From Paramecium tetraurelia (Eukaryota), in contig CT868207.1 in assembly GCA_000165425.1 (NCBI GenBank), positions 248,001 to 312,000 on the forward strand: 64,000 nucleotides of DNA, read 5' to 3'. A model generated the notes under the pieces. That model was not told where the DNA came from and searched no databases. It was given only the letters and a program-made list of their open reading frames with translations. A program made the position numbers and the translations under genes. Position 1 is the stretch's first letter; each line of letters opens with the position of its first letter. Of this stretch, positions 1 to 64,000 are shown piece after piece.

Positions 1-168
1 AAGCGTTTCGAAATGCTTGATGTAATTTTGTGTATTCTTGTCTAAATCTCTCCAGAGCAGGCTCATTGGCTAATTCGTTGATTATCTACATGATCAAAGA
101 TACCTTACATCCTGAAATTCTCTTTCTAAAGCGTCTCTGTCTTACTCAGAGAAACCTAAATCTTCCAT
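1..168 (-). CDS. CFAP58: 5' end of a CFAP58/CCDC147-like ciliary coiled-coil protein (runs off the window)
   Basis: ATG at 168 and a 23-nt intron at 86-108 give MEDLGFSEQDRDALEREFQD/IINELANEPALERFRQEYTKLHQAF. This resembles the CFAP58 N-terminus (ERDFQ..L.EL....LEKFR.EY..LH). Confidence 0.75.
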
Positions 169-329
169 TTATTTTAAAATAAAATAATTATTTAATATCA
201 GAAGACTTCGAAAAAGAATTTTATGCTTTGAATATAGTCAACAAATAAACTCAACTGCATTTTAAATCCCTATAATTTTTTGATTAAAGTAATAAATGTT
301 TGCATGATGAAAATTTTGATTTATATTTA

Positions 330-2279
330 ATGGATAACGAACCAAAAATCATCAAGAAGATCTATGTATATCCAGCAACATCAATTCAACAAATGAAATC
401 GGCTCAAGAATACCAACAGATTAATCGATAATTATATTAGGATCAACACATCCAGAAGTTAATGGACATGTGCTTATCCAATTAAATGTAATCAATCCTG
501 AATAGCTTTGATTACGAAGATCTCCAACAACCCCTGAAAGAGGTCTAGTACTTCTTAAAGGATTTAAAGGGTAAATTCATCTAGTAGCCTAAAAACAAAA
601 TCAAAGAACCGCTGATTTCTAAGATACCCAATAAAAAAACAAATTATCTATAAAAAACCTAACTCTTGGCTTCTATCAAATAGAAACTAACCTAAATGGT
701 TTAAGAGAGTAAATTATTTCCTTCATTAATAAACTTTATTAAAATAGAATATGATTAATAAAATTATCAATTCAATGTTTGTAAATTGGGACTGTTAAAT
801 GATGCAGCTGAAATCATGCTTCAATGCGGTCCTTTTGGAATATTGAATGCTCAAATAAAAAGCCCAACTAACTTAACCATCACAGATCTCATTTTGGAAT
901 TATTTAGATAGTTAAATCACTACAATATTGTGGAGGATAAGGAGATAGCTGAAGAAGTGTGGTTTTCATTTAATAGAGCAAAAAATAAGACTCATCTTTC
1001 TGAAATTTTAAGTCATGAAATAGCATAGAATTTGTCATATAAGGATATGGAAATATAAAGAGAAATCTTAATTTTATAAGGGACCATCTAAAAATTAAAT
1101 TATAATGCATAATTTATTAATAATCAGAGAGAAAAAATAATAAAAGTGTTAAGAAAAAGAGTTTAAGTTTAATTATATCATGAATGTTAAGTACGAAAAA
1201 TAGCCTAGCCTGAGATATTACCCAATCTCACTTTATCCATTAAACAATATAGATCAACTCATGGAGTGTTCTGCGGTTGTGCTCTCTAATTTCCCATTGT
1301 AATGATCAAGAAATTCAGTATTACTCCAGGATTGGAAGATGTATGCAAAAACCTTTGTTTAAGTATTCTCTAGAATTTAGATACAATAAATTTTTGTTTA
1401 GCTATTACTTACGAAAAATACTTGTCTTCTAGATTATATAAGGAACATAACACATTTTAAGTAAGAACAATTATTTAAAATGCCTTAGAAGACATCATTC
1501 ATAAAATGGAAACAGATGTCAATCTTTGCAAATTCTTAAGACTAGCAATTCTAGATTAGCAATTTATTAAGTTCTACAATTTGTTGCATCGATACAATAC
1601 AATAAACTAAAATGACACAAGTATTCCAAATGATAAAAGAGATTAGACTAATTAATTAATTTTGAATGCAGTCCATTGTATTTTAGAAAAAGTGAAAAAT
1701 CTACAATTGGAGAACAATATAATTGAATAGAAGTACGAAATAGCACTCCCACCTGAGAAGATAATAAAAGTCAACATGAAAAAACACAAAACTAATTAAT
1801 CAGATAAATTACTTTTTTATATTAAATTAATAGCTAGTGATCTTAACAAGTTGAAAATTCCTCTATTTGAGATTATTTATTACATTACAGCTATGAATAA
1901 TAGAATTTAGTTTAGAAATGATTTACAACCCAAAAGTACAATTAGATTTTTTACATATCCACACATTATTTATTATATTGAGGAGCTTTACGGTGTAAAA
2001 ACTATAGTGGAGTGGGAATCAGACATGTCTTGTGAGATTGATTACTTTAGTTTGGCCAATTTAGATTTGTCTATAGATTTGGATGAGGAATACATTATTG
2101 AGTAGCAACTCATAATAATGGAAAGATGCCTTAAAAGAGATAGGGCTAGATACTCTTGGGCACTTGAGTACCTAGGGTTGAAATGTAATGAGTTATTGTT
2201 GGAGACCAAACAACTCTAGAAAAGTAAGATTAGAAAGTGTTTAGAGAATTTGTATTTGGAAGTTAAAAGATAAAAATGA
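330..2279 (+). CDS. hypothetical protein (~600 aa)
   Basis: ATG 330 (MDNEPKIIKKIYVYP) to TGA 2277-2279 (..CLENLYLEVKRQK*). Long reading in the ciliate code with short introns; no family recognised. Confidence 0.7.
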
Positions 2280-2433
2280 ATATTATTATAATTAAGTCAA
2301 ATTTCTTAATGCCTTAAATAATGGAAGTTATATATTGTAATTTAAATACATTTTAAATCAATTTAAATTCCTAAATATTATAAATATGAATATTGTCATT
2401 ATGCTCATCATCATAAATTAATTATTTTACTCA

Positions 2434-5400
2434 ATGAACAATAGATCCACGATCTTTCTTGCTTTTTTACTCTAAGTTTACACAGCTAGATTTGATTATG
2501 GTTAAACTAGTGTTCGTAATGTGTAAGAAATAGAAACATAATGCTAACTGAACCAATTTCTTTTAGGAAATATTTGTTTTGGTAATTATGAAAATAATTC
2601 AGATTGTCATTATAGTTGTTAATAATGCAATGGAAATTAAGCAGATAGTTGTACTTCATGTGATACACTCACTGAAAGAATATTAAATGATAGTAAATGC
2701 TCATGTTTAGAATCTTATTATGCATTAGAGTCATAAGCAACTTGCCGAAGTAAACTGATAATTATAAATTAGAGTGTAATATATCTTGTTTGACTTGTAA
2801 AGGAGGATCAGAAAGTGATTGTTTGAGTTGTGATAATAAAAGTACACTTGTAGATAATAGATGTGTATGCAAAGCTGGCTATTTAGTCGATAGGAATATG
2901 GAATGCTCATGTAAATAAATTAAATTATTATAAAAAAGAATGTGATTTTACTTGTGAATAATGTTTCAATTCATTATTTAATGGTTGTATCAAATGCAAC
3001 CCATCCTCATTAAGATAACTCGATAATAATGAATGCAAATGTCCAACTGGTTATTATTCATAAACAGGAATGTAGTTATGTTAGAGTATAAAATATAATT
3101 ATTACAGAATGCAATGATAGTTGTAATACTTGTGATTCATAAAATTCATGTCTGAGTTGCACAGAAGATAAAATATTACAAATAAATACATGCGTTTGTT
3201 AGACAGGTCAAGTTTTAATTAGAGTTGGAAATTGGAATTTATGCCAAAGTATTATGATTTATGCTATAAATAGACTGTCATAATCAGTGTGAAACCTGTT
3301 TTGGAATTTATTCTTATGAATGTTCTACATGTAAACTTAATCGCACCTTACAGAGTGACAATACATGTTATTGTGATGATGGATACTATTTATCCTACAA
3401 TGATTGTTTGATTTGTGACTCTAATTGCTTAACTTGTGTATTTACAAGTACATTCTGTTTATCTTGCTAATTTGGATATTCAATAGCAAATAATGATAAA
3501 TGTTGTCATGGTTCAAATATTTTTAAGGACAACGAATGTTAGTGTTCCAATCAATATTATCTCGACAGTTCAGGGATTTGTAATCGTAGGATATAATTTA
3601 TTTATTTATAGCTTGCCCTTATAATTGTTTGAAATGCGATGAAAATCTTGTTTGTTCTGAATGTTTGGATAAGTAGTTTATTGGAACATCATGTGACGAA
3701 AATTGTTTGCGTGTTAATTGTTTGGAATGTGATTTAGATGGAATATGTACAAAGTGTTTACAAAATTATTAAAAGAACCTTATTGGTGATTGTGTTTGTG
3801 TGGCAGGAGAGTATTACTTTGATGGATTAGATTTTCAGTGTAAAAGTATTTTAAACTTAATAATAAGTTAGAATGTTCTTAATAGTTTTATAAATGTAAA
3901 GAATGTGATGCTACAGGTTGTGTTCTTTGTGATGAAGATTATTTCTTAGATAGTGGTTCATGTGTTAGTTGTTTGCCTAATTGCAAATCTTGCACCAGTC
4001 TTTCTATATGTGATGCTTGCTATGATGGATATTTTGATATCATTTGTGACTAATGTCATGCGAGTTGTAAAAATTGCATAGGCTCATAGAAAAATGAATG
4101 TTTAGAGTGTTCAGATGATAGAATTCCAACTGTTGTCAATATCTTGGGAGATGGTAGGAATCAAGTTGTATGTTCATGTGATAGCTTATAAAGGTATTAT
4201 GATGCTAATTTTAATTGTCAAAATTGTCATACTACATGTAATACTTGTGATGGAGGATCCAATAATGATTGTTTGGATTGTTTCGCAAGTTAAAATAGAG
4301 TCCTCGTATCTAGAAAATGTGTTTGTAATGCACTTAATAATTATGGTGATTTAGGAGATGATTCATGTTATATAATGAATTGTGGTTATGGTTGTGCTGA
4401 TTGTCATTATGATCTACTTACTTTTATATGCCAAACTTGTCACACTGGTTAAACAAATAGATTGAATGACCCTGTAGCTAATTGTCCCTGTCAAGATGGA
4501 TATTATGAAGTATCCTAAAAGACTTGCAAATGTATCAATATCATTTAATGTAGAATGTCCAAAAAAATGCGGTACTTGTGATTTAAATTCATCAAATTAG
4601 CCATATTGTACAACATGCTCAGCTAATAGAAATGCCAATGATAATTGCAACTGTCTTATTGGATATTATTAAAATTTAGATGTTATTTGTAATAAATGTC
4701 CTGACACCTGTGTATATTGTTTAGCAGCTGATAAATGTGTTCAGTGCGAACCGAATTTTTTTCTAAAAGATGGGATGTGTGTCTGCCCCCTTAGGAATTT
4801 TTATTATAGATCTACATGCTCCTGCTTATAAGGATATTATATGCACTTAGAAAATTAAAAATGTTTACGTATTTTAATAATATATTCAATAGCTTGTCAT
4901 CCTAAATGTGAATAGTGTGAATTTACATCTACAAATTGCACCAAATGTTCTGAAAACTATTATAATCCCCCTGATTGTACATGTGCTTCTGGACTTTATG
5001 AGTTGGATAGTAAATGTGTTCCTTGCATAAATAATTGTCATCTTTGCAAATCTGATTCAGAATGCTTAGATTGTCCTAATCAATTGACTTTAATCTAAAA
5101 TTAATGCATATGTTAATCTGGGTATTTTAATAATCCTGGGAGTTAAGATTGCAATTAATGTTCATTATAGTGTGTGGAATGCAATTATCATCAAGATAAC
5201 TGTCTCAAGTGTAAATTTAATAGAGTATCACCCTAATTATGTGTCTGTCCAATTGGAACTTATGAGGTTGACTTAGTTTCTCCATGTTTGAATTGCAATT
5301 CTGTATGTTCCACTTGTGAATTGAATGCTAATAATTGTCTTAAATGTTCCTTAAACAGAGCAGATCCTCCCCTTTGTAAATGCAAAATGGATTATTTTGA

Positions 5401-7994
5401 AGATAAAGATTAAATATGCTAATAGTGCAATTCAAGATGCAAAGTATGTGAGACTTCACCAGAAAATTGCATAACATGTAAAATAGATTTTTCCTTACCC
5501 CCTAATTGCGATTGTCTAGATGGATACTTCTATGATATTTCAAATGGATGTGTCAAATGTCATAAAACGTGTTAAACTTGCAATGGATCTCAAGATTATC
5601 ATTGTTTAACATGTGATACTGCTAGGCTTATGTAATTATAAAATACGAAGTGTGAGTGTTAAAAAAATTACTACTATTAAGATGATAACTGTTATCTCTG
5701 TTCTATTGAAATTGATGTCTGTCAACCTAAAATATGTGGGGATGGAATTAAATCAAGATAAGAGGATTGTGACGATGGAAATAAAAATAATAGAGATGGA
5801 TGTTCAAGAGATTGTAAATTAGAAGCAGAATATTATTGTGAATTAATGCCAAATTTGCAAATTCATAGTTCTGTATTCATGTCTACCTGTACTAAATGTT
5901 CACAGAACTGTAAAGTTTGCAATTCCAGCAGATGTCTCCAATGTAACTCAGGATATTTCTTGACCAAATCATTTGAATGCAGCAAATGCGAGTAATATCC
6001 TATTTCTATTTCATAGTAAACATTGTAAAGAATGTGCAGGACCCTTTTAGAAAGATTGTCTGTCTTGCATCAAAGGTATTGATTATGGATTTACTCAAAA
6101 ATGTGCATTTTGTGAAGAAACTCTAGGTTTGTATACGAAGGGACTTCAATGTGCTTCTTTATGTGGTGATGGTATTAGAAAGAGTGATGAGAAATGCGAT
6201 GATGGAAACACTATCAATTAGGATGGGTGTTCTAGTACTTGCCAGATTGAATAGGATTGGGGTTGCAATTAATAAATAAATACTTTAAGCGTTTGTTACC
6301 AATTAAATTTATCCATTGCTTCCTTGGAATTCGAAAGAGTTAAAGATTTTTATCAGTCATCAAGATTTGGATTAATTTAATTCAGCAAACCTATGATGTT
6401 GATTAATTAATCTATAATCGAATCATGGAAATAGGAAATCGTTAATTAGATTGATAATGTAGATTACAATATTAATTCAACTACTAATTATAATTAAGAT
6501 GGCCATTTAGAGTCCATTTCAATTGAATTACTCTTGCATAAGAGTATTGATTTCGTTTAATATCAAATTAACTTTACAAATTACATAATTTACGATGCAA
6601 TCGACTAATATCCTTTGAAATCCTCATTTCTGGAAAAAGAATTATTGAAATATAAATAATTAAGTAGTCAAACTCTGAGTACTACAAAAGCATCAAGGTA
6701 ATTTGGATCTACTGTTTTATTTATCTTAGGAGGAATTGCTTTAATAGGATTGTTGATGGGAAGCTTAGATTTTTATTGGAATGTGCTAGACAATCTATAA
6801 ATTCTATCTTACATCACATATATCAATGTCAACTTTCCTTATATGCATAATTAATTTTTGGACATTTTTTAATTTGCAAGGTTTGAATTTACTAATGATT
6901 TTTTCAAATTTGATATCATAAACGGTTTGGATTATCATTAAAATAAGGATTACCCTCTAATTGTAGAAAGAAATGTAGAGTACAACCTAGTCATTAATTT
7001 AAGTTCTATCATAGTTTTATGGGTTACTCCCTTAATTCTGTTGTTCATTTCTAAATTTAATCTCTTTATAATACAAAAATTGTTGATTAACAAATTTCAA
7101 AATGTCAGACTAACATAAAAAGTAAGCAGTCTTAAATTTTTGGGTTACAAAGTAGTTTCATTTATTCACTTTATTAGTTTGAAGTATTGCGCAAATTTTT
7201 ACTATAATATAATACTCAGAGTCTATCTGTCAAGCTTATACGATCTGAATTTTTCCATCTTTACTTCAGCCTATTGTTGGTTATGGAATCAAAGTCCGAA
7301 TTTTGTAGATTAAGTTTCATTCCTAGGTGCTATGAGTCTCCTCCTATTTTAACTTGTCGTCTTATTTATGCTTTCAACGTCTCTAAAGGCATCCTCCTAT
7401 CAAATCACTTCAAAGCATTACGAACAATATTTTGGATCTCTATATGAAGGCATCAAATCGGTCAAACAAATCAATAGATAAATTTAATTTCTCTAACCTC
7501 TAAGAAAAATTATGTTTATGGGTGCTTTGATATTATTTTTTGATACTGCAATTTATCAGATTTCACTTTTGATATCCATACAAATCTTGTCATCAATTGT
7601 TTTAATAACTCTTAATCCTTATATGAACTTTCTGGAGACTATTAAAGGCATTACCTAGGATGTTGGATTGAGTCTTTCATTATCTTTAATCTTATTTTAT
7701 TATGCGCAAGATTAATTTTAACTAACAGACTAAGATACCATAGAAAAGTTATCCTACATTCATGTTGGGATCTATACTATTATGCTTTCAACAACCCTTA
7801 TTATTGATTTATATTAATAATTCAAGATAATTAGCAATAAATATAAATATTTATAGAGACTTACCTAAGTGTGTCAAAAGAGGAAGCCAGATAATCAACA
7901 ATCCAATAGAGATATGTTTATAGATTTAAGCTAGGAAAACGGCATCAAATTACAAACAAATTAATTTTGCTTCACTAATTTGAGGATACAGTGA
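2434..7994 (+). CDS. large cysteine-rich membrane/surface protein: furin/EGF-like repeats, two Myxococcus-type Cys-rich repeats, multi-TM C-terminus
   Basis: Signal-like start MNNRSTIFLAFLL; dozens of CxxCxxxCxxC units; CGDGIKSRQEDCDDGNKNNRDGCSRDC (~5735-5815) and CGDGIRKSDEKCDDGNTINQDGCSSTC (~6162-6242); hydrophobic segments after ~6710; TGA 7992-7994. Confidence 0.9.
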
Positions 7995-8028
7995 GACTAA
8001 TTGATATTTATATCACAATTATACGAAA

Positions 8029-9871
<1,843 letters not shown>

Positions 9872-10066
9872 CAATATAATTTATTTGTCAAAAAAATAAT
9901 ATTATATACTCTTAATTATTAACAATATAAAATCTTAACATTATCATTATTTATTTATTATACTATTGGATTCTGACTTTTTACACAAGAATACTGTTGT
10001 GACAACAATCCCTTTAAAATTAATAATTATATAAATATTAGTTTAATGATATAGGAATTATTATAA

Positions 10067-11506
10067 TCAATTCTCTAAGAATAAATATGAAAATTACCTT
10101 CTTCATCCTGCTCATATTGTTCTCCTTCTCCTTCTTATTCGCCTTCCCCATCTTCTTCTTCCAATTGATTTGGATCAATACCAAATAGGTGAAGATTTTA
10201 CTAATGAAATAAATCTAAAAAATACACTAAACAATTCTCTGAATTGATTGTTCTCTGTTGATAGTTTCTCATTCTCTTCCATCATCGCTTGTTTTTCATC
10301 TTACATTTATTGATATAATTATTTAAAATTTTCTATAAGCCCCTCCAACTTCTTGATTTCTTCATCCTTTAATTCAAGTTATTGATTTAATTCTTCATTA
10401 TCCTCCCTTCTATCTCCTCCTTATTCAAGTTGATTTTTCAATTCTTCTATGATTTAATCCTTCTCTTCTATTTCCCCAGCCATCTCTTCCATTTTAGCTT
10501 AGATGTCTTCTAGATTGTAATTTTAAAATTCTTCAGCAATTTCATCAATTTATTGTTGTTTTTCGTTGATTACTTATTGCATATCTTTAATCTACTTTTC
10601 ATATTATTTCTTTGAAAGATCCAACTTCTTTTGAGTCTATTAATCAACACTTTTAACTTATTCAGTTAATTTTTTAACTTCATCAGTCAAAGTAGTAATT
10701 TTTTTTTTTTCGTCTGTGCTTTCCTTCTTTAAGTCATTGATTTTCTTTTCAAATTCTCTTGAATTTTATTATCTATGATAATTTCAAATACAATACATTT
10801 TCTTATCGATTTCACTATTGATGTTTTTGATTTGGTCCTTGGTTTATTGTATCTCTCTCCTGAGTTCATTATTTTAGTCCTATTCTTCTGAGATCTGTTC
10901 CTTTAGTTTATTGTTTTGAGTGTTGCTCATATAAGATGCAGAGTTATTTTGTCTTTGCATCTCTTCTTATTTGGGTTCCACTTTTTGTTTGGTTTGGGAT
11001 TGAGGGTAAATGTAATTGTTAGTAAACTTATTGGGTAGTGATTGCTATTAGACCAATTGAACAGGTTCTTTAACAGGTTTTTAATTATTCAAAATTTCTT
11101 CTTTTTAAGGCATATCAGGCTTTACTGATTTAAAGTTGTTCGAGAATTGTTTAGATGAAGCCGAGGATTGAGGTTTTGCTATTCCTTATGGTTATTGTTT
11201 TTGTTACTACTATTCAGGTTTTAGACTACAAAAATTCAAAAATAAATAGTTACTTTCAAGGAGGAATCTTTCAAGGCGGAGGCAGATCCAGCCTTTTGAT
11301 ACATTTCTTATGATAATAAAGACAGTTTTACCTTGATATGGGATGATCTCAGTTTTATGCTGTTCATCTGATGGATTGTTTTTGTTGTGTACCTAAGAAT
11401 CACAACTATAACACAATCGATAAGTTTAGCCCAATTAACATTAATTACACTTTATGGTAGCTGGTCTTTGTTGGCAAACCACGCACTTAACAAAGAGGGA
11501 ACTCAT
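10067..11506 (-). CDS. B-box zinc finger + coiled-coil protein with acidic tail
   Basis: MSSLFVKCVVCQQRPATIKCNQC..LCYSCDSQVH..H (B-box pattern), then heptad-rich E/K/Q sequence and a Glu/Gly-rich end. Confidence 0.8.
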
Positions 11507-11631
11507 AATTCAAAATAAATTTATTTGAATAATAATTAAGATAAGACTTATATCTTCGATAATGTCAATCGTTAAATTGTTATTAACAATAAATAAAATA
11601 TTACTTATCCTTTGATAATATATAATAATGA

Positions 11632-12378
11632 TCATTCGAACAATTCAAACAAGGCTTCCAAATCATCACCACCATCAGAAGAATCACTCTACTCGTAATC
11701 AGCCTCAAAAGAATCACTCTCATCGCTTTCATCGCTTTCATCGCTTTCATCTCCAAAGAAATCACTGTCCTCCTCGTCGTTCTTGGGAATCAAAGTCTCA
11801 ACAAATGGACAAACCTTCTTGGATTCCTTGAAGATCTTTCTCAAATTTAGTAATCCCTTAGTCATCAACAATGGTCTTTCTTTTTATTCTATAATCTATA
11901 GGGTGACCTATGCAGCATCGTCAATCACTGAGATGCATTCATCAGGCAAAACAAATCCCAAAACAGACTTTACTTCGTCTCCCCAGCAATTTGTAATTAC
12001 AGGTTCCACCAAATGGGACATATCAATCAAACTGTCAACAAGCATATCTGAGAACCCATCCTCTTCAAATTCGGTGTATGATTTATAACCATTGCTAGCC
12101 AATTCAAAACCATCTTTTAAACAAGTTCCTATTTTATCTTTGAAAGTAGACAAATCAACTCCCTCTGCCCCAGAACAAGATGATTATATAGACACTAGAG
12201 ATTTTACGATTCCAACTAATTCCTTTATACTTGAAGCTAACTTTTTTTCATTTACATTTGTATATAGCTTTGAAAATTTAGGAGTGAGTTTTGTAACCTA
12301 TTTAGTGCATTTAGAATTAATAGTTATTGCAGTTGTGCTCGTTGCTACAATCAATAAGATGACAATTAAAAGCTTCAT
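11632..12378 (-). CDS. putative secreted Cys-containing protein with very acidic C-terminus (248 aa, intronless)
   Basis: Signal peptide MKLLIVILLIVATSTTA. ORF-track fragments 11908-12153 and 11689-11871 join in frame through TAG/TAA=Gln; ends DLEALFELFE*. Confidence 0.85.
11721..11751. repeat. 9-bp coding tandem repeat (CATCGCTTT)x3, encoding DES repeats on the minus strand
   Basis: catcgcttt catcgcttt catcgcttt catc is directly visible. Confidence 0.9.
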
Positions 12379-12619
12379 TAATATTAATATAAATGACGTC
12401 AAACCATTGATGATTATTAAATCATTATTATTTCTAGTTAATAGATTGCCATTATTGAGTCCATAATATAACAATTATTGGCTCAAAACAGGTTTATATT
12501 GTGAATAATCAATACTGTTGATAAATCAAAATAAGTACACCAATAAAATTGAAGTTAAGTTAATTACAAAAAAAATAAAATGATTGTATAAAAATTATAA
12601 AGGACACAATCCAGTCGTC

Positions 12620-13162
12620 TCAATATTTGATGTTTCTGAAACTACTATAAACAACTTTTGATTTTTTATCAAAGGTGACTTTTTTTATCGATCTTTGCGA
12701 ACCTGAAGTATGAGAATCCTTGAGCTTATTCTTCGGACTCTAAGGATTTGAAGTATTTTTATTTTTTTGCTTTAAAATTGATTTATATTTTGTATTATCT
12801 TGATTGGAATCCTTGAACTCACTATTCCTATCATCCTTTGAACAGCTATCCTATTCTTATGATCCAGGCATTTCTCTAAGTAACAGATTTTCTTCTACTG
12901 ATAATTTTACATCAATGGGTTTTGAATCTCTATCTGTAAGTTATAGAAGTGGCTGATCCTTCAATTGAATCATCTAGGAGGAGCAGCACTGTTCCTATTC
13001 GTGCTGATAATTAAAATCCTAATCTAAAAATTTCAATATTTAAATGGGTGCTGGCTTTTCAATAGAGGGAGGGCCATAAATATATGTTCTTCCGAAGATG
13101 ACTTCTCCAAAATCAAATTCTTTGGATGGAGAAGTAATTTTTTAGTTGCAAATATTGCCCAT
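12620..13162 (-). CDS. small disordered protein with MGxxC N-terminus and SILK + RVxF motifs (candidate PP1 regulator)
   Basis: Intronless 180 aa: MGNICNQK..KSILKQK..KKVTFDKK..NIKY*. Confidence 0.8.
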
Positions 13163-13668
13163 TTGTTAGAGTCGTATATTAATAACAGGAATTAAATTAA
13201 GAAATGTTTAATCAATATTTATGTCTGATATAAAGATAACAAATTTTTAGTTTCTTCAACTTGGCCATCCCTAAATTCATCTACTTAAACATTTTAAATG
13301 ATATATCTAAGTTATATCAAATTAAATTTATCAGACCATTCTAGAGTCATAGGATAGATCTGCATAAAGTTAAGTCAAGTAAGTTAATAATATTTTATTA
13401 TAAGTTTATTTAAATTTTCTATATATATAAATTAGAATCAGCGTTGAAAAAGCGAGAACTTACTAAATCGAAGTTCTCCAAAAAGATAGTATTTAAGTAG
13501 TATGAAACTCTATTTAGATGAACAAATAAATATGAATTTCTACAAAAAAAGGAAAATCTATTTAATATTCTTATTCTATATGATTTTAAATAGAAATTTA
13601 CTTTGATTATGTTATTTATGAAATAAAAATGTTGAGCATAGAATTAATATTAATTTATAAATTTATTT

Positions 13669-15399
13669 ATGTTTCCTGAGTCGTGTAAGAGTCGATCAAT
13701 AGGATCAATTAATTAATCTTGTCATGAATCTCATCGTCATAGACAACATTTAATCAACTCATTTGGGTTTTTGTCTAAACATGAATCAAGAAATTCATAT
13801 TATGATAAGGAAGATCAATAGGATTAATTATTAAAAATCAAACAAGAGCTCAATTAATTAAGATTAGAAAATACCTAACTCAAGTCTTAGAATATATATT
13901 ATTAAGTAAGTGATTATTAATATCTAGAAAGATCTTGAAAGCTTTCATCAACAATTGTCGGATGATGAAATCTAATTGAAAACAGTTCGAAACAATTAGA
14001 GATTCAAACATTTGCTTAAATTATTGTAGTCTAAAGAAGTTGAGATTGAGAATCTAAAAAGAAAATTGAAAATGGATGAGATTACAAATTATTAACAACA
14101 AGTATCTGAACTTTAAAATATGGTTGAACTCCAAAAAGAAAAATTGCTAGGGAATCAGAGAAATATATTAGCCCCTTAATTTGCTATTCTCGATGAATTA
14201 GAATAAGATAATATTAAATTAGTTGAAATAGTCAAAGTGCTGGAAGAGAAGTTGAAGGATTACGATTAATTGAAAAAACATATCATAACACAACAAGTCA
14301 AAATTTAATAATAGAAACAACTCATTAATGAATTATTAAAGGAAATCAGATAATATAAGGAACGAGACTTATTATTTGCTGTTAAGCACAATCAAAAGAG
14401 TAAACAAGATCAATAAATTAAGTATTTGTTTTATCCAACATAGAAAACTACTCTCAGATATTCACAAACTAAGTTAAAAGAGATAAGAAGATGAAGCATA
14501 TATCGAACAATTAATAGATAGACATAGATAAGAAATTAAAAAATATGATCGAAGAATTATGGAGAAAGATGATGAAATGCAATTGCTATAGGAGAGATGT
14601 GAATCACTGAGTAAGGCTCTATAAGAAGAGTAGATACAAAAAGCTAAACTTAAAAGGAATGAGAAATCCTCTTCGATTGTCAAACCTTCCATGTTTTCAT
14701 AACATTAAATTGCTGGCCGAGCTTCTGGAGACTATTCCTTAATTACTTCTTAAAGATCGTTGAGTGGTGTTGGAAAATCCAAATACTCCAAAATCAACAA
14801 GCAAGATCTCTGTGAAATAGTCAAAATAATCAAATTTTCGATGATTAATAATAAAGTTCCTTTTGATGAATTAGATACTGTAATATACTTCTTATTTATA
14901 ATAGTACTTGTTTAAAAATCAATTAGAAACTACTTTAGACGAACTTAAAGATTCTCTTTAACAATCAATCTTTAATTTAAATAAGGATCAGTCTTGTACT
15001 TTAGCAAATTATTTGTTTGATTAAGAGGATGATATTAATTTCGATAAGCCACAAAATAACTCGAGAATAAGAAGCATTCTAAAAACGCTTTTAGATAATT
15101 TTCGATTACCTAATAACACAGTTTTTGATGAAATTAAAGCTAACTTAAATGCTAATAATCTTGAAATGGTTTGCAGTTAGCTTTAATCTAAATTTTAAAG
15201 TCCTCGAAATAAACTCAATGTTAATGTACATTAGTAATAATAATTTTAGGATTTATTTGAGCTTTTTAAGGAGAATGACATCAAATTATCAAAAGCATCT
15301 CTTGATTATATCGAATCGTACTTTTTTAAATTGAATCAGCAATTATGCGTTTTTGAAATAGATTAATTTAAGCAATTATTAGATAGCCTTAATAATTGA
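13669..15399 (+). CDS. hypothetical coiled-coil protein
   Basis: ATG 13669 (MFPESCKSRS), long Q/E/K heptad region, several short introns, TGA 15397-15399. Confidence 0.75.
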
Positions 15400-15933
15400 T
15401 TGCCTGTTGATACTACAATTTTATTGAAGCTAATGTTATATTAATATTAAATGTAAATATCAATAATCAATATATATTTAATTCTACTAAAAATACTTCC
15501 AACCCAATTAAATTGGATTATTAACTTAATTATATATTAATTAAAAAATATTAGTTTTCAATAGAAATATAAATTCTTAGAACTTAATAAAATTACTGAA
15601 ATTGTTGTAAATTGTTGTTAAAAATTTACATTTTATTTTTATCTTGTAAATAAGTATTTAAAATGTTATACTTAATGGATGAAATTATAATACAAATTAT
15701 TTTTGAGCTTATATGATCCTAAAAAACAGTACTTATTTTATGAATAATTGAAATTTCAAATCAAATTTTGAATTTATTAAAGGTATAAAATGCAAAATTT
15801 TGAGATAAATCACAATTTGCTTATGTGAAATTTCAGTAATCATCATCCAGTATCTATTGTATAAGTAAACAACAGTAAATTTAGTTAGATGAATTTCAAT
15901 TAATATTAAAACACATAAATACAAATTATATTT

Positions 15934-18072
15934 ATGCAATAGTTTCCAACCTAAGGTGAATTTTAAGAAGACTTTGATTTTAAAAATTCATCATTGTTAG
16001 GTCAAGGAACTTTTGGAAAGGTGTACAGAGCAAAAGCTTTGAAATCTCTTCCTCCTGGAAATTACGCTTTAAAAATAATTGAAACAACTAGGTATAACAA
16101 TATATTGAGTTAAGTGAATAGGCATATGAACTTGCAATTCAAGAATTGAACTTATATCAAGTGATCACTTATCATTAAAATGTTATAAAAGTTTACAAGG
16201 TTTACTCATGGATAGAGGAAAAGAAATATGTTTTAGTATTTGCTATGGAATTAGCGCATAACAGCTTAAAAGCAGATATAGAAGAAAGAAGGAAGGCATC
16301 GTAAGAATTTGGGGGTAATAATAAAAAAGTAATTTGATTAGATATAATGCTAATAGACATTATGAATTAATGTTTGAAAGCATTTTATTATCTAGCAAAA
16401 AACAAACATTTGTTTCACAGAGATATTAAACCAGAAAATATATTAGTATCTTGTAGATAACCTTACACAGTTAAATTGGCTGATTTTGGAGCGGGTAAAG
16501 AGAATTTTAATGGTTAAACAATGCTTAATACTTTAGTAGGAACCCCATTATTTCTCTCTCCAAAATTATATGTTGCCTACTCAACTAACCAGGCAGGGAA
16601 AGTAAAGTAAATTATCAACCTAAATTTAGACATGATTTAGAGAAGAGTGATGTATTTTCATTAGGAATTACATTTCTTTAAATGATTTTACTTCTAAGTG
16701 ATAAAGATCTATAAAAATTGAATGATCCAATTATATACGAAGAGAAAACTGGGAATGCTATAGATACAAGTGATGATGCGTTGAAGAAAAAAGACTGTTA
16801 AGGTTGGAAAAAATTACAGTTTCATATCAGCAACATAAGAAATCCTTTAATAAAGGCTTGTATCTAGGGTATGACAGAGTTCAGTGAAAGAAACAGATTT
16901 ACGTGGCTTAAAGCAATAAAAGCACTGAATCCAGAATATGAGGATGAGTAAATAGTTAAATTAATTCTAGTGAAAAAGATTAATCTGTTTATCCAGCCTA
17001 AATTCGAGATGAATAAACTAAAGCCATACAATTTTACTCTAATTAATGCATAACTTTAAGGTATTTAGGATCTGTTAATGATTTATCCAACCACAAAAAG
17101 ATCATTTCTGCAGATAGTTAAATATTGGCTTATTCTAATGAAGGAGTAAGATTAATATCCTTACAGGGAGTATCAGAATGCATATTTACTTAAAGTATTA
17201 TAAAATCATAAGGTAGACGTCTCATTTTTATCATATATACCAACATTAAGTATTTGTGTTGGGATCACATAATCTGGTGAGATATTTGGAGTAAATGTGA
17301 AGAATAAAACATTCTATTGTGAAAAAATTAAAAATTTTTAACACGATAAGATCACTGTAAATTTATATAGGATTTCATTAGGTGATGAAATATATGAGAA
17401 AAGATCTATGTATTTTGGGATCTTAAAGTGGAGAAATTATGATTTTAGCATTTGATACTTAGCCACCTTGCGTGATAAAAAAGTACAAAGATGTGGATAG
17501 ATCTGTGGTGGATATGATATATGACGATGAAAATAAATAGATTATTTCATCTCATGAGAACTTTATGATCTATGGAAAATAATTAGTTTATGAATAATCG
17601 TAATATCCTAAACTAACTTTAGTGCTAAATATCAATATGATTCTTAGATAGATAATTTATAACTAATTTCATCAGAACGTTTTGCTGGATTATGTAAGAA
17701 CCTCTCTCAAATACCTATATTTCACATTAAGGATGGTATATTTAATTGCTAATTTTAGGCAATATGAATATACTGCATAAATACTAAATCAATGGAAATA
17801 ACATACCGTTGGCATTAACTTTATCTGATAATTATCTTGTTTGGGTTTGTGAAAAATATATTGGATCAATTTAAATAAGTGCTAAATTGGGTTAATAGAA
17901 AGAAGATAACAATGATTAACTCATGGTTAATGCTTCCAAGCCTGCAAAACTGATGTGCTTTTTATAAATTGATAAGACTATCATAGCAAGTGATGGATTA
18001 AAACTTCATAAATACTAAGTCGGAAAGAAATAACAAGATAAGACTGTCTGCCAAGGCTGCTAAACTTTTTGA
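15934..18072 (+). CDS. Ser/Thr protein kinase with C-terminal beta-rich (possibly propeller) region and CaaX-like end
   Basis: LGQGTFGKVY, YALK, HRDIKPEN, ADFG, GTPLFLSPK, KSDVFSLG; ends VCQGCQTF* (TGA 18070-18072). Confidence 0.88.
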
Positions 18073-18154
18073 ATATATTATTTATAATTGAAATGACAGA
18101 TTCACCATTAACTATTAATAAAATATTCATAATTATATAATTAAATTAAATTTA

Positions 18155-18878
18155 ATGTATAGAAGTTTAGGATTCCTTATCAGATCTACATCGATTGTAT
18201 TGAAGTGATTAAAATTAGTATAATTAAATGTGGATAAGAGGTCCAAAAAAGGCAAAGGTAGAGGCAGTTGCCACTTCGGATGATTTAATTAATATTTGGA
18301 AAGATAGAAAAGACCCAGAAATCAAAGAGATTGATGAGTATCCTTTATGGTTATTAGAATTGGCAGTACCTTTGGACAGCATAGACGTAGCTTCTATTTA
18401 AATCGCAGCAAATGATAAAGCTTATGTTAGCTATATTTGTTATTTAGCACCCTCCAGCGAGTCATGTGAGGAGTATTGTTAGAAGTATTAAAAGACAGAG
18501 AATTATCTTAATGAATAAATACACATCTTTAAATAGAGATGGAGATGTAATTGGTGATGATGATCTCAATGACCAAGAAGATCAATTGGAGCATATTTAA
18601 TAAGAGAAATTAGCAGAAGAAGCAGCAGCTGAAGAAGCATAAAGACTCAAGGAATTAGAAGAAGATGATGAAGATACGCCTAAGGGTAATAGATATTAAT
18701 TACTTATTAAATAGCAAGAAAGCCAGCTATTAGAAAGGAGGAAGATGATGATGATAAACCAGCAGCTGGAAAGGGTGGTGATAAAGATAAAGCAGCAGCT
18801 GGTGCTAAAGGAGGTGCTGGAGCAACTGGAGCAGCAGGAAAAGCTGGAGATACTGCTAAAGGAGGCAAAAAAAAATGA
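18155..18878 (+). CDS. MRPL54: mitochondrial ribosomal protein mL54 (yeast L37 family)
   Basis: Presequence-like MYRSLGFLIRSTS; motif NIWKDRKDPEIKEIDEYPLWL matches the mL54 DP...EYP.WL signature. Confidence 0.75.
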
Positions 18879-19260
18879 GGTGTAAATTTATATAAGATTT
18901 ATTTATGATTATAAACCAATTTTTAAGTTTTACCTCTTCTATAGAATTTATTATAAATAAAGTTACTTATTTCTAATTCTTGATTAATTTTATAAGGAGA
19001 AATCATTATCGTAATTTGATAATTTTATTATTATTTTATTTAGGGTTTGAAGAAATAGAAATAAATACTTTATTTTATAATATTAAAAATATATACACAT
19101 AAAATTAAATGGAAATTAAAATGATGTTTCTCTCTGAAAATTTAATAAGAATAACAAAAATAGAATGATCATTAAATCATTATCTTTATGATAGAAATAG
19201 AACTCTTAAAAGAATGAATAGTGTAATATTGAAAAAAGCCCAAAAACTGAAATCAATAAA

Positions 19261-20314
19261 TCAATAGATTTCAGTATTTTTAAAATTTTAATGGACATGT
19301 TTTATCCTTTTTCTTGAATCCTTTTTAACAGGCATTTCACAATTTTTACATTCATCACACTTACATAATTCAGAACACTTGACTCCCATTTAATAACATT
19401 CACAATATTTTTTTAGACCAATTTGATTTTTTACAATTGCATCCTTTAAAATGTCTTGGTTTGTGATCTTATTCATCTTCTGAGTTGCTCTAATTGATAT
19501 TAAAATAAATTGTACTTTGGATTCAACCTTCGGGCGAAATGCAGACGGATTTCTTTCCATAATCTATTTGATAACAATTTCTCTTTCTTTTGGATGTTCA
19601 TCATTATTATGACAAGAACAGCAATTGCAATCCTTGCCACATGTTACACCAGCTGTAAAGCAATCACAATATAATTTAAGACATTTGGATTTCTTACAAT
19701 TACATACGATTATTTTTGGTTTTTACTCTGTTTATGGTTTCCTTCTTTTAGAACTTGTACGTTTCCTATTGGTTATTTAATCACTCGTATATTTGAGTGG
19801 CTTTTTTAAGGTAACAAAATTGATGAATTTCAATTTAGTAGCTCTTTCTAATTTTCTGTGAGGTGATTTGGGAGGACTTCTGAATTGAGAACGATTGTCT
19901 TGATCTTCAGATTAGATCTCTTCTTCCTCGCGTTATAGATCATCTGGTATCTTCATTGAACTGAGAGGCGAACTTATATTGACAAGTCGTTATTCTGTCT
20001 TTGTATGATCAAAGTTGATTTATCTGGCAGGAGAAATAATGAATATATTTGCCTTTTTGGTTGTCTAATGATTTAATGGAGAATAAGGTTGAAATCTAAA
20101 ATTTATAATGGAAAGTGAATACTGATTTAGGAGACTTCAAACATGGAGTGAATTCCAATTTCTTACAGACTTATTCAGGGGACTGGTCTTTTATATACAC
20201 ATCATCTTGGTGTTGGACACAATCAGCGTTAAAAACAGGGGATTGATGAATTTTTTCTAATCTTTAAAACAATTTAGTAAATGGAGTTCCATCTTATTTA
20301 AAATCTGAGCTCAT
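19261..20314 (-). CDS. tesmin/TSO1/LIN54-like CRC (two CXC) domain protein; apparent frameshift in the 2nd CXC
   Basis: [26 protein letters not shown] linker, [32 protein letters not shown]. Confidence 0.9.
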
Positions 20315-20365
20315 TTGTATATGAATTTCTCCCACTGAATTTAAATTCAAATTTTTATATATAAA

Positions 20366-20536
20366 ATGACAAAATTTATATCCAGCATTTTAGAGAAAGA
20401 TACTTGCCACAAGGGCAGTTAAAAAGTTAAGCAAGGCTGGATTTCTCCTATTTTTAGTCCTATGCATTTTTCAATGGATGAATTGATGGTTAACAAATAA
20501 GAGGGGAATCCTATTTATTCCCACATAATAAAGTGA
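20366..20536 (+). CDS. possible 56-aa small ORF divergent from the CXC gene
   Basis: MTKFISSILEKDTCHKGSQKVKQGWISPIFSPMHFSMDELMVNKQEGNPIYSHIIK*; visibly more GC-rich than the flanking intergenic DNA; no homology recognised. Confidence 0.35.
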
Positions 20537-20806
20537 TTTATAAGAGTATTAATTTTGTTATAATATTATATTTATCGAATTAAAATTCTCCAACACATAA
20601 ATAAAATTTAATAAATTTATTGACAATTCTCGAAATTTATTGCTTGGGATTACATAGTGAAATTAATATCAATTACATAGTGAGTATGACAAAATATTGT
20701 AAATAATCAGTTTGAGTATGAGATTTAATATAATTCATGAATATAAATGGCATTTTTTATTTAGTTATGAAATAAATTTATTTTAAAAATTTAAATAACG
20801 GAAGAT

Positions 20807-22338
20807 ATGGGTCATCTTTTCAGACATTAAGAAGGAGAGGCAGGTAATTATGTATTTTGAATATGCAGCTGTCCCTTCCATAGCTAATATTCCAGCACCT
20901 CAAGCATCAACTATAGACTATGATTGGATTCTAATTTCAGGGTTCATTATAGTGTTGACCTAAGTGGGATTTGCATTTATTGAAGCAGGATCCGTGAGAT
21001 ATAAGAATTCTTAATCAATAGTCATAAAAGTGATATTGGGTTTGTTCTTGACAATATTAATATGGTGGTTGGTAAGATATGAAGCCTATAAATATAGTTC
21101 GGATATGGATTTTCATTTGGATATGATTTCTAAACAAACTTTATGGGAGGTACAAAATTAGGAGGAGCAAATTGGGAAGCAAATCAATACGGAAATTGAT
21201 TATACAAACTTTGGGTATTTAATTAATATTCATAATCCGTTTAGTGTTCAGAGCAGCAGGTGCAGCAATAGCCGTATCAGTGTTATCTGGAGCAGCAGCA
21301 GAAAGAATGACCTTCTTGGCCTGGTCAATTTTGACAATTATATATGCAGGATTCATATATGCTGGATTAGCACATTGGACATTAGCACAAGGATGGTATT
21401 GATTAAATGAGAATATGAATAGGTTGACAACTTTGGGATACAAAGATTTCTCAGGAGCTGGTGTAGTATTTTTCGCAGCAGGTGTAGCTGGATTAGTTGT
21501 GACAGTATTATTGAAACCAAGGAGATTCAGATTTGATCCAAACACAACCTTGTAATTCTAAAGACATTCTCCAATTTATATTGCTTTCGGATCAATTTTG
21601 GTCTTCGCAGGATGGTTATTCTACAATGGAGGTGTTGTTGCATAAGGAGCCAATTCCAAATACACTTAAGGATTAGTGGCAGTCAATACATTGGTTGCTG
21701 GAGCCACTGGTGGATTCTTTGCCTTCATCATTAGATACTTCTAATATGAAACCACAAGTTTGGTTGCCTTGTCTAGAGGTATTATCAGTGCTTTGGTGGC
21801 TGTCAGTGCTGCTACTGATGACATGAAACCATGGACTGCATTCATTTATGGTTTGTTGGCTGCTGTCTTCTACAGTGTTTTGGCAAAAGTCATCCCAAAG
21901 GTACATATTGATGATCCCGTTGAAGTTGTACCTGTGTTTTTGGTACAATATTCTATTAACTCATTTAGGGTAATGGATTTTTGGGAATCTTCTTGTCAGC
22001 CTTCTTTGACACCAAAGCTGGTATTATCTATGGATTTGGTGCTAAATTATTGGGAATGTAATTGTTGGGATTATTGATCATTTTTGTATGGGTTGCCTTC
22101 TTTGTCTTGATCACATTGCTCATTTTAAAGGGATTCGGAGTCCTTAGAATAGATGCTGAAACTGAAAATGTTGGTATTGATAAAGCTCATTGTAATTTAA
22201 TAAAATTTATAATTAGGTTTGGGTGAGGCCATCGTTTTTGCTAACTAAGTTGATGAGGCTCCTCTTATACCATAGACTGAATTGGTTAAGCTAGGAAACA
22301 GCCAAATTGGATCAGGATTCAGACCTGGTTTTAGATGA
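20807..22338 (+). CDS. ammonium transporter (Amt/Mep/Rh family), divergent; local frame disruption at ~21197-21215
   Basis: QVGFAFIEAGSVRYKN, SGAAAER, KDFSGAGVV, GWLFYNGG, AVNT, HIDDPVEV, LRIDAETENVGIDKAHC; multiple TM segments. Confidence 0.9.
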
Positions 22339-22454
22339 TGTGATAAAATAATATATATATGAACAATTTTTATTAAAAACCAGTTTTACTATATAGAGTT
22401 ATAATATCTTAATTAGGTCAAGATTAGAACCTAAAAGTATTTGTAATATAAAAA

Positions 22455-24123
22455 ATGTACATAAAAGGTATTTGGAATTAAGTAGACTAATACTAATAGT
22501 TTACTTAGCCAGAATTAAGTATAAGATTACAAAAAATCAGTAAAAATTCTAACTTTGTATCTCTGCATTGTACTAACAAAGAAATGGTCCTCTTCAAAGT
22601 AATTTAGTTTAATCATAATTGAAGGGACCCAATTATGGCAAAGCCTATAAATATTTAAGAATCGGATTTGATTATAAGTTTTAGGTTTTAAGAAGTCCAT
22701 CACTTCTGATAAATCCCTCTTTGTCAGAATGGAAGGGAGAGAACATTAAACAAATAGGGGAAATTCTAGCTATTAAATTATTTAGAGAAAATAGTATAAA
22801 GTAATGCGAGTTTAAAGGATCTTTAAGAGACTTGCAAATGCTTAGGGAATTTTTAGGGAAGAGAATGAATTAGGTTGGCTTCCATTAATATTTCAAAGTA
22901 CACAAGTTGATTGGTTAAGGAAGTTTTGCTTCAGTATACTTAGCTACTAGAATTGAGGATGGAATGAAAATGGCAGTAAAGGCCTTTTGTAAGAATGCCA
23001 TCTATAAATAGGAGAAGGGAAAAGTAAAAAGTTTAAATATATCATAGGATGGCCTGGTTAATGAAATTCAAATAATGAGAGACTTAGAGCACCAGAATTT
23101 GATGAAATTATACGAAGTTTATGAAACTCACAACTCAATTTATATGGGCTTAGAATTACTAGAAGGTGATTTGCTTTATGATCTTCACAAAGTAAAAAGA
23201 AAATTTACATCCTGGGAGATTTACACTATCATGAAAGGTCTCTTAAATGGTCTAGCTTACATTCATGAAAAGGGTCTTATGCATAGAGATTTAAAATTGG
23301 AAAACATTCTTTTCAGATAGCCTGAGTAATGAGTCTAATTTATTTTTATAGTAACTTCAATTCTGTTGTTATTGCAGATTTTGGTTTGGCCACCTATGTT
23401 GATCATACCCCTTACATTTTTACCAGGTGTGGCACTCCAGGATTTGTGGCACCTGAAGTCATCAATTTATAGAACGACACTCAAACCTATGGAGTTATCT
23501 GTGATATGTTTTCACTTGGAGTCATATTTTATATCTTGACCACAGGGTAACCTGCTTTTAAAGGCACAAGTTATAACACTATTGTTAAATCGAATCGAGC
23601 AGGGTTTATTGATTTGTAAACGGATAAGCTAAATCAATCATCTTGGAATTTGAAAGACCTATTATGTAAGATGCTTTAGTGCGATCCTTAAAATAGAATT
23701 ACTTCTAGGTTGGCCATTCAACATGATTATTTTCGTTCTTTCGATGAAGATGAGATGGCTTTGATGTAAACAGACGATGACCCTGGACTTGAAGAGATAA
23801 TAACAAAATTGAATTCAAAATATATTAGATTGGATCTCAAAAGGCTAAATTAAAGTAATGATGATCATGAAATTTGCAAAACTCAAGATCTGAAAGTCAG
23901 TTAGAGTCAAAATGATCAAGATTAATTAAATATGGTCATGAGAACTCCCCTTCTTATAGGAAGAGTAAGATTTACAGAAGGTTTTTTGTTTGAATATTCG
24001 TAGGCTCACCAAATCAATCCATTTAGTCTTGGGATCTGAATCTCCAAAGTCCTGGTTAAGATTAAAATTAAACGAAATGGCTTAAACCATTTTTGTTATG
24101 AGGCTGCGAATTAATTTGAATGA
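22455..24123 (+). CDS. CAMK-like Ser/Thr kinase with N-terminal extension (start uncertain)
   Basis: GQGSFASVY, AVK, HRDLKLEN, IADFGLA, RCGTPGFVAPE, CDMFSLG; TGA 24121-24123. Confidence 0.88.
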
Positions 24124-24187
24124 ATTTAATAATTATACTAAATTTTATTAAATAAATATATATTAATATTTTTACTCCCCAAAAATT

Positions 24188-24935
24188 ATGCAAAACATAT
24201 TAACTCAATAATCGCAGTTTTTTGAATTGCTAGACAAATAAGTTGATGCTTACAAAACCCTTTTGGATTAGCTCAATACAAGTTAGGATAAATTCAATAA
24301 TCTTCTTACAGACTATTTACATAAATTTCAATCAATTAATAATAGACTGCTTTCCTAAGGAAGACCTGAGGTTTCTCTCTCATAAATCCAAATTAAACGA
24401 AATGATGAATTATTCACTAACTCCTAATTAAATATATCCTTCAATCTAAGATCTGTAACTTAATTAATTTTTATTATAATAGTTACTGGATAAGTCATAC
24501 AAGTACAAGTTAACACTAGCGGATCCTCTTGAAACCCCACTTTATAGAGATCGTATCTTTCAATTAAGAGTTGAGCTCAAAAATAAGAATGGGGAATTGG
24601 TCCGCAATCTTAATAAAATCGAATTGGTTGTTGCAATCTATTCTTAAGAACAGTATCCAAAAGAAATCAAAGTCAACAACAAGGGTGAATAGATATTGAA
24701 AGGTCATTTGTGTGTACCATTAATTAAAGGCACAGCTTTCTTTACTAGAGTGTAAATTAGAGAAGTATCTTCACACTACCAAAACGGAGGAATAATTCTT
24801 GCAATATTGCCTCAATTCAAACACAATGATGAACCGATTAATGGTCGTGACATTTAACCACTCATAGTTGAGAACATCAAAGTTAAGGCTAAAAAGTTTT
24901 CAGAGCGTCATATACCAGTCTATGTTAATTAATGA
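24188..24935 (+). CDS. hypothetical protein: N-terminal coiled coil + beta-rich domain reminiscent of CudA/CBP60-type DNA-binding domains
   Basis: MQNILTQQSQFF..IFQLRVELKNKNG..ILKG..GTAFFTRVQIREVSSHYQNG..IQPLIVENIKVKAKK; TGA 24933-24935. The gene is well supported, the family is inferred. Confidence 0.7.
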
Positions 24936-24959
24936 TTAATTTAATTTTTGAAAAAAAGG

Positions 24960-26780
24960 ATAATTCAATTTATAATTCCATTCCGTCCTCCCTTGTGTAT
25001 ATTCAAATAATGTGTATCTTTATTATCTTCCTTACTCTTTAAATTCATCAAAAATTGATGCTAAATTACAGAGGTTTTTGATAAAAGTCTCTATTATCCA
25101 TATGTTAAAATTGAAAAAATCATTTTTCACAATTAATTGAATTTCTCTTAACTCAGACTATCTTTTTCTGTGTCTTTCAATATTTTTCGTTCTAAATTAA
25201 TAATTTGAATATTGTAGATTGTTATTCTACAATTATATTAGACATAGTTTAATTATTTTAATCAGTTCATTCAGATTTTTCTGTCACAATGAAGATAGTT
25301 CTTGGATCATTCAAACCTTAAGGAATTTTAGAATATTTAATTTATTAAATTAAAATAATTATCTAAATTAATGAATTTATATATAACAAGGATAAGAATT
25401 AGATACCATTTCAAAAGTGAACTAATTAAAACAAAAATATTAATATGGATATGTATGTGCCTGTTAATGATTGCAGATTTCAGTTAAATTTATTTCAATT
25501 ATTGAATATATTTTATTACTAAAATGTAATAGACTTTGCCCATAGAATAATTATCATAATTGCTTGAATCTGCATTCTGCCTTTTTTACTTTCCAGAATA
25601 TTCTTAATACAGTCTTATCAAAGTTATTTTACTCTCAAAGAATTAATTACAGATAAAGGTTATTCTTAATCAAGATAAATTGAATAAAGTTTTAAATAAA
25701 AAAACCAATAATCGATAAAAATAATTTACAAACTAAAAAATTTTAATTCATGTAAAATAATAATAACTCAAACAATAATATAAAATTAATCCAAAATGTA
25801 AATTTTGCCGAATTCATATAACAAGAGAATTGGATTAGAATTACAATATTTGAAAGAAATCAACAATTAAAAGATACTCCTCTAGAAATAGATAAAATGA
25901 TGTTAATATAAATAATTCTAACATTACAAAGAATAAATATATATCAAAAATAATATTGTTTGCAGTCTAAAGTAGAACAATAAAGTTTACAAAACTTTAT
26001 CAGTTTTTATTATCAATAATAGTAAATCAATAAAAAGAGATCCTGAGAAAATATTAGGATCGCATTATTTAATCCAAAACTCAATTTAAATGAACATTTT
26101 GTTGCAAAGTTCAAAAATGTTTACCTCTTTATATTTTCTGAGAACTATTGAAATTAATCAAATTGGCAAAAAAAGATAAAAATATTTATAGATTTTAACA
26201 ATAAATTTATTGATAATTTGATTAAATTTCTTGTTATTTAGAATAAATCTCATAAGATAAATACTTGAATAGTCTATATATATCTTTCCAAACCTTATTA
26301 GCTAATATTTGAGAGAATTATTGGATAGTTTTACAGATTCAATATTATCAATTCTTAATTACTGAATTAAATATCATATTAAATAAATCAAGAGTGTAAA
26401 GAAATTTATTATTTGATAAAGGATCATCAGTAATTTAACCAAAAAACAACATATTGTAGAGAATACAGATTTTTTGTTTGCTATAAGGACAAAAGAATAA
26501 ATATTGATTGTCAATAAATTGATTACATTATTAAGGCTTGAAATAAAATTTCATAAGAAATCTTTTGAATCTATTCAATTACTTCATAAGAATTGGTTAT
26601 TAGAATTGAAACATCTAACAATCTTAGAAAATAGTTAAGGAGATTAAATCACTACTAAAATCAAATATAATTTAAGTATTGGTATTTCTTTATTAAATAA
26701 ATAGATAGCAGAATCTGGGATCGATACTTTAGTCCTTATAACACAAATAAACAAATAAAATCGACAGTAATTATATTTTT
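24960..26780. pseudogene. probable decayed gene remnant(s)
   Basis: ~1.8 kb with coding-like patches, but the frames I tried are interrupted by TGA. Far longer than most spacers in this window. Confidence 0.3.
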
Positions 26781-26831
26781 TCAATTTAAATCATTGTATA
26801 GATTAGTATTTATTATATAAATAAAATAAAA

Positions 26832-27314
26832 ATGCAAAATAATTAATAGGCAGCTACAGAGGAATAATCAAAAAATTAAGAAGTAAAATAAGAAACAAAA
26901 CTATGTCCATTATGCCAAACTTTCTTTGGAAGTGCAAAAACTAATTTTTATTGTTCGAAATGCTATAAGTATGTTCGTTGAATATTGTAGAACTATTTAA
27001 TAAACAAATAATGAGCAATAACCCTAGCAATAATAACAATAATAAATACAAGAGGATAAAGCATAACCAAATTAAGAAGTGAATGTTCAGGTACAAAAGT
27101 GATTTAAAATTTACAGCAAGATCCTTCAAAATGTTATGTATGTAAGAGAAAGTTAGGAATATCAGGCATTTAATGTAAATGCAAAATCGTTTTTTGCAAC
27201 AAACATAGATTGCCTGAGGACCATAATTGTACTTTTGATCATGCAGAAAAAGCAAGACAATTACTTATTAAAAACAATCCATTAGTCGATCACAAAAAGC
27301 TTGAAGAATTGTGA
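26832..27314 (+). CDS. A20/AN1 zinc-finger protein (ZFAND5/6 or plant SAP-like)
   Basis: A20-like [25 protein letters not shown]1 [41 protein letters not shown]; one 22-nt intron. Confidence 0.93.
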
Positions 27315-27718
27315 AATTTATAATCATAAATTATTTTTAACAACATTCATATAATAAATGGAATTTTTAGTTTATTAATTAATTCTTATAGTTTTCTCTG
27401 ACATTTAAACATGGCTCAAATGTCTAATATAAAAAATACTTTATTTTATTTTATTTGTAATTGATTTCGATTTTAAATTCAACTATTATTTTATTTTCGT
27501 ATTCTTCCAATACTTGAATTAGATTTCAATCAATTTATGTAAAGATTTGAAAATTAATGACTGATAATTTATTTTTAGCCATAAGTATAATTCTTGATTC
27601 TTAATAATATTAATATTAATTTAATATAATGGGCATTTCAGTACCTTTTGAATTAATTACTTATATTCATTAAAACTTATCTATAGAAATAGTTTGCTCC
27701 AACTAATGATCATAAAGA

Positions 27719-27789
27719 GGCTTTCTAGTATATCGGTAGTACGCTTGCTTTGGGTGCAAGTAGGTCGGGTTCAACTCCCGAGAGAGCCC
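27719..27789 (+). tRNA. tRNA-Pro (anticodon UGG)
   Basis: Acceptor GGCTTTC/GAGAGCC, anticodon arm CTTGC-TTTGGGT-GCAAG, T arm TCGGG-TTCAACT-CCCGA. Confidence 0.93.
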
Positions 27790-27791
27790 AC

Positions 27792-27797
27792 TTTTTT
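27792..27797 (+). terminator. Pol III oligo-T terminator of tRNA-Pro
   Basis: T run immediately downstream of the tRNA 3' end. Confidence 0.7.
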
Positions 27798-28618
27798 ACG
27801 TTTTATTTGCAGAGACACTGAGTTTGAAATCTCTGAATCATTAAATATATTAATATTATGATAGTTAGGACATTGTATATAAATTGATAAAGAAAAAATA
27901 ATATTAATTAATATAATTTAAATAGAATTAAATGCAATAATAAACTTTGAAATTATCAAATGCTTGAGTGAATCTTCCACTACTTTTCATATAATATCTA
28001 AATTTTTGTATAATTCATTTATAAGAATTTAGCCTTGATTTTCTTCGATAAAACTAGAGACATCAGCAAAATCAATTTAATAAAAAAGAAGATTCAAAAC
28101 GAATCATGATTTAATTAATATCTAATTTCTAGATAGATTCAAAACAAAATGTAAATGTAAGAAATAATATCACTACAGGAATTAGTCAATCAGAAGCTAT
28201 GATACAATGTAGAAGCCAAATATGGTAATATCTCAAAAAACTGGAGATGTGAAAATATAGGAAAATATTATGAAATGAACCATTGATAGTTATCAAAGTA
28301 ATTATAACTATGAAACTTTACATTATGTTTGGCATCAAACAATAAAAATATAAAGTTAAGTATTAGGAATTAAAATCAAAATATAGTAAGAATACCTTAG
28401 TATAATCAATTAGATCATTCTACTAAAAGGCAAGGAATTATTGATTAATTTAATGATTCAAAATTTTTGAATAATACAATTATGCTATATATTAAGTTTA
28501 TATAAAGAATTGGAATAACTATCATATATATACAATCAGATAACTCTTAAACTGTTGCTCTGAAATTCAGTCTTCAGCTAAATTCTATTGATTTAAATAT
28601 TATAAATATATAAAAATA

Positions 28619-29356
28619 ATGGGAGTGGCATAAACATGTATGAAAGAAAAGAACTCTACTCCCCAAATTGAATATAGTGTTCCTATGATATTTAAAAGAA
28701 AGCCATAAGGCAAAAAGCCTCGTAAATAGAATATATTAATCCCTCCTTTATCATAGTTGGGAGAAAATGAAGAATCATTAGAATAACTCGAGCTGACGTT
28801 ATAAGAAACAAACATCAATTTTAGCATTCATAAAACTGCAACTTTTAATAGTAGTAGTGCTAATCGTTAATCCATAAAGATAAATCCAAGCCTGAATTTC
28901 TCTCTTAATACAACAACCCCAAATTCCGTAATGTAATCGATGCTTCCTAATTCATCTTTTTAAGAGACCAATTAAAACAATCAAGAACCTATCTAATAGA
29001 AGTAACAATAGCACAAGGAATCTCTATTTAAGATGAGATCAGAGGCAAGGAATGATAGACGAGACAATTTTGCTAGAAGTTTGAGTAACAATTCGAGAGC
29101 CCAACGAGCTTAGAAAGACAATGATGAATCTTCCATTTCATAAAGAAAAGATTCAGAGACCAATACTAAAAAAAGTATATTGAAAAATAAATCACCAATC
29201 CAAGCAAATTAATTAAAAAGAGGTATAAGTCTTAAATAGTAATAACCGCCATTAAATTTCGATGACACATAATCATAAAAAACATCCAAAAGTTAAAAAA
29301 GAGTAAAATTCGATCCAAAAATTTTCAGACCTAAGAATACTCATTTTTTGTAATGA
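28619..29356 (+). CDS. disordered protein with MG..C N-terminus and SILK + RVxF motifs (candidate PP1 regulator)
   Basis: Intronless 245 aa: MGVAQTCMKEK..KKSILKNKSP..KRVKFDPK..HFLQ*. Confidence 0.82.
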
Positions 29357-29620
29357 ATTTAATATCTTATTATCTTTTATAAATCAAATTTTATGTAAAA
29401 AATTAAATCCACAATTCTGACATAAATACAATAAATGAGATTCTTGTTATCAACAAATCTTCCTCCTTTTTTCATACTCATTCAATTATTATTTTTTTCC
29501 AATTCAGAATGCCATAATAATCTATGTTGACTTTCCTTTGAGTCTTATAAAAATCAAATAATAAGAACCTTGAATAAAATTATCAAAACATATTTATAAT
29601 GATGATTATTTATTAAATTA

Positions 29621-30442
29621 ATGTAGAGAATATTACCCTATGCATTTCATGGATTAGATTATTTATATGAGCCACAACTGGCAAGATTCTATAATCTAAT
29701 CCCTGCATTTTATACTTAAAAACTCGGAGAAGGATTTTTGAATCAAACAACTTAAGTCTATTCATCATTATTACAATCTATTGCAGAATAAGACAAAGAG
29801 TTTTTAAAATAAATTCTAGAGCCAAAGTTATACCATGCCACATCCCATTGTATGGATTTGTTAGAGCAAAAACAGCTAAAGCTATAATATGTCGAATAGG
29901 ATCAATTAGAAAATGAAGATAAGTAAGATCAAGAAGAAGAGGAAGAAACTTAATAGCCTTAATAGTAGTTTAGTTTCTTTTCAAAAAAGATTTAAAAGAA
30001 TTAGTAATGATTTTCTCATATTAATTAGAAGCAATAGTTCACCTTATCACATTTATTAAGAAAAAGATTATAAATGCAATATCGATGTTAGAGGGGTCTT
30101 TGGAGTGAAAATTAATAGAATTGAAAACTAGAATACTCGATTTTTTTAGATTCCTGCTTTTCCTGTCACTCCAAGGTATTTATATTTATTTTAAATAGGA
30201 ATTATTTTGTTAATATTAAAAATCCATTCGGTCTTTATGAAAACTAAATTATAGTTGCTAATATATTAATCCACACAAGTAAGAAATTAATTGCAGTTGA
30301 TGAGTAAGGAAAAGTAGTTCATGGCAATTCTGATAACAATTAATTTTAATATCATAAATTAAGATTAGAATCTTATGTACCAAATTTTAATTGGGTAATC
30401 ACTGATATAGATGATTATCTCAAAGGAAATCCTTATTTTTGA
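29621..30442 (+). CDS. hypothetical protein
   Basis: MQRILPYAFHGLDYLYEP..acidic patch..WVITDIDDYLKGNPYF*; two short introns. Confidence 0.75.
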
Positions 30443-30852
30443 GCATTTATTTTAAGCAATATATTTATTTGATTATTTCATTATATCAATAGAAGTTATT
30501 CTTTAATAAATAATTACTCTTTATTCCTATATTCATACTCATATAGGTTAAGACTAATTAAATTAAATTGTTTAGATATTAAAATATTTATATTTGAATT
30601 TTGATCTTCTTTAATTCTCAAAAATCTTTTGATTAAATTTAATAAACCTACATTATTTTAAGCTTTCAATTCCTACTAAATGTATTTAAGGTTCTATTAA
30701 AATATCGTTATTAGCCGAAAGATTATAAAAGATATCAAAAGCTAATTTCCATGAGATGCTATTAAAATTCACGGTTTTAAGATTTTATATAGTCTAGTTT
30801 TACTTTATAAAGTTGACCTAAATTATTATATTTATTTTACAAAAATTAATTA

Positions 30853-33519
30853 ATGAATGAAATAAAATAAAATGAATATTTATTAAAAAATAGAAAAGAA
30901 AAAGAATGGTTGAATAGAAAATAATTAAAATTTTTAAGAGACACAGCTGTTACGAGTGATGACTCAGGAGATGAATTTGAAAAATAAAAATAATTCGAAA
31001 TTTTTATAAAATAAAAGAAATAATTTCAATGGGAAGAAAGAAGCATTACAATTTTCAGTCTAAAATTTGGTAAAGTCTACTCCGAAGTCATATGTCTCAA
31101 AATTAATCATTACTTGATGTAGCTAGGCAATTTATTCAAAAAAATAAAAAAAAACTTAACTCCTTTACCACCTTATATTATTACGCCTGACGGATCAATT
31201 AAAATGATTTGGGATTTATTGTGTTTATCATTCGTGATTTATGAAATGATTAGTATTCCATTTTAAATAAGTTTTGAAATTGAAATTAGTAAGGAAATCT
31301 CGATGACCTCTTTAGTAGTTTTTGCTTTGGATATTCTCTTGAATTTTAACACTGGAGTTTATTTGGATGGTATATTATCGATGAAAAGAGAGAAAATAAT
31401 AAGGAATTACCTATCATTTTGGTTTTGGATTGATTTAATTTCAACCTTTCCATATGACATAATTATAGATGAATCAGAATCATTGATACAAAGTGCTAAA
31501 TTACTAAGGTTATTTAAATTTTTGAAATTTATCCATATATTAAAACTTCTAAGATTGGCTAAATTAAAAAAGATTATTGACTTATTAGATGAGGTTATTT
31601 AAAATATAAGGATACTTGGTATAGTAATAACCTTTTGTAAACTATTTGTCTTTGTCTTGTTCTTAGCACATGTACTTGGATGCATATTTCATTATGCCTC
31701 AAGAGAGGAATCAAATTCATGGCTAGGAGATAATGAAAATGCTGATTGGTAAATAAGATATATATATTCCTTATATTGGGGTATCGCCACTATGACTACC
31801 GTCGGTTATGGAGATATCAGTCCGACGACTACAACAGAGAGAGGATTAGGAATTATTTTATTGCTAGTCGCTTGTGGAGGATTTGCATTTACTATGAATT
31901 CAATTGGTTTCGCATTATCCTCTTTGGAAGAGAGGACAAATGTTAGAAAATCAAAGGTTAATGTTCTGAATAAATATATGAAATAAGCAAATATACCTGA
32001 TGGTTTATAAAACAAGGTTAGAAAATACTTAGAATATGTGTGGGATAGTCATTAAATTTTATTAAATGATATTACTAGTTTACTTTCATTGGAATTATGT
32101 AAGGATATTTTGGAGTAGGTGAATGGCAAATTATTTGGACATATCGATATATTCTGGTAGTTTCATTCATAAAAATTTTTGGTTGAAGGAATCATACCAA
32201 TTTTAGAGGATAAATTATATTTACCAGAGGAAGTCATTTTTAATGAAATTCCTTCTACAAATTATGATTTATACTTAATTCAAAAAGGAGAAGCCAGCAT
32301 TTATTTTATGAAAACAAATATTGTAATTGATAATAAAACTAAATATGATTACTTTGGGGAAATTAGTTTCTTTACAAATTAAGTAAGATCAGCTAGTGCT
32401 CAAAGTAAATAATTTTCTCACATTTTTATCTTAAATCAAAGTAAATACTTAGAGATTGCAAAAATTTATCCAAGAGATTTATAACAATATTTTAATATTC
32501 GAAATTCTATTTTATTTGAAAAGGATTATAGTTTTTTATAAGTAAGGTGTTATGTTTGCTAAATGGATGATCATATTGCTAAGGAATGCCCAGTATTACA
32601 TTTTTAAGTGTAATTATTCTAACTATAATAGTAATGCTCCTCATTTTTTATCATTTTTACATCAATATTATAGAGTATATTAGGCTTCCTATATCAGGAA
32701 AGATAGAATCGACTTTAATGCAAGATCCTCTTCATACTAAATCCAATAATCCTAAAGAAGATTCTTATAAATAAATTCCAGAAGACAAACTTAAGTTAAT
32801 TCTAAAGGACCCAGAAATTCATTTTTTGTGGATTACTACGACGTTGATTTTGAAGATTTATATAAAAATGACAAACAACCATCAAGACTGATGGCAACTC
32901 TCAAAAACACTTATTTTAATAATAAAAACAAAAAAAAATTTGATTTGTTAAATATGAATATTGATTCTCCCTTGAGTTCCAAAAGATCAATAGGAGCAAT
33001 CACATAAAGAATTATGATTGAAGAGCAACAAATAGATCAAATAGCATCTGATAGATTTAATGACCTTTTAGATTAATTAAATACAATTAAATAGAAAAAA
33101 AGATCATTTACACATATTCATTTTACATTATTACCTGATTTTGAGAAAATATAAATTTACAACAACTTTAGTTAATGGTACAACATTGAAAATGTATTGG
33201 AAAGGTACAAGATAGTTTAACAAAAAGGTCTAATGTCTTAAATACCTCATAAATACACTCGATTTGGATTAGAGGAGTTTATATCTTATCAATAATATTA
33301 TTGTTTTTATCTAAAGAAAAGTGATATATACAGATATTACACAAAATGTCATAAGAATTAAGGGGATGTCTATTATGGATTTGAGAATGGGAGAATATTT
33401 AACTTAAATAGAGTAGAGAAGAAGAGAAGTAAATATATAAAAGTTGATAAAGTATTGTTTAATCTAAAAATTAGTTTAGGAGGCAGGATTTTGTAAAACA
33501 ACAGAAATCAAATGTCTGA
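30853..33519 (+). CDS. cyclic-nucleotide-binding-domain K+ channel (EAG/HCN-like, 6TM)
   Basis: WIDLISTFPYD, basic S4 LLRLFKFLKFIHILKLLRLAKL, pore TMTTVGYGDISP, CNBD YFGEISFFTNQVRSAS. The 3' end assumes a 23-nt intron near 33452-33474; otherwise the frame runs to ~33799. Confidence 0.92.
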
Positions 33520-33765
33520 TGAAAAGTTAGATCTTGTAGAGTGTCTTGTATAATTTTTGTTTCAATCTATAAAGAATTTTGAAAAATAATACTTTTTCAT
33601 TTAAATTAATTTATATCCTCTAATTTTCATTGTCATTCAAATAGATAATGAAATAACCATGAGAACCAAGGGACATAATGAGTAAGAATATTGAAATTAA
33701 ATGAATAGAGCACAAAAATATTAAGTTTGTTAATTCATTCGTCCTAAATTAGCTGATATTATTCA

Positions 33766-34636
33766 TCAAAATAAAACCTAAAGTTTTTCTCTCTTCTGAT
33801 GATTTTTTCTTATTCATTTGATCCGTCAGAATAAACAGAAGGATCTTTTTGATTTATTTGTTAAATTTAATTGAATTAATTCTCCTCATCTGACTCATCA
33901 CTATTAGAACCATCATCATCACTAGATTCAACTTTTTTAGCCTTTTGTTTTTTTGATTATTCTATTTTTTTCTATTAAACTTTCTATTGCTGTTGTATTT
34001 AAACCTTTTTTTTGTTCTTTTTAGTATTATCTTCTTCTTCACTTTCATCACTATTATCATCCTCATCATCCTCATTATCATCATTATCATTATCCTCCCA
34101 TAATTATTCATCTTCTTCATCAATATAATCTTTTTTGTATTGAACTATGACTTATTCTCCAGATTCTGAATCAATAAACTTTTTATTATGTCTATCCCAT
34201 GTTATTTCACCTATTAATATTTAAAGAATTTTACCTTTTTCAATTTTTCTAAGGACAGTTCTTTTTGATCTCTCTCTTAAGCATTTTAGTGTTTCATCCA
34301 TTTCTTCGCCACTTGAACTGTCATCATTTATTTCAATAGGTTCTGTGCATTTAGAGCATTGTTTCAATTCATCAGAACATGCATCACATAATCTTCTGTA
34401 TGCCTTAAAGATGTTTTTCTTCTCGCATTTATAGCATCTTGATAGATCATGGGGAGTCTTGTATTTGCCATATTTAATTTTCCATTCAATCTAAGCCTAA
34501 CACAATTCACACAATCTAATTTAATGTTATAAGTGTACCTATCTAGAGAGGCATTCTAGATCTTCTCTGTGTAGTGGTCATGAAATCTCATTTTGAATGC
34601 AACCTTGTTTTAATATTTTGGTGCTCCCTTTTTCAT
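33766..34636 (-). CDS. C9orf85/DUF2039-like Cys-rich protein with long acidic C-terminal region
   Basis: MKKGAPKYQNKVAFK..LCELCQAQIEWKIKYGKYK..RCYKC..KAYRRLCDAC..CSKC matches the C9orf85 pattern. Confidence 0.8.
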
Positions 34637-34656
34637 TAATTAAATTGTTTATTTTT

Positions 34657-35299
34657 ATGAATACTAAAATAGATATCCCTTAATTTATGAAAGATTAGTT
34701 ACGCAAGGAAACAATTAGTCCTGAACCAGAAAAATAAAAATCATTAAATTTTCATAGAAGATTTACAAGTTCACAGATTGAAAGTGCTGGAAAAAATCAA
34801 ATATCCTCTAAGCATTTGACTAATAAAATTTCAAGTATGACACTTTGAATCAATAGTAGTGCAAGGTTTATAGCAATTGCTTAAGGTGGCTCCACAGAAC
34901 AAAGTGCTTCAACCTAAAGTTTACTCATAGATGCTTATTCACGAGAGCTTTTCTTAATAATACTTAAAAGACTTGAGTGCAGCCTACACTCCCAACCAAT
35001 AAGCAACCCTTCAGAACAACTTCTTTAAGAAAGCATCATTGTCATAAAATTCAACAATGACGAGCAGCATAAAACCGAGAATGAAGAGTGCTAACAAGGA
35101 AACCATCAAGAGGAAATCGCAAAATGAAACTACGTAGTTGTTATCAACTAGAGAGAGGGATAGATAAACTATTGTTTAGTTATAGGAGATAGTGCAAAGG
35201 ACGAATTCATTGTTGTAGCAATATCAGAATGAAATTTGTAGACATATCAAAGAAAAGGAGGATTTAGTCAATATCATCCAACAATTGCAAAGGCTCTGA
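34657..35299 (+). CDS. hypothetical protein with C-terminal coiled coil
   Basis: MNTKIDIPQFMKD.., one 22-nt intron, ends DLVNIIQQLQRL*. The start could instead be the ATG near 34687. Confidence 0.7.
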
Positions 35300-35573
35300 G
35301 TTTTTTTTCAATATTGTTTTAATCGCTTGTGTTTTTAACGTTTAATTTTTAAATTTGACTTCTTTATACTTAACAAATATATACTTTCAACCAAATGTTC
35401 GTTTAAATTAACTGATTCAAAATAGATTACTAATAAAATCTGAGATTATTTTTCATCAATAATCAGATTTATATAAATAATGTTATTTTTGTTGATTTTA
35501 AGATTGATATGAGTGTATTTAATATTTATAAATTATAAGAATATACATATTTAATTTGTTTTTTGATAATGTT

Positions 35574-37062
35574 TCAAGATTGTTTAACTTGTTCAGATTC
35601 AAATCTTCTGAATTTGGTCTTGAAAAAGAAAATGATGTATAAATAAAATGGACCCAGTATAATTAGAATTACCCAAAGCCCGCAATCATGAAATACCTCT
35701 AGAAAAAGAATGTAATTCAAAATGAAGCCGAGAAGCTAGTAATCAAAATAAATAGTACATTTGAAACTTACATCATTACTGTAGTTAAGACCAATTCAAA
35801 ACAAGGGAACATTTTCTCAACGTAGCATTGGATAGCTAATGGCAGAAATGAATTCAAACCAAAACCAATGGCTCCTGAAAATATGATTATCCAAGTATCA
35901 TTGACTACATCTATCAGCAGGACTTTGACCAGGATTCCAAGCATTCCAATGGTCATGAAAGCCTTGTTGAGGATATCATAATGAGGCTTGACGTTCAATT
36001 TTAATTGATAATCAATATATAAACTTGCAATAGTTCCCCCGATGGTACCTGTAGCACAATAGACGATACTCACATATCCAATTTCCTTCTGAGAATAGCC
36101 AAATGGTTCTAATAGAATAGCAACAACGACCATGTAGGCCCAAGCAGCCCCGATAAACATGGACATTGAAAATAAATCCAAAATAGATTCAAGATTCCTA
36201 AAAGCCCTTCTGAATGATTTCATTATAAGCATTTTTTCTGAGGCCAAAATAATTTACATAAATATTTACAGCTGAAAAAGAAGGAGGAGAAGGTGGCTTA
36301 TTTTTGATCATTAATAAACACATGACAAATGCAACAGTGTTCATTATAGAGTAGAGCAGATTCATAAAATCTACTTCCTTTATGATTTCATCTTGCTAAT
36401 TCAAAAGTTTTTCGAAAGTGATGGAAGAATAGAAAATTGAAAAGTTTAATCCTAACAAATTCAGGAAACTTCCCAAACAAGTTGATACAGTTCTCTCATG
36501 AACCGGAAACCATCTGTCTGAAATATCTATTTCATTTAATAAAGAGGATCAATTACATGCCGGAGCTGCCAAAATGAATATTTAACCTATTCCTATCAAA
36601 ACGAATCCTATCATCGCTATTATGTAGTTTTAATGAGCCAGATATATAGTCCATTGTCCTTATATATAAGTATTATTTGACTACCCGATGATGTTAAAAA
36701 TGCAGCCAAAAACAAAGAGTAATCGAGTCTAATATCCATTGGTTTAATACTAAATGGCGCAAGTAGAAAATAGGTAATGTAATAACAAATGCTAAACCAA
36801 GCCACGCCATCCTCATCTACATCATAATAGGAGGCTGCCATTTTTAAAATAGGAGTGTATTGCACAAACCCTAAGGCATTGCAAAATCTGAACTTAAAAT
36901 TTGATTGAATACGTAAATGCACAAAATGCCAATAATACGAGCCACCTTTATTTATATACTTTATATTCTTGTTTCTTTGAATAATAGATGAAAATGAACC
37001 TCAGACGAATTATCTTTTGCTTTTAGCATTAACTCATCGAAACTTGAATTATAAACTTACAT
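35574..37062 (-). CDS. MFS transporter, FLVCR/SLC49 family (copy A)
   Basis: YKVYKQRWLVL, WFPVHERTVST, KNKPPSPPS, about 12 TM segments; ATG 37062, TGA 35574-35576. Confidence 0.88.
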
Positions 37063-37135
37063 TAATTATATGAATATTGCGAGATAAAATGTATATAAAT
37101 TAGATAACAATTGTTAAGAAAAACAAACATCGAAA

Positions 37136-38558
37136 TCAAGCAGCAGCTGCTTATTATTCCATTTCCAAACGGAGGAACTTTGTCTTATATCCAAACATCA
37201 AGTACAGGTAAAATGGTCCCATTGCCACTAAAATGACCCACAATCCGACATCCAGGAACACCTCCAGAATCAAAATGTAATTCAGAATAAAACCAAATAA
37301 CTTTGAATTATTGATGAACATTATACATTTGACATTTGCATTATCGCTGTGGTTAACACTAACTCAAAGGAAGGGAATAACTTCTCTATGTAGCATTGCA
37401 AAGCCAAGGGAAGGAAGGAATTTAACCCAAATCCAATGATCCCAGATAGCACAACAATCACAGTGTCGTTAACATAATTGATGACTAAAGCTTTTATTAA
37501 GATCCCAGCCACTCCTATCGTCAAAAACCCTTTTATTAAATAATCATAATGAGGCTTTGAGTTATTTTTTATTTGATAGTCTACATATATACTAGCCAGA
37601 GTTCCACCCACTGCTCCAGTGGCTGCGTAAACAATACTCACATAACCTATTTGTTCTGTGGTATAATTGAAGGGAGCCAAAAGAATTGCAATCACAACCA
37701 TATAGGCCCAAGATACACCTATGAACATGGAAAATGTTAGCAAATCCATTATTGATTCAATACTTCTGAATGCTCTTTTAAAAGATGGCAGAATCAGCAT
37801 TTTTTCAGATGCCTATCATAATTTAATATTATTACGGCTGATATTGACGGAGGAGTGGCTGGCTTGTTTCTGATCATAGTTATACAAAATATAAAGGCTA
37901 AGGAAGTAAATATGGCAAATAATAAATTCATGAAATCTATTTGGTCGACTATCTCCTCATGATCAGTCACATTTTAGAATGTGATAGATGCATAGACAAT
38001 CGAAAAATTTAATCCAACCAAATTGAAAAAACTACCTAAACTTGTAGATACAGTTCTTTCATGCATGGGGAACCATCTGTCGGAGATATCTATTGGACTT
38101 ATCAAATAAATATACATGCTGGTGCTGCTAAAATAAAAATCTAACCCATCCCGATTAAAATAAACCCTACTAAAGCAAAAGAATAGGTCTATTGAGCTAT
38201 GTAGATAAACCATTAGCCTAAATGAGTTTTCAGTAGTTAATACCTAAGGTTGTCACTAAGGCAGCAAGAAATAAGGACAAGTCTAGTCTCTTTTCCAATG
38301 GACGTATTGTAAACGGACAAAATACTACATATGTAATGTAGTAGCAATTGCTAAACCACACGATGTCCTAGTCAGTTACACCATAATATTCAGCTGCAAG
38401 AGAAAGAATAGGGGAATATTAGACAAATCCGAGTGCATTTGAGAAGCTATTTCACATGGAAAATGTACGTAAATGTGCAAAATGCGAATAAGACTAACCA
38501 ACGCCAACGATAAGCTTTATACTCTTATGTTTTCAAGGCTTCCTCTGGACCCACCATA
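37136..38558 (-). CDS. MFS transporter, FLVCR/SLC49 family (copy B, tandem paralog)
   Basis: YKAYRWRWLVL, WFPMHERTVST, RNKPATPPS; intron layout parallels copy A. Confidence 0.88.
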
Positions 38559-38596
38559 AATAAAAATGATGATTTAATAATATGTAATATTTGTAC

Positions 38597-39770
38597 TCAT
38601 TTTAATTTGTATGTCTGTAATAAATAGCCTCCAAATGCATTCATTTCAACTTTTGGATGAGTTCGATTTTCCAAAACTTAATGGTATCTCATGAAACTAT
38701 CCAAAACATCGATTTTGCCGCAGAGACCCGAAGATAGCAGTTATTCAGCTACCTCATGCAATTTCTCCAAATATGTACTGAATACAACAATTATTCCTCC
38801 CACTGCTACTAATTTCAGGTATTTTTCAAAAATCTCTGTGAATTTGAACTCTCCAGCTATCAAAAGACTATTCTATTTATGAATCATACTGAGTATATTT
38901 GTTTTCGTTTTTCTCAATATCCTCCAGATTTTTAATTAGTTTTATACTCTTAAGAATTTCTTCACTGAAATTCATCTATTAAATTGGCCAATAATCCCTA
39001 AGGTTTGATTTTGTGTGATTCCAAAAAACAGTTGAAATCGATCCTTCACCATCTAATCTCTCTGCAACAGCTGAAACTGCAATACCCTAAATAACATGAA
39101 ATTAAAATACATTAGCATTATCGAACATAAGGATATTTGAATTCTAAGTAATACTTGATAATTACATAAAGAATGCCAAACTGTCCACTCTCATAAAACT
39201 ATTTTATTTAATTTAAGTTTTTACTTAAGTTTTTGAGGAGTTTCTAAGAATTGAGTCTTATGAACATTCTCAATTGTAGTTTTTAAAACCATAAAACAGC
39301 AAATGTACTTTTCCTTCTTTCTCTTTAAATATTTGGCTTTAGAAAATTCAGTTTTTTATTCGAAAGTCTTACTATTTTGAATGACTTCATCGACGATCTC
39401 TTCGCCTTCTTTCTATTTTTTTAATGAAAGTATCTCTTCTTAAGTTAACTTTTATGAATCATTAAAATCAAAAAGATCTTTATTTGTTTTTGTGATTTCA
39501 ATATTTGCATCATCAATTTAATTGTCTAAATCAGTGTTATCATAAAATTAATCTGAAGATATTTCTACGACTGCGTTAGTCTTATCTACTTTCCAAAAGG
39601 TATTATATTATTTATGAAGAAGTACACCAATATCAAATTTATGTTTTCTCCAACCTACCATTCTAATATTTTAAATCAACTAATTACTTTTTCTCATTGA
39701 CTTTAACAATTTTGGATTCATTTCTGTTATCTTCTAAGCAGACCCAAGTATCCTCCTCTATGATTTCCAT
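38597..39770 (-). CDS. TRM6: tRNA (adenine-58-N1)-methyltransferase non-catalytic subunit
   Basis: C-terminal FMRYHQVLENRTHPKVEMNAFGGYLL matches the Trm6/Gcd10 R.YQVL..RTHP...M...GGYLL motif. Confidence 0.85.
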
Positions 39771-39872
39771 AATTATAAATTTAATATAAATATTTGTTAA
39801 ATTCTTTTTCAATCATACTTTATTATTATTATCTACATAATCAAATAATTTAGAAATTAATTAAGAAGACAT

Positions 39873-40516
39873 TCAAATCATTTTTTTGCTTTTCATAACT
39901 TTCTTATATCTGTAAGTTCCAAATACGGTTATTAAGACTGTTACTAAGAGCAGAACAATTGATGAGATTACGATTCTGTATCCCAATTACTGTAATTGTT
40001 GGAGTCTTTAATCTTACCTTTCTGATAAACTTGAGAACATCCCCTATTATCATATAAAAAATGAACTACCTTTATGATATCATAAGAGATTTTCATCTGA
40101 GCCATAAGATTTTCAACAGGTTGTAATTGCGTCATTGGTAATTAGGTATCTATTTTTTAAGATTATTCTTCATTATCTTAAGAGTATTTTAATGAATATA
40201 AAATAGTTGACGTGCTTAAATTTTATATGCATATTTGAATATTGTGGTTATATTTCACTTTAAATTTAAATTGTTGTATCAATTCATTTTGACTCTAATG
40301 TAAATAGCCTTCTTTTTTGAATCTCATCGGATTCTTTGAATAGAGTCAAAATTATACATAAATCTTAATACTAAAGTCTTTTATTGTGCTACTAATTTCC
40401 CCTATAACTGTAAGGCCTTCAGTAAGACTATCACCAAAACAAGTAATCTCCCTTTTCCCTAATGATTAATTGAATTCAATTGCATTGATTTACAAAATGA
40501 GTAATAAAAATAACAT
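39873..40516 (-). CDS. p24/emp24/gp25L (GOLD) cargo receptor, delta/TMED10-like
   Basis: Signal peptide MLFLLLILQINA; GOLD cysteines (ITCFGDSL..IQICIQN); LQPVE coiled coil; TM IVLLLVTVLITVFG; dilysine tail KSKKMI*; two introns. Confidence 0.85.
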
Positions 40517-40629
40517 TTTTATTTAATTATAAATTTATTTATTCTATAGTGAAATATACTTTATTTATTTAATAGAGGGAAGCTTTTGGAAAACACTAAA
40601 TAAAATTAAATGGTTCAATGTAAAATACC

Positions 40630-41977
40630 TCATTCTTCAATATGAAATTCCATTAAATCATCTAGTCTTAACTTTTTTATGTTATATTCTCTAAGATCTG
40701 GAAAATTAGAGGCTTACACCAAGTATTCTATTAGATATTTTAATTCTTGATCATTTTAATCATTATGCCATTCCAGAATAGGGATTCCGTTTTCAATCTG
40801 AAACCCAAAAGAGTGAGCCAAGTTGTCTACAATGAGCATGTCTTTAAGTTCTTTGTTGCTTATTAGTCTAAGATCCTTAATAAAGAAGCCATTTTTGGTT
40901 TCCATACAATTGTTTCGTGTCATAATTCCCGATATGTATTGTTTGGTTGGATCCAAATAATTAATAATGGCTTGAGCATATGCTTGAGATGAAGCAGTGT
41001 AAATATAAATTGTATAATATTGAGACAGTTATTAAAGAAACAGCGAAGTATATGGCCGAATATTGATCCCAATCTAAATTATTCAATTAAGTTACTTTGG
41101 CTTCTTCTCCGAAATCTCCAACAGCAGTCACGTAGACTTATGGATTTTCTCTTTGCGCGCATGAATGAATCAAGGTTTCATCTAAATCTAGAATCAGAGC
41201 CCGATCCTTCTTAGGATAAGCCTCTGAAAGTTACACCTTCTTTGATTGTATAAATTTATCGGAGGGGCCTTTCAAACACTTTCTTGCATAAATTAAACCT
41301 CGTTGGGTTAGAATCAGATGTTTTTTGAATGCTTATTCGTTGATATTTGGACCAAAGATGAGGTGTCTGAAGGGATGGTTGCTCAATTTATCTTTTCCAT
41401 TGTTTTGTGAATTCTTCTTACTTTACTCATTATCAGAATTAGCATTTAAATTCTGCATCGAGACAGCTTGTCTAAATCATAGCTAATCTAAATACTTCGT
41501 TTTATTTAGCTTTGGGTTTTATGGTTGTTGAGTTAGTTTTTATTGGATTCTTTAAGCTTATTCCTCGATGTTATAATTCCCCTCTTGCTATTGCACTTAA
41601 ACAGGCTATTGCTTTTTTTCGTTATCACTAAACTCCGGTTCGATCTCAACATCCCCATCAATTTTCTTGGTATTTACTAAATTGCTGAACCTCGACATCT
41701 TAGCAGCTAGTATAAATACAATAAAGCTACCTTGTGGTTGCTTACTTCTTTGTTTTTGGTTTTTGGGTGTTCCAGAGTCTGAATCATCTGTTTAATACCC
41801 AGTTTGTTAAATTGGTGATTTCACTTTTGTTTTTACATTTGTTTTAGGCGTATTATCTTAGGAGTTTGTACTTTCCCCTTCCTCTTCGCTGTAAAATTAT
41901 AGTTTCTAGTCCTAATTAATCACTTATTTAATATGGCCAACTTAAGACTTAGCTTTAAAACTATACAATTTATCCAT
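40630..41977 (-). CDS. FCP1/SCP (NIF) HAD-family CTD small phosphatase-like protein
   Basis: LILDLDETLIHS, IRPY, YTASSQAYA, IKDLRLI, IVDNLAHSFGFQIENGIPILEW. Confidence 0.92.
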
Positions 41978-42180
41978 TTTATAATTTTATATTTATTTTA
42001 GAAGGAAAGAAATAAAATAAATCAAACTTAAGTTTTAATTTAGAACATCGATTATATTATTACTAATTAATTTTTATTCTGAGTATGGTTAAATATACCT
42101 AATAATTTAAAAATAACAGTAACAAATTAATTATTCGAAAATAGTTGATGAATATAAATTAATATAATATATAATAAAGT

Positions 42181-44580
42181 TCATTTTTTTATTATTTTAC
42201 TGCTCTTCTTTTATGAAAGATTGTAAATATTCTTCTATGAAGTCGTCTACTATGCTTATACAGTTGGACGTTGCTGTCTTGAGGCAGCAGATGGAGGGAC
42301 CTTTAGCTGTGTTTAACTACCGACCATTGTGCCTCTCATGCTTTACGGTTTGCTCTGCACCGATATTGCCTGTTAAGAGTCATTAGATTCTGTTAAATGT
42401 GGGTTGTAATTTGGCTCCTATTCATCATCATCAATCCTCTCAAGAGGCTGAATTGGAGATCTCTAATTATATTAAGGCTATCTTTCTTGTTCAAATTAGG
42501 GGAAAATATTCTTAGGCTCTATCTCTGGAGACTTCGGAACTACCAAAGGTTGTTGTGGTCTTTAAGATCCTACTCCAAATGAATCTTGTCGAATGGATTA
42601 TCTATTTTATAGATTCTGTAGAGTTTGCTCGACTTATTGTCCAGTTAATTATTAAGTAATCACTTTGTCTTGAGATAATGCCAAAGACTGTCTTTATTAC
42701 AAGGCATAAGGAGACCTTTGGTGATCATGTATGCTCTCATTTATTTAATTCGATGGGTAGTTGTAAGTGGATGATCTTGCTTAGGATTACTATTCGATAT
42801 TTTATAATTGCTTTGATTAAACTTGATTTGAATACTAGTAGGATTACTATTAAAATTAAGAATAGGTTTGCTATTGTATTTACTATTATTGTTAAGGAAA
42901 CTTCTTTTAATCCGTGTTAATTGATTGAAATAATGACTATTGTTAAAATTAGTTATTATCAAACTAATTCGTTATAGGCTTTTATTATAGATTTTTTAAA
43001 TTGGAATTTGTTAATTCGACTTACTCAACTAAACTTTGTTTTGGTTATTCATCAATTTCTTAATGATTATAAGCATATTCATCATCATTATGTATGAGTT
43101 ATTCATGTTCATTAAAATTATGCTATTAATATTATTAGGGGTTTGTTAATTTTTTAAAGAAAGATTGTCTATTGGAAGGAGGATCCTAAATTATAATTTA
43201 ATCACTCTAAATATTCATTTATTTGTTTTGCAAAGGAAGAATTTCCTATAATGTAATTGGTTATAAATTCTAGTATTATTGTAAGCTTTTGGTTGGATCC
43301 CAATTAGGAAGAGGAACTTTCAATTTTTTTGTGGGGGACTTTTAGAATCTGATTTAAGCATCCTAACTTCTTTTTAAAGCTACTTTAGCTCTTTAATCTA
43401 GATCCTCAACTTAATGGTACAAATTATTCGGGTCTTAATTTTACAATGCATATTATTGTTATTCAACAACCCTTTACTTTTGAATCCCATATCCACCACT
43501 CTGTTCTTTGAAATCAATTGAATAGTTGGGTATGAATTCAGCAATAGTAGAAAACTAATATACATATATTTTATAATGTTACTCTAAAATAATCTTCCAG
43601 CTGAAATCTGTATCTATGCAATAATTCATGAGCTTATTTCGGATTTGGTCTATTATCAGGTGCCATAACAAGTAAGGATTCAACAATTTCATATAAATCA
43701 GAGCTGTATTAAGATTTGAGAAAATATAAATGATCATCTAATTTTTCTATATTGAAAGTATAGCTTGGGATATCATAGATGTCCTAAACGAAACTCAAAG
43801 TTGCCATTTATAACGCTGTTAATCCAATGCAAAATACATCTGATTTGTTTTAGTCAACATTTGGTCTCAAGACTTTTTGTTTAAGTGATGATAATTATTC
43901 AGGACTTAAGTTATACTACCCCTGTTATTTGGCAATGCATCTTCTATATGAGTTCATGTCTGTCATTTCTTGGATGTCAGTTAGTTTAAAAACTGGAAAT
44001 GGATGATTCTAACGAAACTAACTTCTTTTTGCGAATGATGTCACGCTTACTGTCAAGGGTCTTATGTCCCCATGTTGTTTCTACTGATCATTTAATCTTT
44101 ATAGTGCCATTAACTAATTTTAGAATTCAGTTTATTACTGTACAATGTAACATCGCAACTATTTCAATTTCTTCAAAATATTATTTAGTTTCACTTAATT
44201 CATTTATGACTCGTTCCAAATATTCATCAAAATATTCATAGACACTGTGAGCCTAAGTTAATTGAGTGCAGAGTTCTTTTTCTGTAACATGTTATAAATC
44301 AATCATTTAAATTAAGAAAGGTGTACTTTACTTCTATAATTAATGTATTATAATAAATTACGTTCCCCATTTGTTTCTCTTAGATTAATTTGAATTAATT
44401 CCATTATTCTTCATCTTAAAAAATATGATCTTTAACAGCTACAGCATGTTGATCTTAAGTCTTGAATATTCTAATTTCTCCATATCGGATATCTGTAGAT
44501 TGCTTCCAAAATTACAGCTGACTGATCTTAGGAACATTCATTTTCGATTGTTGTAAATTTTATGAATTTGCTTAACCCAT
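42181..44580 (-). CDS. probable pseudokinase with MG N-terminus and long Gln/Asn-rich tail
   Basis: MGQANSQ..YGEIRIF..AVAVK..HGDIRPLTV..FKLTDIQ..LSPE..KSDVFCIGL, then a low-complexity C-terminal half; TGA 42181-42183. Confidence 0.8.
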
Positions 44581-45444
44581 TCTGTTAAATATTTTATTTT
44601 AATAAATTTTTATTTTAAATAATCGAATTCTAGTATTATAATGAGAAGAGGTAGGTCTATTCAGATCAACAGATTTAGAACTTCCATTTCACTTAATTCT
44701 TCAAAATATACCCAAAAACGAGAATTTTTAGGCTTGATATATTTTTCGACTATTTGTAAATTTATTATTAATTATATATAATTATGTATATTATAATCAT
44801 TCTAATTTTACATTTCTTTAAAATTGTTGATGTAATACATAACTTAATAAAATATGGTATTAGTAGAAATCATCGCATAATCGATGCAGTATTTAAGTTC
44901 AAGATAGAAAAAAAAATTTGAAAATATTCATTCATTTATTTGTTAAGTAATATTCCTTATGATTTTCCTTTGAATTGGGTAAAACTATTTACAAATAAAA
45001 TTTAATTGCATTATAAATTTACTAACATAATTTCATTAATAATATTAATTATAATAAATATTAAATATTACTTATTTATTAGTTTAATATGCAATATTCA
45101 AAATAGAATTCATAATGCTAAGTTAGATGATATAATCTTACTTCTTGCTATGAAACTTGAATATCCTATTGTATATCTGATCTTAATGGCTAATGCATAG
45201 CAATAAGGATTGTATAATTTTTTTTGTTCTCAATTGTCATTTATTGAAAACGAATAATTTAAAAAATAAAAATCATTTTATTAAAAATATTTTTGTATTT
45301 ACACATTCCTTTTCTGAAAATCACAAGAATATAGAAAAAATTCTAAAATCATCCGTCATATTACGATAATAACCCTGGTATATAAAGATTTAGTAGCAAC
45401 TAAAAATTTAATTAATTTTATTTTAAATATCAAATTGATATAAT

Positions 45445-46194
45445 ATGTCAGTATCATAAGAACAAAGAATTTCTTCTACCTCCTCCCTTAAAGAAGATAT
45501 TATTCCTCTAAAGAGATAATGCAACATCCAAAATTTACTAAGAAGAAAAGATTTTAAATAAGTGGTGAGGATTTTATAAAATTAGAATAAGTCAAGGTTA
45601 GGTTATAATACTATTCTAGAACGAATTATAAAAAGCTCAAGTATGAGGATTAGATCTATCATGTCGGATAAAACTTATGCATCAAAGGTGACAACCGATC
45701 AGAATATGTGGCTAAACTTATTAAAATAGTTAAACTCTATGACGATGAGGATAATTGCATACCTTTAATCAAAGTATAATGGTTTTACAGGAAAAATGAA
45801 CTTTATGGTTTACCCAAAGATTAAATGGATTGTATTTCAGAAAATGAAGTATTCAAAACTAATGAATTTGACTACATTGAAATAGAGAGCATAGTGGGAT
45901 TAGCCATTATTCTCAGTTACGAAGAGTACGATTAAATTGAAGAGTTGAATGATAACATATACTTCACTAGAGCATCATTTATTGACAGAAAATTACATCC
46001 ATCCATTGAATAATGGAAATAAGTTTGTATATGTCATAAGCCCGCCAATCCAGATTTAAAGTATCAATATAAACTAATTTAGGTATGTATTTTGTGATGT
46101 TTGTTAAAAATGGTGTCATTTAAAATGTGTGGGACTCACACAAGACTAGGCTGACAAACTTAATAAATATGTCTGTCCTGAATGTAAAAACTGA
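45445..46194 (+). CDS. BAH-PHD histone reader (plant EBS/SHL-like)
   Basis: BAH: EYVAKL..VQWFY..ENEVF; PHD: CICHKPANPDLKYVFCDVCQKWCHLKC..YVCPEC*. Confidence 0.9.
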
Positions 46195-46229
46195 TATATA
46201 GTATAATTTATTTGATAAAAACATTATCA

Positions 46230-47700
46230 ACTGACTAGCCTTAAAAATGCTATTTTAAACTGTTATTTATTATCTCATAAACTTTTCAAAGATTAATATA
46301 GCTTTATTCTGATTCTTAGATTATTCTTATCTGAAGCACGTTTTCTATTCATAATTTTCATGTCCAATACTACATAACTATTTACTTAGCTCTGACTCTA
46401 GAATAATTAAAATAATACTCTTAATATCGTTACAATTTTAATTCTTAGCCTTATTAGTTAATAGAACTTTAAAAAGCAATCCTAAGAAACTAAAATTCTA
46501 AATGCCATAAGACAGAATTTATTTGCCTTTTTAATAGGAGAAAAATCAGTCAGTCATAATTACATAATTTCTAATTTTCAAATCAATTCAGATACCCACA
46601 TCTATAGACAGAATTTGAGATGATTAAATAATAACTCTGCTTTTGGAAATTATTTTAAACTCTCTTGCACAATATACTATTTAAATTGATATGATTTTTA
46701 TAATTAATTATTATGATTTGACATTTTATCATAATCGTACGCATATAATTTTATATCGTTTATTAATAGAAAAAGGGAAAAAAACCTTACATATATAAAC
46801 TTTGTGAAATTATCTCTAAAAGGGTATAGACTCTAATTTAAAAGATTAGAAAAACTAACTTCGAATTTTTCTATCTTTTATAAAAATTATAGTATAACTA
46901 GAAATAGTTTAATAAAATTTATATATAATAACATTATGTATAATCGAAAAATGTTATGTTCAAGAATTTGAAGCCACAAAGAGAAGATTAGTTTATCTAC
47001 TTACAATTGTCAATATTATCATCCTAAATGACTCTATCTATTATATAAATATTCAAAATTGTTAAAGTTCTTTTTTTAGCCAGCAAAAATAATATATAAA
47101 AAATATAATTTATAGGTATTCTTGGATAATTACAATGTTGTATAATTGTCTCTATAGTTTAATATATAATCCAACAATCTTAAAACAGTGTTACTTTCTT
47201 TCTATTATAGCTAAAAGTGCAAAGAAATGTATTTTCAAAATGTTAATTGTTTAAAATAATTTTGATATAAACGAACTCTTGATGGAGTTTTAAATCTCTA
47301 ATTAATGTTTCTGAATCCAGACTGTAATTAATGTGAAAAGTATAGATTAAAAACAGGATCAAATGAGATTGTATATTTTTTAAATCTAAAACCTAATATT
47401 TCTGGAGAGAAGTTAGCTTATATAGGTTTTAGTTTTAGATTTGATTTATTTAACTTTAGTATAGAGTAGTTTTAGAAATATTTAAAAAATCAGATAAACT
47501 AATGCTCAATTAGTAAAGCAAATTAAATTTCAGTTTATTAAATATAAAATTGTTATCGTTAATTTCAGACTAGACACGACTAAGTTGGGTAAAGTTCCCA
47601 ACGAAGGTTTAAGAAATTATCTGTAAATCGAAAGAGTTGAATTTATGAAATAATAACAATATTTCACTTCATTATAATAATTATTTCATTATGAAAATTG
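46230..47700. pseudogene. possible decayed gene remnant(s)
   Basis: ~1.5 kb where I found no intact ciliate-code ORF but saw coding-like patches. Confidence 0.25.
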
Positions 47701-47738
47701 GATCATTGTATTTATGAATGTATATTATTATAATTAAC

Positions 47739-50700
47739 TCATTTATGCGATCTAATCTTTAATGCTACAGATTTAAACAAATTTTATAAAGGTTACTTAA
47801 TATCAATTTCCCTTGTTGTTATTAATTCTACTAAACATTCAAAGACCTACAGTAAAGGATGTGGCTCCAAGTTCAAATCTTTTAATGATTGTAATTCCAA
47901 CAATAATTAAATAATTTCTTAAACTCGTTTTCTACTTAATGGCATTGATCCTGACATATATTCATCCTTCATAAATTAGGTTACTAAGGATTAGCAAATC
48001 TAATTTAAAGTCATTAAGTTTTTTGGTTTCTTGAATATTATATTCATCAACTTTTATCTTGTCTCATAAAACAAATCTTCCAATTGATACAAATTGATGT
48101 TCCTAGATAGTAATTCCCAATAGTTAATAATTTCTCTATCCAAAATTTCTTATGAAAGGAGCCAATCACAAATTTATAATTCCACATCAATACAGCTCTT
48201 CAATCCATCAATGCTTACTATTTTGTCCCATTACTAAGCAAAATTGAGTTATTCAGCTAACATTTAGATATATTCTTCATTTTAACAAATTTGAATGGTT
48301 TCTATAATCAAAGGCAGAACCTGAACCCATAAAGGTTTATTGGTTTTATTGTAATTTTTAACATTGTTGACTTTCTGTTAATTTTATCTAATTGATAGTT
48401 AAATTAGACAAATATCAACATATTGTTTAATAAGTTCAGGATCTGTCAATTATTTGTCTGATATATATTTACTTAAGAGTTGCGTATATTTAAGGATAAC
48501 AAGATCCTACAACTTTGTCATTCCACCTTCCTTTTTCATATTTAATAAGAGAAATACATAGAATTTAGATTTATCCTTTTAATTGCTAAGATGAATATAG
48601 AAGTCTTCTGCAAAATCATGTAATTATTTTTCATCCATCCATATCTTGATGTTAGATATGTTTTCAATGTTTATAGGCAAATCAACAATTGCTTAGTAAC
48701 TCTCATATAAATCCTCTATTAATTCTTCTGGGAATGAATTTTGATTTTTATTGTGAGCTTTGAGAAACAACACATATAGTTCACATACTTCAGGTAAAAT
48801 TTTGTTGATTAATGTTTTCACATCTCTATTATCTTAAATCTTTTATCCAATAAACTCTTATATACATAAGATGAATTCTTTGGCCCAATCAAATTGTTCA
48901 ACCAAATTCTTTTCAATCATAATTTCTGTGTTTTCTTTAATCAAACGAATAATTTCCCATCTTAAATCTAAATTATTAATTTTGAATGATATTATTAATC
49001 TAATAAAGGTTTCGTTGTATAATTATTAAGCATGCTATTTAAATTCTTGATCCTCTTATTGGCCAATCTTTTTCAAAAACTTTGTTAAATTTTAAATCAT
49101 AATCTTAAGAGTGTCTTCCCATGCTACCATTACTTCATTTTAAGTTTTAACTGAAGTTTACAAATCTTATTCAGAAAATTTAGTAAATTTTGGATAGTCT
49201 TCTTCTTTTAAATATTTTGGTACTTTCATGTGAAAAATCACTTACAATTATTGTAATTAGGCAACTCTCCCTATCAAATCATCTAAGATCTTGAATATAA
49301 TGTTCTTGAGTAGATCAATTTAAAAATTAATTCTAAATGATCCACAATTAATTAATATAATTTAGATTATGATATGCAAGGCTGATTATCTAACATCAGG
49401 AGCGTTGTCCAATGACAAATCCTTTAAACTCTATAAAACCACTGTCCATAATTCCTCTACTTCAGTTTGTGATGTTTGATTTGTGCAGATTTTACTTAAA
49501 TTATCTGCTAATTACCAAATTAGACCAACTGAAACATAACTAATATTTTACTCTGTTGTTCTTTATCTAAATTACTTAATTAATGGTAATAGTCTCCTGG
49601 TTGTCTTAGGATCCAATAAATGCATAAATTACCCTATCAACAATTCCAAAATGTGAAATCCAATATTTACATATCCAGTAGGTTCTGTTTCATCACAACT
49701 GATTAACAATATTTCAATTATTGTATTAAATCCTAGAATATTCAATTCATGTCCATTATTTTAAATCAACTTAAAAATTATATTCAACAAAGTCTCTTTG
49801 ACATCAGCATATGGAATATTTATCATCTGTTGAATTGGACTTAATAAATGAGACTACCAACTATCACCTTCCCAACAAAGACTCTAATCTGGCTTTAAGA
49901 AATAGATAAATCCTTATTGCACTATACATGAAAAGATCTCCAATGCGGATTCTCTAAATGCTTTATGTTTATAGTTTGCAATGCATAAAAAATGAGCTGT
50001 GATAAAATCCCAAAACTTGTTGATTCTAAACCAATTTTACTTTGTTATTTAGTGAATCTTTTGTAATCCAAATTGGATGGACTTAGAATCCACTAAAGAT
50101 TAAACATTATTAAATTATTCCATCAGACTCAAAGTAACTTAATTTATGGCTTCAATCATATGTAGTAAATTTGCATCTTCATATACATTGCTTGATGAAA
50201 ACAAACCTTCTAAAATGTTGTTTAATAACATTATTTCTTATTAGTAGATCTCAGGATGAGACTCTTATTATATAGTATTTTGATTTTAAGATTTCTAAAG
50301 GAGTGCCTCAAATTATTACATAGCCTTCATAATGATATACCAGGATTTAATATCCAATAAATCTACAAATTTAATTAATGACATTACTTCCTAATTATGC
50401 TATATTGAATAAGGTTTTTGCACTTTATAATTGATTCTTTGTCAGAGTTGTATTTTGTTTGGCCACACAAAGACTACTCAAGAATTTGATAAAGGCATCT
50501 CTAGTCTTGTTTTATCCCAAAGAACCAGATAGGTTAATCCAAGTTTGTATTGAATTTAAGATACTTTAATACTGGATTTCATCATTCAGATTTATCATTA
50601 GATTTTAAATGGTTTTTAGAGTTAATTATTGTGTAGTCTCGATTATTTAATTGACTTCCTTACAGTTATCTTCAATCAAGATCTTTGATTGAGACAATTT

Positions 50701-52027
50701 GTAATTCAAACTAAATAGCCCAATTTATTTTTCATATGCAATTTATAGAATTGAATCAGTAAAATGAGAGATGCATTCAACTATTTAATATTATTGGGAA
50801 TAATACTTGATTTTTAGGTAAATTATGACTTGTTGTATATGGGAATTTCCGTCAAATTCAAGATATTCTATTCGTATAGCTTCTTTTATTTAGCGTAGGT
50901 CTATTATTGATTTGACTGATTTATTGTATATAGAGGTTCTTATTCAGTTGATAGTTTGATGATGAAAACCAAATGCTATAAAAAAGTGGATTGCTATTAT
51001 TGTTATTGCTATTATTGTTCTTCCTATAAAGGTCCTTGATAGAGTAGCATGACCAATTTGGGATCTTGTAGTAGGGTCAAAATTCCTTCTAAGATCCAGT
51101 ATCTAACATAACCATAGGATGGAGATCTTGTAAATAGTAGACTTATGTGTTTAAGTAATGATATGTCACGTTGTAAACTCACAATCATTCTGAATGAGTC
51201 CCTTATTCTTCTTGCATCTAGGATTATATAAGAAATTACTGAATTAAACATCTGCAGAATCCAAACTCATTTCCTCATAAATACTGGCAGAGATTTCTTC
51301 TATTAATTTGCTGAGTTATTCATCTTTATTTAAAAAGGGACCCAAATTTTGGACTATCTGAAATATCATATCTCTGCATATTCCCTTAGAATATTAGTGT
51401 TATACAACGAAGGGCACCTTTTGTCCTTTCATTCCTTAAATAAGTTGTAAAAATATCAGAACTCCGTTTCTATGGGGTTTTTCACTGTATTATGCATATA
51501 AGAAATCGAGGATTTTCATTAGACCTGTCATTGATGTGGTTTGAATGATTGGATTTTTTGAAATCACAAGGGTGAAGAATATGCAAATTAGCTACATTTA
51601 GATTATTCTTTACTTTTTCGATGCACTCAGGATTATTGATATTTACTATTTCTTTATGAATTAAATGGACACTGCATTACACTAATTTTAATTGCACATT
51701 TTCAATTATTTCATCTTTAAACAAATAGAGAGAATGCAATAAGGGATGAAGGTCTGCCTAAAATAGAATTTAAATTACTTCCTGCAATATGGGAGTGTTG
51801 AATAATTTTAGGATAATATTAAGAGCTATTCCAGATGTTTGATTGGTTTTGCTTTCAGGAAGTCTAACAAGGATTTTGATGATTTCTTAAATAGGTAAAT
51901 TTTATTAAGACTTGTGCTTCTTGATATCGTCTATAATTCCTTAAATAAGAGGTTTCAAAACTTGGTTTTTCTTTTAATCACTTAAAAGTTGTTGGAATTC
52001 ATTCGATAAAGAATCAATTAAATTCAT
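47739..52027 (-). CDS. MON2: MON2-like ARM/HEAT trafficking protein (Sec7-family relative)
   Basis: ~1350 aa; QNISYVSVGLIWQLADNL and LWTVVLQSLKDLSLDNAPDVRQSAL match MON2 HDS-region motifs; DCB-like N-terminus MNLIDSLSNEFQQLLSD. Confidence 0.8.
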
Positions 52028-53203
52028 TAATTTTTTAGTAAATAATAATCATTCCATTAAATTTAAGTTGTGTATGTTTTTTCCTCGTCAGTATCTACAA
52101 ATTCATACTCCTCTAGATTTAAATAATTACATTATTCAAATTCTAGTGGCAGGTCAAATTTGAATTGTTCTAAATTGCAATCGTAAACATCCTCAAGACT
52201 GAGCATGTAATCGACAAACCGATGATCCGATAAATTAACCTAAGTATTTTATTAGAATTCATGGGGCTTTTTGATTCTGAATTTATGTTTCACACATTTG
52301 TTTCGCTCTGACTTTGATTTGCAAGTTTATTTTGCAAATGCCATTTCATCTTCATGATCATTATATAAAATATAGTCGTTCTTTATAAGATCAGATGATT
52401 ACAAATTTTATTCTATAACTAATGGTTTTGATGAGCTTTTTTATGGCTATATTTTATTCTCTTTTTTTTAAATAGGTTCATCAATATTCAAAGATTGAAT
52501 ATTTTCACATATAGATATTTATTGAGAATTCTTGACTAGTTTTTTGTTTTAGAATTTCAATTGTTAACAAGAGTCATACAATTTCGAACTGAAATAAGGA
52601 TTTGCAAGTTTATTGTCTACATCATAGAAGTCATTGTAATTCTACATCTTGACTTGAATGTAATTAGGCAAATGAATTTTGAATGCCTCCTTCTGTATTC
52701 GATTGATAATAACTTCATATTATTAAATCATACTCTACATCCTTATAAATAAGATAATCATACTTAGAATCGTAATCCACATTGTCTGAATTCTTTAGAT
52801 ATTGGTAATTGGTTTTGATTAATTTGTCCTGTTCTTAAATTAAATCAATTCCAGGAACTTTTTATTTGGCTAATGCATTCAAAGCAATGATTTCATCACT
52901 CAAATAACAAAATTGTTTTATGGGATTGTCGAGTCGTCCTAATTTAAGTTTTCTTCCTCTGTTCTAAGGGGATAGAATGAGTTTCTTGAGATTAAAAAAT
53001 TCTTCCATCTTTTTCCTGAAACTATTAATTAAGTAATTTCTCCATGCTTTTATGCTCTTCTCATTCCCTGCTGTCAATAGAAGGTATTTTTTTTGAAAAT
53101 AATTTTTTGTTAATTGCTTGTATTTATTGTTGCTATGACTTCTATCACTTAATGGTGAATTAAGAGTATTAGTTTCGAATTTATTCAAGTACAATGTGGA
53201 CAT
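52024..53203 (-). CDS. hypothetical protein
   Basis: ATG 53203 (MSTLYLNKFE..); the last exon reads ..EYEFVDTDEEKTYTTQIQWNDYYLLKNQ*, with its TGA overlapping the MON2 ATG as written. Confidence 0.7.
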
Positions 53204-53504
53204 ATATTTTTAAGGAGATTGCAAATGTTTTTGCTATCCTAAATATTTTGAAATATATGAAGAATCAATACAAAGATCTTATTAGCTAGTGAACCTGCTG
53301 AAACTATTGCTTTGATGATGGGGAGAGTAAAAATTTTTTTGTTTCATAGTTATAATAATTAATCTAGGCATTCATTATTAGAAAAACTAGTTTATTGTAA
53401 TTTCCTATAGGTTTTCCTGCATCTAATTGTCAAAATGCAGACTTAAATTTACTTTGAGGCTCTTATAAAGTGAATACAAACGAAAATTATTTTATAATTA
53501 ATTT

Positions 53505-56500
53505 ATGAGCGAAGATCAGCCAGAGGCCAATAGAATGTCTGTAAAACAACTGGCAGGGAAGTTTTAGTCAATGATTAAAACAACCACTCCTTTACAATAA
53601 TAACCACCTCCCCAAAGAAAAAGCGAAGTCTTCACCAGAAGTTCAATGTCGAGGGAAGAAACGAATAAAATATAATAATTAGTAGGTCAGGTTCAACAAG
53701 AAATCAAACAAGAGCAACAAGCTGTCTAATCTCAGACTCAACAGAAAGATGAAAATAACACACAACCAATATTAATCAATAAATCTGACAATTTAGTAGT
53801 TGATTCACAATTTCAATAATAGTCATAAGTTTAGCAATAAAAAAATTAAACTCTTGAGCAAGATGATGGGTAAATATTATTGTTAATCAACAAGCAACTC
53901 CAAATTCCAAAACAATAAATTTCGATTTGAAAAAGAAGAATTAAAGAATTAAATAGAGTATTTTATTCATATTAAATAGAAAGTTGAAAGCAAGAATTCA
54001 AAGGTATGNNNNNNNNNNNNNNNNNNNNNNNNNNNNNNNNNNNNNNNNNNNNNTGATTTCGCCGATGATTCACCAAGATAGGGAAAGTTGAAAGCAAGAA
54101 TTCAAAGGTATGAAAATGATGAAAAACAGTACATCCATATTGAAGCCAGAAAATAAGAATTAGAATAAAACCTATAATTGAAATAATAAGAATGTCTCCA
54201 ATTACAATAAAAGTAATTCAATATTAAATAACATAGGTTGGGAACAGCAGAGGATGACTTTAGAAAAAAATAACAGGTAATCTTAGACGAGTTACAAAAA
54301 ACTATTGAATCTAAAACTAAAGAGAATTCTTCAAAAGATTCAAAGATTCAAGATCTCTAAGAAAATTTAGTATTATTGTCAGAATAGATCAAAGAGAAAG
54401 ATCTAAAAATAAGAGAAGTGTAGGAAGCAGAGTAAAAAGAAATTAGTGACATTGCTAAAGAAAGAATTAAGCTAATTGGCGATCTTCATAAGTGCTAGGC
54501 TGAACTATAGGAATTATAAAAAACTAATGCTCAATAATTTTCATAGATCTAATAATTAACCAATAAAGCAACTCAAATTTAAAACTTATCAAAACTAGAA
54601 ATTGATAAATTGAAATAGTTAAATTAAGAATAGCAAGATAAACTCTAAGAAAATCAATCAAATATAGAATTAATGAATAATAAAATAAATGAATTGACTG
54701 AATTAAATGATCAACTCAATTAACAATGTGATTAATTACTCAAAAACAAAGAATAATTAGAAAAGGAATTGGTACAAAGTAAAAGAGATGTTGAAATTGA
54801 ACTTAAGTAAAATCAAGAATTTATTCATGAACTTTAATATTAAATTCAAAATCACAAAAATGAACAACTATAACTGGAATCAAAGTTTTAGAACGAACAA
54901 TTCGAATTAAATTAACAATTGACTAATTTAAATGAGTAATTACAATCCCTTACAAATGAAAACTAATAATTAATAAAAGATAATTCACTTTTAAATAATG
55001 AATACACAGGTTATAAGAAGGACAAAGATCAATAAATTGATTAGCTAAATTAACTAAATAACTAATTAAACAATGATTTAGATTAAGCTAGATAACAATT
55101 TAATTTAAGTTAATAGGAAATAGAATAAAAATATAGTGATCAAATACAAAATCTGAATTCTACTATCACTTAATTAGAGGATTAAAAATAATCATTATTA
55201 AAAAAGGCAAATGAAGAGAAATTACAATTGCAAAAAATTATAGCAACTCATCAATAGGAATTATCTTTAGAGAAGGATATAAATAAATAAAATGAAATTA
55301 AATTTACAAATGAAATAAGCCAACATAAAGATGATTTATTGTAAAAACAAATGCTAATTTAATAACTCAATGACAAAGTACATATTTTATAAGAACATTC
55401 AAAATCATAAGAAACTAATATCTCAAAAAATATTGATGACTATAAGATTTTGTTGGATTAAAATAATTAATAGATTACTTAATTATCTGAATAAATTAGA
55501 TAACTAAAAAAATAATAAAAGCAATAAGAATAAGACTCAAAAACAACAATCTCTTAATATGAATTGCAAATGAAATAATATTTGTAAGAATTAACATAGA
55601 CTAAAATATAGAAGAATGATGCTGAAAGTGAAAAATAAAGTAAAGAGGCTTAATTAACATAAGTGATTGAAAAATAAAAATCATAATTGTCATAAGCCAA
55701 TACCACAATTCAAGATTTAAATTATTAAATTTAACAATTACAGCAGAATATAAAAGATTAAGATGAATAACGTTTAAGTATCGTGTCATCAAAATAGTCA
55801 GCAATTTATGAAAAAGAACATCAGATAACCAGTTTGGATAGTTAAGTATAGAAATATTTGAATGAAATATAAAGCAAATAAGAAGTTATTTCTGAATTGT
55901 AAAGGTTATTAGAAAAATAAAAGTAAGAAGTAACTTCATTAATTTTGGAAAGGGAAAGGACACAGAAAAACAGCAGCTAATAGGTTTATGAATTACAAGC
56001 ATAAATTAAAGATTTAAATTATGAGATTAATCAATTGAAGAATTCAATGGTTTAAGTAGAAAATGAAAAGAATATCAACAAAGAAGAATACAATCAAGCT
56101 ACTGATTAATTAAAAGAGTAAATTAATAGATAGAGTACAATGATAGCAGAACTTTAAGAATTTTTGAAAGACAGTAATTAAAAAGAATTAGTAAGTACCT
56201 AAAAAGCCACATAGCAAAGTCTTGAAATCAATTAGTTATAATTGGAATTTGCAAAGTTAAAAAATGAACAGACCCTTTTGATGTAAAATAATTAATCTCT
56301 AATTGAAGATTTATAATTAAAATATCAATAATAGAAATAAAAGGATTAAGATGAATACAACAAGACATCCTAGGTAAATCTCTAAAAAATTCAAAATCTT
56401 GAATTAGAATCAGAGGAATTAAAAAATGAGAATTTGAAATTGAAAGATTAAATTGAATAATTAAATTAAACCATTAACCAATTAAAAGATGAATACCACA

Positions 56501-57922
56501 ATCAAAACAATTTAGTTTAATAGACAAACTCTGATTAGTAAAGATTGCAAAATGAAATTAATGAGAAATCTCATAGAATTGAAGAATTAGAATTATTAAA
56601 TGAGAACTCTAAAACTTAGATTGATTAATTAAATTAAACTATGTTAGGCTAATTAGAAATGATTCAATTTTAAAAAAATAATATTTAAGATTCCTAAATT
56701 AGGTATAATTAATTATTACTTGAAAATTAAGAAATTTAAGCCAAATTGGAAAATTAAATATTAAAAGAAAATTCTTATTTTAAATAAATTGAAGAGCTAA
56801 AGGTCTCTTTTGAATAATTGGAGCAGGCAAATTTATAGTAGAATGATGAAATCTAGAAGCTATAAAATTAATTAGAGATTGAAAATAAAAAGAGAGAAAA
56901 TGTTGAGCAAGAGTACAAGTTAGTAACTGAAGAATTTAATGATTATAAGGAGTAAGCAGAGAAATCTATCAATGAACTATAGAATACACTTATAAGTTGT
57001 AAAAATGAATCAAAATAACATATTAATAACACATTGCTATAATAAAAACAAAAATCAGAACTAGATTAGAAATTAGCTAAGTTATCATAGTAACTTTAAA
57101 GTGAAAGATCTTAATTTGAATTTGATCTTCATTAAATTTAAGAGAACTTTAATTAAAAAAACAAAGATTTACAATTGTTAATAAATCAAAAAATTGAAGA
57201 AATTTAAAAGCAGCAATAATAATTAAAAAAATAAGAAAAACTTGAAGACATGATTTTTGAGTTGACTGTCTAAAAAGATTAATTTATTTAATAGATAGAT
57301 ATATCTGAAAAAAAACTAAAAGATTAAATTTAAGAGAACTAAAAGCCTTAATCAAACATTAGAGAAATAATTAGAAATCAATTCAAGCTAGTTGGCTTAA
57401 TTCTAAAATGAGAAACTCAAACTGTAAACAGAAATTAAATAATTGTCTAATTAAAATTAGTAGTATTTAAATCAGATATAAAAATATTAAGAATATATTT
57501 AGTAATAATAGAAAGATTTAGAAAAAAACTAATTCATAAATAAAACTGCAGTCTTAAATGATAATTAAGGTTAGATTTTAGAAAAGGAATTGACAAATCT
57601 TTAAAAAAAGGTATTTAATTTTTATCTAATATTATAGCTTGTGTAAAAATTGAACTTCTATAAAGATTTACTTTCAGACAAAAAAAACACTGATCTTAAA
57701 CAAACTGTGAATGAGGATTTAATTACTATTAAGAAAGATTACATTATTGCATTTGAAAAGGTGGGAATCGTTGTTAGAGGAATTGATGAATTAGAGAAGA
57801 TTTCAGGATCAAAGAATGCGTATAATAATTTTATAATTTAGGAATGAACTTAATAAGCTAAATAGAATTTTAAGAGAATTTATATAAAAATTTGCAAATT
57901 CAGTATAATGAACAAAAAATGA
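53505..57922 (+). CDS. giant Gln/Glu/Lys-rich coiled-coil protein (spans the assembly gap; 3' end approximate)
   Basis: MSEDQPEANRMSVKQLAGKF.., then more than 3.5 kb of heptad-like sequence; probable indel errors near the 3' end. Confidence 0.8.
54009..54053. other. assembly gap (45 N) flanked by a 30-bp direct duplication
   Basis: gaaagttgaaagcaagaattcaaaggtatg occurs at 53979-54008 and at 54083-54112. Confidence 0.95.
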
Positions 57923-57948
57923 AAAATTTAGTTAAGATATATATATTA

Positions 57949-59471
57949 TCAATTAAACATTTGTTTTTTTGGATTTACATTCCTCCAAGGATGTGAATGG
58001 TCAAAATACAATTAATATTTTTCCGAATCACCAATATTATATTAGTCGAGTGTTTCAAAACTCTTTTCTGTATCAATTAAATCTACATAAATCTTTTTTC
58101 TTGAAGTACTCCTGATAGCTGGAAGAGTGAAAGAGTTTTCACTCGAATCATCTCCAAATCTAAGGATTTAATTTTTCTTTAAAGCCATTTGAGCTTACCT
58201 TTAAGTTTTTTGGATCTAATTTTCTTCGACTTTAATTAAAGTCTTTTTTCTCTTAGCAGATCTACACCTAATTTTAAGTTCTTCATATAATTTAATTGTT
58301 CTCTTAAACTCAATTTTAGTTTCAATAAGTTCTTATTCTTGGTGATGTACATCCCTAACATCATAGACTCTTTCTTCAAACTTCTTCATTCTCCAAACCT
58401 ATTTTTATTCTTCTAAATTAACGAAGTCTTCTAAATTATTATTTTCTGCATATTTCTTAAAGTCGTAGTGTGAGAATTCATATAAGCTGGAACCATCTGA
58501 AGCACACCTCAGAGAGAATTAATATTTCAATTCACTGGGATGTTGATAAAAAATTTCAGATTCTTAAAGCTCGCTTAATATTAATTATTATCCTTAAAAC
58601 TGTTTCACAACATGAAATACTCCATATTTGACTACAAAAATTTAAGAGTTATCTGCTCCTTCTCTAACGGCTATTGAATTTCTTACATAATGCTTCAACA
58701 CCAAATAATAAGACAATTGTTTAAGATCTTCATCATTCCACTACTTCAGAGGAGGAATTGTTTACAAAAAGACTAGTTTTTCATGATGTAAATTCTAAAC
58801 TAATTATAATAATAACTTTGCTGATTTTCCCTAAAATATCTATATATTGTTTGCGAGTTAAACAACCAAACTCACAATCTGACTTAGTTGTGACCGTTGC
58901 TGTTGCTTTAAGGTTATCCTTTATTAAGGCTAATTCTCCGAATGAATCACCTTACTCCAGTGTTTTGATTTCTTAAAGACTGAATTATTCTTCTTCGCCT
59001 TTTAAAGACGGTTGAGTGTGTATTGTGCCAGTTGTTGAGGCTTATTATATTTACTATAGACTGGAGTGTTAAGTAATGTTATTGTTTTAAATGACTTTCA
59101 AAGAACTTTTCCTTTAACCTTTTTGAACATAAATGCTGATACTTACTTTGCCGGATAATATTACATAAAATGTCCTGTTTTCTTTATTGATTTAAATGAC
59201 TAAAATTTTATTAAAAATTACTCTAAGTGCCTGCAGGGATTCTCATATAGGATAGGTTTCTACATAAATCAGCCACAATAAGTGGTCCATATTGTGTTTT
59301 CAATTTTTATACGAAACTTAAAGACAGCATAAATAATTCAATTTATTCTTATTCCTTTTTAGTTTTCTGTTTTTTTAAAAAGGCCAACCTTGCCTCATTC
59401 AATAAATCGTTTTATGAAGGTTTTTCAGGTAGGAGACCTTTTTAATGTATTAATTTTTTCATCCTATTCAT
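57949..59471 (-). CDS. cyclic nucleotide-binding domain protein
   Basis: FYVIISGKVSI..IKTLEQGDSFGELALIKDNLKATATVTT..CLTRKQY; a second degenerate CNBD-like region follows. Confidence 0.85.
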
Positions 59472-59587
59472 ATTTTTAATGATTATAAAATAAAATATAA
59501 ATTTAACCAATTTAGAGTTATTAAAGTTGTATGCTCTCAAAATTTGAAAAAAAACAAAAATCATCAAAATTTCCAAAGAAAATGGAG

Positions 59588-60343
59588 TCATTCTTCTAAT
59601 TAGTTCATAAGCTCTCTTCTCCCTTGTAATTTTGCATACTTCAATTGGCAGATTTGCTTTTATAATAAATATCTTTGTCTACTTTATCATTTATACTCCA
59701 TTTATTATTATTGTATTTCTTAAAAAAATTGAATACTGTTTCTGGGTAAAGAAAATTGACAAAAGCATAACCTAAGTTTCCTTCTTTCTAAGTATAGAAA
59801 TTGTCTATTTACATTGTTATCGGATGGCAAATAGAGAAAATCAAATTAAGATTTGAAGTCTTTGTTCAAGAGATTCCTTAGATCAGTTGGCCTCATGTAT
59901 TTAGGAATATTCTTAAGCATCAAAGTAGTTCTATCATCATTTAGTATCTACTATAAGGAACAACGAAATACATCTTGCTCTTAAATGTCTAAGCTTTAAT
60001 AGAAAGGTTGTAGTTTTGAATAAATTTACCTTTCATCTTAATCTAATATAAACCTCATTTCGATTAGTTCTTAGGTAAGTAACTTTTAATTGAAAATGCT
60101 TCCTTCATCAGGCATCAATAATTTAAAGTCTCATAATTACTATATGATACCAAAAGAGCACAATGAGGCTTCAAATTTTTCATCTTGACTTAATAAAGGT
60201 CTGGGAATTTGTAGTTTAGAGATTTATTTTGATTCCACTGATGAATCACTAGAACTAATAGGAGAAGCTGTAGTATTAGGAAAAGAAATTCGTTCTTTTT
60301 AAGGAGGTGTACGGAGTGCTATATTAATTATATCACAAATCAT
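59588..60343 (-). CDS. Mei2-like RNA-binding protein (C-terminal RRM3 only); start uncertain (60343 or 60370)
   Basis: DDRTTLMLKNIP..FDFLYLP..NLGYAFVNF..KW..ICQLKYAKLQG is the Mei2 RRM3 signature. Confidence 0.88.
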
Positions 60344-60366
60344 TATTTAATATTAAAAACGATGGT

Positions 60367-63189
60367 TCATTAATTTTCTAATTTCTTTATAGTTGCTCTG
60401 GTTTTGACTTATCTCTCGAAATTGCTTAAACAAACTAAACAATTCCACCTTCCCTTAGGTATCTCTTTAAGTCCCAAACATTTCGCGTGAAATACTTTAG
60501 GACAGGTATCACAGCAAATAACCTTCCCTCCTTTTCCACATTCCTTGCATTAATCCTCCCACTTATTCTAAACCTTTCTTGACTATGATTTAGATTTTAT
60601 TCTCTATCTTAAGTTTTAAACCTTAATTTCTGGCTCTTTATCAGCTGCTAATTGGGCTTGTCTGTTGTTATGCACTTCGTCTACTTTAGTTTTTTCAGGT
60701 ATTTGAGTTACTACTTATTATGTATTTTTTCTATTTATGTAGTCTTATACTATTTAGCCAAGAACTTCTAAACATATCTTCAATTTGACCAGATTATAAT
60801 CTTATTTTAATTATTCTATTAAATTCAATCTCAATGTTTCATAATATGTGCCAAATAATTTCATTGGCAATCTTCTAACCTTCACCTTTCCCATTTCTAA
60901 TTATTCTAAGTATTAAATTGCAGTTTGTATAGGTTATTCAGCAGATGAATCATCTTCAATCACTTTCCTTTTTCTATTCAGTTGCTAATGTGATTCATCA
61001 TCCTTAATGAATTATGATATTTTCTCATCTCCATTGATTTCATCTTCAGGTTTTATTTCTAATTTTTCCTGTATCGTAGTATTATTAACAAAAAATTCTA
61101 TTGCCTTGCAAAAAGGAGCAAGATTCTATTCATCATAATTCTTGTCTAATTTTTTTTAATTTACATTCTAGAAACTATTTAAAAAGGAGTTTCTAATTTC
61201 ACTGCTACACCACCTTGAGCTCCTTTGATTTAGATATTCAGTCAACATATTTTCAATGTTTAAAAATTCCTATTACAACAAATCAATGTCTAAATTCTCT
61301 AAACTATTGATTTTCTACTCTTTAGTACTGCTGCTTTGATTTTATTCAATATCTAAATCATTATTTTTATCAGAAGTACTAACTTTCTATTCCTCTTCTT
61401 AATTCCCTATCAACAATTTAGCTCTTTATAATTCTAATATATTATTTCTTAGTGAATTTTCTCTGACTCCCTTTTAACAAAGTATTTCCATCAAAGCATT
61501 GATATCTGTAAGATCATAGAAACCCCATTAGGAAATATCATCATCTATTACAGAATGCCTCATACAGACAAAGATTTTGTCTGATTCCCAAAGGAAGAAA
61601 TAATATTAGCTATTCTTATTATCATATCCCAAGAAGACTGATGGATTCAAGACCAAAGATGTAATTGATATGATAGCCAATTCCTTTTATTATAAAATTA
61701 TTTATACCTTTTCTTATTATTTGTATCTTTATGTCAAAATTTTAATATCTTTTTCTATATTCTAAAATTATTATTTTAAGATTTGAGATTAATTATTAGC
61801 ATTTTCCATTTCTTTAGTTAACTGCTATGTTTCTGCACGACTTAGTCCATCTTATAATAATTTAGACTATAATGAAATTAAAATTATTTTACTTTCGCAA
61901 CCTAAAAATGACCATCCGATTCAGTAACTTCAGCATTTATTTCTATTTACTTGCTTCTCTACTCCTTGATTTAAATTCCCAACTAAGTTTAGATTTTATT
62001 ATTTGATAGTATATATTCAATTCTTTATTGATAGAGAAATTAGGTTTTCTTTAAAGATTCTAATCCATCAACCAAAACTATAACAAGTTTTGCCAATTTG
62101 TTAACATTTGAATAATCAACATAATCAATCAAATCATCTGGGAGATTTAAGACACCTTATTTAGAAATGTTTGTTGGTAATGATTTTATATCATCTCGAA
62201 GCAATTGATAGTACCTCTATCTATTGGTGTGCCACATGTATCCCATTAGTTGCCAATAAGGTATTTTCTTAACTAGATAAATATCATACATATTATTATT
62301 TTTGCATTTGTTCCATATCCAAATCCTCAATAATTTACTTCAAATAGAAATAGCAAAAAAATAAAATTAGCTCCTGAGGATTATGCTATAAAGTGAAATA
62401 GATTTCCGATCTTGACTTTTGACTATATAATGCCAGATTATCTCTAAAATGAATCAAAGTTCCAATATTATTCGATTATGATTAAGCTAAAATAAATACT
62501 ATTTAAATGTCTATACCTTCAATTTATTGTTCTTGAAGAATATCACTTATAATTTTGTTCATGTTATTGTAAGCATCCCAAATTTTGAGGACATCTTCAA
62601 ATATTTCTTAAGGAATTCCTGGGTCTACACGAAGGGCGGGCTTCTTTTTGGGCTCTATGTTGAATAATCCTTGGTAGGCTGTTAAATATTCATCCAAAAT
62701 AGGGAAGGATACTCTACCTTGTTATACGTAAGTAGGATAAAGCTATTAAAATTCAGTAAGCTTTTTGATTTTGTCTCCTTATGGTTGAACTGTTTTTTAA
62801 AAGAAATCTTGTATTTAATTGTACTGTTTCTTTTTTTCAGGTATTGAATCCTTTATTTTTCTCTACTCAATTCTCTCTAGGCAAGAAAAGCAGTGCCATT
62901 TAATTCCATCCTTAATTTGAGGCTCTTTGCTCTATGTGCGTATACATTCCTAATGGTACTTGAAATGACAACGAATGCAAATAATAGTAGGCGCAGTCAT
63001 TGTCAATGCTTTACATAGTCGACATATAGACTTATCACCAAACTACAGTTTTCCGTCAATAGACTTTTTGGGTTCTTACTTATAGTCGAGTTTCATTTGC
63101 TTAAGAACCTTCTTGCTTGTAGCTTGTTTTGAATCTTATGCGATTTCATTTTCATGATTTGTTTTTTGAGGTGGTTCTTAACTGCTCAT
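60367..63189 (-). CDS. PHD / DDT-like / WHIM(WSD) / PHD chromatin protein (BAZ/ACF1-type ISWI partner-like); start uncertain
   Basis: N-PHD CRLC..CIRCHFKYHQEC..WHCFSC; DVLKIWD (DDT-like); FLGYD..YYFF..WGFY..INALMEILCQKGVRENSL (WHIM2/3); C-PHD CKECGKGGKVICCDTCPKVFHAKCLGLKEIPKGRWNCLVC. Confidence 0.85.
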
Positions 63190-63445
63190 TCTAGCCGAAG
63201 CCTGTGAATTATTTGAATTTATTTACTAGATTCAACGAAGCGCTATAAATAATTCCTATAAAGCTAATTAATTTTATATTATTTGCTGAAAGTAATTTAA
63301 GAATTCTCTAAAATTTTTGGCCACTTGTTGAACTCCTTTTAACTCTTAAGAATTTGAGGTTTCAACTTATTAAGTATCACCTAACCAGCATATGTATTTA
63401 AGTGGTTTTAAAATTATATATTTCTAGTACTATTTTTATTATAAA

Positions 63446-64000
63446 ATGCTGCGAAATTTAATGAAGATAGTTATGAGAAGTTCAATCTAAAGAAATTCAA
63501 AGGGAAACATGATATAAGTTGTTAAGGTATTCAATAAATTTGAAATAGAGAGTTCAAATAGTTGATTTTTGATACAAGACAACAATTCACTTAATTAAAT
63601 GGAGAATAATTAAGTTGCGTTGTAGATCTAATGAAGCAGGATTAATTAGTCGACGATGACAACACTGACTATTTATTGATAACAATTAAGAATGTTGAAG
63701 ATGAATAAACCAGATATTAACTTTTAGATAAGATAATTATGCCAACTTCAAACTTGGCAAAAGAATAAGTGAAAGAAATAGAATAGATCATTGAGAGTTG
63801 CTAATAACATGCCATGGGATTGTCAATTATGGGCAAGATGATTGCATTTTATAACTATTAGAACAGATAAATAATGAATAAATTTGTTAATGAATTTGGT
63901 GTAACTAAAACAAATGCAGAATAATTGGGTGCAGCCTCTATTGGTTTAGCATTGGGATAATATAAGGACAAGTGATTATGGGAAGATATAGCCTCACATT
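63446..64000 (+). pseudogene. coding-like but interrupted sequence (disrupted gene or low-quality sequence), truncated by the window end
   Basis: ATG 63446 plus a 22-nt intron leads to an early TGA; a later patch NKFVNEFGVTKTNAEQLGAASIGLALG looks protein-like. Confidence 0.35.

Follow-up and report, generated by a model that had tools for sequence, protein, structure and literature searches.

Paramecium tetraurelia encodes a multi-copy sub-family of ammonium transporter (Amt)-like proteins in which both histidines of the pore have been replaced by aromatic residues. This twin-aromatic family probably carries ammonium no longer, and the sequence evidence leans towards a non-conducting subunit. 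The twin-His pair is treated as a hallmark of the Amt family. Natural exceptions described in the cited papers are the Glu/His pair in fungi (PMC9040831, PMC3647058) and the His-less RhCE and RhD (10.1101/2022.02.10.479914). With RhCE/RhD as its precedent, the Paramecium family is a conserved clade of Amts without the histidines, in a model organism amenable to genetics. The member described here lies in a 64,000-nucleotide stretch of contig CT868207.1 (positions 248,001 to 312,000), hereafter the window.

Gene structure, integrity and transcription

The window had a GC content of approximately 28%, used genetic code 6 and contained introns of 25–30 bases. The Amt-family gene spanned positions 20807–22338 on the forward strand in seven exons and encoded 456 amino acids with two extra assembly bases omitted. 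An earlier reading made from the letters alone (the sequence-only reading) had located both pore motifs correctly, but its gene limits of 21245–21990 were too narrow. Exon 1 (20807–20843) began with the ATG at 20807 and was followed by an intron at 20844–20868. Exon 2 (20869–21071, intron 21072–21097) encoded TM1, the ICL1 motif AGSVRYKN and TM2; in the contigs of RNA run X17, its letters formed a loose end before 21097. Exon 3 (21098–21214, intron 21215–21244) contained the extra single bases, 21196 and 21213. TM3–TM4 were encoded by exon 4 (21245–21395, intron 21396–21422) and TM5–TM10 by exon 5 (21423–21942, intron 21943–21968). Exon 6 (21969–22191, intron 22192–22216) encoded the end of TM10, TM11 and the C-terminal coupling region (LRID..E.GID), and exon 7 (22217–22338) a disordered tail ending in a TGA stop, without a fused domain.

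The stop at exon 7 was identical in the paralogs L002 and L010, and this conservation ruled out a fusion with the gene directly downstream, a separate Ser/Thr protein kinase gene (22604–24036, forward strand). Upstream, on the opposite strand, lay a gene with a Tesmin/TSO1-like CXC domain (19264–20136, reverse strand).

As assembled, the reading frame was broken, a point absent from the sequence-only reading: the extra bases 21196 and 21213 created a TGA at 21197–21199 and a frameshift. The read evidence comprised four of 24 runs (three DNA-type and one RNA), whose contigs carry no expression level. Both bases were absent from all three DNA-type runs (X1, X15 and X14, from three studies), and a copy-specific RNA contig (run X17), identical over 21121–21196, joined exon 4 in frame with the intron removed. 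The frame break therefore stems from the assembly, and the gene itself is intact, transcribed and spliced. The assembled stop is the one point in favor of a pseudogene or decaying duplicate, which the DNA runs and the in-frame spliced contig ruled out and to which we attach next to no probability. Against it also stood a dN/dS of 0.043 relative to L002, the closest modelled paralog (Nei–Gojobori; 16 versus 94 changes), and an annotated, intact P. octaurelia counterpart (P0001) with 98.7% identity to the window gene product. Relative to four older paralogs, the dN/dS was 0.12–0.17 (Nei–Gojobori).

Paralog L010 had an extra base of its own, near the position matching window position 21681. A read contig with L010 letters was ungapped relative to the window; since the extra base lacked read-contig support, the annotated protein of L010 (P0005) is probably mis-modelled.

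Pore residues and fold

Translated with code 6, the motif DFSGAGVVF began at 21445 and DDPVEVVPVF occupied 21910–21939. A profile alignment placed the residues on E. coli AmtB, whose sequence was translated from NC_000913.3 (AmtB numbering is used throughout unless stated). The alignment bore out every residue assignment of the sequence-only reading: Phe (TTT) stood at both His168 (21469–21471; Phe185 of the protein) and His318 (21937–21939; Phe341), F107 was Gly (21259), W148 was Leu (21382) and F215 was Tyr (21622), with D160 (21445) and W212 (21613) kept. F103 (21247), E121-R122 (21301), N216 and D309-D310 (21910) were also retained. Further changes, not noted in the sequence-only reading, were S219 to Val (21634), Q104 to Arg (21250; Arg121 of the protein) and S263, at the cytoplasmic exit, to Arg (AGA, 21775–21777; Arg287). 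The alignment to Sd-Amt1 was ungapped at both His positions, and an alignment slip was ruled out, both motifs being ungapped against Sd-Amt1 and AmtB. By alignment, the outer binding site (W148, F107, S219) and both His are gone, and Arg occupies the exit position.

Among 361 non-Paramecium Amt domains pooled from three protein searches, His was present at 168 in 350 and at 318 in 354. Aromatic residues at both positions occurred in two of these domains, Arg263 in nine and Leu at W148 in none. Given this rarity, the twin-Phe state is not due to chance.

The fold itself was that of an Amt. PF00909 matched P0001 with an E-value of 4.8e-78 over profile positions 2–392 of 399 and was the only domain in this protein. 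The predicted structure of P0001 (pLDDT 87.9) aligned with AmtB (2ns1) over 389 residues with a Z-score of 58.6 and an rmsd of 1.9, and Foldseek gave TM-scores of 0.8–0.94, with the 11-helix Amt fold present. Compared with AmtB and A. fulgidus Amt-1 (2ns1, 2b2f; Z 58, rmsd 1.7–1.9), the 11-helix fold, D160, W212, N216, E121-R122, D309-D310 and the C-terminal coupling region were shared, whereas the window protein had a natural Phe/Phe pair and Arg at both 104 and 263, and lacked W148, F107 and S219. The canonical features missing were thus the twin-His (or Glu/His) pair, the outer S1 site (W148/F107/S219) and the Phe gate (F107/F215). Identity to Rh proteins was 17–19% with a Z-score of 43, versus 25–28% and 48–59 for Amt/Mep proteins, and in trees without Rh rows the twin-aromatic clade was nested among His/His Amts. 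A fused cytoplasmic output domain, the feature of ammonium receptors, was absent from the 456-aa protein.

The engineered AmtB variants H168F and H318F are single mutants (PMC3647058), whereas the window protein is changed at both positions. Fungal Mep1 and Mep3 also vary naturally at the first His (PMC9040831, PMC3647058). Their Glu is polar, transport-competent and confined to one site, in contrast to the hydrophobic residues at both sites of the window protein.

Selection on the pore and the coupling motifs

Substitution rates at 18 pore positions were compared with those at 246 other helix positions; the pore list came mostly from the cited papers and included a few positions that we assumed to line the pore. 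In canonical Amts (n = 34, a random draw from 86), the pore evolved approximately five times more slowly than the other helix positions (relative rate 0.19 versus 0.98, p = 1.6e-9). In the twin-aromatic clade (34 full-length members), this contrast was gone (0.79 versus 0.75, p = 0.76), although the clade is shallow (160 of 393 columns invariant), which limits the power of the test. Within a 27-member sub-clade, 12 of 18 pore positions and 157 of 246 other helix positions were invariant.

Positions 107, 148, 215 and 219 were among the fastest pore positions in the clade and differed between two Paramecium sub-clades; position 215 was Tyr in 25 of the 34 members, Phe in two and Ile in seven. 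Because of these rates, the recruitment site, described in the sequence-only reading as rewired, looks lost instead. Other positions were strictly kept. The twin-aromatic state was fixed in all 34 members, with Phe at 168 throughout and Phe (20/34) or Tyr (14/34) at 318. Together with the intact, spliced gene and its purifying selection (low dN/dS relative to L002), this upholds the view of the sequence-only reading that the substitutions are not random decay. All 34 members also had basic residues at 104 and 263 (Arg or Lys at 263), and D160, W212 and N216 were invariant. So were the ICL1 motif AGSVRYKN, E121-R122, D309-D310 and the C-terminal L-R-I-D, E and G-I-D residues (34/34), motifs that we take to couple the subunits of the trimer. 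On these comparisons, the pore positions taken together are no longer under special constraint, and the cytoplasmic coupling motifs are invariant.

The Amt family of Paramecium

The P. tetraurelia genome (72.09 Mb, 697 contigs searched) contained at least 20 Amt loci. All 43 PF00909 matches in the genome fell on these 20 loci, and none was Rh-like. Classes were defined from 19 of the 20 loci, which could be modelled, and the twentieth was assigned by its motifs. Nine of the at least 20 loci were twin-aromatic (six Phe/Phe, three Phe/Tyr). A second class of six kept His/His and lacked W212, W148 and S219, and a third class of five kept His/His, W212, F215 and S219. F107 was absent from all 20 Amts found, the His/His ones included.

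The six members of the second class (L011, L012, L014, L015, L016 and L021) also lacked F107, and Arg263 was present in the five whose models cover that position. They form a second non-canonical class and are candidate Rh-like excretion channels. L011, L012 and L021 had a common neighboring gene (minus strand, about 2650–2830), which is likely duplication synteny; from its motif, we presume this gene to be enoyl-CoA hydratase-like.

Twin-aromatic Amts were present in five species of the P. aurelia group (P. tetraurelia, P. octaurelia, P. pentaurelia, P. primaurelia and P. sonneborni). A relative from P. bursaria (P0122) had Asn/His at 168/318 together with Arg104, Gly107 and Lys263. Of two fragments, P0239 was Phe/Phe and P0268 had His at 168. 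In a quick family tree, the twin-aromatic rows grouped together (support 85) within a clade containing P0122 and P0268 (99), which was sister to the Arg263-bearing His/His group (95), all among the genome's own Amts. From this topology we infer that F107 was lost, Arg263 was gained in an ancestor common with the His/His sister clade, and His168 and then His318 were replaced. The concerted change of gate and pore proposed in the sequence-only reading was not borne out in that form: the loss of F107 is older and common to all 20 Amts, and the tree points to stepwise changes.

A metagenome scan recovered one Paramecium-like Phe/Tyr locus (L025). A search for short relatives, which covered proteins of 30–71 aa, returned nothing beyond Paramecium-like fragments, and an Atlas search returned generic Amt clusters and nothing else. 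The matches found included no named Amt from Tetrahymena or from any other ciliate outside Paramecium, and the family may not be confined to this genus.

In Caedibacter-infected cells, four Amts were down-regulated, of which two are the twin-Phe paralogs GSPATT00004938001 and GSPATT00003263001 (PMC5814942, supplement table S2). The word 'ammonium' was absent from the main text of a P. tetraurelia proteomics preprint. The label 'ammonium transporter' in Paramecium expression studies includes proteins that may not carry ammonium.

Independent emergence in Chloroflexota

A metagenomic protein with Phe/Phe and Arg263 (P0070) prompted a scan of species genomes, of which the best 80 of 552 confirmed matches were examined. 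Among these best 80, 21 Amt-like loci carried Arg263, all titled Chloroflexota (L026-L037, L046, L050, L053, L066, L074, L089, L092, L094 and L097; around 5000–6300). They were mostly His-less: 14 lacked both His, four retained one and three retained both. Each of the remaining 73 complete Amt domains from the best 80 loci was His/His with Asn, Ser or Thr at 263. Position 318 was F, Y, G, A, T, V, S or H across these 21 loci, and F, Y, G, A, T or V in the 14 without both His. Phe/Phe or Tyr/Phe pairs occurred in three of the 21, as well as in P0070.

In the same best 80 of 552, none of the 21 Arg263 loci included a PII gene, versus 53 of 59 canonical loci. A second amt gene was likewise found in none of the 21, and genomic context therefore gives heterotrimers no support. 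The Chloroflexota loci lay outside glnK-amtB operons and often faced a block of 2H phosphoesterase, SLOG and phosphoribosyltransferase genes. These were the recurring neighbors in the 20 of 21 loci scanned (nine, eight and four occurrences, respectively), on the opposite strand, and no clue to the substrate was found among the neighbor genes of these 20.

The tree set the Chloroflexota forms apart from the Paramecium clade. An AU test on 30 rows rejected a single Arg263 clade (p = 3e-94); the trees were quick, and 22 of 52 rows had been removed before the test. One row labelled Arg in the tree, P0076, has Asn at 263. A common origin of the Paramecium and Chloroflexota forms, or a transfer between them, was ruled out by the tree and the AU test. 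On this phylogeny, Arg263 arose at least twice independently, with aromatic residues at 168 following each time. The Chloroflexota clade (P0070, L026, L037, L092 and others) resembles the Paramecium family in Arg263, the loss of F107 and an aromatic residue at 168, but differs in its separate origin, the retention of W148, the lack of a basic residue at 104 and a small residue at Y32. No description of His-less ciliate or Chloroflexota Amts was found in the literature outside subscription journals.

Putative function of the twin-aromatic proteins

A non-canonical function, as the sequence-only reading had suggested, is likely from the sequence comparison. We hypothesize that members of the Paramecium sub-family are Amt subunits that do not conduct and that, much as RhCE appears to, act through the trimer and their cytoplasmic face, an explanation to which we give slightly less than an even chance. 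Selection would have retained the fold and the trimer contacts, and the work of an ammonium carrier would have been abandoned, as in RhCE/RhD. The two Phe rings and the exit Arg would close the pore to NH4+ and abolish the proton relay. Such a protein could be a scaffold or regulatory subunit, either in homotrimers or together with the 11 His/His paralogs in heterotrimers; alternatively, a cytoplasmic partner could dock onto its surface.

This hypothesis is favored by the retained fold, the low dN/dS values, the lost rate contrast of the pore and the invariant coupling motifs, and by the Chloroflexota Arg263 loci (14 of 21 without both His, none of 21 with a PII gene), as well as by the behavior of AmtB His variants and the expected narrowing of the exit. 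In simulations, S263, the exit site of AmtB, forms hydrogen bonds with the substrate, as do H168, H318, Y32 and I110 (PMC3647058). Out of 14 AmtB His variants, H168E was the only one to transport methylamine; single Ala variants grew on ammonium, and the double Ala variant did not (PMC3647058). Since a Ser-to-Asn exchange already narrows the exit of Sd-Amt1 (PMC11152129), Arg should narrow it further. His-less Ala variants of AmtB become leaky channels (PMC10433425, PMC9040831), but closure would be expected here, Phe being bulkier than Ala and hydrophobic. RhCE lacks the twin-His pair, has a hydrophobic block, is a heterotrimer member and docks ankyrin; its authors keep an auxiliary transport role possible (10.1101/2022.02.10.479914). 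Human RhCE and RhD (RhAG2-RhCE trimer, 7uzq) also share with the Paramecium family a natural loss of twin-His with the fold kept, and coexist with twin-His paralogs in the same cell. They differ in their separate origin on the Rh branch (17% identity, Z 43), and the partner and heterotrimer are demonstrated for RhCE (10.1101/2022.02.10.479914), whereas a heterotrimer of the Paramecium clade is putative.

Several observations speak against a non-conducting subunit. The strict retention of Phe168, an aromatic residue at 318, basic residues at 104 and 263, and D160, W212 and N216 could reflect a new selectivity filter, and the loss of pore constraint was measured with weak power in a shallow clade using a pore list that was partly assumed. 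Nine copies, versus five near-canonical ones, are many for a passive scaffold, and the Chloroflexota loci (21 among the best 80 of 552) had no second amt. Single-His AmtB mutants still grow on ammonium (PMC3647058), His-less Ala mutants turn into channels (PMC10433425, PMC9040831), and a transport role is left possible for RhCE by its authors (10.1101/2022.02.10.479914).

If the pore conducts, a passive, low-affinity route for NH3 or CO2 in excretion or pH control might be considered, which we regard as unlikely. As in Rh proteins, scavenging would end with the loss of the outer site, and a pore lined by Phe would admit small neutral gas only. In keeping with this, NeRh50 likewise lacks W148 and S219 (PMC10433425), P. 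bursaria excretes ammonium (PMC12571070), none of the 43 PF00909 matches on the 20 Amt loci was Rh-like, and two twin-Phe paralogs are among the four Amts whose expression falls on Caedibacter infection (PMC5814942). However, conducting Rh channels keep both His and export by NeRh50 needs H170 (10.64898/2026.09.24.754001); the His/His paralogs would be better suited to the task, and Arg263 sits at the exit. A channel with a new filter for another, possibly anionic, solute would account for the basic residues outside (104) and inside (263), which all 34 clade members and the P. bursaria relative have, along with an entrance widened by Gly107 and Leu148 and a waist of aromatic residues. The repeated gain of Arg263, followed each time by an aromatic residue at 168, is consistent with such a channel, yet Chloroflexota members among the best 80 of 552 lacked a basic 104 and varied freely at 318, their neighbor genes indicated no substrate, and positions 107, 148, 215 and 219 differed between the two Paramecium sub-clades. 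We consider this improbable. Similarly doubtful is a broader proposal, that the Amt fold offers a repeatable route to a new job through an exit Arg and then an aromatic swap of both His (Paramecium, Chloroflexota), with the Paramecium end product, which has a further basic residue at its outer mouth, conducting or sensing a solute other than ammonium, possibly an anion.

A non-transporting sensor (transceptor) reporting ammonium or another cue via the cytoplasmic face appears somewhat less probable again. The invariant coupling motifs (34/34) would fit it, as would Gln44 and Glu51, which correspond to AmtB positions 24 and 32; Glu at the equivalent of AmtB position 32 is an N1-site ligand in Sd-Amt1 (PMC11152129). 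The receptors Sd-Amt1 and Ks-Amt5 (8qj3, 6eu6) were the top PDB sequence matches of the window protein, and have in common with it an exit narrowed at the Ser251/Asn269 position (by prediction in the window protein) and, in the window copy, Glu at the Tyr27/Glu29 position (PMC11152129). Unlike the window protein, they have a fused output domain (kinase or cyclase), an outer Trp/Ser site, a Phe gate and the His pair (PMC11152129), and Glu51 was replaced by Gly in 14 of 34 clade members. A receptor of this type would reach its N1/N2 site through an intact His pair, which is absent here. An ordinary ammonium importer tolerating its substitutions is very improbable. D160, W212 and N216 are retained, and neither F107A, which leaves AmtB activity unaffected, nor S219A lowers that activity (PMC10433425), but the protein is altered at both His, at W148 and at the exit, 350 and 354 of 361 other domains keep His at 168 and 318, respectively, and the contrast in rate between pore and helix is gone in the clade.

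The natural intermediates, namely His/His with Arg263, Asn/His (P. bursaria), Phe/Tyr and Phe/Phe, together with the convergent bacterial series, bring two questions within reach of experiment: the role of the histidines, and whether RhCE and other members without them conduct at all.

Proteins with two Amt domains

One metagenomic protein of 929 aa (P0275) contained two Amt domains, the first Tyr/Phe and the second canonical His/His, so that domains with and without the histidines are naturally joined in one chain. Larger proteins with two Amt domains (1058–2804 aa; P0240, P0241, P0244, P0248, P0249, P0251, P0263, P0266, P0270, P0272, P0286, P0288 and P0302) had Tyr or other residues at F107 and kept His/His.
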